Below the pieces are notes generated by a model that had not been told where the DNA came from, did no database searches, and worked only from the letters and a program-made list of their open reading frames with translations. Shown one piece after another: positions 1-64,000 of a stretch of 64,000 bases of DNA (position 1 is its first letter; each line of letters opens with the position of its first letter). The stretch spans positions 45,324,001 to 45,388,000 of the forward strand of contig NC_086108.1 of assembly GCF_963921235.1 (NCBI RefSeq). The letters are read 5' to 3'. The position numbers were made by a program, and so were the translations under genes. This DNA comes from Mobula hypostoma. Taxonomy: Eukaryota.

Positions 1-250
1 TATTCTTGTCTTGTTTGGTAGTTGATCCAAACCAGACAGTGATGGACGAACAAAGAACGGACTGGATTATTCCTGAATAGAATTGAATCAGCAGCTCCTG
101 AGGCAGGTTGTACTTCCTGAGTTGACGTAGGAAATACAACCTCTGCTGAGCCTTTTTGATAAAAGTGTCCACATTGGGTGTCCACTTCAAGTCCTGGGAG
201 ATTGTGACACCCAGAAACCTGAAGGTCTCCACAGCAGACACAATACTATT
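1..250 (-). mobile_element. Rex1/Babar-type LINE fragment (RT C-terminal region), runs off window start
   Basis: Minus strand reads VETFRFLGVTISQDLKWTPNVDTFIKKAQQRLYFLRQLRKYNL...ITVWFG, the typical post-RT motif series of Rex/Babar ORFs. Confidence 0.8.
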
Positions 251-689
251 GAGCTTGCAAGTTTTTCTGGTGGTTGCAAATGGAATTTTGCACTAAGCTA
301 TTTGATTGGCCATGAGTCCTTCGTGTGCTTTGAATCACAAAAGTCTGAGACTGGCAGCATAGATGCCCTGTCTCTGATAGCAAAAACGTAGAACTCAGCC
401 TTGTTGGGATTCCCCAGCACAAGAATGAGGAAAACACCTTTCAAATCCTATGCTGATTAAAATTTAGGGCTGTAGTTTTGGAGAAAAAGTTATGTTTTAA
501 ATTATTTCTACAAAGCTTCACCCATAGATTTGCCTATCAGAGGGATTTTCAGCAGTGCCTTCTGCAGTATGCCATCTGGACTCATGGTCTGAATATGAGC
601 CAGGTAAATGTAGGAAGAGTCCATGCCTTGACGCTGACTGGGAGCTTGGTCCAATGCAATACAGTTAATGTGATTCTGGTCGTGCATGC

Positions 690-1497
690 AGCCTGGTACA
701 GCCGTTCCGATCTATTATTTTACTTACTTCTTCTTACTTTTAATTTACATTATTTTTTGTATTTTTTTCTCACGGTAACATGTCGAAGCTGCACCCTCTC
801 TAATATGCTGTTAGAGAGAGTTTTATTTGGGTTTCCTTTAGCGCTGGAAATGGTTACATCCTGACATGTGGGACAGAAGCAAGGTCGCATTGTGTATTCC
901 ACAGACCAGCAAATTCCGGTCGGCTTAGTGAACAGAGTGGCAGACACCCCTGCTGAAATCCGGAGGAAAACGCACAGAGGGGGATCACAAAGCCGAGGAA
1001 AGAGGACCGGGTTGAGACAACAGAGACTTTTGGAGAAGAGGAGTTCAGTGAGTAATACCGTTCCGCCTGACCGGAAGTGCACCGAGAGTGGTAAGCGGCG
1101 TGAAGGATTGGGGTGCTTACTGATCTGGCTAACAACGGATGGTGCAATCCGGGGTATATTACGATCGAGGAACGTGTTTGCAGACTGAATATTGAACTTC
1201 TTACTGTTGGACCTCGGCCACATTCCACCATGATACAACACTTGGCGGCACGGGAGGTCGTTCCTGCCTGTGGCCATCGAACGTGCAGCTCCTCCCGTGG
1301 AGGGTCAGGCACCCTGAGCCAATAGACTGGTCCTGGACTTATTTTCCATCTGACATAGTTTTGCATTTTGTTGTTTGATTGTTGGGGTTTTTTGTATTGC
1401 TATATTTATGCTCTATTCTTAGTTGGCGCGTCTGTAACGAAACCAAATTTCCCTCGGGATTTATAAAGTGTATCTATCTATCTATCTATCTATTTAT
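690..1497 (+). mobile_element. Internally deleted Rex/Babar-like LINE derivative (5' end, APE fragment, 3' tail)
   Basis: ORF 868-1188 RIVYSTDQ...AEIRRKTHRG resembles the ORF N-terminus. NNGWCNPGYITIEERVC...IELLTVGPRP is endonuclease-like. The sequence then jumps to a 3' end with ATAAAG and a (CTAT)n tail at about 1471-1497. The 5' boundary is approximate. Confidence 0.6.
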
Positions 1498-2033
1498 CTC
1501 TTTACCCAAAACTGACCCGCAAAAACCTTAATATTTGCTTCAAGTTTAAACATATATTCCCATTGGACAGCATAGACAACTCAATAAACCTAATTAATCT
1601 CTGTGCTCTGCACCATGGAGTGAAAAAACATAATAGCTCCCCAACAGTGCAATACCTGAGATAGAGTCACTGAGTTTTTTCTGCTTCTGTACCTGGAAAC
1701 CAAAGTATTTTGTGCAACATCACAAAATGGTTGGGAATCATTGATGTTAAATCCAGTCTTTGATACTGCCACATAATTTTCTTCAAAATGAGTGTGGACC
1801 ACAAGGTGCTTCCAAACTTATAACAAGGTCATTTAGCAAAGAATAGCCATTGATTCCCCTCCAATTATCTCCCTCTACAAGATTCATTTCTTGTGGAGCG
1901 GATAAATATCTATCAAGCGGAGACCAATTATGAATGAATAAATAAACTTTTTTCAGGCTTCCAGCTGGGTATAGGTGTCGGTTTTAACCAACATTTCATT
2001 GACAAACTCTGCCTAGGCATGTCTAGTCTGTCA

Positions 2034-2034
<1 letters not shown>

Positions 2035-2071
<37 letters not shown>
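2035..2071. repeat. (TA)n microsatellite
   Basis: Direct inspection. Confidence 0.95.
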
Positions 2072-2074
<3 letters not shown>

Positions 2075-4277
2075 CCTGTCGTACGTCCCTCTTGATTGGT
2101 TAGTCCTCATCAAATCAGGTTTCCACTGTCCCAACTTGTTTACAATTGAATTCCAGTTCTTACTTAGAACAAGACCTGTCTTCGTTAAAATTCTTTTCCT
2201 CTAGTTTTATTTCAATGGCTTCCTTCACCAGGTGGTCCCCAAAAGCCATTGGCATGGTGCAGTAGTTTTGTGCCATCGAAGTCAATCCTATGGCCGTTAC
2301 GCGTGCAATGTTTTGCTACTGCCGATTTCTTCGGGTAACCCAATTATCCTTTTATCATATGCTGAACAGCAATTATGGGCTCACTGCTGTAGTGATGTTC
2401 TGCTCTATTTTTCGTAGAGTTAAGGTATTCTATTCATGCTGGAAAGGATCTCTCACTAAGCCAAAATATCAAAATGTCCTAACTTTGAAAAATGGATCGG
2501 TTGGAGAGTTGTGAAATACTGACTGTCTGTAAAATGGTAGAAAAGCTTGAGATCAATGTAATCAAGAGCATGGGAAGAAATAATCCCCTACATGTCTCTT
2601 TGTGTAATAGTTCACGCTGATGATTTATTACCGTAAATTGTTTCATTATCACAAGTGACTAGCCATTTCATAATCTGAATGAGGCAGAATTTAAAAGAAG
2701 ACAGCAGAAACAATGAAGAAAGGTCAACCTCTAGGCACTGGAGGGAAAAATTAAACTGGCTTCATTTTGAAGACATTAAAAAACTATTAAATTTACTTTA
2801 AATAAAAATTAAAGCACTGTTTCAATTAAAAATACTGAAATTACAGCTCCTATACCATTTCTCAAACATACGATTCAGCCATCTCTCTTCTCTGCTAGAC
2901 TAGAATGATGGCATAGGACTGTATGGCAGAACCCACAACATAATGTTGGGGAATCCCAGCCTAGCTGGACTTCTGTGCTGGACACTACTGGAAGCTCACC
3001 AGTAGGGTAGAGTGGCAAATGCCCTGGCATCTGTCATTCAGCAGTATTTCTGTGTAAATCTGGGCTGTATCCCAACAGTTCCCTTTGGAGTCATTAGCCA
3101 CAGCCAGCTCCATTCAGGTCAGTATGTTCATTTTGATAGTTCAAACACCCATGCAGATCTTTGGAGAAGAGGTTTTCCTGCTAACCTCAGTCCCAGTGCT
3201 GGAAAAAAAAAGCTGTATAAGTTCTGTACCAATGCCAGTGTTCCTTTTATTTGTATTTAACCCAGGTAAATGTTATGCCAGGGCTGTACATTGGCAGAGC
3301 TGTTGGACTTGTTCTGCCTCGCACCTCCAACTGAGTGGGTTTCCTCTGCCTTTCCCTATTCTAAATTGGCAGGTTAACTGGCCACTTTAAGCTGCCTCTG
3401 ATTAATTGGGTGATAAAATCTTGGGTGTGGAGTTAGAAGTAATTGGTATATGTGGAGTTAGAATTAATTGGTATATGGGGAGATTTAAATGAAAGTAATA
3501 TAGGATTAATGTAGATCGGTGGTTGATGTGAACTCGGTGAGCTAAAGGGCTTGTTTCTATGTTGCATAACTTTATGTCACCCAAAGTAAAGATCCAAGCT
3601 CTGGAAAAGTTGCAACTGATGGAAAGTTAAGAAAAATGAGGCATGGTTATGTTGAGTGTTCGAGATGAGGGGTTTCTGTTTTCTGTCACCATATCCTTGT
3701 GCACCTGAAACCAGTGTTTGGTAATAACTCTTTATAAATGGATCCCCCTCACCTCTAGTCTTCAAACCATCTGTTGCCATCACAAGTGTCTTTTTGTACC
3801 ACAGCTGCTTCTGGTAAAACTGCAGAACAAATAGGTCTAAGAATTATGAGGATTTCATCAAGAAAGAGAACATGGGGGAAAACTAACAGTACCTTAGATG
3901 ATGGCTGCATGTGAAATGTTTTTTCCTACCATCAAACTTAAAGTCTGCTTTAAATATTGCAAAGCAGGCCATGCTACCATGGAGTTTTTACAAGTAAGCA
4001 ATGTGTTTGAAATTGATTAAAGGTTTTTGTTTTACTAAGTTTACATAAATAAAGTGCACCATGTCTGTTAAGTTGTTTCAGTCGCCTTCTCCTAAAACAA
4101 TATATTGGAAAATGAGGTGCACTGCAAATCAAGCATGTGATGAGTGTCTGGTGAGTCCTGAATTTACAAAAAGCAAGATTCTATGCTGTTGGTAAAGTTT
4201 TGGGAGAATGGAGCCAATTACTTGCATTTTAGGTATGTGCTCTATTGGATTGCTAAAAAGGAAATATTTCCTTGCAG

Positions 4278-4456
4278 GGATGGATCTGTTGTTCTTCCTT
4301 TCTCTTCTCTAGCCAGTCCACGGAAAATGCTAGCTCCAGCATTGCTACAGAAACATGGTTCTCACTCACCTCAACCATCAAGCAATCAACTCAACACAGG
4401 GCACCATAAATCCTACCCAGTTTTTCAAAGTCAACCGATGCAACCCATTCAAGCAG
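4278..4456 (+). CDS. GLIS1: GLIS family zinc-finger gene (GLIS1-like), third-last coding exon
   Basis: Acceptor ttccttgcag|G and donor CAAGCAG|gtac. Encodes (R)DGSVVLPFSSLASPRKMLAPALLQKHGSHSPQ...KSYPVFQSQPMQPIQA(G), matching the recalled GLIS1 RDG...SP.K...SYPPFQS segment. Ends in phase 1, compatible with the next exon. Confidence 0.82.
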
Positions 4457-5429
4457 GTACTTTGAAGTATTTACTTTGGGAGAATACTGTTTAAGCATAA
4501 AATATGAAAATGTGCCATTATAAGTAATAAATGTAACTTCTGTGAAGTAAATTAAAATGATCTTGAATACCGTTTTTAAGAAGTTTCTTTTTTCTGGCAG
4601 ACATTTTAATGTTCACAAATAATAAAAGTTATATTAATTCAGTTATTTATATGTTTAAAAATTACTGGATCTGGTGATGTTCCAGATGAGAACAGCAATA
4701 CGGTGTGATATTGGCCCAGATGTTGCTCAGTTTTGATACAATATTTCTCACTGATCACCGTCTTAATTAGTTGCTATAGATTTTTGACAGGTTTGGTAAG
4801 AGGAGACTTTTTTTTTTCCACTCTGGTGTTGCTCCAGGTCTCATGTTTTCTATGGGAGAACTGCACTATGACTGAACACTGTTTTCTTTACAAATTCCAG
4901 AAAGGCAAAGAAGGTTCTAAACTGAATCCCCAATTTGTGCTCAGCTATTTTGGCAGTGCTACAATTAGTTCTGACCATTATCCTTGAGAAAAATCAAGCA
5001 GAGTTGCACCATTTGTCATGGAAATTCAGGATAGGATCAGCACGCTGTGCTGTGGTCCTCAGTCAAAAAGCCTGCTGACACTCTCCAATCACACATTGAC
5101 AGTGCTAACCTAAATGAAGTCTAGATGTTGTTAATGCCTGTGATATTGTACCAGAAGGTAGTATCCACAGGAGAATGAGGGAAGAGTTTGTTAGGTCCAG
5201 AAACACAGACAAAACTTTGACCACTGGCAATAACGGTCAAAGGCAATGATGGTCCAGTAGAACTGCCGTTGTTTTGGGCATGTCCTTGGAAGGCTGTGCT
5301 AGATCTTGGTGACCATGCTTTAGCCCAAGATGTTTGCAGGCATAAAGTGAGCCTGGATTCCCAATTGTTAGTTAATCTGACTAGCATACTATTTACCAGT
5401 AAGAGACAAGGCATGCATGAAGCCCATTA

Positions 5430-8130
5430 AACATTTACAAGCAGAGACAATATGTAGTGAGACTTGCTAGGAAGGACAGGCAGATGATAGGGCAAAATTG
5501 CAGTCAGTGGGATGAGTTGTAGTATAAAAGGGAGACAATCGAAAAGGGTGATGAATACAGAAATGAAGGTGTTATATTTGAATGCAACCCAAGGATGCAT
5601 ATTGTACCAAAAGGACAGGCAGGAAAAGAGAAGGGGTGGTGAGACTGTTGTTAACAAAAATGAAATCATATCCTTAGAGATTACATGGAATCTTTGTGGG
5701 AAGAGTTAAAAAACTGCAAGGGTAAATAGACCATGATAGAGTTATATACAGGCCTCTGAACAGTAGCCAGAATGTGGGCTACAAATTACGATGGGAGATA
5801 GAAAAGGCATGTCAAAAGGACAATGTTTTGATAGCTGTGGAGATTGAAATATGCAGGTAGGTTGGGAAAATCAGGTTGGTGCTGGACCACAAGAGAGATA
5901 ATTTGTAGAATATCTTTGGGATGGCATTGGTTGATCCCAGTAGGGGATCAGCTATTTTGCTTGGGTGTTGTATAAAAAAAGCAGGATTTGATTGGGGAGC
6001 TAAAGGTAAAAGAACGCTAAGGAGGAAGTGATCATAATATGATAGCATTCACCCTGCAATTAGAGAGGGGGAAGCTAAAGTCAGATGCAAAAGAGAGGGC
6101 ATACAATGGAGCAAAAATTAGTGGGGAATTAGAGGATTGGGAAACTTTTAAAAAAGAACAGAATGCAAATAAAAAGCCATAAGGCGGAAAAAAGGAAATA
6201 ATAAAGGTAAGCTAGCCAATTGTATCAAAGGAGATACCAAAACCTTTTTTCAGATTATATAAAGAATAAAAGAGAGGTGAGAGTAGATATTGGATCACTG
6301 GAAAATGATGCTGGAAAGTTAGTAATGGGGTACAAAGAAATGACAGATAAAGTGAATAAGTATTTTGCATCCGTCTTCAATGTGGAAGACACTAGCAGTA
6401 TGCCAGAAGTTCGAGAGTATCGGGGCTGAAGTGAGTGCAGTTGCTATTACTTGGGAGATGATCCTTGGAAAACTGAAGTTTCTGAAGGTAGATAAGTCAT
6501 CTGGATCCAGATAGTAAACACCCCAGGGTTCTGAAAGTAATGGCTGAAGAGATTGTGGAGTCATTAGTAATGATTTTTCAAGAGTCAATAGATCTGGCAT
6601 GGTTCTGGCGGAATGGAAAATTGCGAATGTCACTCTACTCTTTAAGAAGGGAGAGAGGCAGAAGAAAGAACCCCAGTGGTAAGGAAGATGTTGGAGCCAA
6701 TTGTTGAGGATATGGTTTTGGTGTACCCGGAAGCACATGATAAAATGGACCAAAGTCAGCTTGATTTCCTTAAGGGACTATCTTTCCTGACAAATCTGTT
6801 GGAATTATTTGAGGAAATAACAAGCAGGTTAGACAAAGGAGAATCAGTGGATGTTGTGTACTTGGATTTGCAGAAGGCCTTTGACAAGGTGCTGCACATG
6901 AGGCTGCTTAACAAGATAAGAGCCTTTGGAATTACGGGAAAGGTACCAGCACGGATGGAGCATTGGCTGATTCGCAGGAGGCAAAGAGAGGGAATAAAGG
7001 CAGCCTTTTCTGATTGGCTGCTGAAGACTAGTAGTGCTCCACGGGAGTCGGTATTGGGACTACTTCTTTGTATGTTGTGTCTCAATGATTTGGATGACAG
7101 AATTGATAGCTTTGTGGCCAAGGTTGTGGATGATATAAAGATAGATGGAGGAGCCGCTAATGTTGAGGAAGCAGAGTGGCTGTCGAAGGACAGATTAGGA
7201 GAATGGGCAAAAAAGTGGCAGATGGAATACAGTTTTGGGAATTGTATGATCATGTACTTTGGTAGAAGGAATTAAAGCACATACTATTTTCTAAATGAGA
7301 AAATTCAAAAATCGAAAGTGCAAAGGGACTTGGGAGTCCTGGTGCAGGATACCCTAAAGGGTAATTTGCAGGTTGGGTCGGTAATGAGGAAGGAAAATGC
7401 AACGTCAACATTCATTTTGAGAGGACTAGAATATAAAGGCAAGAATGTAATGCTGAGGCTTTAGAAAGTACTGGTGAGGTCTCAGTTGGGAGTATTGTGA
7501 GCTGTTTTGGGCGCTTATTTAAGAAAGGATATGCTGACATTGGAGAGGGTTCAGATTATGTTCATGAGAATGAGTCTAGGAATGGAAGGGTTATCGTATG
7601 AGGAGCAATTGATGGTTCTGGGCCTGTACTTGCTGGAATTTAGAAAAATGAGGGGTATCTTATTGGAAGCTATCAGATGTAAATAACACTATTCTTTGCA
7701 TTTCTGGTCAGATGCTAAATGCATTTCTTTGGCTTTGTATCTGTACTCGGCACAATGACAATAAAGTTGAATCTAATCTAATGTTGAAAGGCCTAGATAG
7801 AGTGGATTTGGAGTGGACCTTTCCTATAGTGGAGGAGTCTAGGACCAGCCTCAGAATAGAGGGATGTCCATTTAAAATGGAAATAAGGAGGAATTTCTTT
7901 AGTCGGAGGATGGTGTTTCTGAGGAATTCATTGTCACAGATGGCTGGGGATGCCAGGTCATTGGGTGTATTTAAGGTGCGGGTTGATAGGTTCTTGATAA
8001 GTCTGGCATGTGAAAGGGAGAAGGCAAGGGAATGGGGTTGAGATGGAAATTGATCGGCTATGATGAGATGGTGGAGCAGACACGATGGGCTGAATGACAA
8101 TTCTGCTCCTATGTCTGATGGTCTTGTAGT
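5430..8130 (+). mobile_element. Decayed CR1 LINE (ORF2 APE, RT and 3' end)
   Basis: KVLYLNA (APE start). ORF 6676-7275 has TNLLELFEEIT, VDVVYLDLQKAFDKV, KVVDDIKI and WAKKWQMEY. ORF 7712-8041 has RRNFFSRR. Many frameshifts and stops. Confidence 0.9.
7681..7780 (+). mobile_element. Short LINE-type 3' tail inserted into the CR1
   Basis: Ends in caataaagttgaatctaatcta. Interrupts the CR1 reading with ATGT on both sides. Confidence 0.55.
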
Positions 8131-9219
8131 CTTAACATCTTCATTTTCAAGTTAAAATAAAATTAAGAATAATCCTCTCCTCCTGTGCTCTTACTTCAGT
8201 TCAAAATCAGTGAACTTTTTAGTGAGATGAATGAGTATTACAATGAGTGTTCATTAGGAGAACAGAGGAAATAAATTACTAGGCCATTATAAAACAAAAC
8301 CCCAATAGTAAGAAGTGGTTTCTTAGATATTTTATGTAAGGAAGGTTTTTGGGAAGGACTTATTGATATTTGGGAGTGGAGGAAAAAAAAGGAGAAATTG
8401 AGTCTTGAACTTGGTTCAATTTAATTCTTGATGGTACTTCCTTGTTTACCACTAAATTACAAGGTTGTTCAAGACTCAAATATTTTTTTATTGAAACAGT
8501 GAAGAAATTTTCAACTAATCAACCACTAATTACCTACTGACTGTCTAGCAAATGGAATTATTGGCATGTAAAGAATTAATTTAGAAGTAAAGTCCAATAA
8601 CATGGAAAAGATTAAAATAAATTACAAAATCTATCCAAACATGTGGGATGATAATTTTAAATTACAAATGACTATTCAAAGGCTTTGTTATCTTGCTATT
8701 AAACCAATGATTGTGGTCTCAACAGTACTGCCACTGAGGTCTGTGTGTATGCACACTGTTCTTACAAAGTGTACTATTCATAACTATGTCTGTTGTGTGG
8801 TCCCATGTTTATATATATATATATATATGTTTTAATATTTTTCTTCAGAGATGCTGACATTTTCAGAGGTATTGTTTCATACTTGTTGATAGCTTTACAT
8901 ATCTCATTTAAATTGTCTAGTACACAGAATTCAATAAACAGAAGTTTATTCCATCTGTTAATTCAGAAGATCTCTGCCTGGAGTGGAGATGTCCAATTTA
9001 TGAAGCTGGAAGTCTACAACCATAGTTGTGAGAGGACATGAGAGCAGAATCACATGTCAGAGTCTGTTTCTTTAAAACCATTCACTATCTTGGTGTCATA
9101 TTTGATCCTGAGATGGCTGAGAACCATATTTTTGCCTTCAATATAATGCCATGGGAACTAAACAGGATTTATCAATCAGAATGGCACAAGATTTCACATG
9201 AGCAACGAAGGGACCTTCG

Positions 9220-9700
9220 AGCACAAATACACCAATCAATAAAATCTCCACCGCAGGTTGACAAGAGAAGCAAACCAAGCAATAGAGAAACAACATTGAA
9301 AAGTAGCATTGCTGTATTGAACCTGTGTGAAGTCCTGGTTTTCCCACTCTTAAGAATACTGCATACAGTTCTGGTCATTGAGGAAATAGAAATGCAGGAA
9401 AGATTACAAGGATTATACCAGAAATACAAAGATATTGTTATCAGGAAAGGATGAACAGTTTGAGGTCTCCTTTTTATTGAGAAAAGACATAGTAACCAAA
9501 TTGAGGACTTTAAAATAATTATTTTAATGGACTGGGAGTAGAAAGAATGTTTTTAGTGGGAAAGAGCATAACCAGAAGCCATTATTATGTTAGTTATTAA
9601 GAAATCCAGAGGGAAAATCAGAAAAAAAATTTCTTTACCCAAAAGAGATGGGAATACAGAATATGATGCCATAGGGAGCAGTTGAGGTGAATTCTATCTA
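9220..9700 (+). mobile_element. Highly decayed CR1 3' fragment
   Basis: gaatactgcatacagttctggtc (EYCIQFWS) and a downstream ttctttacccaaa resembling the CR1 FFTQR motif. Confidence 0.5.
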
Positions 9701-10889
9701 TATCAATATCTACCTATATCACCAAAGACACCTAGTGCAGGTAATGGATTGCCTTCATGCCTTCCTGCATGAAGTAGTGTCAAAACTCACTGTTTTTTAA
9801 TTTGGCGTCAGTAGGCCCAAATGAATAATGTGACACAAGCACACACAACTGACGCTATTTAAAAACTGTTCGCTCTCAGCATTGTTAGTGTCTAACAGCC
9901 ACACAAGTGCACAGAACTGACACTAGTTATAAACTGTTTGGCAGCAGTCTTCTGTCCCAATTAGGTGGCATAGTGATCCAGATAAATGGGGGGAATCCCA
10001 GCCCTTTTCTCGATTAGTTTTTGTTCTTTAAGGGTTGTCCCACATAAGTAGCTGCTCCGATTAGCTGAGGGCCCAATTGTCCAGAATCCATACATATTTA
10101 AGTGGATACTGAACAAACAGCTGAAAAAGCAAAGGGAACTTCACAAAAAGACATTGATAAAGAAAGACAGGAAGGGACTCAAGTGGAACATTAATGTCAG
10201 CGTGGATGGTTGGCCAAATGTATCCATTTCTCTATTATAGTGTATGTTACATGCCATCCTATGTAAGGAGATATGGAGACATCTGGCGAGGTTTTAAGCA
10301 CCATTTTAAGAGAAAGTAACAGAGGTGGAGGAAGAACTATGAAGTCTTTAGGGAGATAGTTCCGTAGCTTAGAGTCAGGCAGTGACACAACCGTTAGTGG
10401 CAGAGTAGTGAAAATCAGGGACCTCAAGAGAACAAAGTTGACAAGTTGGAGCAGTGCAGAGATCTCTGGGCATTGCTGGACTGCTACAGATAACAGAGAG
10501 GTAGAAAGGATGTGAGAGGCTATGGGTGGATGTGAAATCTTGGATGAGAAGTATTAAATTATAGAGTTGCTTCACTAGGTGTCAGTTGTCGGCAAACATG
10601 GAGGTGATGGGTAAATAGGATTTCTACATGTCAGGGAACAAGCAGGTGAAATTAGTTGGGGGAGGGAATAGGTGACTTGGTGGGTATAATGTGTGGGTGA
10701 TAGGCGTATAGAGCAAGGTAGGGAGAGAGATCTTGGATAAATCAGGAGAGAGAGAAATAGGTAGGCAGGTAGGTACAGGGTTACCTTTCAGAGTTTCTTC
10801 TCACTGGGTCTCCTATTTGCGCTCCTCAATTGATTCTATCTGCCCATCATTGTTCCCTTATCATCTTCCTTACTTATCAGATTCTAAAG

Positions 10890-12345
10890 GCTATTGTTCA
10901 CACATGCTTCAAATCAGCTATCATTATCCCTGTCCCAAGGACTCTACACCTTCAAAACTAAATGACTACTGCCCGATGGCACTGATCCCAGTCATCATGA
11001 AGTGCTATGCACGGAAGGTGGTGGCACGTATCAAAAACTCCATTCCTGCAGGTGGGACACTCACCAATATGCTTGCAGACAGAACCTCATTATCACACAT
11101 GCTGTAGCATCTGTCATGTACCTGGTCCTGACACACCTAGAAGTCAAGGACACATATCAGAATGCTGTTTCAGGATTTATTTTTGGCATTCAGCAGGATT
11201 GTTCTACAGACCCTGGTGAACAAACTCCTACTCCTCAGTCTAAATACACCACTGTGCAGCTGTGTGTTGGGCTTCCTAACTAGTAGTCCTCAGATAGTCA
11301 AGATGCACGACCACTTCTCCTTCCCTGTTATCCTCAACAAAGGTGCCTCCCACCCCCAGGGCCATGTACTGAGCCCATTGCTGTGCACTCTGCTCACACA
11401 TGATTTCATAGACAAACACCGAGTAATCATGTTGTCAAGTTTGCCACTGACATGACAGTGGTGGGGCTCATCATCAACAACGATGAGATGGTCAGCAGAG
11501 AGGAGGTGGAAGAGCTCGGTGCCAGGTAAATAATCTCTTCCTCAATGTCAACAGGACAAAGGAGATGGTTATTGACTTCAGGAGAACTTGCAACATCAGG
11601 CCCCTCTTCACATTGCAGGCACAGCAGTTTTAAACGCCTGGGAGTTCACATCTCGCACAACCTCTCATGGTCCCAGAATACATCCTACCCAATGAGGAAA
11701 ACACACCAATGCTTCTACTATCTGAGGAGGCTGAAGAGAGCTGGACTATGTACATCTATACTCACGTCATTCAACGGATGCGCAGTGGAGAACGTCCTAA
11801 TAACCTGCCTCACTGCACGGAATGGAAACTGCACTGTCTCTACAATGGGTAGTCAAAACTGCCAAATGCATAACCAGCACCAAACAACTCACCATCAAGG
11901 ACACGTTTGCAGAAAGGTGCTGGAAAAAGACGAATAACATCATGAAGGATCCCACCCAGCCTGCTCATGGACTGCTTGCCCCAGTCTCATCAGGGAGGAA
12001 GCTGTGTAGCATCTATGCCAGGCCACTTGTCAGCTACTTTTCCCAAGCACTAAGGCTGTTCAACACCTCCCTCCACTAACTCAACCCCCCCACGCCCCCA
12101 ACCACCACTATTTTATCATTTCCTGTCAGTCACCTAATGTACAGACACTCCTGTGCCTAGCATCACTTTATGGACTTACAATCAATCTATGTATATAAGC
12201 TATCTTGTGTAATTATATTTATTGTGCTTTTTTATTATTATTCTGTTCTTTATTATGTATTTTGTGCTGTATTGGATCTGGACTAGCAATTATTTTGTTC
12301 TTCCTTACGCTTATGTATGGGAAATGACATTAAACAATCTTGAAT
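10890..12345 (+). mobile_element. Rex/Babar LINE, 5'-truncated and decayed
   Basis: LNDYCPMALIPVIMKCY, PQGHVLSPLL, FKRLGVHISHNLSWSQN, YYLRRLKRAGL, IMKDPTQPAHGL. The 3' UTR ends in attaaacaatcttgaat. Confidence 0.85.
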
Positions 12346-12399
12346 GCATCCTCACTGATCAGTTTCCAGCCTCTGTCTCTACTTCCACCCTTCCCTCAC

Positions 12400-12740
12400 T
12401 TGACTCCATTGCTCCCTTTTGTTTACCTCTCTCCTTATCTGTCTATCAACCATTGGCTGCAGTCTCCCAACTCCATCCCTCAACCCCCTCCGTTTGCCCA
12501 TCATCCCCCTTCTCACCTGGTTCCAGCCATCAGCTGCTAGTCCTGGCCTCATCCTTCCCTCTCATCTCTTTGTACGGGCTATCTCCCCTCTAGACTCTCA
12601 GTCCTGATGCAGTTTCTCAATCCAAAATGTCAACTATCTCTTTGCTTCCACAAATGCTGCTCAACCCCAGGAGTTCCCACAATAATTGTTTTTTTTTTCC
12701 CTGCTCCAGGCTGTATCATGTGAAGTTTCTTGTGTCTCCA
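12400..12740 (+). mobile_element. Decayed Penelope-type terminal repeat fragment
   Basis: Pyrimidine-rich tract followed by cagtcctgatgc...aaatgtcaact...tgctgct, similar to the terminal repeat of the Penelope copy at 55237-55600. Confidence 0.5.
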
Positions 12741-13053
12741 TTTTAGGAATAGTATGAAGATGGAGAAGTCAAGAATAGACTATTGGGGACCCAAGAGATA
12801 AGGAACAGGAATGGGAAGTGAAACTAAGAGTAGCAATTATGTTTATTTGTCTATTAAACATTCCTTTCACCAGTTCTGCCCCTTTTTAAAATTTTCATTT
12901 ATGATTTTTCATGCAAAGAAAAATATTTCAGATTTTTAGTTTAGTTGTCATCTGCATGTCAAGCCTGCTCCGCCATTCAATAAGATCATGGCTGATCTAG
13001 CCATGGACTAATCTCCACTTACCTGCCTTTTCCCCATAACCCATAAACCCAGT

Positions 13054-13283
13054 GTTGGGCACGTGGCCAAGTGGTTAAGGCATTCGTCTAGTTACCTCAA
13101 GGTCACTAGTTCAAGCCTCAGATGGGGCAGCGTGTTTGTGCCCTTGAGCAAGGCACTTAATCACACATTGTTCTAGTCTGTGCGAGGAATGGTGCCCCAC
13201 ACAGACTTCCAATCTGCGCCTTGGAAGGCATGAAAATGCCCAACGCAGGCCTCTCATGGTCTGAGTCGACGTTCCCTCCCCCA
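13054..13283 (+). mobile_element. tRNA-derived SINE with CORE-like central domain
   Basis: A-box TGGCCAAGTGG, B-box-like AGTTCAAGCC, then cccttgagcaaggcacttaa. It splits a minus-strand CR1 3' fragment (…ccccataaccc | cttaattccc…). Confidence 0.7.
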
Positions 13284-13299
13284 CCCCCCTTAATTCCCT

Positions 13300-13552
13300 T
13301 CAGGAACAGCTTCTTCTCTTCAGTCATCCAGTTTCTAAATGGACATTGAACCCAGGAACACTACCTCACTTTTTCCTCTATTTTTGCGCTATTTTTAATT
13401 TAACTATTTTATATATGTAGATAGATAAAAATTTACCTTTATTTATTTATTTATTATTTTCCCATGTTTATCGTGTATTGCAATGTACTGCTGCCACAAA
13501 GTTAACAAATTACATGACATATACTGGTGATATTAAAACTGATTCTGATTCT
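13300..13552 (+). mobile_element. Rex/Babar LINE 3' end
   Basis: caggaacagcttcttc (RNSFF), a 3' UTR and a (TCTGAT)n tail ending just upstream of the GLIS exon acceptor. The same tail type occurs at 46289 on the minus strand. Confidence 0.7.
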
Positions 13553-13567
13553 ATTGTTTGTTCTCAG

Positions 13568-13738
13568 GTTACCAAGGAAGTTTTCACACCATGCAGCACG
13601 CTTTCCAGTACAGTGATTCATTTAGAACAATGGAGCAAGCTACGATTCACAACTCCCTTTCAGCAGATGATTCACATTGCCCTAGTCCAGTTCAGCATAA
13701 TGGCTACCATTCATGCATTGCACATGCAAGTCTATCAG
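13568..13738 (+). CDS. GLIS1: GLIS family zinc-finger gene (GLIS1-like), penultimate coding exon
   Basis: Acceptor tgttctcag|GT and donor TCAG|gtaaag. 171 nt, phase 1-1. Encodes GYQGSFHTMQHAFQYSDSFRTME...HNGYHS, matching the recalled GLIS1 GYQGSFHSIQ.CF.YGD.YR...NGYHS. Confidence 0.9.
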
Positions 13739-14279
13739 GTAAAGAGTGGGACAGATTTACGAGCATGTTGCTCATGTTAATGTGCTATTTCTTTCTTTCT
13801 CTTCCACATGGATATGACTTCGATTTTACATGAATGTATAGTAGTATTATCGCTTCCAGAAAACTAAAAAAAAACACATCATAATCCCTCATACAAGAAG
13901 TAATTTCGTGATACTTGCTGACTTGTTTATTACTTAAGTCAATCTAGCAGCCACTACCACTTCCAGGTAAAGATTTTGTTGAGTTAAAACTAGATTGTAA
14001 GATATCTTTGAATACTTTTACAAGGCACAGAGACCGATTGGTAGTCACTTACATTTTTCATGCTAATAAAAGGATGTTTAAGCCTAACTTGTTTTTGTTT
14101 TGCAATGATTAAAAAATATTTTAGAGTAATAATTTGGTTTGTACCTTTTCACCAAATAACTTAGAAGAAAAATGAGTGGGATAACAATAACCAAATAGTG
14201 TCAGGAAGACAGTCTGAACAAAAGAGGCCACTACAAATAGAGTCCAGGATTACAAACAATGATAACAAGATAAAAAGGT

Positions 14280-16555
14280 CAACAAATAAATCTAAGCATG
14301 CTGGATTTTTGCATTTTTAATACGATTATCAAATTCGCTGTGCAAATTTTGCAAATGGACGCCCTGTACTTGTTACAGAAGAGATGTGGTTACAGGGTGA
14401 CCTAGGTTGGGAACTAAATATTCATATTTAGAAATGACAAGCAAAAAGCAAAAGAAGGTGGGTGGCTCTTAAATGAAAGCTAAACACTGAGCAATAGTGA
14501 GGAAGGACACTAATTCAGAACATCAAGATTTAGAATAAGCATTGGTGGCACTATGAAATGCTAAGGCACAGAAAGCACTGGTGGGATTCATCTAGTAGAC
14601 ATGCATGTAAGAAGTGTTCTGCAGTGATAGAGATTGCCAAAACATATCAGTAATAAAACTGGAGCATGAATTCTGGAGGGAGACCAAAACTTTGAGGAGC
14701 CAGGCTATCCTCATTTGGGATACAATGAGAAAGGGCTCATTTGTAATTTTATTGTGCATGGTGCTTCAGGGGAAATGAGCACAATAAGAAAGCTTAAATA
14801 AGGTACAAAGTGAAGTAATTTGATCTGAAACTAGTGTACAAATTTTAAACAAAGAATGCTATGAAGGTGGGAAAAGTAAGAGTCTGCCTTGGTAGATTGA
14901 GAAGATTCATTAAAATACTTGATAGTTAAGTGGGAATAACTAGTACTTAAGCAAAGAATGATAGGAACTGTAATAGTTTTACATTCCTTTCTTGTATGAA
15001 AGAAAAACAAAGAAAAAAATGATCCAATGATGGGTTGGAAAAGAAGCTACAAATTGTATAAGATCCAAAGTCCAGAATGAATGCATATAAACTTTCTGAA
15101 AAAGTAGTAAGCCTTGTGAATGGGAGCATTTTAGAATTCAGTCAAAAAGGTGCAAGAGAGGAGAAATAGAATATGAGAGTAAACTTGCAAGAACATAACT
15201 GTAGTAATAAGTAAAGAGAAAAAAGAATCGTGAAGACAAATGTATACCTCTCAAAGTAAGTAATGGAAGAATTTATTATGGGGAAGGAAAGAAAATGGCA
15301 GAGCAATTAAAAAAATACTTTGATTCTGTCTTTTTGGAAAAGGGGTGCTAATTACTTCCTAGAAATGCCAGGGAACCAAGAGTCAAATAAAAAGGAAGAA
15401 TTAAAGGAAATTAGTACCAGTAAAAAGTATGTACTAAAGAAATAGAGACTGAAAGCCTAAAAGAGAGGAAGCCACGGAAGTAATTGATACTTTGGTTGTC
15501 ATCTTCTAAAATTTTACAGTTTATGGAGGAGGACATTTTTTATATATTGTGAAGAATCCACAAGAGGCTTCAAGGTGATTTATATTAAAAACAATTAAGC
15601 GAGTTGTCAAACTAGAGTTTGGAAGAATCTGAGGGAGTCTTATTGAAGCATATAAAATTCTAATAGGATTTGCAGATGTACACTCAGTGTACACTTTATT
15701 AGGTACCTCAGGTACCTCCTGTACCAAATAAAGTGACCACTGAGTATATGTTCATGGTCTTCAGTTGCTGTATCCCGTCCATTTCAAGGTTTAACGTGTT
15801 GTGCGTTCAGAGATGCTCTTCTGCACACTGCAGTTGCAACACACAGTTATTTGAGTTACTGTCACCTTCCTGTTACTTTGAATAAGTTTGGTCATTCTCC
15901 TATGACCTCGCTCATTAACAAGGCATTTTCATCCACAGAATTGCCACTAGTTTCTCACACCATTCTCTGAAAACTCTAGAGACAGCATGAACATCCCAGG
16001 AGATCAGCAGTTTCTGAGATACTCAATTCACTTTTTCTGGTTCCAGCAATCACTCCATGGTCAAAGTCACCTCGATCACATTTCTTCACTATTCTGATAT
16101 TTGTTCTGAACAACAAATGAACCTCCTGACCACGTCTGCATGCTTTTATGCATTGAGTTGTTGCCATTTGATTGGCTGATTAGTTAGTTGCATTAACGAG
16201 CAGGTGCACAAGTGTACCTAATAAAGTAACCACAGAGTGTATATGAGACGGATGTTTCAAATGGTTGACAGTTAGCCTGATTTGAAAACACTCTCAGGAT
16301 ATACAGGATAACGTTTCGGACTAAGGTGAGGAGAAATTGCTTTGCTTAGAAGATTGTAAACCAATGGAATACTTTGCCACAAAAAAATTGGTGGAGATCA
16401 GGTTGTTGAATGTACTTAAGATGTTACATAGATTTCTGAACACAGAAGGCATCAAGAGATAACGAGATAGAGGATCAGTCACTATCATACTGAATGGTGA
16501 AACCACTTATTAGGGCTGATAAATCTTCTCCTGCCCTCTTTTCTATGTTTCTGTA
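14280..16555 (+). mobile_element. Highly decayed CR1 LINE interrupted by a Tc1-type element
   Basis: Remnants include VTEEMWLQGD, KYFDSVF and a 3' end cttctcctgccctcttttctatgtttct. No intact ORF. Confidence 0.6.
15681..16239 (-). mobile_element. Non-autonomous Tc1-derived element (MITE-like)
   Basis: TA-flanked TIRs CACTCAGTGTACACTTTATTAGGTAC and GTACCTAATAAAGTAACCACAGAGTG. Contains a transposase HTH remnant DFDHGVIAGTRKSELSISETADLLG (ORF 15976-16167). Confidence 0.8.
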
Positions 16556-17199
16556 ACAAATATTTCAAATAAATTAGATGTTGTGATTGAACTCAACGAT
16601 GTCTTTGTCAGACTTTATCTGATGCTAATTACTGTACTGAAAATGAGAGACATCAATCAAGCTGCAGTTATTGTAGAACAGGACACAGTGCCATTTTTAA
16701 TGCCAGGACCCTCAGTTTTAGAACAGTTTGTTGTCTTTGAGATGGAAGTGCTTAAGGATGATCTTGTAGAGGTTATTAAAATGGAAAATGATAACAAATT
16801 TATCCAGATGTAGATCGAAATAGATTAGGTATGGTTAACTTCGGGACCACTGTCAAGAACTGCATGAACAGGAGTAAGAAGGTCGTCTGCATCATCTGGA
16901 TTTATCCGATTGGTGGAATGATGAAGTGAAAACCGTGCAATAAATTGAAGTTACTTGCCATTGCTGGTGAGGCCCACTTGAAATACTGTGCACGGTTTTT
17001 ATTTCCCTTACCTAAAAAATGATATATGCAATAGCATTGGAGGCAGTCCAAAGGACATGCATCAGACTAATTCCTGGGATGAGAGGGTTGTCTTATCAAG
17101 ACATTTTGAGTGTATTTACCCTGGACTTTAGAAGAATAATAGTTTTCAGATAAAATCCTCAGGGAGCTTGACAGGGTGGATGTTGAGATAATTTCACTC

Positions 17200-17560
17200 C
17201 AGGCAGTCCCCAGGTTACTGCAGGCTCTGTTCCGGAGAGTTGTTAGTAACCTGAACTGTTTATGTCTGACAGAAACATGATGTTTGGGGATGGATCACAG
17301 AAACAGTGGGGATGGGAGGGTAAGCAGCCCTAGCTGGCCTCACTGACTCGCTGAGTAAGCAAGTGAGCCTGCTCAGCACTGTAGCTCTTCATGGATCAGC
17401 CCCATGACCGTTGTGCTATAGGGGCCAGGCTTGTGGGAGAGAAGATGCCTGCAGCCCTTCACAGCCAGAAAATCCATTCCCACCCATCCTGCTGGTCTTC
17501 CAAAAACTCATTCATATTTATGGGATGTCTATAAGCCAGTCATTTGTAAACCAGGATACT
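17200..17560. mobile_element. Possible Tigger/pogo-like MITE inside a decayed CR1
   Basis: Imperfect termini caggcagtccccaggttac and gtaaaccaggatactg. CR1 remnants lie on both sides. Confidence 0.4.
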
Positions 17561-18569
17561 GGGAAGAGAGAATACAAAGTTGGTAGGGAACAGCCATATA
17601 AGGCTACCATCAGGATCTTGTGATTCAAGTCCACTTTTACGTTGATCTTCAATGCAAGAGATATGAATGGTATTTCTCTGTATTGTGAGAAGATCAGCAA
17701 GGTTTGCAATTAGGCTCCCTTTTGGTAATAATGAGTGCATTCATGTTAAAAAAGAATTGATAGAGAATTGTGGTAGACAGTAAAACCATTGCCTAGAGGT
17801 TGTGGTCAGCAATGAGGCACCCACACTTAACTTGTGGATTGTGTAGTCAATTACTTAGAAGAACCTGGGAAAACTGACTAAGCCACAATCAACTGTCAAA
17901 ATGTTTGATAACTAAACTTTCAGAAAGATCCAAAAACTACAACAAAAATTTTCAAACTATGTAAAAACCTATGTAAAAATTCAAAACACTTAAACAACTT
18001 TAAAGGAAATCAAAGGCAAACATTTATATAAACAAAATAAATGATCAATTAGGTAAGTGAATGAGTTACTGTTCCTGCACTGTCTCATCTGCTAATTGTT
18101 TGAGCAGATTTGTTATTACGTGTTGTAACAAAACACCACAACTTTGTAGTCCATCGTAGGAATGTAAAATCCATTTTGGAGTTTAGAAAGTTACTTCCCA
18201 TTGCTGTATTAAGTTCTCCCTTTCATACTGCAGGAAAATTAACGACAGTGTATTGTTTAATAAATATTTCTTTAAAGTGCAAGTACCTTATGGAGAGAGT
18301 AGGTAGTTACATACAGCTGTTTGCTCTGTTGAGAACTACAGGTGATGGTGATTGGCAATTTTAATTTGTTGATTAAAACTGTAGAGGCCTGGCTTTTAAA
18401 TAGAGAAGCACTAAAAAAAATGCACAAAATAGCCAGCCTGCAATGTAGGTAATGATATTTGGTGCTCACAAAGTAAAAGTTACATGGCTGTCATATGATT
18501 TATACAGTTAAACAAAATTCAGTGATGAAGGGTTTGGTTTGTCTGCTGATCTCATTGTAATTACATGTA

Positions 18570-20217
18570 TAGTGGCATGCAAAAGTTTGGGTACCCTGTC
18601 AAAATTTCTGTTACTGTGAATAGCTAAGCGTGTAAAAAAATGACCGGATTTCCAAAAGGCATAAAGTTAAAGATGACACATTTCTTTAATAATTTAAGTA
18701 AGATTACTTTTTTATTCCCATCTTTTACAGTTTCAAAATAACAAAAAAGGAAAAGGGCCCGAAGCAAAAGTTTGGGCACCCTGCATGGACAGTACTTAGT
18801 AACACCCCCTTTGACAAGTATCACAGCTTGTAAATGCTTTCTGTAGCCAGCTAAGAGTCTTTCAATTCTTGTTTGGAGAATTTTCACCCATTCTTCCTTG
18901 CAAAAGGCTTCTAGTTCTGTGAGATTCTTGGGCTGTCTTGCATTCGCTGTTCTTTTGAGGTCTATCCACAGATTCTCGATGATGTTTAGGTCAGGGGACT
19001 GTGAGGGTCATGGCAAAACCTTCAGCTTGCGCCTCTTGAGGTAGCCCATTGTGGATTTTGAGGTGTGTTTCGGATAGTCATACAATTTGTCCCATTATCA
19101 TTGATCATTATCCTGTTGTAGAAGCCATCCTCTTTTCACCTTCAGCTTTTTTACAGGTAGTGTGATGTTTGCTTCCAGAATTTGCTGGTATTTAATTGAA
19201 TTCATTCTTCCCTCTACCAGTGAAATGTTCCCCGTGCCACTGGCTGCAACACAAGCCCAAAGCATGATCGATCTACCCCGGTGCTTAACAGTTGGAGAGG
19301 TGTTCTTTTCATGAAACTCTGCACCCTTTTTTCTCCAAACATACCTTTGCTCATTGCGGCCAAAAAGTTCTAATTTAACTTCATCAGTCCACAAGACTTG
19401 TTTCCAAAATACATCAGGCTTGTTTAGATGTTTCTTTGCAAACTTCTGACGCTGAATTTGTGGTGAGGACGCAGGAAAGGTTTTCTTCTGATGACTCTTC
19501 CATGAAGGTCATATTTGTACAGGTGTCACTGCACAGTAGAACAGTGCACCACCACTTCATCTGCTAAATCTTCCTGAGGGTCTTTTGCAGTCAAACTGGG
19601 GTCTTGATTTGCCTTTCTAGCAATCCTATGAGCAGTTCTCTTGGAAAGTTTTCTTTGTCTTCCAGACCTCAGCTTGACCTCCACCGTTTCTGTTAACTGC
19701 CATTTCTTAATTACATTATGAACTGAGGAAACAGCTACATGAAAATGCTTTGCTATCTTCTTTTCGCCTTCTCCTGCTTTGTGGGCATCATTTATTTTAA
19801 TTTTCAGAGTGCTAGGCAGCTGTTTAGAGGAGTCCATGGCTGCTGATTGTTGGGACAAGGTTTGAGGAGTCAGGGTATTTATAAAGCTTTGAAATTTGCA
19901 CCATCTGGCCTTTCCTAATGATGACTGTGAACAAGCCATAGCCCTAACAAGCTAATGAAGGTCTGAGACCTTGGGAAAAGTTATCTGAGAGCTCAAATCT
20001 CTTGGGGTGCCCAAACTTTTGCATGGTGCTCCTTTCCTTGTTATCACTCTAAAATTGTACAAAACAAAAATAATACACTAATCTTGCTTAAAATGTTGAA
20101 AAGAATGTTTCGTCTTTAACTTTATGACTTTTGGAGATCAGTTCATCTTCTACTCACTTTACTATTCACAGTAACAGAAATTTTGACCAGGGGTGCCCAA
20201 ACTTTTTCATGCCACTG
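18570..20217 (-). mobile_element. Full-length Tc1 transposon (IR/DR type) with inactivated transposase
   Basis: TA-flanked inverted repeats of about 210 bp, each with an internal repeat of CAAAAGTTTGGGCACCC. Transposase pieces: MDSSKQL... HTH (ORF 19526-19939), WTDEVKLELFG, LQQDND and SPDLNIIENLW (DDE motifs). Disrupted by frameshifts and an insertion of about 30 bp near 19076-19105. Confidence 0.93.
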
Positions 20218-20599
20218 TATATTGATCAGATAAAAGTTGAAGTAGATCTTGCTAAGTGACAATTCATCTACAGCTTTGGTTTCTGGAACTGAACATACCT
20301 GAGATAAAATTCCATTGAATATTGCAGCTCCTTTAAAGTCCAAGATATGTTAACTACCGCATTTAGGTTTAAAAATTCTTTCAGCTCAGTGGTGTTAGAT
20401 ACTTTCTTACGTGCCAGAACAGTAGAGATTTTTCTGTTCAAGTTGTCAAGGGCTAACACCACTTTGGTTCAGCCGTGTATTTCCAGGAAAGAAGTATGCC
20501 ACCTTACAAGATGGTTCTTGGAAACGTGGCTTCACAGCCATGACAATGCAGCTAACTCTGAATTACCCTCTGAAATGACTGAATTAAGATATTGTTGAA

Positions 20600-21417
20600 A
20601 GTAAATAGAATAATAACCATAGCAGAATCAATGAAAGACTGCATCGACTTGGGCATTAAACCAGTGTGCAAAAGATAACAAACTGTGCAAATACAAAAAT
20701 AAAGAAATAATAATAAATAAACAATAAATATTGAGAACATGAGATGAATTGTCCTTGAAAGTGAGTCCATAGGTTGTGGGAACATTTCAATGATGGGGCA
20801 AGTGAAGTTGAGTGAATTTATCAAGCGTCTGATGGTTGAGGGGTGATAACTGTTCCTGAACCTGGTGGTGTGAGTCCTGAGGCTTCTATAGCTTCTTCCT
20901 GATGGCAGCAGTAAGAAGAGAGCATGATCTGGCTGGTGAGGGTCCCTGATGATGGATGGTGCTTTCCTGCGACAACATTTAGTGTAGATGTGCTCAATGG
21001 TGGGAAGGGCTTTACCTATGATGAACTGGGCCATATCCACTACTTTTTGTAGTGTTTTCTGTTTAAGGGCATTGGTTCCATACCAGGCTGTGATGCAGCC
21101 AGTCAATACACTCTCCACTACACATCTATAGATGTTTGCCAAAGTTTTAAATGTCATGCTGAATCCTCACAAGCTCCTAAGGAAGTTGAGGTGGTGGCAT
21201 GCTTTCTTTGTAATTGCACTTATATGCTGGGTCCAGGGCCAGTCTTCTAAAATGATAACACCGAGGAATATAAAGTTGCAGACACTCTCCTCCTCCAGTC
21301 CACCAACGAGGATTCGCTCATGGACTTCTGGTTTCCTTCTCCTGAAGTCAATAATCAGCTTTGTGGTTTTGCTGACATTGAGTAAGAGGTTGTTTTTATG
21401 GCACCACTCAGCCAGAT
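20600..21417 (-). mobile_element. Rex/Babar LINE 3' fragment
   Basis: ORF 20552-21157 YRCVVESVLTGCITAWYG...IIRDPHQPDHALFLLLPSGR...RFRNSY. Confidence 0.85.
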
Positions 21418-23031
21418 TAAGAACAACAATGTTAAAAACTCTTATTAAATATTGATATTCAAAATGAATAACGAATATTGAGTACTGAGCAACTTGAATA
21501 TTTAACTCAAGGACAATTTAAGTTGAAGTCACCAGAGACACTCAGATTCTGCAGTTTTAAAAGGTGCTAACAACATTGCTAAAGGGTTCCACTTCTCACA
21601 CTATGAAGTAAAGAAAAAGCTTGCATGCCTGCTTTTCCTCCATTGATAGGAACCAACTTCAGTTTTCATAGACAGCAACAACACCTGGCTAGCTCCTATC
21701 CCCCCAGAAACTTACGGTTGAAGGCAAAAGAAATTACTGATAGCATTATATGTAACAACAAATTCTTGCTTCTTAAATCCAACAACAAATACAGACTGAA
21801 CACATGTCTAATACTGATTATCTTTCAAATGCATTCTGTTTGTGCACCAGGTTAATTTTCTCAAACAGTATTTTATCTTGATGGTATAACATTGATAAAA
21901 TTAATTTGCTTTCTTTCTGAGTGTAACTAGAAATAAACAGAATCCATTTAGATGTCTTTGTCAGTTACTTAAAGGCCTTTTTCCAGTCACAGGTTGTAAT
22001 TATGCAGCCTCAACCATGCCAAGATAGCTTATCACTGAATTGAAATGTCTAGTGAACTAAACTACACTACCTATTAAATTTAGTAAATTTATGCACTGTC
22101 AAATTTAATTCAGCACTTTTTTAATTCACTGTATCAGTGTCTGAACTGGACAAAGTTGTATTTATAGTTATTTGGTCATCTTAACTTTGCTTTGTTAAAT
22201 GTGGTGTCTTTGTCAAAATTTAGTTCAAGTACTTTGAGGTATTTAATAACAATTAGATGATGTTAACTATTAATTTTTAAAATAAAGATTAAACTCTGAT
22301 TATTAATTATAAAACCTAACATCCACTATTTTATCCTAAATACAGCAATATTATAAATATGCTCTATTATTAAAGTATAATTTGTTTGGAAACTATCTTT
22401 CACATTCAGAAATCAGGTTCAAGAATTCTTGTCTGAAATTATTAAACACAATTCAGATGTAAAGGAAACAGCTTTAGCAGACCCTAGTCCAGTTCCCTAA
22501 TAGTCTTGTGTCATAAATACAAAAGCAGAAAGTGAATGACAATTTCCTGGAGAGTGGAATGAATACAAAAATGGAAATGTCATATTACTGTGTTAGGACT
22601 CACTCTTTGGAGTTGGGATAAGCAGAAGGGAGCAATGTTTCCTCTGTATACATCTATAAGAGTAATATAAAAACTATTTTAGTACATGCAAAGCATATAT
22701 TTTTTTGCATGCATACTGTTCAGGCATTACCAAGAGATTAGTTTTCATGTAAAAGCTCCCCCTATAAACATTTTGAACCTTCAACAGTACAAAACAAGAA
22801 TGGGTAGAAAGAATGACGCAGAACCCATTACCACTTGAAATGCTTCCAAGAATTGCATTTCTGTGCTAACTTTATCAGCTTATGCCTTATCATATGAAAG
22901 CATATAGTGGTTATACTGATCCTGCTTCCTTTTCTGTGATTTGTGCACTCATCTATTGAGGCTTTGTGCTGAGACTGAAAGTTTGCAGAATTACTGCCAT
23001 TGATAGTATACATGTGGAATTCTCTCCATAG

Positions 23032-23168
23032 GGTTTGACATTGTCCCAGAATCTCAAGGCACATTTGGAGAAACACTTCATAATGAACCAGAAGACAATG
23101 GACTCTTCCAGATTAGCACCGTTGACCGATGTCTGAATCAGCTGTCCTCTGTTTATACAGAGACCTGA
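23032..23168 (+). CDS. GLIS1: GLIS family zinc-finger gene (GLIS1-like), last coding exon with stop codon
   Basis: Acceptor ttctctccatag|GG, phase 1. Encodes GFDIVPESQGTFGETLHNEPEDNGLFQISTVDRCLNQLSSVYTET*, matching the conserved GLIS1/GLIS3 C-terminus. TGA at 23166-23168. Confidence 0.9.
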
Positions 23169-24007
23169 AACCACCTTTAACCTTACTGGACTAACAACTG
23201 CCTGGTGTGCCTCTGTTCAAGTTACATTCAAAGACTTAGGCAAATATATTGGAATAGTCAACGTATCTCATTGCATTTCCAACTCCAAATGCTGATCATC
23301 CAAAGTGAAATGATTATAGGTGGATATTAGAGTATGTACACAATCCTCATGAGCCTCTCACTGCATATATTAATGAAATCAGCACAGCTGTCATTGTAAA
23401 ATTAAGCTTCATCATTTCTGTAAACTTCTTTCTGCTTATGTACGATTGACCGGAAGGAACCCCAAACACTTTCAACTTATGATAAGGGTCCCTTCTAAAA
23501 CTCAGTGTTACTGGTCCAAATTGAAATGTCCGAAAAGTCACACAATTGCATACTATCTGATGTGGTGCGCATTGCAAGTGCTTGCTAACCTAATGAACGG
23601 GGATGTTCAACAATGTTTTAACAAATAAAAAAACGAGATAACTTTCACTATCATTCTGAATATTCTTCGAAAGGTCAAGCATCACTCTTGATGCTATTGC
23701 ATCTATTCATCTTGAGGGAATATTTAAAACTTTCAACTCCCCCAGCTATAATCAAAAATGTACAAATACATATCCATCTTCATATCTTCACTACAAAATA
23801 TTGGCCTGAGAACAACATCTGTGTTTGTAAGGTGCATTACAACCACCCTTACTGCATCTCATTGTCCACAGAGACAGATAAATCCAACATCCGTTAAATT
23901 TTGCAATTTACTTATATGTACTAGTTTTAAAGGTAAACTTGAAAAAAATGGACATCTACAGTATATCAACTAGAATCTCAAAGATAACTTAACATTTTAA
24001 GTGTTCT

Positions 24008-24196
24008 TGTTGTGTTCTTATTTTTATACGTACCATGGGTTAACAATAAAGAATCATATTCTGGAAGAATTAGAATTTTATTTATAATAACAGAACCAAA
24101 CCATGTTTTTACCAAGCCATGCTCTAGATCATTCTAACATTTCTGCGCATGCTCAGAACTCTTTCCAATCACGTTCTGACACGTCATATCACCACA
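24008..24196 (-). repeat. 3' LTR
   Basis: TG...CA termini. Differs from 26175-26364 by about 18 substitutions and 1 indel (manual count). Preceded on the minus strand by the purine tract AAGGAAAGGAA (PPT, about 24200-24210). Confidence 0.9.
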
Positions 24197-24481
24197 TATT
24201 CCTTTCCTTAAAAAGAAAAACAATTAGCAACATTAACCAAACAAATGCATAATTTAACATGTTTCTATCAGTCTCGCTGGGGGTTTACGAACACGACTAG
24301 ACCTTCTAAGTGGTTCACACAGTTCCTCTGTGTCATTGTTATTTCCATGTTTTATCTGGTCTGCATCAGTTCACTGAAACTCTGAAGTTGGCTCTTTCTT
24401 GAGGCCTTTGCAATTTCTTCTTAACACTGCCCCGCCTTCTGTTTGGACCATGTATGATCTGGGTTGTACTATAAGTATTGT

Positions 24482-24850
24482 AGCTTTCTTAATTCTTTCA
24501 CTTCCATTTGTATTGAAATACGAATCTTCTTCATCTAATTCATTCATTAACCGTGTAATCTCTTTTTTATGCTGAGACTTCATCATTTCAATAAAACTTC
24601 TCAATTCCTTCACTTGTGCTTTCACTTCTTCAGTTGGATCCTGATTCTTGTCACTCTTTGGCTACAGATCAGTATTGTACTGTATCGGCAAGTTTGGCTT
24701 CTATCCTCCTGCAGAGGTGAGATTGTGATGGAATGCATGGCCCATTGATGCATGAGCATTACTTCCAGAGGGCAAAATTGCAACTCCTGGTTTTGGTGGC
24801 AATGCTTCATCAGATGCTGGTAACAAAGGGATGGGTCTGGGAGCTTTCTT
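24482..24850 (-). pseudogene. SH3KBP1: Captured intronless fragment of SH3KBP1/CIN85-like (CD2AP family) C-terminus
   Basis: Reads KKAPRPIPLLPASDEALPPKPG...*KPNLPIQYNTDL*PKSDKNQDPTEEVKAQVKELRSFIEMMKSQHKKEITRLMNELDEE, then KIRISIQMEV in a shifted frame, then ERIKKA. The recalled CIN85 end is LPPKPG...[53 protein letters not shown]. Confidence 0.85.
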
Positions 24851-26158
24851 TATGACTTCATACCCTTTCATCAAGTCACTGTATTCTGACTCTGTGTGAC
24901 TGTCCAAGACTAATACTCTTTTTCATCAAATTCAGTCTCTCACAGGCAGATAAACCCAGTATTGACTGTACATTCCTTGACACTACCACAAATGAAAGCA
25001 TGAGCACAATATTTTTGTGCGATACTTTTGCCTCACATGTTCCTTTAACTGGAAAGTCTGCACCTGAATACCCAGTTACTTTTATATTTGTCTTATGTAA
25101 CCTTGGTCTTGGCTTTAATGCATTAAACTCAGATTCTGCTAGAACATTTACTTACGCCCCAGTAGCAAGTTTAAACAGAATATTGTTTTGGTTCACTTGC
25201 AATGGAATATTCCAGTCATTCTTACTTTGTTTGTTTTTACAAAGCACATCTATATAACACTCCTCAAATTCGTTTTCTAGCACAGCATTTACTTGTTTTA
25301 TTTTCTTTCTACTTCTTTAACAGCATGAAAAATGATTACTCTTACCAGTCGTTGCACATTTTCCCTTACTCTGGACACTGTTTTGGTCGATGCTGCTGCC
25401 CACAGCCATCACACATTTTTTTTTTATCTCAGATGACGTCTTGCTCTCTGTCAGTTTTGTTGTCGTTTTATTATTTCTTCTAATATGTTCGCACTTTTTT
25501 ACAGCATCTACGTGGCAGCTTTCAGTGAAAAGTTCTGTAGCCTGCGGCGTCGTGGTTTCCGAAGTTTTGCAAAGCATCAAAACTTTTTCTAAGTCTAAAT
25601 CTTGTTCTCTTAACAGTCTTTCTCTCAGACCATTATCCTGAATGCCACAAACAATTCTGTCTTTAACGAGAGAGTCTGTCAGTTCTGCAAACTCACATCT
25701 TTTGCTCCAGCGTCTCAATTCAGTAACATATTGATCAATTGTTTCAGCCAATTTCTGCGTACATTTGAAAAAGTTATACTGCTCATACATCACATTACGC
25801 TTCAGTATACAAAATGCTTCAAATTTGTCCATTATCGACTTCAAATTTAAATTATCTCCATCTTCAAAACAAAGTGATTATATATCTTAATTGTGTCGTC
25901 ACCTATTACGTGGAGTAGAAGCGCAGCTTTCATTTTTTCCCCTTTTTTTATCTGCTTCAATGGCCAATAAATGTATTTCAAAACACTGCTTGAATTTTTT
26001 TCCAGTTCTCAGCTACATTCCCAGTCAGCTGAAGTGTCAGTGGAGGTTGCAAACCTTCCATTTTTAAAACTGTTAGCAAACACTAAAACAGTTCAAACTC
26101 TTTTTTTCTTCGATTATCTTCGACTCTTCTGTGTTCGAAAATATATTATTCTTCCAGA

Positions 26159-26174
26159 CCGACTTCTGCCACCA
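26159..26174 (-). promoter_or_regulatory. Primer-binding site, tRNA-Leu-like
   Basis: TGGTGGCAGAAGTCGG directly follows the 5' LTR and is close to the complement of the tRNA-Leu 3' end (TGGTGTCAGAAGTGGG). Confidence 0.7.
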
Positions 26175-26364
26175 CATTGTGTTCTTATTTTTAGATGTAC
26201 TGTAGGTTAACAATAAAGAATCGTATTCTGGAAGAATTAAAACTTTTATTTACAGCAACAAAACCAAACCACGTTTTTACCAAGCCATGTTCCAGATCAT
26301 TCTAACATTTCTGCGCATGCTCAGAACTCTTTCCAATCATGTTCTGACACATCATATCACCACA
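26175..26364 (-). repeat. 5' LTR
   Basis: Direct repeat of 24008-24196. Begins TGTGGTGATATG on the minus strand. Confidence 0.9.
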
Positions 26365-26411
26365 ACACTGATAAAGCATCACGTAATTTTGACATTTTCC
26401 CAAAATCCCTC

Positions 26412-26930
26412 GATTGTGTGCAGTTCTGGTCACTTAACTATAGGAAGGATATCAGTAAGATTGAAAGAGTGCAGAGAAGATTTACTAGGATGTTGCCGGG
26501 TCTTCAGGAGTTGAGTTACAGGGAAAGATTGAGCAGGTTAGGATGTTATTCCTTGGAGCATAAAAGAATGAGAGGGGATTTGATAGAGATTTACAAAATT
26601 ATGAGAGGTATAGACAGGCTCTTTCCACTTAGGTTAGGAGAGAGAAATATGAGAGGACATGGCTTTAGGGTGAAAGGGGAAAGGTTTAGGGGGAACAACT
26701 TCACTCAGAAAGTGGTGGGAGTGTGGCACGAACTGCCATCTGACGTGGTAAATGTGGTCTCACTCTTAAGTTTTAAGAATAAATTGGATAGGTACGTGGA
26801 TGGGAGAGGTCTGGAGGGTTATGGACTGGATGCAGGTCAATGGGACTAGCAGAATAAAGTTTCAGCACAGACTAGAAGGGCCAACTGGCCTGTTTTCTGT
26901 GCTGTAGTGTTCTATGTTCTATGGTTCTAT
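26412..26930 (+). mobile_element. CR1 LINE 3' fragment
   Basis: ORF 26418-26849 QFWSLNYRKDISKIERVQRRFTRM...FTQKVVGVWHELP. Tail ttctatgttctatggttcta. Confidence 0.92.
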
Positions 26931-28544
26931 CTTTTTGTATACTTCAGCCATTCTTAAAACCCATCTGTTTAACCAAGATTTTAACTATACCTCAGTCTTT
27001 CCATCTTTGGCTTGATTAATCTTTCCTGTGATTCTAGGGAGCTCATTGAGATGTTTTGCTGCGTTAAAGGTGCTACATAAATTAAAATATTTTTGATGTA
27101 TTTTATTTTTGCAGTGTCTAGCTTGCTGAGCATTTCTAAAGTCTTTATTTCATTTCAGATTTACAATATTTGCAGTGTTACAGTATTTTAAACAATAAAC
27201 ATGAAATGTGTTGTTGCCATTGCACTTTTGATATTAATGCTTAAGGCATCCAGATGTGCAAAGAGAGCAGCCTATTTTGTAACTTGTTAATCACTATTTT
27301 CTGGCTAATGTCAAATGTAAAATAACATGGGTTTAAGTTTGTAAAGAATGTTAACTTTTTAAAAAATCCCAGCAGCTTTGTTTTCAAATTCACACTTTTT
27401 GTACAAAATGTTCGCATCAACATAATGTACATAGTATGTGTAACAATTTAAGTATTCATATGATATTTTACAATTTATATAACTTTTGAATGGATTATTA
27501 AAAGCACATTATTAATCGAGATATATTTGTTGTCTTCTACTTAAAAAGATTGAGTTGTTGCTTAAAACTTCACAGAAATGCAAAAATGTTGATTAATACT
27601 GCAGAAAATGAACTTTTTGAATTTATTTTGTGAAGAATATGTGCAAAATAACAAACAATGCCATTGTGGCCTGAAGTTTTAATGTTCCATATGCATAAAG
27701 CTGAATGGACCACACATGCATTCTTTCGACTCTGTTATTATGACCTCTACACTTACACACAAAATGTTATGTTTTGTTCCCATGCTGTTTCTGATTGATG
27801 ATAATTTTACTTTCAATAACCACAGAGTAGGGTGTATGTGATTGAGGGAGGTGGATCTGGTGTAGTCTGATCGCAACTCGAGATCTTTCTGTCCAGTGTA
27901 CAGCTTGTGGTGAATAACGTGCACCACCATCAAACCAAACTGTACCTCAAGTTTAAGTTTGATTGCCATTCAACCACACACGACTACCCATAAATACAGT
28001 CAAATGAACCAGAGCTCTGCAAGGGCCAAGGTGAAAAGCACAGTACCAATAGTCATACACTGCACAAGGTACATACAAGATAGTAGTCAGTGTAGTCACA
28101 CAAAAAATAATACAGCCAAGTCCCTGAGTCCAACAATGTTGTCATCAAGAGCAAGCCTGCAGCAGTCTGCAGCCGAACGCAGTCTAGTTGGTCTTCCACC
28201 GAGCTGTAATGGGCTGGCCTGATCAGACCCAAAATTTCGAGTGTCCAGGAGGTGTGGTAACAAGTGTACAAGCACAACAAAGTAACTTAAGCCTTATTTA
28301 TCATCGTAAAATATGAAACACAAATAACCACACAAAATATTACATAGCAAGTCACAAAGATTTCTAGGCTCACGATTCTTGGTCACCAGTTAATTGTCAC
28401 TGTTGTCGGGGGAACCAAATTCCAACTCACTCACGCGAGACCACCCCGGTCCTAAATCATGATTCATGATCATGATTTCTGGCCCCAGAGGAAGTCCAAA
28501 GAAATTCCGAAAAGCAGGTCAATATGTATACACCACAAAATATA

Positions 28545-29060
28545 TCCGCCACAAGTGGGAGTTCTTGGTGGCCAAAGATTTTAATTCCCATTCCGACATG
28601 TCAGTCCAGGCCTCCTCTTCTGCCAAGATGAGGTGACCCTCAGGGCGGAGGAGCATCACTTTATATTCTATCTGCGTGCCCTCCAGCCTGATGGCATGAA
28701 TATTCATTTTTCTTTCTGGTAAGCCAATTTCCCCACCCCCCCTTCCTTTATTCCCCTCTCAGACTTTTTACTTCTTTTCACCTGCCTGTTGCATCTCCCT
28801 CCTCCATCTCTTTCTCCTGTGGTCCATTCTCCTGTTCTATCAGAGTCTCTCTTCTCCAGCCCTTGACTTCCCCACCCACCTGGCTTCACCTATCACCTTC
28901 CGGCTAGCCTCTTTCCGTTCCCTCCACCTTTTCATTCTGGCATCTTCCCCCTTCCTTCTCAGTCCTGAAGAAGGAACTGGGCCTGAAACACTGCCAGTTC
29001 ATTAATTTCCACAGATGCTGCCTGACCTGCTGAGTTCCCCCAGTATTTTTATGTGTTGCA
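28545..29060 (+). mobile_element. Penelope-like element 3' fragment (end of GIY-YIG plus terminal repeat)
   Basis: Homologous to the reverse complement of 55237-55810. Degenerate hammerhead core at about 28961-28995. Confidence 0.75.
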
Positions 29061-31409
29061 ACAAGCTTTGCAAGTGCAGAGCAACCACAAGACAGACAAA
29101 CTTCGATTTTTTTGTAAACATGCAATTAACTCAATCTGTTTTCTTTCATTTAAACAACATTTGTGCCCATTTACACAGTTCTCACAAATCAATTAGACAT
29201 CTTAATGGTCACTTCTCATTATCTTGTAGCACACAACATTCCTTAATCTCCCAGTGTCTGGACACGTAACTTTCCTTGGATTTCAAAAGGTATATTTATG
29301 TTTACATATATAAACAATAAGCGCAATCCAAAACTAATCCATCAAGTCAGCTACCTAACCAATTGACAGACATTCTTATTTTAATGGTTACTCATTGTTT
29401 ACTCTACAGACCCCACATGCTAAGCATTCAGAAAGAGTTAAGTTGTCATTTGACCTGACAGACATTCACTCATCGTTTTACAAAATCTAATCTTACCATC
29501 TGTTAAATGGTTTTTCCTGCTCTCCATGTTTTGTTGATAATTATTGAGTCTGTTTATATGTTCACATTTGTTTTAGTTTGGTTATTACATTTGTGCATGT
29601 GTCCATTCTAAATGTTGATTGCTCATGGCTATTTGCACTATTGTCTTGTGAATTGTTTGGTTGCTATTGTATTGTCTGTTATGGTATTGTCTTGTGCTTT
29701 ATGCTTGGCACCGAACCACAATCAATTCTGGTATGTTGCATATACTGCCAATAAAGTGATTCTGATTCTAATGTGCCACAGTTCGCCCCTTGAATGTCTG
29801 TTTAGGTAGAATTCTTCCTTCTGCTGAAAATGAAGAATATATATTAATATCCCTTGGATGATTAAAATTAATGTTATGACCACTATTAAAACATGAAACA
29901 TTATACAAATCCACGGGTTAACCTCAAAATTCACATTAAAATAATGTTCTCATCCCAGTGGGTGGGTTAACAACATCGTGCCAATTCAAACAGGATGAGT
30001 AAAACACGACATTGTGGTCGGGGATGCAAGAGTCAAATAGCAATCAATTTGGTATTTGTTTCACAAAAAAAGTCATTTGAGGCCAGTCACCCTAGGTGTA
30101 CAACATTCCCTCCCACTTTTTGGTCCACTGTATTCCTAATTTGCACATATTACATAATGTACATCTTTTCCCAGACCAACAATACAATTTTTACAAATCA
30201 CAGGACTATCAGTGGTTTGTCAGGTCTCAACAAAAACCTGACATCCAACAAAACACAAGGAAGTATTAAACAGAACAAAGCAACGTTCTAGCAGAAGCCT
30301 TTAAAAAAACAAGAGCTGAGAGATAGTTAAAAATGTTTTCATTCCCTCTTAGTTTACCCCCATCTACACAGACAGAATAGGTGTGCCCTCATACCATCAC
30401 CCAATATGTATGTCCTTGTCTGTTGGCTATAATCTCACCCTCCACTAGAAAGGAAGACATATATGTCACCCAAGATCATCCCCACCCACCCGCCTCAGAA
30501 CTGAGCTGGCACTTTACCTGCACATTAAGATGTGCCACCAGGGACAAAAGGAATAGAGTGTCCTATGAGTAACAAAACGGGAGTACCTTCTTTCAAGGGG
30601 CGGTTGTTCAAATTATACAAAGCACGGCGAAAGACACAATGATGAGGTATGGGCAGAAGTAAGTAAGCAAATTTGCTATTTTAGTAAGACATCGATTTGT
30701 TCAATTAGACCACTGTCCTGAGGGTAATAGTGGACATGGAATACCCACCGTACACCATTAGAGACAGCTCCCTCTTGTGCCCTGGAACCCAAAAAGTGCA
30801 AACCATTATCGGATTGAATCAAGGGGATCAGCATGTGCAGAAAAAGACGTGCTAATCCCTGAAGTGTACCTTCTGACTAGCTTTAACAGTAGGGATTTCT
30901 ATCATAAAACCAGATTAAGTGTCCACCATAGTGAGGAAGTACTGAAATCACTGGGACCAACATAAGCTATTTGCCGAATGTGAGCACCCCCAGGGAATGG
31001 CAGCCAAGGGTTGCTTTGGAAGCTGTTGGCCCTTAGTATCTGAACATAGCCACAATTCTCTACACCGTGTGAGCTACATCAGTGGAAGGAATAAACCCCA
31101 CTGCCTAGACCACTCCATGGTACTCTGTACCCCAAATGACCAGAAGACTCTTGGACCCACTGAGCAAGAGGCAATAATGATATTTAAGGCTGAAAGCTAG
31201 ATGTCACCGTGCCAACACAAGTGAGTTTGCTTCTCAGCAATGCTGTTAAATCTTGCCGTTGGTAAATCATCTTTCAAATGGGCGTTGAAATGGTAAACGG
31301 TAATGGTGTTGGTAGTCTGTTGATGACATAAAATCTGTGCAGGAAGTGTTTTATAGTGAAAAAGCCCCCGCACTGGGGCAGTTCCACTCTCTTGGCCTCA
31401 GAAATCTTT

Positions 31410-31760
31410 GTTCTATGGTACGAAATATCATCATGACTAGAGAGTTCCTCGGCTACAGTGGATGACCAGGACACCTTTTGTGCCCTGTCATGCCCTTCAT
31501 TCTCCACAAAGCGTTGCACCGCTGCCTTCCCAGCCATTGGATCTTGTAGTTGATCTCAGTCACCCAGTCCACTAGAACCAGCTTCGCGTGCTGGGGTAGG
31601 CATGTCTCTATCTCACCAGGGTTGCAGGTTCCTGGCTACCCTCACCTGGCTTAGCCCACCCGTCGAAGCAATACACGCAAACAGTTACTTGGAGCCACAG
31701 GTGAGAGCTGGGTGGCAATCGGCGACCAAAGGTGGATACGCCTGCCACAAGAGGCGCTAT
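31410..31760 (-). mobile_element. Probable RTE-related non-autonomous element
   Basis: GC-richer block with a TGATGA-type end at about 31427-31436 and RTE-like composition. Family not confirmed. Confidence 0.35.
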
Positions 31761-31964
31761 CCCTCCCGGGACACCACAGATACCCCAAACTGTAATGGTA
31801 ACGTGCAATGATCGGCTCCAAATTTCCTTCCATAACTCCGCACGCCCTGTGTTCAGACTGAGTGTGTCAGAGAGTTCCATCCCATAATGGGAAGGTGAGG
31901 GTGGAGAAAGATGAGGTAATCCTCCATTTGTGTTTCAGTCTCCACTAAAGCCCAGTGGTAGGCC

Positions 31965-31967
<3 letters not shown>

Positions 31968-32004
<37 letters not shown>
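31968..32004. repeat. (CA)n microsatellite abutting a Penelope terminal fragment
   Basis: Direct inspection. Followed by aaatgctggaggacctcagcaggccaggcag. Confidence 0.9.
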
Positions 32005-32008
<4 letters not shown>

Positions 32009-32374
32009 CACAAAATGCTGGAGGACCTCAGCAGGCCAGGCAGAATCTATGGAAAAGAGTAAACAAAGGCTGAGACCTGAAGGCAAAGAGTTGTTTCTCA
32101 GACAACTAGCGACAGTGTTAGGAAGCTTTCGGGTCCAGAAATCCAGAGGCATATTCTTTCCACTATTGCCAGAAGCTGCAGACTGCCACATCATCCCAAA
32201 CTCATATTTCTCTGTCCCTTAAAAACAAAAATCTATTGATGATTATCCACAGCAGAATGATTGAGCCTCATTATTGTTCAGATAGAGAATTCCCAAAGAT
32301 TTACTATCCTTTGGTAAAGAGAATTTTTCCCTTATCTCAGTCCTTAATGGTTATTTATCTATCTACTTAGAGAT

Positions 32375-32660
32375 ACAGTGCAGAACAGGCCCTTTTGTTC
32401 AATGAGTTGCACCACCCAGTAACCCAGCAACCCACTATTTAACGCGAGTCTCATCACAGGACAACTTGTAATGACTGACTTATCTACTAACTGGTACATG
32501 TTTGGAACATGGGAGGAAACCGGAGCATCCAGAGGAAACCCTCATGTTCACGGGGAGGACGAACAAATTCCTTACAGGTAGTGCTGGAATTGAACTCTGA
32601 ACTATGACACCCCAAGCTATAATAGTGTAGGGCTAGCTGGTACGCTACTGTGACACCCCA
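32375..32660 (-). mobile_element. HE1/V-SINE-like tRNA-derived SINE
   Basis: Contains gggaggaaaccggagcatccagaggaaaccc. The tRNA-like head is at the right end (reverse complement ggggtgtcacagtagcgtacc). Confidence 0.7.
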
Positions 32661-32744
32661 CGGTTGATCCCTTATTTTGAGGTGATAACCCCTAGTTCTA
32701 GAAACCCCAGATTAACAAAATAGTTCCTGAATCCAACGTGTCAA

Positions 32745-33085
32745 GGGTACTAAATGAGTACTTTACATCATCATTCAATAAGGAGAAGGAGGACAGTGAG
32801 GTCAGTCTGAGGTATTCTAATATGCTAGGGCTTTTGACATCAAGAAGGAGAAAGTATTTGGTCTCTTGAAGAGCATTAAGATGGATAAATCCCCAGGACT
32901 TGATGGGATCTATCCCAGGTTATTGAGAGAAGCAAGAGAGGAGATTGTTGGGGCTTTGATGAAATTATTTGTATTCTCTCTGGCCACAGGACATAGGAGA
33001 GGTCCTAGGCAACAAAACAGTAGTTCATGCTGTTCCTTTGCTTAAGGTGGGAAACAGGGATAATGCAGTAAATTATAGGCTGCTG
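32745..33085 (+). mobile_element. CR1 ORF2 fragment
   Basis: DKSPGLDGIYPRLLREAREEI and NYRL motifs. Confidence 0.75.
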
Positions 33086-34774
33086 AAAGTCCGTTTTGGA
33101 TTGTAATAGTGTTTGTCAAAATTAATTATTTTGAACTTTAGGAAAACATCAGGGATGTATCAGTTTACAGACTCCATAAGCTACACTGCATTAAAATGGG
33201 TAACTATCACACATCCGCATCAAAAATCAAATTAATTCAATGACCCTGAATTTCCCGGTGAACACCCGCAAGCCTTGGGAATACATGCATATGAAGTCAA
33301 ATGGGAAGATCTGACTTATTTGTAGAAGTGGGCACCATATCTGTCAAAATGCTCTGCTCCTGGACTCCTCAAGTAGTCTAGTCACGTCCAGATTCTCCAG
33401 CCCTGACAGTGGTGAATCAACTCCCAGATCATGCATCAGCTTAGATCCATTGCAAGATCTATAAGACCAAGAAGGAGAGGTAATTTAATTAATTAATTTG
33501 ATTTACTTTTATATATTTAACTGTCAGTGTTGCATTATTGAGCAGTTGTTGACTTTGAAATTTAACAAACCTTAACATCTTTGACTGTCAGAAAAGCTGC
33601 CCAGTGGACTTTCACAGGTACCAGAGGCTTTCTGGCAGGCCACTTTCAGTTCAACCTTTGGAGCAGTAATCTACTGCTCAAGCATTGTCTCCCGAGGCTT
33701 GGAAGCTTTGGCTTAAAAAGCTTGACCTTTTACATCTGCATCAGGTAAGTTCTAATGTGGGGCAATCACAGATGGTGACTGCAGGCAGGAGACCTCTGCT
33801 ATCTGGCACATTAAAATGTTCCATTTTCAATCAGGTCATGTTCCTCACCAACCAATACAGATAGCAAATGTCACTGGTCAATGATCTAAAGTGTAGCTTG
33901 AATGTTATCTGTAACATTATTAAAGTTAAATGAATGTCAGTTTAAATTATTTTTGGAAAAATGTTAAGAGGATAGTCTTATCTTAGAAAAAGTAGCAGTG
34001 GAAAAATGTGGCCTGGTTGGTTGAAGCCCGTGTGATGATAGTGAAAGCATCAGGTGCGCCATTTTATGCCTGTCACCATGGTGCTCAACTATTCCAGTGC
34101 AAGCTTGACATCTGCCTGGGGTGGGGCGTATACAGTAACCAGGATAGTGACAGAGAGCTCACTCAGCAGATGGTATGGACAATATTTGACTTCCAGATAC
34201 TTCAGCTCGGGGGAGCAGTACAGAGACAGAAAGACCTCAGTTAGTGACATTACAAAATATCAATTAAGCAGCCGTTGCAGAGGTTTTTCTTGAAGATTTT
34301 ATATAGTACATCTAATTACATTGAATAGATTCAAAAGATCTCTTTTAGATTAATACAATTACGTATTTAAAATATGCTACCTGGCCTCTCACAGATGTTC
34401 CCTTCTATTAGGTTCTTCTGCAGAAAAAGAACACTTCTTACATCTTCTCATGCTTGGTGCAATCTGTTCATAAACAGTGGAGGTTTAAATTGATCTCATG
34501 CTGTTTCATTGGACTTTGTTATTTCCAACAACACACACTTACTAATTTGCAAACTGCAACTTAAGACTTCTGTTTTAAACCACACTCTTAAATTGTGATT
34601 TTGCACATTTCTGTAAAACTAGGCCTCTGTTGCAAATTTTTGACCCGGATTATCAATATCAAATGCTGCTTTGCTTGCTCCCTACCACTCTGACTGGCTC
34701 TTTCTGTTGCAGATGCGTGGTTTGGAAAGGAGAGACGGCAGAAAGATTAGCTCAGGTCAAAGACCATTAGAAGG

Positions 34775-36332
34775 CTGGAGCTGTGTACTAAGTCCCCTCC
34801 TTTACTCCCTGTGTACCCATGACTGTGTCACCGCCCACAGCTCTAACTTGTTTATTAAATTTGCTGACAACACTACATTGATTGGCCTAATCTCAAACAA
34901 TAACGATGTGGCCTACAGGAAAGTCATCTCTCTGACACAGTGGTATCAAGAAAACAACCTCTCCCTCAATGACGCAAAAACAAAGGAGCTAGTTGTGGAT
35001 TACAGGAGAAATGGAGACGAGCTAACCCCTATTGACATCAATGAACCTGGGGTTGAGAGGGCAAACTGTTTTAAGTTCCTCGGCATCCACATCACCGAGG
35101 ACCTCACGTGGTCTGTACACACCAGCTCTGTGGTAAAAAAGGCACAAAAGTGACTCTTTCACCTCAGACAGTTGAAGGAGTTTGGTATGGGTCTCCAAAT
35201 CCTAAGAACTTTCTACAGGGGCACAATTGAGAGCATCCTAACTGGCTGCATCACTGCCTGGTATGGGAATTGTACCTCCCTTAATCGCAGGAGAGTGGTA
35301 CAGACAGCCCAGCGCATCTGTAGTTGTGAACTTCCCATGATTCAGGACGTTTACAAAGACAGGTGTGAAAAAAGGGCCTGAAGGATCACTGGGGACCCGA
35401 GTCACCCCAACCACAAACTGTTCCAGCTGCTATTATCCGGGAAACGGTACCACAGCATAAAAGCCAGGACCAACAGGCTCCGGGACAGCTTCTTTCACCA
35501 GGCCATCAGACTGATTAATTCACGCTGATTTGAGTGTATTCTATATTACATTGACTGTTCTATTTATTATAAATTACTATAATTGCAAATTGTACATTTA
35601 GATTAGATTATTAGATTAGATTACGAGGACACTCAGCCCTTGTTTATTGTCATTTAGAAATGCATGCGTGCATTAAGAAATGATACAATGTTCCTCCAGA
35701 GTGATATCACAAAAAAAACAGGACAAACCAAAGACTAACACTGACAAGACCACATAATTATAACATAGTTACAGCAGTGAAAACCAATACCATAATTTGA
35801 TAAAGAGCAGACCGTGGGAATGGTCCCTGATAACAGGCGGCAGAAGGGAAAAACTCTCTCTGCCATAAACCTCCAGATGCCGACAACTGTCGATGCATTG
35901 GAAGCACCGACCACAGCCGAATCTGAGTCCATCGGAAAACTTCGAGCCTCCGACCAGCCCTTCGACACCGAGCACCGAGCACCATCTCTGCCAAGCATTT
36001 CGACCCCGTCCCGGCCGCAGAGCAACAAGCAAAGCCGAGGAAACAGGGCCTTCCCCTCCGGAAATTCCGGATCACACAGTAACAGCGGCAGCGAAAAAGG
36101 CATTTCAGAAGTTTCTCCAGATGTTCCTCTGTTCTCTCACGTATATCTCGATCAAATCAGAATTGTGCACAGCACCCTACTTGACAGATTACAGATATCA
36201 TTCACCGGAGTGGCCGTGCAAGCTGCATTGCACCGCCATCTTCTCCTCCTCCTCCTGGAGACATAACATAAAGATTTTTACTCCTCATGTATGCGAAGGA
36301 TGTAAGAAATAAAGTCGATTCAATTCAATTCA
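34775..36332 (+). mobile_element. Rex/Babar LINE, 5'-truncated, with a nested insertion in its 3' UTR
   Basis: ORFs 34671-35153 (CVLSPLLYSL, KFADNTT, FKFLGIHIT) and 35172-35381. The 3' UTR resumes at about 36258 and ends in aataaagtc plus (ATTCA)n. Confidence 0.88.
35601..36257 (-). mobile_element. Non-coding LINE-dependent element (AAGATGGCG 5' end, (CTAAT)n tail)
   Basis: Minus strand begins ...GAAGATGGCGGTGC, is CpG-rich, and ends in AATAAA plus (TCTAA)n. It splits the Rex 3' UTR. Confidence 0.65.
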
Positions 36333-36830
36333 AAGTACATATCTGTCACCATATACAACACTGAGATCCATGTTCTTGTGGGCATACTCAATCCATCTAT
36401 AGAATAATAACCATAGCAGAATCATTGAAAGACCACCCAACTTGTGCATTCTGTCAGAGTGCAGAATTGTGTAAGTATAAAAAGAAAGAATAATAATAAT
36501 AGATAAATTAGCAATAAGTATCAAGAACATGAGATGAAGAGTCCTTGAAAATGAGTCCACTGATTGTGGGAATATTTCAATGATGGGACAAGTGAAGTTG
36601 TGTGAAGTTATTCCCTTTGGTTCAGGAGCTTGATGGTTGATGGGCAGTTTCCTGAACCTGGTGTTGTGAGGCCTGAGGCTTCCTGACTGCAGCAGCGACA
36701 AGCGAGTGTGAACTGGGTGGTGGGGATCTCTGATGATGGATGATGCTTTCCTGCAACAGCATTTCATGTAGATGTGCTCAGTGGTGGGCCAATCAATGGA
36801 CTGGGCCATATCCACTATTATTTGGAGGAT
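36330..36830 (-). mobile_element. Rex/Babar LINE 3' fragment
   Basis: ORF 36330-36854 CCRKASSIIRDPHHPVH. Same family as 20600-21417. Confidence 0.8.
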
Positions 36831-36975
36831 TTTAAGCTTAATAAGCAGAATCAAAAGGAACAGGAGTCCATTTCAGTGTGTGTGGCGGAATTGAAGAGAT
36901 TATCTGAGCATTGTCAGTTCAGTGACAGGCTTAATGATGCACTGAGAGTTTGTTTAGTTTGTGCAATTTTAGAAC
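36830..36975 (+). mobile_element. Gypsy gag fragment
   Basis: NQKEQESISVCVAELKRLSEHCQFSDRLNDALRVCLVC, a typical Gypsy gag core. Confidence 0.7.
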
Positions 36976-36984
36976 AGTAAAAGA

Positions 36985-38030
36985 AAATCTGCTGGAAATC
37001 CAAGCAAGACACACAAAATGCTGAAGGAACTTAGCAGGTCAGGCAATATCTATGGAAAAGAGTACCACCAACATTTCGTTCCGAGAGCCTTCGTCAAGAT
37101 TGGAGAAAAAAGGATGAGTCAGAGTAAGAAGGTGGGGGGAGGGGAGGAAGAAACACAAGGTGATCGATGAAACCAGGAGGGGGGAGGGGTGAAGTAAAGA
37201 GCTGGGAAGTTGATTGGAGAAAGAGATAAAGGGCTGGAGAAGGGGAAATCTGACAGGAGAGGACAGAAGGCCATGGAAGAAAGAAAAGAGGGTAGAGCAC
37301 CAGAGGGAAGTGATGGGCAGGTAAGGAGATAAGATGAGAGAGGGAAAAGAGATTAGGGAATGGTGAAGTGGGTGGAGGCATTACCGGAAGTTCGAGAAAT
37401 TGATGTTCATGCCATCAGTTTGGAGGCTATCCAGCTGAAATATGTGATTGCCCTCCAAGCTGAGTGCGGCCACCCATTTTAATTCCATTTCCCATTCCAT
37501 TTCCGACATGTCAGATGTAGATTGGGAGAACACTTCACCGAGCATCTATGCTTTGTCCACCAGATAAAGCAGGTCTCCCAGTGTCCACCCATTTTAGTTC
37601 CACTTCCCATTCTCATTCCGACATGTCGGACATAGATTGGGAGACAGCTTCTCCAAGTACCTACACTCCATCCACCAAAAGAAGTGGGATCTCCCAGTGG
37701 CCACCCAGTCCCATTCTGACACGTCAGTCCATGGCCTCCTCCACTGTTGCAATGAGGCCTCACTCAGGCTGGAAGAGCAATGCCTTATATTCCTTCTGGG
37801 TTGCCTCCAACCTGATAGCGTGAACCTCAATTTCTCAAACTTGCAGTAATGACCTGCTCTCACCATTCCCCATTCCCATTTCCCTCTCTCACCTTATCTC
37901 CTTACCTGCCCATCACCTCCCTCTGGTGCTCCTCCCCCTTTTCTTTCTTCCATGGATTTTTCTTTCACCAATCAACTTCCCAGTTTTTTTCTTCACCCCT
38001 CCCCCCATCCCGGTTTCACCTTGTGTTCCT
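36985..38030. mobile_element. Two Penelope 3' fragments in inverted orientation
   Basis: Minus copy at about 36985-37475 and plus copy at about 37480-38030. The plus copy has a duplicated GIY-YIG segment and contains EASLRLEEQCLIFLLG. Confidence 0.75.
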
Positions 38031-38039
38031 TCCTCCTAT

Positions 38040-39830
38040 TTTGATTACCCCTAACACAGACCTTCCCTTCATCATGGAAGTGGACGTCTTGGACATTGGA
38101 GTGGGTGCAGTGTTGTCTTAATGGACACCTTCAGACAATAAACTGCAGCCGTGTGCATTCTTTTCCAGGCAGCTATCCCTCACTGAGGTGAACAACAACA
38201 CTGGAAATAGAGGGCTGCGGGTGGTCAAGTTGGTTCTGGAGGACTGACGTTATTGCCTTGAGGGGGCCAAGAATCCTTTTATGGTGTGGACAGACCACAG
38301 GAACCCAGCTTATATTCAGGAGGCCAAGTGTTTGAATTCCAGGCAGGACAGGTGGTCTCTTTTCTTTAACTGTTTTAATTTCATCCTAATCTATTGACTG
38401 GGGTCAAATAACCAGACGCCAGGTGCTTTATGATGAACCTGAACGAGAGGAGCAGCCTAGCACCGTTTTTCCCCAAGCCAAGGTGATAATACCAATTCAC
38501 CGGGAAATCAACACACTTGTTCGCAAGGCCCAGGCACAAAGGGAGATTCCTCAGAACGGCCCTCCAAGTTGGCTATTCATTCCAAGTCTCATCTCAGGTT
38601 CTTCAATGGGGACATGAATCGACAATGACCACGCACCCTGGGATTGCCAGGTTGCTTGAGTTCATTAAGACAAGATATTGGTGGCCTGGAATGGCGAGGG
38701 ATGTCTGTAAATATGTGCAGGTTTGTGGGCTGTTCGCCCTGAACAAGGAGCCCCACACCCACCCTCAAGCATTCCTTCTCCCTCTGCCTGTTCCAGAAAG
38801 ATGATGGTCTCACAGATCCATGGACATTGTCATGGGTCTTCCTCCTTCCAAGAGGAAGACTGTTATCATGGAAATTGTGGATTGTTTTTTGAAGGCCTGA
38901 AAATTCATCGCTTTGGACAGACTACCATCTGCAGCAGAGAGGGCTGAAATTGTCCTGCACCAAGTCTTCAGGATCCATGGTTTTCTGGTGGACGTTGTGT
39001 TGGATTGCGGTCCGCAATTCGTATCATGATTTTGGAGGGCGTTTTGCAAGCTGATCGGGGCAACAACAAGTTGTTCCTCTGGGCTTCACCTGCAGTCCAA
39101 CGAACAGACAGAGCGGGTGAACCCTAAGGTACCTGGCCTCTGAAAGACCAGATGAGTGGTACGTTCATTTGATGTGAACAGAGGTCGCCCACAACACTTT
39201 ACAGCATTCGGCGCATAGAAAGTCTCCTTTCAAATGCCAATTCAGGTATTCTCCACCACTCTTCCCTAAGCAAGAGGCTGAAGTTGGGGTTCCTGCTGCC
39301 AAAGATCTCGTCCAATGCTGCAAGGAGAAATGGACAAGGGCGAGGGAGATTTTGTTAGCTTCAACCCGAAAGGCTAAAATAAATGCTAACTGCAAGAGAA
39401 GACAGGGGCCAGCTTTTCAGCTTGGGCAACAGGTCTGGCTGTCAACTTAGGATTTGCCTTTCTGAGTAGAGTCCAAGAAATTGGCACCTAAGTTCATTGA
39501 ACCCTTTAGGATTCTCTGGAAAGCAAACCCGGTGGCTTACCCCAAAACCGTCAAAATCAATCCCACTTTCCATATTTCTAAATTAAAACCTGTGAACACC
39601 AGCCCTTTAGCCCCACCAACATCAGTCCCATCCCCCCCGGCCACCCCCAGGTGTGTTGATCAGGAACAGGTCTTCACTGTGAGAAGAATTTAGGATTCAT
39701 GAACTGTTTGGGGAGTTCAGCAGTTCCTTGTCGACTGGAAAAGATTCGGACATGAGGAACAATGCTGGGTTCCTGAAAGGGACATCTTGGATTTGGCTCA
39801 CTTCCATGACTATAAGCATCATTCCTCCGA
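38040..39830 (+). mobile_element. Decayed chromoviral Gypsy (Tf2/sushi-like) pol: RNase H, integrase, chromodomain
   Basis: PFIMEVDVLDIGVGAVLS (RNase H); HESTMTTHPGI...YWWPGMARDVCKYVQVCGLF (integrase zinc finger); LAPKFIEPF and INPTFHISKLKP (GPY/F); FTVRRI...FLVDWK...WVPERDILD (chromodomain). Confidence 0.88.
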
Positions 39831-40039
39831 GCAGCAAAGGGCTGTCATGTGGTTGATAGCTGGCCATATTCTGCATGGCAATCTGTGCAGGTGCTGCTGG
39901 ATATTGAATGCTCTTTGGTGGTTCTTTAATATATGTTGGGGAGGTGAATTTGGAGGATTGGTTTCTGCAAAATTGTTCCATTGTTCATTGTTTCATTAGG
40001 GTAGTATGATAGTTCAAAGTACATTACTGAATACATTGA

Positions 40040-40569
40040 ATAATACACTGCTGACTCGTGACTGTGTTGCAGGATTCAGCTCAAACCGGGCCATCAAGTT
40101 TGCAGATGACACAACAGTGATTGGCATCGTCAACAACAATGACGAGTTGGAGTGCAGAGAGGAAGTGGAGCATCTTGTGGACTGGTGTGAGAAGAACAAC
40201 CTAAGTCTGAATGTGGAGAAAACCATGGAAATGCTTGTGGACTTTAGGAAGGTGTAGATGAACCATCACCCTCTATGCATCCATGGCCCCTGTGTAGAGA
40301 GAGTTAAGTGTAACAATTTCCTGGGAATTCACGTCACAGATTAATTCACCTCTCCCCTCAATATCACCTCCCTGAATAAGAAGGCACAGCAGCGCCTGCA
40401 CTTTCTGAGGAGATTGAGACAAGCGAGGCTCCCCCACCATCTTAAATGAATTTTACAGGAGCACCATTGAGACCGTCCTGACAAGTTGCATCTCTATCTG
40501 GTATGGGAGCAGCCAAGCATCAGATGGGTCCTTATGAAGGACTGTGAGAATGGCTGAAAGGATCATAGA
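40040..40569 (+). mobile_element. Rex/Babar RT fragment
   Basis: IKFADDTTVIG, WCEKNNLSLNVEKT and AQQRLHFLRRL. Confidence 0.82.
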
Positions 40570-41269
40570 CAATGTTCTCTCTAATTTTTAGTAGTCAGTG
40601 TGCGCAAAAATCTTATGTTGTGCAAATTTTTTTCCTGTGACAGAAGTATGTGCGCACTGAATGCACACATGGCACAGTTTATGTAGGTTTACAAAATATT
40701 TGACATAAAACTGCACAGAATAACAACAAAATAACATACATATTTAAGTCACTCAGTTATTTTTTCTCTCTCCTGTCTTTGGCATTTACCCATTCTTTGT
40801 AAACTCTATCTAGACTAATAGAACTTCCATCCAATTGATAGCTTTTGATTCTCATTAACATATCCAAATAACATTCACCTAAACGGTTTCTCAGCTGGTT
40901 TTTGAGTTGATTCATTAGGCTAAAACCTCGTTCACAGTCCGCACTAGACGCAAGAAAGGTTCCCCCAATGTCCATCAACTGTGCAAGGTCAGAAAACTGT
41001 TCATTTTGAAGTACAAATGCCACCATTTGAGCAAAGTTTGAAATCAGTTTGGATTTAATTTTTTCTTGCATGGAAAATTTGAAACCATTAAACTGTCTAA
41101 CTATTTCAATATTTTCAGCTAGAAAATCATGATATTTTAGACATAAGGCATTAACTTGTTCATCGCCAAATGTGAAGTCACAATCTGCAATTGCGGAGAA
41201 ATCAAAAGCTGACCATTCTTGTACCTCATCTTCAGGAAATCTTTCTTCTAAATGAACACAAAGACTAAA
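40570..41269 (-). mobile_element. hAT transposon 3' part with dimerisation (hATC) domain
   Basis: ORF 40757-41356 contains TFLASSADCERGFSLMNQLKNQLRNRL...LDMLMRI. Terminus caatgttctctctaa at 40570. Confidence 0.82.
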
Positions 41270-41950
41270 CAGGTTTTCCCCGCCATCCAAAGGTAGAGTG
41301 TTCCCATGAAATGGTTCATAAGCCGGAATGTCGTAAAACGAAGAAGCAATTACCATTTATTTATATGGGAAAATTTTGTGAGTGTTCGCAGACCCAAAAG
41401 TAACCTATCAAATCATGCCAAATAACACATAAAACCTAAAATAACAGTAACATATAGTAAAAGCAGGAATGATATGATAAATACACAGCCTATATAAAGT
41501 AAAAATACTTTTCCACATTCATTGCCTGAACTATTCTCTGTAACAAAAATCTCACACAAGCGCTCTCGGCAAAAGCACGGCGCAAGTGCTCTCCAGTAAC
41601 TTTTAAGCTATGAAGCTGCCAAATCATACCAAATAACACGTAAAAATACACAATCGATATAAAGTAGAAATAATGTATGTACAGTGTACTATCACTTATC
41701 GGAATTGGGACAGCGCCGAGCACACTGATGATGGTGTGTTAGGCTGAGTCGTCGCAGGTTGGGCTGGTGCAGTGGCCCCCACCCTCCAGGCAGCGAACCA
41801 ATACCAATCCGTGAAGAATGCAGGGGTCCAGCAGTACCCGGGAGGCACACAGCACATCTTTAAGAAAAAAGCTGAAATAAACATGCTAATTAATTAGGTG
41901 CCACCCGGCGCGTAATTGTCGGCCCAGATCAGAGGTGATTGCTGATTGTA
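41270..41950. mobile_element. Probable Tigger/pogo-like non-autonomous element truncating the hAT ORF
   Basis: Begins caggttttcccc...gtgttcccatgaaa...gtcgtaaaacgaa and is CpG-rich. No matching right TIR seen. Confidence 0.45.
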
Positions 41951-43174
41951 GCATTGCGAATGCAAAGCAAGGCCATGGCCTTCTTGGCCTATAACAATGA
42001 AAGTGAATATTGACATACTGTGAACCTTGAAAATGGTCATCCATGGCTTGTCTTTGAGATCTCTGATCCAATACCTAAATGCCTTGCCACAAAGTTCTTG
42101 CATTGCCTGATGAGTGGGACTTTGTTTAAAAGATTGATCTCAGCATGAAATATACTTACCTTGGAGGATCTCCATTCTGAAATTTTGATTTCTGTGAATG
42201 GTGGCTGTTTGAAATTGCAGTTAACCCAGCTGGGATGAGGACAAGTTCATTCATACAACACCATGAGAGATCTGTTTTAAGTCACTGTGCAAATTGACAA
42301 TTTCAAGCAGCACTTTAGGCCTAAATTAGTGAATATTTAGTGGTAGAGGGACGATGTTTTACTTGCTTCACAAAAATCTTCCTCATATTCTTCAGTCTCT
42401 TGTAGGAGTTACCATGATAAGTACTAAAGAATGGACCAGGCAGGAGGGAAGATTCTTGACATCAGATTTAATATCAAATTGGATGTTGCAATCTGATTCT
42501 TAGAATAACATGGCAACTATGGCCCTAATCCAGTAATTTCATCACCATGTGCTCCACTGTAGTGAAGCAATCAACTTTATTGGAAAAATCTCTGATTATT
42601 TGCTGGCTATTATAGTTGTCTTTGAGTACTTTAATATTAATGAAGTGGTGAGCTTGCTTTTGAATTAAGAGAAATTTTAAGAATCATTCCTGGAAAGCTT
42701 GCTTTACAGCCGGAGTGGTTTATTTACCGGGGATCTTTGAGAAAGCAAGTAAGGACCTAGAAAGTGTGTGCTCTCTGATGGGAGCTGGAAGAATCAACAA
42801 AGTGTTGATACACCAGGGTGTATTCAGTTTTAGTATTGTTAGCTTCTTGCATCATATTGCCTGTTTCCTGCTTACATTGCTAGCAATCCAAGGAGAATAG
42901 TATAAACTCCTTTTTGTAATGGGCACAGAGTTCTGGCATCAGGATATCACATCTGGATACAGCGGAGCAGGTAAAGCATCAGGTAATTCCTTCCTAGGTG
43001 GCAGACCAAACATGCCAAAATGTAACACAGGCTGAATGAACTTCGCATACAGAGAACCGTGTACCATGTTGGCGGTCACTTATTATTATAAGTTGCATTA
43101 GTGATATGAAATATCATTGGTAGAAAGGGAGAAATTATAAATATAGCCTCCCCTTAGAATGAGAGGACATATTA

Positions 43175-44291
43175 GAAAACCATAGAAAAACTACAGCACA
43201 GAAACAGGCCTTTTGGCCCTTCTTGGCTGTGACAAACTATTTTCTGTCTAGTCCCACTGACCTGCACACGGACCGTATCCCTCCATACACCTCCCATCCA
43301 TGTATCTGTCCAATTTATTCTTAAATGTTAAAAAAGAACCCGCATTTACCACCTCGTCTGGCAGCTCATTCAACACTCCCACCACTCTCTGTGTAAAGAA
43401 GTCTCCCTTAATGTTCCCTTTAAACTTTTCCCCCTTCACCCTTAACCCATGCCCTCTGGTTTTTTTCTTCCTTTGCCTCAGTGGAAAAAGCCTGCTTGCA
43501 TTCATTCTATCTATACCCATCATAATTTCATATACCTCTATCAAATCTTCCCTCATTCTTCTACGCTCCAGGGAATAAAGTCCTAACCTATTCAACCTTT
43601 CTCTGTAACTCAGTTTCTCAAGTCCCGGCAACATCCTTGTAAACCTTCTCTGCACTCTTTCAACCTTATTAATATCCTTCCTGTAATTTGGTGACCAAAA
43701 CTGAACACAATTCTCCAGATTCGGCCTCATCAATGCCTTATACAACCTCATCATAACATTCCAGCTCTAATACTCAATACTTCGATTAATAAAGGCCAAT
43801 GTACCAAAAGCTCTCTTTACGACCCTATCTACCTGTGACGCCACTTTTAGGGAATTTTGTATCTGTATTCCCAGATCCCTCTGTTCCACTGCACTCCTCA
43901 GTGCCTTACCATTAACCCTATATGTTCTACGTTGGTTTGTCCTTCCAACGTGCAATACCTCACACTTGTCTGTATTAAACTTCATCTGCCATTTTTCAGC
44001 CCATTTTTCCAGCTGGTCCAAGTCCCTCTGCAGGCTCTGAAAACCATTAGTCACAGGCCTCCACTCTGAGAAGCAATTCTCTACTACCACTCTTTGGCTT
44101 CTTCCATTGAGCCAATGTCTAATCCAATTTACCACCTCTCCATGTATACCTAGCAACTGAATTTTCCTAACTAACCTCCCATGCGGGACCTTGTCAAAGG
44201 CCTTACTGAAGTCCATGTAGACAACATCCACTGCCTTCCCTTCATCCACTTTCCTGGTAACCTCCTCGAAAAACTCCAATAGATTGGTCAC
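43175..44291 (-). mobile_element. Relatively young CR1 LINE with internal RT deletion
   Basis: ORFs 43767-44291 (TNLLEFFEEV, YMDFSKAFDKVPH) and 43248-43754 (to GQWD). EWRPVTNG joins directly to FQSLQRDL. Confidence 0.92.
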
Positions 44292-45130
44292 AGGGATAAT
44301 ACTGGGAACTACAGACCAGTAAGTGCTACTTCAGTGGTGAGCAAACTATTGGAGAGGTTCTTAAAGAACCGATTTGCAAGCATTTGCAGAAGCAGAGTTT
44401 GATTAGGGATAGTCAGCATGGCTTTCTGAGGGGTAGATCATGCCTCCTGAGTCTGATTGAATTTTTTGAGTTATTGACAAAATAATCTGATGAAGGGAGA
44501 GCATTTATTGTGATGTATGTATATGGATTTTAGTAAGATGTTTGATAAGATTCCCCATGTATTCGGAAATTCAGGAGGCGCAGGATCTAAGGAAACTTGG
44601 CTGTGTGGATTTGGAGTTGGCTTGCCCATAGAAGGCAGAGGGTGACAGTGCTCTGTCTGGGGGTCTGTGATCGGTGGTGGTCCACACATATCTCTTATAG
44701 GACCTCTGCTCTTTGTGATTTTTGTAAATGACTTTAAAGAGGAAGTGGGAATGTGGGTTATCAAGTTTGCAGATTGGTTGTGTTGTGTTAGGTTTCAATG
44801 GGACATTGAAAAGATGCAGAACATAGAACATAGGTACAGACTACTTGGCACATGATGTTTTGCCAAACCAGCTAGAAAGCAAATCAACAACACCCTAACA
44901 CTAATCCCTCCTACCTACACGATGTTCATATCTCTCCATTTTCCTTACATCCCTGTGCTTATCCAAACATCTCTTAAAAGCCTCTAATGTTATTTGCCTC
45001 TACCACCACACCAGGCAGCACAGTCCAGGCATTCACAACTCTGAATAAAAAACTTACCCCTCACATCCCACTTGAAACTACCCCCTCTCACCCTCAATGC
45101 ATGCCCTCTGGTATTGGACGTTTCAACCCC
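44292..45130. mobile_element. Older CR1 fragments (plus-strand RT to about 44820, then a minus-strand 3' end)
   Basis: NYRPVS, MDFSKMFDKIP, GPLLFVIFVND and KFAD, followed by agaacatagaacatag (reverse CR1 tail). Confidence 0.75.
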
Positions 45131-46288
45131 ATTTACCTGGAAGATGGAAGATCATGTCCTGTTACTCAGTTTTGCTGTCTGCCATACCCAGTGCGACACT
45201 TTCTAGTCAGGAAGATTTTCCCAGCTTGCTGACCCAAAACAACCAGGACCCAACCACTAGTGTGTTCTGAGTGCTGGCTGGGTGTCATGCAGAAGAAAGC
45301 AGTTTGCCTCCGACAACACATTGAAATCTGAGATAGCCAGCAAAGCTTTTTACTCAGTTTATCAGTTCTCAAAGATATTTTAAAAGTCTTTTTTAAGAAT
45401 CTCTGATATTGAGATGTTAAGAACCAAAGAAATTAATTAAAACTTAAAAAACAACTAATTATTTTGTATAATAAGAAATTATTATAGTTAAAAATAACTG
45501 CAAATAAAATATACAAATAATTTAAACCATTAAGTTAAAATTAAATAATTAAAAGCGGGAAACTTTCCCCTTTGCTTCAGAAACCCTATAGTTCTCATTG
45601 AAGCTCCTTGAGCCCATTGGGGAAACCAGCAGTAGGAGTGGCTCTGTGTGACATCCATCAGAACACTAAACGTAAATCAGTCCAAGCCTGGTGTTTCTAT
45701 GTGTGATGGCACGTATGTAAAAGTTCTGGACCTGTTGCTTTTTAATGGCTAAACACTGGAGGTTTTGGAAAGCACCAATAGCATTAGTCTGTGAGATCTT
45801 ACCCATTGTACACAGGTAGCTAAGAACAGTCTGCATTTACTTATTGAGATTAATGAAAGAACAATAGATGATGGATAATTTAATAATCTTTAATAAACGA
45901 TAGATACTGTTTATGTAATGTGATAGAGGTTTGAGTAGCTAGATTAAGATCACCTTTATTAGCATTTGTTGAATTCATTCTTTCAATTAACTCATTAAAA
46001 TTCTTGTTTACAAATAAAATCAGTAACAGAAGAGGAAGAGGCAGAGAGAAAAGCAAAAATGCACTGTTGCCCTCTCCTGGTAGAAAGGTTTAAAATAAAA
46101 TGTTTTATTTTATAGCAGTATTACTGTTGAATTTGCCTATTATAAACAGAGGATTTGAAATATTTGGGTTGATTCAGATCATATTTATTTGCTTACTCTA
46201 GCATGATTTATCTCTGCAAAACATTTAATATTGGAAGATGTGTTAATATGATTTTATGTGTTCTATGGGTATTGTATATTGAATTCCA

Positions 46289-47320
46289 AATCAGAATCAG
46301 GTTTATTATCACCGGCATGGAACGTGAAATTTGTTAACTTAGCAGCAGCAGTTCAATGCAATACATAATATAGAACAGAAAAAATAAAATAATAATTATA
46401 AACAAATAAGTAAACCAATGACAATATACATATATTGAATTGAATAAAAACATGCAAAAATCAGAAATACTGTATATTTTTAAAAAGTGAGATAGTGTCC
46501 AAGGGTTCAATGTCCATTTAGGAATCGGATGGCAGAGAGAAAGAAGCTGAGTGTGAGCCTTTAGGCTTCTGTATCTCCTACCCGATTGTAACAGTGAGAA
46601 AAGGGCATGCCCTGGGGTGCTGGAGGTCCTTAATAATGGACGCTGCCTTTCTAAGACACCGCACCCTAAAGATGTCCTGGGTATTTTGTGAGCTGGTGCC
46701 TGAGATGGAGCTGACTAGATTTACAACCCTCTGCAGCTTCTTTTGGTCCTGTGCAGTAGCCCCTCCATACCAGACAGTGATGCAGCCTGTCAGAATGCTC
46801 TCCACAGTACAACTATAGAAGATTTTGAGTGTATTTGTTGACATGCCAAATCTCTTCAAACTCCTAATGAAGTATAGTTCCTATCTCGCTTTCTTTATAA
46901 CTACATCGATATGTTGGGACCAGGTTAGATCCTCAGAGATCTTGACACCCAGGAACTTGAAGCTGCTCACTCTCTCCACTTCTGATCCCTCTATGAGGAT
47001 TGGTATATGTTCCTTCATCTTACCCTTTCTGAAGTCTGCAATCAGCTCTTTCGTCTTACTGACATTGAGTGTCAGGTTGTTGCTGTGGCACCAGTTCACT
47101 AGTTGGCATATCTCACTCCTGTACGCCCTCTTGCCACCACCTGAGATTCTACCAACAATGGTTGTATCGTCAGCAAGTTTATAGATGGTGCTTGAGATAT
47201 GCCTAGCCACACAGTCATGTGTATACAGAGAGTAGCGCAGTGGGCTAAGCACACACCCCTGAGGTGCACCAGTGTTGACCGTCAGTGAGGAGGATATGTT
47301 ATCACCAATCCACACAGATT
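46289..47320 (-). mobile_element. Rex/Babar LINE, 5'-truncated
   Basis: ORF 46881-47315 TGAPQGCVLSPL...KLADDTT...FKFLGV and ORF 46578-46859. (TCTGAT)n tail at about 46289-46301. Confidence 0.92.
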
Positions 47321-47468
47321 AGTAGTTACGATCTATCAATTGTTAAAGTTAACGGAAATGGTAAATTAAGTATTACCTTGGTAATTCTACATGGCATTGA
47401 AAGATTAGGTGGTAGGACTATGAGTGGAACTGCGGAATAAGAAATGTATAACCATATTAATGGGGCTA

Positions 47469-47789
47469 CGAAGGGTGATGGATAAGTTTGTGGCATAAGG
47501 TAGAAGGAGTCAATTTTAGAAAACCTAGCACATTTATTTTTCAACATAGTCCCCGCCTACATTTACACACTTAGTCCAGCAGTTGTGGAGCATACAGATC
47601 TTGGACCTCCAGAAAGTGTCCACAGCAGGGGTGATTGATAAGTTCATGGCCTAAGATAAAAGGAGATGAGTTATACAGCTCTCGTTACATGCACATGCAG
47701 TTCAACTCTTTGAGTGATTATGCAGAAAGTTTGAAGTTAGTAACTCATCTCCTTCTACCTTAGGCCACGAACTTATCAATCACCCTTCG
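47469..47789. mobile_element. Mariner-like MITE
   Basis: TA-flanked TIRs CGAAGGGTGATGGATAAGTTTGTGGCATAAGGTAGAAGGAG and CTCCTTCTACCTTAGGCCACGAACTTATCAATCACCCTTCG. Confidence 0.85.
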
Positions 47790-48830
47790 TATATTACAGA
47801 CCACCCAACAGTCTGTGGAATTTAGAAGAACAAATACGTAGAGAAATTGTAGACGGCTGCAAGAAACATAAGGTTGTTATAGTAGGTGATTTTAACTTTC
47901 CACATATTGACTGGAACTCCAATATTGTAAAAGGACTAGATAAGATACAGTTGGTCAAACCTGTTCAGGAAAATTTTCTTCATTAGTAGAGGTCCTGTCC
48001 AGAGAGAGAGAGTGTGATACTGGATCTCCTATTAGGGAACGGGACAGGGCAGGCGACAGAAGTTTGTGTAGGGAAATACTTTGCATCTAATGGTCATAAT
48101 GCCATTAGTTTAAAGATATTTATGGAGAAGGATAGGTCTGGTCCAGGGTTGAGATTCTGAACTGGAGAAAAAACAAACTCAATGGTATCAGGAAGGATCT
48201 GGCAAGTGTGGATTCGGACAGGCTGTTGTCTGGCAAAAGTGTACTTGCTAAATGGGAGATCTTCAAAAGTAAAATTTATGCCTATCAGAATAAAATGTAA
48301 AGATAACAGGTGTAGGGAGCCTTGGTTTTCAAGAGATATTGAGGCCCCTGTTAAAAAAAAATTAGGTGCATATCGGGTAGAGGCAGATAGGAACAAATGA
48401 GGTGCTTAAGGAGTATAGGAAATGCAAGAGAACACTTCAGAAAGAAATCAGAAGGGCTAAAAGAAGGCATGAGGCTGCCCTAGCAAACAAGGTGAAGGAG
48501 AATCCTAGGAGATTCTACATTTATGTTAAGAGCAAAATGATTACAAGGGACAAAATTGGTCCTCTGGAAGATCAGAATGGTAAACTGCACATTTAGCCAA
48601 ACAGATAGCGTAGATCTTAAATGGATATTTTGCATCTGTGTCTACTCAGTAGATGGACACAGACTCTATAGAAGTGAGGTAAAGCAGCAGTGAGGTCACG
48701 AGCCCTATACAGGTTACAGATGGAGGATGTGTTTGCTATCTTGAGGCAAATTAGGGTGGATAAATCCCCAGGTTCTGACAAGATGTTCCCTTGCATCCTG
48801 TGCGAGGCAAATGCAGAAACTGTAGGAGCT

Positions 48831-49384
48831 CCATCATCATCATCATCATCATCAGGTGCCGTGCCCAGTTTGAGCTTTGACTGCCATGGCCCACACACTC
48901 CTGTTTCGTGTCAAGTGGATCAATTTATTGGTATTCATTTCCAGTTCTCTGGCTGCTGTCTCCATCATCATTTGTCTTTGTCTTCCTCTTGCTTTCTTCC
49001 CTCCAATCTTTCCCATAATTACCGTGCATTCTAACTCCTCTTTCCTAATCACACGTCCAATGAAGTTACGTTGCCTTTTCATGATCTCATACATTATTTC
49101 TCTTTTTGTGTTTGTTCTGTTCATGACATCCTCGTTAGATATTCGTTTCGTCCATGATATTCTTTGCATCCTCCTCAAAAACCACATCTCTGCTGCTACA
49201 ATTCGTTTCCTCATGTTACTAGATATTGTCCAACATTCTGAGCCATATAACGTAACTGGATAAACGTAACATTTCAGTACTCTGAGGCAGGTTGTCAGGC
49301 TTAGTTTAGTATTGGTCAGTATACTCTTCATTCTCGTAAAGGTGTCTTTTGCCATCCCTATTCTTCTTCTATTCTATTTTTCTT
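48831..49384 (-). mobile_element. RTE-clade LINE 3' fragment
   Basis: ORF 48852-49355 LKCYVYPVTLYGSECWT...EMWFLRRMQRISW...GKIGGKKARGRQR. (TGA)n tail. TSD tgtaggagct (48821-30) / tgcaggagct (49385-94). Confidence 0.9.
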
Positions 49385-50391
49385 TGCAGGAGCTGTAGCA
49401 AAGATATTTAAATCATCGCTAGTGACAGGTGAGGTACCGGAGGATTGGAGGACAGCTAATGTTGTTCCACTGTTTAAGAAAAGCTCTAAAAGTAAACCAA
49501 GAAATTATAGGCTGGTGAGCCTGACATCAGTTGTGGGAAAGTTATTCTACGAGAATGGATATGTGAGTACTTGGATAGACATGGACTGATTAGGGACAGT
49601 TAGCATGATTTTGTGCTTGGTAGGTTGTGTCTAATCAATCTTATAGAGCTTTTTGAGGAAACTACCAGGGAAATTGACTTTAGCAAAGCATTTGACTAGA
49701 TGCATACGAGCTCAATTTCAATGTTTGAGAGAAGTTTGGATAAGTATGCATATGGAGGGCTATGCTCCAGGTGCAGGTCAATAGGAGTAGGCAGTTTAAA
49801 TGGCATGACACAGACTTGATTGGCCACAGGGCCTGTTTCTGTGCTATACTTTCCCACGACTCTATAAGCAAAAATCATGAAAAGGTTAAAATATAGCTAT
49901 GTTTTCTCATTCGGCTTGAGTTGGACAACTGACAATGAGTAAAACTCTTTTATTTCCCTATCCACATTAATAGTACTTTAAAAAATTGTGATAGGTGACA
50001 CTAGACCATTACTCTTACCATCTTTTCAATTCTTGTTAGTTTTAGTGGTATCTTTAAATAAAATTTCAATGAAATTTTTACATTTATTTATATTTATGTT
50101 AAAATATCTGTATAAAATCTATGTATGGCTTGTGTTTCCATCTGCAAATCTTAGCTCCAGTTGCCATTCATGTTTGTAACTTCACATGGCTACTCACCAC
50201 CCTGTGATTATTTTCAATTTTCCTCTTTTCCTTTGTAGCCCTCTTTAAAGCCATTTTTTTGGAATAGGATTTTGTTTACATCTTCTGATGCTCTTTTTTT
50301 TTACAGTATTGCACAATATTTGAAGTCATCTATGAATGTTGAGTTGCATCTATGTATGTTATATCATTTGCACAGTTCACACATTACAGCT

Positions 50392-53155
50392 TACCTGGGG
50401 AAAGCAACAGAGGCCATGCCTCTGGCACAGAGTCTGGCCCTATGGCTCAGAAGGGTAGGGAAAGGAAGAGGAAGGCAGTAGTGATAGGGGACTCTATAGT
50501 TAGGGGGTCAGACAGGCGATACTGTGGACGCAGGAAAGAAACTCGGATGGTAGTTTGCCTCCCAGGTGCCAGGGTCCGGGATGTTTCAGATCGCGTCCAA
50601 GGTATCCTGCAGCGGGAGGGAGAACAGCCAGAGGTCGTGGTACATATTGGTGCCAATGACATAGGTAGGAAAAGGGAAGAGGTCCTGAAAAAAGAGTATA
50701 AGGAGTTAGGAAGGAAGGTGAGAAGCAGGACCACAAAGGTAGTAATCTCGGGATTACTGCCTGTGCCACGCGACAGTAAGTATAGGAATAGAATGAGGTG
50801 GAGGATAAATGCGTGGCTGAGGGATTGGAGCAGGGGGCAGGGATTCAGATTTCTGGATCACTGGGACCTCTTTTGGGCCAGGTAACCTGTACAAAAAGGA
50901 CGGGTTGCACTTGAATTCCAAGGGGGACCAATATCCTGGCGGGGAGGTTTGCTAAGGTTACTGGGGGGGAGTTTAAACCAGAATTGTTGAGGGGTGGGAA
51001 CCGAACTGAAGAGACTGGAGAAGAGGAGGTTGGCTCACAAATAGAGAAAGCTTGTAGACAGTGTGAGAGGGAGCATAGGCAGGTGATAGAGAAGGGGCGT
51101 GCTCAGACCGAAGGTTTGAGATGCGTCTATTTTAACACAAGGAGTGTTGTGAACAAAGCGGATGAGCTTAGAGCGTGGATCAGTACTTGGAGCTATGATG
51201 TGGTGGCCATTACAAAGACTTCGATGGCTCAAGGACAGGAATGGTTACTTCAAATGCCGGGTTTTAGATGTTTCAGAAAGGACAGGGAGGGAGACAAAAG
51301 AGGTGGGGGTGTGGCACTGTTGATCAGAGATAGTGTCATGGCTGCAGAAAAGATGGACGCCATGGAGGGATTGTCTACGGAGTCTCTGTGGGTGGAGGTT
51401 AGGAACAGGAAGGGGTCAATAACTTTACCGGGTGTTTTTTACAGGCCGCCCAATAGTAACAGGGATATCGAGGAGCAGATAGGGAAACAGATCCTGGAAA
51501 GGTGTAATAATAACAGAGTTGTCGTGATGGGAGATTCTAATTTCCCAAATATCAATTGGCATCTCCCTAGAGCAAGGAGTTTAGATGGGGTGGAGTTTGT
51601 TAGGTGTGTTCAGGAAGGTTTCTTGACATAATATGTAGATAAGCCTACAAGAGGAGAGGCCATACTTGATTTGGTATTGGGAAATGAACCTGGTCAGGTG
51701 TCAGATCTCTCAGTGGGAGAGCATTTTGGAGATAGTGATCATAATTATATCTAATTTATGATAACATTGGAGAGAGATAGGAACAGACAAATTAGAAATG
51801 CATCTAATTGGAGTAAGGGGAATTATGAGGCTATCAGGCAGGAAATTGGAGGGTTAAATTGGAAACAGATGTTCTCAGCGAAAAGTAAGGAAGAAATGTG
51901 ACAAATGTTCAAGGGATATTTGTGTGGAGTTCTGCACAGATACATTCCAATGAGACAGGGAAGTTATGGTAGGGTACAGGAAACGCGGTGTACAAAGGCT
52001 GTAATAAATCTAGTCAAGTAGAAAAGAAAAGCTTACAAAAGGTTCAGAGAGCTAGGTAATGTTAGAAATCTAGAGGATTATAAGGATAATAGGAAGGAGT
52101 TTAAGAAAGAAATTAGGAGAGCCAGAAGGGGCCATGAGAAGGCCTTGGCGGACAGGATTAAGGAAAACCTCAAGGCATTCTACAAATACCTGAAGAGCAA
52201 GAGGATAAGAGGTGAGAGAATAGGACCAATCAAGTGTGACAGTGAAAAAGTGTGTATGGAACTGGAGGAGATAGCAGAGATACTTAATGAATACTTTGCT
52301 TCAGTATTCACTATGGAAAAGGATCTTAACGATTGTAGTAATGACTTACAGTGGACTGAAAAGCTTGAGCATGTAGATATTGAGAAAGAGGATGTGCTGG
52401 AGTTTTTGGAAAGCATCAAGTTGGACAAGATGTACCCCAGGGTACTGTGAGAGGCGAGGGAGGAGATTGCTGAGCTTCTAGCGATGGTCTTTGCATCATC
52501 AACGGGGATGGGAGAGGTTACAGAGGATTGGAGGGTTGCAGATGTTGTTTCTTTATTCAAGAAAGGGAGTACAGGTAGCCCAGGAAATTATAGACCAGTG
52601 AGTCTTACCTCAGTGGTTGGTAAGTTGATGGAGAATATCCTGAGAGGCAGGATTTATGAACATTTGGAGAGGTATACTATGATTAGGAATCGTCAGCACG
52701 GCTTTGTCAAAGGCAGGTTGTGCCTTACGAGCCTGACTGAATTTTTTGAGGATGTGACTAAACACATTGATGAAGGAAGAGCAGTAGATGTAGTGTATAT
52801 GGATTTCAGGAAGGCATTTGATAAGGTACCCCATGCGAGGCTTACAAAGAAAGTAAGGAGGCATGGGATGCAAGAGGACATTGCTTTGTGGATCCAGAAC
52901 AGGCTTGCCCACAGAAGGCAATGAGTTTTTTACTCAGAGAGTGTTGAGTGCGTGGAATGGGCTCTCGACAACGGTGATGGAGGCGGATACGATAGGGTCA
53001 TTTAAGAGACTTTTGGATTGGTGAAATATAAGATATAAAGCTTAGAAAAATAGAGGGCTATAGGTAAGCCTAGAAACTTCTAAAGTAGGGACATGTTCGG
53101 CACAACTTTGAGGGCCGATAGGCCTGTATTATGCTGTAGGTTTTCTATGTTTCTA
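50392..53155 (+). mobile_element. CR1 LINE with ORF1 esterase, ORF2 APE and N-terminal RT, internally deleted
   Basis: ORF1 SGNH motifs VVIGDSIVRG, CLPGARV, VVHIGANDI. APE motifs CVYFNTRS, FYRPP, VMGDSNFP. RT motif YMDFRKAFDKVPH. Jumps to the 3' end at about 52925 and ends in ttttctatgtttcta. Confidence 0.93.
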
Positions 53156-54309
53156 TTACGCATGAGGGCAATACAGTACTTGAACACATTTCTAGCATCT
53201 TGCCTTTCCTTGTCCAAATTTGTCTTTGCAGAAGTATTTTGAAAACAAATAAAAGACTTCTGAAAATTATTTGTGTTTAAGGGTTTAACACACAGGTATT
53301 CTTCAAACCATCAATCAATCAAACTTATAATTTAATATTTTCTGACATATCTCAGAAGGAATGAATTCAGTGCTGCCCGTTATGAGACTAACCCCTTTTG
53401 GTCCTTGCCATATCTGATATAAGATTGTGAGAATCTGTCAGTAGGTCAAACCCAAACTCAAAGTTCATAGACAACCTTGAGATTCATCTTCTTTCAGGCA
53501 CCCCACAAAACAAACAAATAAAACAGAATTCATTAAAAATACACACATGACTGCCATATATCTAATTTGCAAAAGAGGACAAATCAAGCAATAGTAAAAA
53601 AAACTAAACAAAACCACGTGGAACATGATCCGCAAAGTCCCTGAAAGTGAGTCGACAGCTGCAGAGCCCATTCAGTGCTGAGGTGAGCGAAGCCCGTCAA
53701 GAAGCCCGATGGGTGCAGGGCAACAACAGCTCCTGACCCAAGACTCCTGCACCTACTGTCTAATGGCCATAGTGAGAAGAAAGGAAGACTGGTCAACTAA
53801 GAACATAAGAAGTAAGATCAGAAGTAGACCATCTGTCCTTTCATTGTGATTGATAACAATCTTGTACATCAACATGTTTTATTTATTATCTCTACATCCC
53901 TTGATTCCCTGAACATCCAGACCAAGCTCACTCCAGTTTTAGTCATCATGCTGTATGATGAGCTTCTAGTCTTGTTTGACTTACCTACTGAAGTGTGTGA
54001 GAGGATAGGCCTTGCACATGACATCTGTAAAGCAAACATCCTCTCCTAACCTGTGCCTGCTGAATGATATCACCTCTTGACAATAAAGGTCCATGGCTAT
54101 GTTCTCCTGACTGCTAAAATTCCACTGGGAACATTTTGCCTCCTAATGTTACCGTAGTAGAAGCCCAATAGAATTGCCAACACCCACCTCCTTCTGCCAG
54201 AAAAAGTGCAGCAGAAATCCAATATAACACAACAAGGTTTTATTTTAGTGGTGGCATTTCCTGGCCATCTGAAGCTATCATCGCCATTGATTCAAATTCA
54301 GATTTATAG

Positions 54310-54772
54310 ACCGTATGATCATAATACATACAAAAGGAGCAGAAATAGGCCATTCAGCCCATTGAGTCTGTTTCAGCATTTGATCATAGAACCATTTATT
54401 ATTGCTCTCAACCTTAACACTAATCCTAAAGAAATTCCTTCTCATCTCAATTCTAAAGAAACCTCCTCGTATTCTGAGGCTGTACTCTTTGGTCCTAGAC
54501 TCCCTCACTGCTGGAAGCATCCTCTGCAGATCCATTGTATTCAGTCTATTCAACAAAAATGAAATTCCATCCTCCCACAATTCTTCTAAACTCCAATGAG
54601 TACAAGCCTTGAGCCATCAAAAGCTGCTCGTGTGTTAACCTTTTCATTCCTGGGATCACTCTCGTGAACCTCTTCTCCAATGACAGCAGATCCTTTCTTA
54701 GATAAGAGGCCCAAAACTGCTTATGATACTCCAAGTAAGTTCTGACCATTGCCTCATAAAGCCTCAGCATGA
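54310..54772 (-). mobile_element. CR1 3' fragment, decayed
   Basis: MLRLYEAMVRTYLEY...FWASYLRKD and EMRRNFF. Confidence 0.8.
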
Positions 54773-55096
54773 AGAGATAATGCCCAAGGTCATCTGAAGC
54801 AGTATGATTTCTTGATTATGATGCACTATTTGACATTGAACTAACGGTTTGTTTTAATGAATGTATCAATGAGAGGTAGAGAAGGAGGCAAGTTTAGCAA
54901 CGAAACGAGATTGGTGGTCAGTGTTGGAGGAACTAAACTCTTGATGAAGTATTACTTTATTTGTTTCTCACATGTCAAAATATACAGTGAAATATGTCGG
55001 CTGTGTCACAACCAACAGTGTCCGAGAGTGTGTTGGGGGCCTACAACTCACTAACACTAGAATGTGGAGGAAACTGGAGCAGCTGGAGGAAACAAA

Positions 55097-55236
55097 CGAC
55101 CATGGGGAGACGGTCCAAGCTCCTTACAGATGACCATGGGGAGACGGTCCAAGCTCCTTACAGACGACCATGGGGAGACGGTCCAAGCTCCTTACAGACG
55201 ACCATGGGGAGACGGTCCAAGCTCCTTACAGACGAC
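55097..55236. repeat. 34-bp minisatellite, about 4 copies
   Basis: Unit ACGACCATGGGGAGACGGTCCAAGCTCCTTACAG repeated head to tail. Confidence 0.92.
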
Positions 55237-56583
55237 ACACATCAAAGTTGCTGGTGAACGCAGCAGGCCAGGCAGCATCTATAGGAAGAGGCGCAGTCGA
55301 CGTTTCAGGCCGAGACCCTTCGTCAGGACTAACTGAAGGAAGAGTGAGTAAGGGATTTGAAAGCTGGAGGGGGAGGGGGAGATCCAAAATGATAGGAGAA
55401 GACAGGAGGGGGAGGGATGGAGCCGAGAGCTGGACAGGTGATAGGCAGAAGGGGATACGAGAGGATCATGGGACAGGAGGTCGGGGAAGAAAGACGGGGG
55501 GGGGTGGTGACCCAGAGGATGGGCAAGAGGTATATTCAGAGGGACAGAGGGAGAAAAAGGAGAGTGAGAGAAAGAATGTGTGCATAAAAAAGAGTAACAG
55601 ATGGGGTACGAGGGGGAGGTGGGGCCTAGCGGAAGTTAGAGAAGTCAATGTTCATGCCATCAGGTTGGAGGCTACCCATACGGAATATAAGGTGTTGTTC
55701 CTCCAACCTGAGTGTGGCTTCATCTTTACAGTAGAGGAGGCCGTGGATAGACATGTCAGAATGGGAATGGGATGTGGAATTAAAATGTGTGGCCACTGGG
55801 AGATCCTGCTTTCTCTGGCGGACAGAGCGTAGATGTTCAGCGAAGCGGTCTCCCAGTCTGCGTCGGGTCTCACCAATATATAAAAGGCCACATCGGGAGC
55901 ACCGGATGCAGTATATCACCCCAGTCGACTCACAGGTGAAGTGATGCCTCACCTGGAAGGACTGTTTGGGGCCCTGAATGGTGGTAAGGGAGGAAGTGTA
56001 AGGGCATGTGTAGCACTTGTTCCGCTTACACGGATAAGTGCCAGGAGGGAGATCAGTGGGGAGGGATGGGGGGACGAATGGACAAGGGAGTTGTGTAGGG
56101 AGCGATCCCTGCGGAATGCAGAGAGAGGGGGGGAGGGAAAGATATGCTTAGTGGTGGGATCCCGTTGGAGGTGGCGGAAGTTACGGAGAATAATATGTTG
56201 GACCCGGAGGCTGGTGGGGTGGTAGGTGAGGACCAGGGGAACCCTATTCCTAGTGGGGTGGTGGGAGGATGGAGTGAGAGCAGATGTACGTGAAATGGGG
56301 GAGATGCGTTTAAGAGCAGAGTTGATAGTGGAGGAAGGGAAGCCCCTTTCTTTAAAAAATGAAGATATCTCCCTCGTCCTAGAATGAAAAGCCTCATCCT
56401 GAGAGCAGATACGGCGGAGACGGAGGAATTGCGAGAAGGGGATGGCGTTTTTGCAAGAGACAGGGTGAGAAGAGGAATAGTCCAGATAGCTGTGAGAGTC
56501 AGTAGGCTTATAGTAGACATCAGTGGATAAGCTGTCTCCAGAGACAGAGACAGAAAGATCTAGAAAGGGGAGGGAGGTGTCGG
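55237..56583 (-). mobile_element. Penelope-like retroelement, 5'-truncated (RT thumb, GIY-YIG endonuclease, terminal repeat)
   Basis: ORF 55949-56608 LPFLDLSV...VYYKPTDSHSYLDYSSSHP...RLRRICS. ORF 55626-55952 VIYCIRCSRCGLLYIGETRRRLGDRFAEH. Flanked by ACAGACGAC on both sides. Confidence 0.93.
55295..55330 (-). ncRNA. Minimal type I hammerhead ribozyme in the Penelope terminal repeat
   Basis: Minus strand reads AGUC-CUGACGA-A-GGGU(CUCG)GCCU-GAAAC-GUC-GACU: both core boxes, stem I AGUC/GACU, stem II, palindromic ACGU stem III and a GUC cleavage triplet. Confidence 0.75.
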
Positions 56584-56779
56584 ACAGACGACCATGGGGA
56601 TTAAACATTAGTCTTACAGCTAGTGGTGTAAAGCGTTACGCTAAGCACTACACTACTGTGCCACCCCTCAGTGTGCGCAGGGGGCAAGAATCAGAGGAAG
56701 GAAGATAATCAGGAGGATGGCACAATTGGAGGAAAGTATGGGGGGAGAAAAGGCCTCTTGAAGGGACAGTGGAAATACA

Positions 56780-56780
<1 letters not shown>

Positions 56781-56832
<52 letters not shown>

Positions 56833-56836
56833 TGTG
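56781..56836. repeat. (TG)n microsatellite
   Basis: Direct inspection. Confidence 0.95.
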
Positions 56837-56983
56837 TACGTGCATGTGTGTATGTTCACACACACAAGCACATGTCTTACATGGTGAGCACATGTACAGT
56901 ATATATAATTAAGTAATTGCTAATTGGTTTATTGTATCACATGAACAGAGATACAATGAAAAGTCTTTGTTTTCATGCCACCC

Positions 56984-58116
56984 TGTCATACTGTGGTGGT
57001 TGGGAATGGACCCAAGTGCAAGACACGGACACTGAAGAACTAGGGATAGGACTAGGATAAAGGGTGAGAGCAAGGACATGGACACGAAAATCGGGAACCC
57101 GGAACAGGACTGGACAAGAGAGCTAGGAGCCTGGGCTTGGACTCCGAGCCAGAGACTGGACAAGGACCCAGTACCTGGGTCTTGCCTCTGGCTCGGACCC
57201 TAGAACTAGGCAAAGACGAGGCTTGGCAGGCAGGCAGGACGAGGCTGGAGTCTTCAGGCTTGAGGCTAGAGGCTAGAGATGAGGCTTGGCAGGAGGCAGG
57301 AGGCTGGAGTCTTCAGGCTTGAGGCTAGAGGCTAGAGACTTGAGGCGAGGCTTGGCAGGAGGCAGGAGGCTAGAGACTTGAGGCGAGGCGAGGCTTGGCA
57401 GGAGGTAGAAGGCTAGAAACGTGAGGCGAGGCTTGGCAGGAGGCAGGAGGCTGGAGTCTTCAGGCTTGAGGCTAGGCAGTCCCCTCCTGGGCAGGGCGCG
57501 GATCACCACCCGATGGAGGCATGGGACAGGAAGGGACAGAACCAACTGCAGATAACGAACAAGATGGTCTGGCTTACCCGACGGAGGCAAGGGACAGGAA
57601 GGGACAGAACCAACCACAGGTAACAGCAAGACAGCCTGGCTTACCTGGGTGGAGGCAAGGGGCAGGAAGGGAGCTAGGTACAGGGTGGCTCCAGGACAAG
57701 ACTGCAGGCGAGACGAGGCGAGAGTTACCAGCAAGACAAGGCAAGACTTCAGGCAATGCAAGGCGAGACAAGAACTTCAGGAGAGACGAGAGTTACCGGC
57801 AAGACAAGGCAAGGCTTCTGGCAAAGCAAGGTGAGACGAGAACTTCAGGCGAGGCAAGAGTTACCGGCAAGACAAGGCAGGGCTTCAGGTGAGGAAACAG
57901 AAGGCAGAGGAAGGGATACAAGGAGTAAGGACAAGAACAATCCAGCAGCTACGCCCTGGTCTCTGGAGGTATTTATGCAGCCAGCCCCAATGAGCATCAG
58001 CTGACTCAATTAGAGCTCAACAAGAACAGAAACAGGGTAGACAGGAAAACCTGGAGCAAGGGTCGATGGACCAAACCGTGAACCTGAATATGGACTTCAC
58101 GGACCGGACCATGACA
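56984..58116 (-). mobile_element. Solo LTR, probably Gypsy, with internal tandem repeats
   Basis: TGTCAT...ATGACA termini. 5-bp flanks CACCC / CAGCC. TATA-like CATAAATA on the minus strand at about 57970. Internal arrays of gaggcttggcaggaggcag and gcaagacaaggc. Confidence 0.75.
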
Positions 58117-58544
58117 CAGCCAGACAGATAATTATGGCAGGGCAGTACAAAAGTTAAATAAAAGCATAATGCAGAATATACTCTTCTCTTGCAGAGAAAC
58201 TGCAGTGCAGCTAGACAAATAAACTTTAAAGTTTATGAATTTTAAATAAATTCATGATAAAAATACATATATGTAACTATTTTCATTTTCTGAGATTCAT
58301 TTTCTTGTGGGCATTCACAGTAAATAGAAAGATGCTCAATAGAATCAATGAAAAACCACACACGACAGAGACAAGCAAGCATCCGGTGTACAAAAGACAA
58401 CAAACTGTGCAAATAGAGAAAGAAAAGATAATAATGATAACAGTGATAATAACTAAATTCAACAAACCAAGATGTCACCAATCCTAGCACAGCATTACCA
58501 ACAATCACAGAGATAAAATTTTGGTCCAATATCTGGTCAAACAG

Positions 58545-58780
58545 GGTGACGCACGGTCAAGAAGCAAGCCATTCATTTTAATTCCACTTCCCAGTCCCAT
58601 TCCGATATGTCAATCCAAGGCCTCCTTTACTGTCACAATGAGGCCACACCCAGGCTGGAGGAACAACACTTTATATTCTGTGTCGGTAGCCTCCAACCTG
58701 ATGGGATGGACATTGATTTCTCAACCTTCTGGTAATGTCCCCCCACTTAAACCTTCACCAGTCCCCATCCCCTTTCCTCT
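58545..58780 (+). mobile_element. Penelope GIY-YIG 3' fragment
   Basis: aggctggaggaacaacactttatattctg (RLEEQHFIF), as in the copy at 55626-55952. Confidence 0.7.
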
Positions 58781-58954
58781 TCTCGCCCTTAATCTGTGTC
58801 CTCTAGCATTAGACTCCCCTAGTCTAGGAATAAAGAAAGTGCCTATCTCCATTCCCTTCAGGATTAGAGTAAATAGGTACTTAGTGCTTGGCTGAGGGCC
58901 TGTTTTTTTATGCTGTACAACAATGACTACATGGCTCAGTGTCCTAAATCTGTT

Positions 58955-60205
58955 CATCTGTGGAGGAACATTTGATGGCTCTGGGCCATAATTCATGGGG
59001 TTCAGTAGGATTTGGGGGGGGGGGTGTTACTGAATCCTATTGCATATTGAAAGGCATGAATAGAATGGATGTGGAGAGGATGTTTCCAGGAGTAGAGGAG
59101 AGAATCCTCGATCTGAGGGCACAACTTCAAAATAAAGAGACATCCCTTTAAAACAGAGATGAAGATGAATTTCTTAAGCCAGAGGGCAGTGAAACAGTGG
59201 AATTCATTTCCACAGAGGGCTGTGGAGACCAAGACATTAGGTGTACTTAAGGCTGAGATTGATAGGTTCTTGGCTGGTCAAGAGGTTAAAAGTTATAGGA
59301 AGAAGGCTGGAGAATGGGGTTAAAAAATCAGCCAGGACTGAATGGTGGAGCAGATTCAAAGGGATTGAATAGCCTAATTCTGTTCCTGTACATTATGTTG
59401 CTGTGGACAATTGATCTTATTTCCATCATAAGGTCTGGATTCTGGCACTTTGTTGATGTTAGTATGGTGTTTAGGATGCATTCACAATTCTTTGTATTAC
59501 ACAGTTCGTGTGGCAAATCCAAATCTTGATAAGCAACACTATCAGAAGAATAATACTTATCATCTCTCAACATTGAAAGGCAATATTTCTTGCCCATCAC
59601 ACCAGATTGATTGTCTGGCAGGAGGCAAAGTATGGGAATAAAGTGGGGGCCTTTTCTGGTTGGCTGCTGGTGACTAGTGGTGTTACACAATGGTTGTTGT
59701 TGAGACTGCTTCTTTTCACATTATATGTCAATGACTTTAATGACAGAATTGATGGCTTTATGGCCAAGTTTGAGTCAGCACAAAGGTAGGTAGAGGGGCA
59801 GGTAGTGTTAAGGAAGCAGGAAATCCGCAGAAGGGCACAGACAGATTAGGAGAATGGGCAAAAAGGTGCAGATGGAATATTGTGTATGGAAGTGTGTGGA
59901 CATGCAGTTCATTAGAAGGAATAAAGGCACAGATTACTTTCTAAATGGGGTGGGGGGAGATTCCGACATCAGATGTGCAAAGGGCCATAGGAGTCCTCAT
60001 GCAGGATTCCCTAGAGGTTAACTTGAAGGTTGAGTCAATTGTAAGGAACACAAATGCAATGTTAGCATTCATTTTGAGAGGACTAGAATATAAAAGCAAG
60101 GATGTAATGCTGAGGGTTTTTACAGCACTGGCCAGAGCGCATGTGAAATTCTGTGAGTAGTTTCGGGCTCCTTATGTAAGAAAGGATGTGCTGGCATTGG
60201 AGGAC
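58955..60205 (+). mobile_element. Two decayed CR1 fragments (3' end at 58955-59410; RT at 59600-60205)
   Basis: NFLSQRAVKQWNSFP, LLFTLYVND and AMLAFILRGLEYKSKDVMLR. Confidence 0.8.
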
Positions 60206-60249
60206 AAAGAGATTTCTTTTAAAATTAAGAACTAATTTGGTTGAGAATT

Positions 60250-60670
60250 CGTCGTTGTGGCTATCCCTCGAGGTCGAGGATGATGGTCTTCATTCTGAAG
60301 AAGTGGCCCACAGAGCGAAGACGCCTGTACGTGTATTTGTTTAACGTGTACTTGATGTTCCACTCCAAGAAGCACACGATACTTCACAAATCAACCAACT
60401 GATTCCAATGGCATGGAAACCACAACGACTGGAGCTGATGGATTTGTTGCAGCCGTCGTCCGCCTTCACAGCCGTTGAGTTTGAAGTAACTTCGTCTGCC
60501 TGTTCCGCCGTTGAGGTCTTGGTTGGATGGTTCTTTGTCAGGGACCTCACCCCTGACCTTACCACCATGGGTGACCCTACCAGGAGCATAGCTCCAGACG
60601 GCATTGCTCTCAGGATCACAGGACCACACAAGCTTCTCCACCACGACAAGGTGACAATCCACGGAGAAGG
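60250..60670 (-). mobile_element. RTE (Expander/Rex3-like) 5'UTR-derived non-autonomous element
   Basis: Minus strand begins ...CACCTTGTCGTGGTGGAGAAGCTTGTG...GGTAGGGTCACCCATGG...CCTGACAAAGA, resembling recalled RTE 5' UTRs. Ends in a short ACAACGACGA tail. No coding remnant. Confidence 0.55.
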
Positions 60671-61579
60671 GTTGAGAATTAATAACTTATTGATTAGATC
60701 AATTTAAAATTCACTAAGCAAGAAATAAAATTACATTTTAAAAATGTAATAGGTTTCCTGAGCTACAGGGAGCTGAGGTAGTGACTATTTTATCTTCTAT
60801 AGAAAATCCAAATAAATACTAAGGGTAGAGAAAGATATGGGGTGAGGGGAAAAAAGCAGGCCAACTAAATGAGTTTTGGATTTGCTTTATCAAAGTGCAG
60901 TTAAGGATATTAGAAGTCAGATAGAACTTTTCTGAGTTATGAGATTTGTAGTTCCATATGTATTAATTTGCCAAACTGCTAAAGGGTAACAAATAACTGT
61001 CAGTTATTTAATTCCATAATTCTCTCATCATAAGCTTTTCAAACGTCAAAAGTTGCCTTGTTGAATTACTGCCTTGTAAATTGCTGGCAGCCATGTGCTA
61101 TCATAAGTTATATTCACAGTGTGAAATATCACCTGCAGGGAGGATAAAAAATATAAATGAAATCACCAAGTAAACAGGTGTTTCTGAATGGCTCTCTGTG
61201 CAAACTGCTTTCATTTTGTCTGGGGAACTGAGTGTGAAACCTGCAAGTGGTGAAGCTGCCTGTTTGTCAGTTCCTAACATAAAATTGGAGCTTGCATTAC
61301 AGGCTGGTATTCAATATCCTAGTTATAATAATTGCAAGTATGCTTTTGAATTGTTTCTCTGTTAGTTTTCAATGAAAATATATAATTGAAAAGAAGGATG
61401 GTAATCAGGGAGTACAAACCATTTTTTCTTACTATTATTACCTAGTATTGGCATCAGGTGCTCCAGGAGTATCATCGGTGTTTCCAGACAAACTCATCAA
61501 GTGGCCCATAACAGAATTATCCAGACAGATCTGTCATTTTTGTCCTTCAAAAACTTTTGAATGTTAATTATGCTATTAC

Positions 61580-64000
61580 TGAAAAATAAGCTAAGTGAAA
61601 TTCAAGAAGCTTTTGAATTGTTTTACAAAACTCTTAATTCCAAATTTCCGGGGGAAGCATAACCCAAAATGACACCTTCCTGAATTTTCTAGAGTTACTC
61701 ACTTTAAGCAAAGAACAAAATAGAACGATGACTGCTGACATAACTGAAGCTGAACTAAAAACTACAATTAGTCGGCTTAAATTAAGCAAGTCACCAGGAT
61801 CAGATGGATATACGGCAGAATGGTATAAAGAGTTTAGAAGTGAGTTAATTCCTGTCTCACTCCCCACACTGAACTGGGCTCTAAGAAAGGCGCAAATGCC
61901 ACCCAACTGGAAGGAGGCGATAATCTCAGCTATGCCGAAAGAAGGCAAGGATAAAATGGAATGTGGGTCATTTAGACCAATATCTGTTCTTAATGTAGAT
62001 TATGGATTATTCACCTCCATCATGGCCAAACAATTAGAAGAGTTTCTACCCACACTGATACATAAGGATCAGATGGGTTTTATACAACAATGCCAAACAC
62101 AAGACAATATACGAAGGACACTTCACATTATGGATCATATACAAAAAAATAAAATTGAAGCAATAGTGATAAGAGTGGACGCTGAAAAGGCATTTGATTC
62201 GGTTAATTGGAATTTTCTTTACAGAGTTTTACATAGATTTGGTTTCCATGACACAATTATTAAAACTATACAGGCGCTATATGACAATCCTACTGCTAGG
62301 ATTAAAATCAATGGATATTTATCAAATAGTTTTACCCTAGAAAGGGGCATGAGACAGGGTTGTGCATGGTCACCACTACTCTTCGCATTATATCTGGAAC
62401 CATTAGCTCAATACGTCAGACAAAATGAAGATATCAGGGGAATTACTATTAAAGGGACAGAGCATAAATTGGCCTGTTACGCAGATGACATTTTGATCTA
62501 TCTAGGGCAACCAACATACTCTTTACCTAAATTGATGCAATCCTTTGAACAATATGGTCAATTATCAGGATACAAGATCAACATAGATAAAACCCAATTA
62601 CTTTCATATAACTATAGCCCTCCAAGAGAAATTGAAAGTAGATATCCCTGGGCATGGCAAATAGAGTCTTTCAAATATTTGGGCATCATTATGCCAAAAG
62701 ATTTGGCAAAATATCAGAATGCAATTATCCGCCTATATATAAAAGAAATTAAGGAAGATATAACAAGATGGAACCTAATTCTTTTTTTTAGTCTCAGTTC
62801 AAGGATTGAATCCATTAAAATGAATATATTACCCAGACTATTATATCTCTTTCAGAACCTACCAATAGAGATTAATCAGAATCAATTCAATGAATGGAAC
62901 AAAATGTTATCAAGATATATATGGCAAGGTAAAAGGCCTAGAGTTCGTCTCAAAACTTTGCAATTAGCCAAGGAAAAGGGGGGATGGGGCCTACCTTCTC
63001 TTAGAGATTACTATTTTGCAGTACAGTTGAGAGCTGTGATATGCTGGTGCAACCCATCATCTGACACTCAATTGAGGAGAGGATACTTTCCATCCACATA
63101 CAGGTAATTTTGGCTGATAACAACCTACAAAGTTACATAAATACTATTGATAAACCATGGGTGAAATGGACTCTTAAAATATGGAAAACTATTATAAAAG
63201 AATATAAACTAGAGGGAGATATTGCAATTCTTAAGTGGTGTGCATATGACTCGGATTTTACGCCGAATAAACTGGATGCTAGATTTAAAGACTGGACAGC
63301 TAAAGGAATAACAGTTCTTTGCAATATAATGAAAGAAGGAACACTGTTCAGTTTTGAAATGCTTAAAGAGAAACACTTATTAGAAAAAACAAGACTTTTA
63401 TCGGTATTTACAGATGCAACAGTATGTTAATAGGAGGGTTAAAAATGTAACCAAGGCAAGTACATGTTTGATAGAGCTAGAAAAGCATATAATTCAGATA
63501 ACGGTAGTAGAATCATTTCAAGTGCGTATAAGGGTTTGTCAAATCTTAAAACACATTCGACTTCATACATTAAAACAAAATGGGAGAAGGAAGGAGGGAT
63601 AATTATATCTGAGGAAGAATGGATAATAATATGGAGATATCAATGGAAGTGTACCAGTTCACAGAAATGGAGGGAGTTTGGATGGAAAAACTTGATGAGA
63701 TATTTTATTACACCCTCTCAGAAATCCCATTATGATAGTAACCTCCTTGTTTGCTGAAGAAATTGTGGAAATCAAAATGCAAACCAATATCATGTTTTCT
63801 GGGATTGCCCCATTATCAAAGACTATTGGGGTGGGATACACAAAGCTCTTTAAGGTATTAAATGTGAAATACCCTTCGAAAGTAAGACCATATATTTTGG
63901 GTATATACCTCAAGAATGGTTGAAAAGAGATAAATATTTAATGAATTTACTGCTGGTGGCTGGTAAAAAGACCCTTACCAGGAAATGGTTATCACAGAAG
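61580..64000 (+). mobile_element. L1/Tx1-clade LINE ORF2, 5'-truncated, runs off window end
   Basis: ORF 61728-63107: KSPGSDGYTAEWYK, FRPISVLNVDY, DAEKAFDSVNW, RQGCAWSPLLF, YADD. Frameshifted continuation to a CCHC-like C*RNCG...HVFWDC at about 63750-63810. Confidence 0.93.

Follow-up and report, generated by a model that had tools for sequence, protein, structure and literature searches.

Capture of host mRNAs by LTR retrotransposons has already been described in animals (Tan et al. 2016, Genome Res 26:1663, PMC5131818). This study reports LTR-mediated retrocopies (pseudo-LTR retrotransposons) in which a partial mRNA replaces the element's ORF, together with chimeras of two genes and secondary copying. 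Microsimilarity is given there for 25 of 29 junctions, with a median of 6 bp. For BLASTOPIA of Drosophila, the same text describes one preferred switch site that was reused by five independent captures. It also cites retroviral transduction, maize Bs1 and the HERV-K case of FAM8A1 as host mRNA captures.

Here, we describe a comparable locus in the window, i.e., the whole 64-kb stretch of Mobula DNA that was analysed. It is a dead Gypsy LTR element of 2.36 kb (24008-26364, minus strand) with a piece of the host gene SH3KBP1 (CIN85) between both of its LTRs. With the cases of PMC5131818, the ray locus shares the partial spliced mRNA between LTRs, the replaced ORF, the lack of poly(A) and target-site duplication, and a short shared junction sequence (7 nt at the ray 3' end). 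It also appears to share the later amplification and the chimeras of two host genes. The cases covered there are young copies of fly, mosquito, zebrafish, chicken and mammals, and the word "shark" occurs 0 times in that text. Unlike these, the ray capture is old, is found in more than one ray genus, is in frame at both ends in a sibling copy, and has both switch zones overlapping a repeat of the host gene. BLASTOPIA provides an earlier example of a Gypsy element whose switch point is A-rich and sequence-biased; there, one element site served five captures, whereas in the ray one capture involves a repeated host word. As in retroviral transduction, Bs1 and HERV-K FAM8A1 (as cited in PMC5131818), the host mRNA would have been copied by reverse transcriptase (RT) switching inside a particle; unlike in those systems, no envelope gene is seen in the ray copy and there is no sign of a cargo function. 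The element itself resembles K02A2.6-like Ty3/Gypsy elements of fishes and amphibians (P0017-P0052), with 49-69% identity over gag, protease, RT start and integrase tail. We found no literature on an SH3KBP1 capture in rays, subscription journals lying outside the coverage of the search.

Element and insert were identified by homology searches, and respective coordinates are collected in Table 1. Based on tblastn, residues 1-384 of the intact Gypsy polyprotein P0017 (its cluster mate carries the name Gypsy integrase-like in Astyanax) map to 24906-26052 (49% identical, E 6e-101), while residues 1200-1285 map to 24257-24535 (E 7e-12). Pfam reports nothing above cut-off in any of the six ORFs taken from the element and the adjoining window sequence, and the protease profile scores E 3e-4, below the Pfam cut-off, on the sibling P0005. 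The two LTRs match in 171 of 190 columns (17 transitions, 1 transversion, 1 gap; K2P 0.105). No target-site duplication of the element is visible in the 20-nt flanks (4-6 nt sought), and in so old a copy it may be decayed or recombined. Going by general element anatomy, we take 26155-26174 to be a putative primer-binding site.

Table 1. Features of the chimeric element, ordered along its own (minus) strand.
Feature	Position	Strand	Remarks
5' LTR	26175-26364	-	190 nt; TG start; last two letters TG, not CA; within-window repeat D11
Primer-binding-site-like stretch	26155-26174	-	directly behind 5' LTR; TGG start
Decayed gag and aspartic protease	24906-26061	-	stops and frameshifts; tblastn with P0017
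Protease-RT linker	24860-24922	-	ends where the window copy lacks 50 RT-start codons kept by P0005
Physical 5' junction of window copy	24858-24859	-	2 nt (GA) common to element- and host-type sequence
Captured spliced SH3KBP1 (CIN85) coding piece	24483-24859	-	end of proline-rich region and C-terminal coiled coil; two in-frame stops, two frameshifts
5' AAGAAAGCT	24842-24850	-	wholly host sequence; 6-9 nt inside insert
3' AAGAAAGCT	24482-24490	-	first letter host; middle 7 (24483-24489, AGAAAGC) host and element; last letter element
Integrase C-terminal tail to stop	24257-24482	-	decayed; tblastn with P0017
Polypurine tract AAGGAAAGGAATA	24197-24210	-	adjoins 3' LTR start
3' LTR	24008-24196	-	189 nt; TG...CA

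The domain order of the intact relatives P0017 and P0022 is protease-RT-RNaseH-integrase, and in the window the protease comes first and the integrase tail last. In all four intact relatives that were measured, the positions flanking the insert are 754-755 codons apart. That is, about 755 codons of RT-RNaseH-integrase are replaced in the window element, such that the internal ORF is replaced rather than interrupted. Unlike its K02A2.6-like relatives, the window copy is without RT core, RNase H and integrase core, and it is unable to move by itself. Among the relatives obtained, there is no intact parent element from a ray.

The SH3KBP1 origin of the insert, which the original prediction had named, is confirmed. 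With X placed at its two stops, 100 of 107 residues are identical to both Mobula SH3KBP1 proteins (97 for Pristis, 94 for Hemitrygon), and the insert matches the CIN85 coiled-coil entries 2N64 and 5ABS (E 9e-07). It is a partial copy in sense orientation and colinear with host RNA contigs. Since it runs unbroken across two points at which host isoforms differ (after QHK in P0084 and after ISLQ in P0014), the insert is spliced; from the protein sequences, these points are taken as exon borders. It was further claimed that the insert carries neither poly(A) nor 3' UTR and stops short of the host stop codon. This holds as well: neither is found in the insert, and the host RNA contigs add 13 nt (L-Q-S-K) between the last letter shared by host and element and the host stop. 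Given two stops and two frameshifts, a function of the window insert is unlikely.

To read the host side of the junctions, contigs of the public runs X1, X2, X5 and X6 (4 of the 24 listed) were aligned to window positions 24240-25100; the metagenomes X19 and X20 (share 0.04-0.06) were kept outside the comparison. Host transcript contigs come from X1 and X2, whose RNA label is the tool's guess. For two long ones (2189 nt in X1, 2001 nt in X2), the match to the window ends at 24856, from where they continue upstream as F-D-S-N-[AT]-A-K-V-K-D, as in the Mobula proteins. Both are identical to the window over 24810-24856, i.e., up to 6 nt past the 5' motif. All differences (12 over 314 nt in X1, 10 over 200 nt in X2) are located at 24809 or below, and thus the host carries the whole 5' 9-mer. 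At the 3' place, the host reads G-I-K-K-A-L-Q-S-K-stop and shows 8 of the 9 motif letters, compared to 9/9 at the 5' place. A motif at both corresponding positions of the parent mRNA, as implied by the original prediction, is therefore present in form of AAGAAAGC, and this rules out a target-site duplication. The motif pair is a host-internal repeat of batoid SH3KBP1, which itself encodes IKKA twice, 122 codons apart.

Within the window, the two AAGAAAGCT copies on the minus strand are 360 nt apart. A third copy is found at 14786 (plus strand); three copies per 64 kb are within chance (at least three in 12 of 100 shuffles). The 12-mers at the two motif places, ATAAAGAAAGCT and ATTAAGAAAGCT, are alike at 11 of 12 positions and both encode IKKA in a single frame, in agreement with what had been claimed. 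From the statement that identical motifs lie exactly 360 bp apart, positions and identity stand, while the exact spacing is a product of decay. That is, the IKKA-IKKA spacing is 366 nt in three of four host proteins measured (P0002, P0083, P0003; 357 nt in P0087) and the motif spacing is also 366 nt in the sibling P0005. Compared with host RNA or sibling contigs, the window insert is short of 5 nt (behind 24526) and of 1 nt (behind 24494), and the IKKA pair shares one frame at 360 nt because these two frameshifts cancel. The 5 nt are present in only 830/5327 (X5) and 3421/14987 (X6) of the depth, which may reflect a loss common to many copies or a contig-end effect.

We also assessed how often random pairs of places share a word. 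An exact 8-mer common to two given places within 20-30 nt is observed for 0.4-2.4% of random pairs and an exact 9-mer for 0.09-0.5%, where ranges result from 200,000 draws on each of three backgrounds (window, element, insert). The motif pairing at both switch zones is thus unusual, not extreme. Its overlap with both zones probably follows from the frequent use of lysine-rich, A-rich codons by host gene and element alike.

At the 3' junction, host and element do share sequence. Family contigs without the insert reach this junction via W-T-Q-K-A-T-V-L-E-E (among the matches listed, nine in X5 with agreement 0.98 and four in X6 with 0.97), and all four intact relatives measured read W-x-[KQ]-K-[AG]-T-V-L at the integrase-tail joint; the TIL of the window is a decayed T-V-L. 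Read by hand on the minus strand, the host loose end lies before 24495 (X1, X2) and the element loose end behind 24470 (X5, X6). Exactly 7 nt are common to the host mRNA and the family's integrase tail. Among 400,000 random element-insert point pairs, at least 7 shared letters occurred in 0.085% (0.00085). With these 7 nt, the 3' junction shows true microhomology.

The motif had also been placed at the 5' junction, where it is not found: the host match runs 6 nt beyond the 5' motif. In X6, element-type contigs match down to 24858 and host-type contigs up to 24859, an overlap of 2 nt with a random chance of 0.19. Six X6 contigs among the matches listed read Y-E followed by D-L-F-K-G-L-G-C-L-P, i.e., the RT start, from 24858. 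The sibling P0005 (Hemitrygon, XP_072897951.1) joins protease, the RT start MEQLEVIKK, SH3KBP1, GIKKA and TVLEEVQPRSY in one frame. It keeps 50 element codons before the insert that are absent from the window copy (a 50-residue alignment gap). Since P0005 retains these RT-start codons and the family's Y-E runs into the RT start, the YEV of the window is the product of the window copy's own deletion. In X2 and X6, joints also lead from 24859 and 24840 to 24865 across unknown letters; they would agree with copies in which more of this region is retained, but are no proof of them. The P0005 model (XP_072897951.1-3.1) is open over 321 residues, in frame at both junctions, and present under three NCBI protein accessions.

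Among the 66 relatives examined, 51 show the pattern at the RT-start place, with EVIKKI as the commonest 6-mer (10/51). At the protein level, EVIKK is found in P0005 and in 11 of these 51, while GVIQKI, NVIKEI and GVIAKI are found in the three intact relatives that are closest. The host 5' site is EVIKKA in Pristis and Hemitrygon and DVIKKA in Mobula. On this protein-level comparison, the return site was likely an in-frame match of RT and host of up to five codons, at an element site differing from the 3' one. The claim that the same microhomology served both junctions is thus not supported, given that the family contigs place the RT start at the 5' side and the integrase tail at the 3' side.

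Next, we consider the family to which the window copy belongs. In the two DNA runs, 1011 (X5) and 1020 (X6) contigs were aligned, mostly 90-95% alike, with as many as 42 X5 contigs covering a single insert position. At 24710 and 24803, they keep the window's letter as opposed to that of the host RNA. The host letter at 24803 accounts for a depth of 14.5/2456 (X5) and 0/20874 (X6), where summed contig depth is not equal to copy number. These values hint that copies far outnumber the host gene. The 15 listed joints stem from derivative copies with other internal deletions. Many diverged contigs as well as the derivative joints suggest that the chimera was recopied as a non-autonomous element. 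Deletion derivatives at 24396-24540 and 24678-24847 show, in both DNA runs, short pieces that resemble nearby sequence inverted, possibly strand switches during copying. An X1 contig of 133 nt (depth 3.6) is identical to 24442-24574, the RNA label of this run being a guess.

Siblings of the chimera are found in gene models of Hemitrygon and Hypanus. P0060 (Hypanus, XP_059819315.1) and P0016 (Hemitrygon, XP_072880776.1), annotated as RABEP1-like or uncharacterised, show the same protease followed by a RABEP1 piece and then the SH3KBP1 coiled coil. The Pfam family Rabaptin matches P0016 with E 5e-42 and P0060 with E 1e-38, and in P0016 RABEP1 resumes after the coiled coil. These gene models show serial capture of host genes. 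No further element-host chimera was found among 144 new representatives. With regard to age, where Pristis has T-V, both P0005 and the window agree with Mobula and Hemitrygon in reading M-G. P0005 keeps three residues, SDK, which 14 of 18 host proteins have and which are absent from all four of Hemitrygon and Hypanus; use of an alternative splice site would be another explanation for SDK. If P0005 and the window share one capture, these residues place it, presumably, after the sawfish split and before the split of devil rays and whiptail stingrays.

Taken together, we favour, with a probability of about 0.68, a direct capture by a double template switch at two different element sites, followed by amplification and further captures (RABEP1). 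We infer the following course. A pol-bearing Gypsy element would have packaged spliced SH3KBP1 mRNA beside its own RNA. During minus-strand synthesis, RT would have changed over from the integrase tail to the end of the host coding sequence at the 7 nt common to both, and 366-380 nt of host mRNA would then have been copied. Its return to the element RNA would have taken place at the RT start, where E-V-I-K-K corresponds to [ED]-V-I-K-K of the host (in protein; the nucleotide match is presumed). In this way, RT, RNase H and integrase would be replaced over about 755 codons, in frame at both ends. The chimera would then have multiplied as a non-autonomous element mobilised in trans, and the window copy would later have lost 50 RT codons before the insert (2-nt overlap) plus 5 and 1 nt inside of it. 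Some observations speak against this reading. It has to take the shared 8-mer at both switch zones as a coincidence (0.4-2.4% for random point pairs), and the later deletion that ends exactly at the insert start as a second one. The 5' homology is seen in protein only, where the closest relatives deviate from EVIKK, and longer SH3KBP1 copies upstream of 24859 may point to a different order of events.

Such an order would consist of two steps, i.e., a longer SH3KBP1 piece was captured and its 5' end was trimmed by a later switch at EVIKK between the chimera and its intact parent, the 3' junction being original. The mechanism, template switching, would be the same and the event order alone would differ. 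Six X6 contigs among the matches listed run from 24859 upstream into the decayed host sequence E-F-Y-S-N-V-A-K-V-K (agreement 0.89, with 5 differences to the loose end of the live mRNA), and longer SH3KBP1 copies thus exist. A serially recombining family, in which RABEP1 and SH3KBP1 pieces occur together in P0060 and P0016, also suits a history in steps. However, the longer copies are possibly LINE-made pseudogenes and, among the matches listed, are found in one run only, such that we consider this order unlikely. A LINE could also have acted on the element directly, by retroposition of SH3KBP1 mRNA with AAGAAAGCT as target-site duplication. The window is rich in LINE remnants (RVT_1 and endonuclease matches), and direct repeats are found on both sides of the insert. 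Still, the host mRNA has the motif at both places and its identity to the insert extends past the 5' repeat, poly(A) and 3' UTR are absent with the insert stopping 13 nt before the host stop, and intact relatives have 755 codons between the flanks. We therefore find retroposition hardly credible; the original preference for template switching over it is borne out by the host mRNA motif at both ends.

The original prediction had instead considered switching onto and off the host mRNA at a single site, within an already deleted element reading YEV-IKKA-TIL. In general form, an element pre-deleted from RT start to integrase tail would carry one motif, at which RT went out and came back, matching both host repeats. 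This would explain the twin motif without the 0.4-2.4% chance event. Near-single-site switching in and out may also occur in this family: in the gene model P0016, a 47-residue SH3KBP1 piece stands between RABEP1 residues whose distance in Narcine RABEP1 is about one codon. On the other hand, of about 2,000 places, the insertion would have had to fall on the very joint of the earlier deletion. The insert is skipped in none of the 15 listed joints, the 3' loose ends agree (0.97-0.98) on an intact integrase, and a direct join of RT and integrase is found in 0 of 231 proteins, a weak test given three ray elements only. For their Drosophila cases, Tan et al. (PMC5131818) report replacement and never interruption. 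An element with its RT start joined to the integrase tail would furthermore not read YEV, and the YEV form is contradicted by P0005 as well as by the Y-E-D-L-F of the family contigs. The specific form of the prediction is thus not supported, and single-site switching in general appears unlikely.

Rather than a coincidence, the purine word AAGAAAG could also be a signal. Similar to the element's polypurine tract (AAGGAAAGG), it might cause an RT pause or RNase H cut and thereby direct both jumps. We regard this as a long shot, and a literature search for a purine-rich switch hot spot gave nothing specific. If true, ray Gypsy elements would pick host fragments by motif, and the captures in the Mobula genome (SH3KBP1, RABEP1) would form a natural series for studying the sequence rules of template switching. 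Likewise, if the motif bias holds across captures, they would provide a vertebrate test set for the steering of RT switches. Independent of this, the junction anatomy is mostly resolved and ordinary: what looked like a target-site duplication is a host repeat plus one measured microhomology, with host and element sides of the junction read from public contigs. For annotation, it follows that the stingray SH3KBP1-like and RABEP1-like models XP_072897951.1, XP_072880776.1 and XP_059819315.1 are retrotransposon chimeras.

The window contains various other elements and repeats. Directly before the 5' LTR, a LINE 3' remnant, which we take to be of CR1 type, covers 26413-26895 (plus strand) and is 75-83% like 43202-43711 on the other strand. 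A faint integrase fragment of another LTR element is found at 38595-39116 (plus strand; 23-28% identical to P0017 and P0033). At 19098-19951 (minus strand), we observe a decayed Tc1-type transposase, for which the Sleeping Beauty HTH is just under cut-off (E 1e-10). The 199-residue open frame at 40757-41356 (minus strand) has no Pfam match and looks, in our view, like the end of a hAT-type transposase. Tandem arrays are located at 55092-55261 (34-nt unit) and 57204-57918 (degenerate purine-rich units of 14-68 nt). A GIY-YIG domain above cut-off (E 2e-05) at 55626-56635 (minus strand) adjoins an RT-like frame, presumably a Penelope-like element by its anatomy. Two more LINE remnants are found on the plus strand, one with endonuclease and RT pieces (50915-52924) and one with an open RT frame of 489 residues (61638-63107, E 6e-43).
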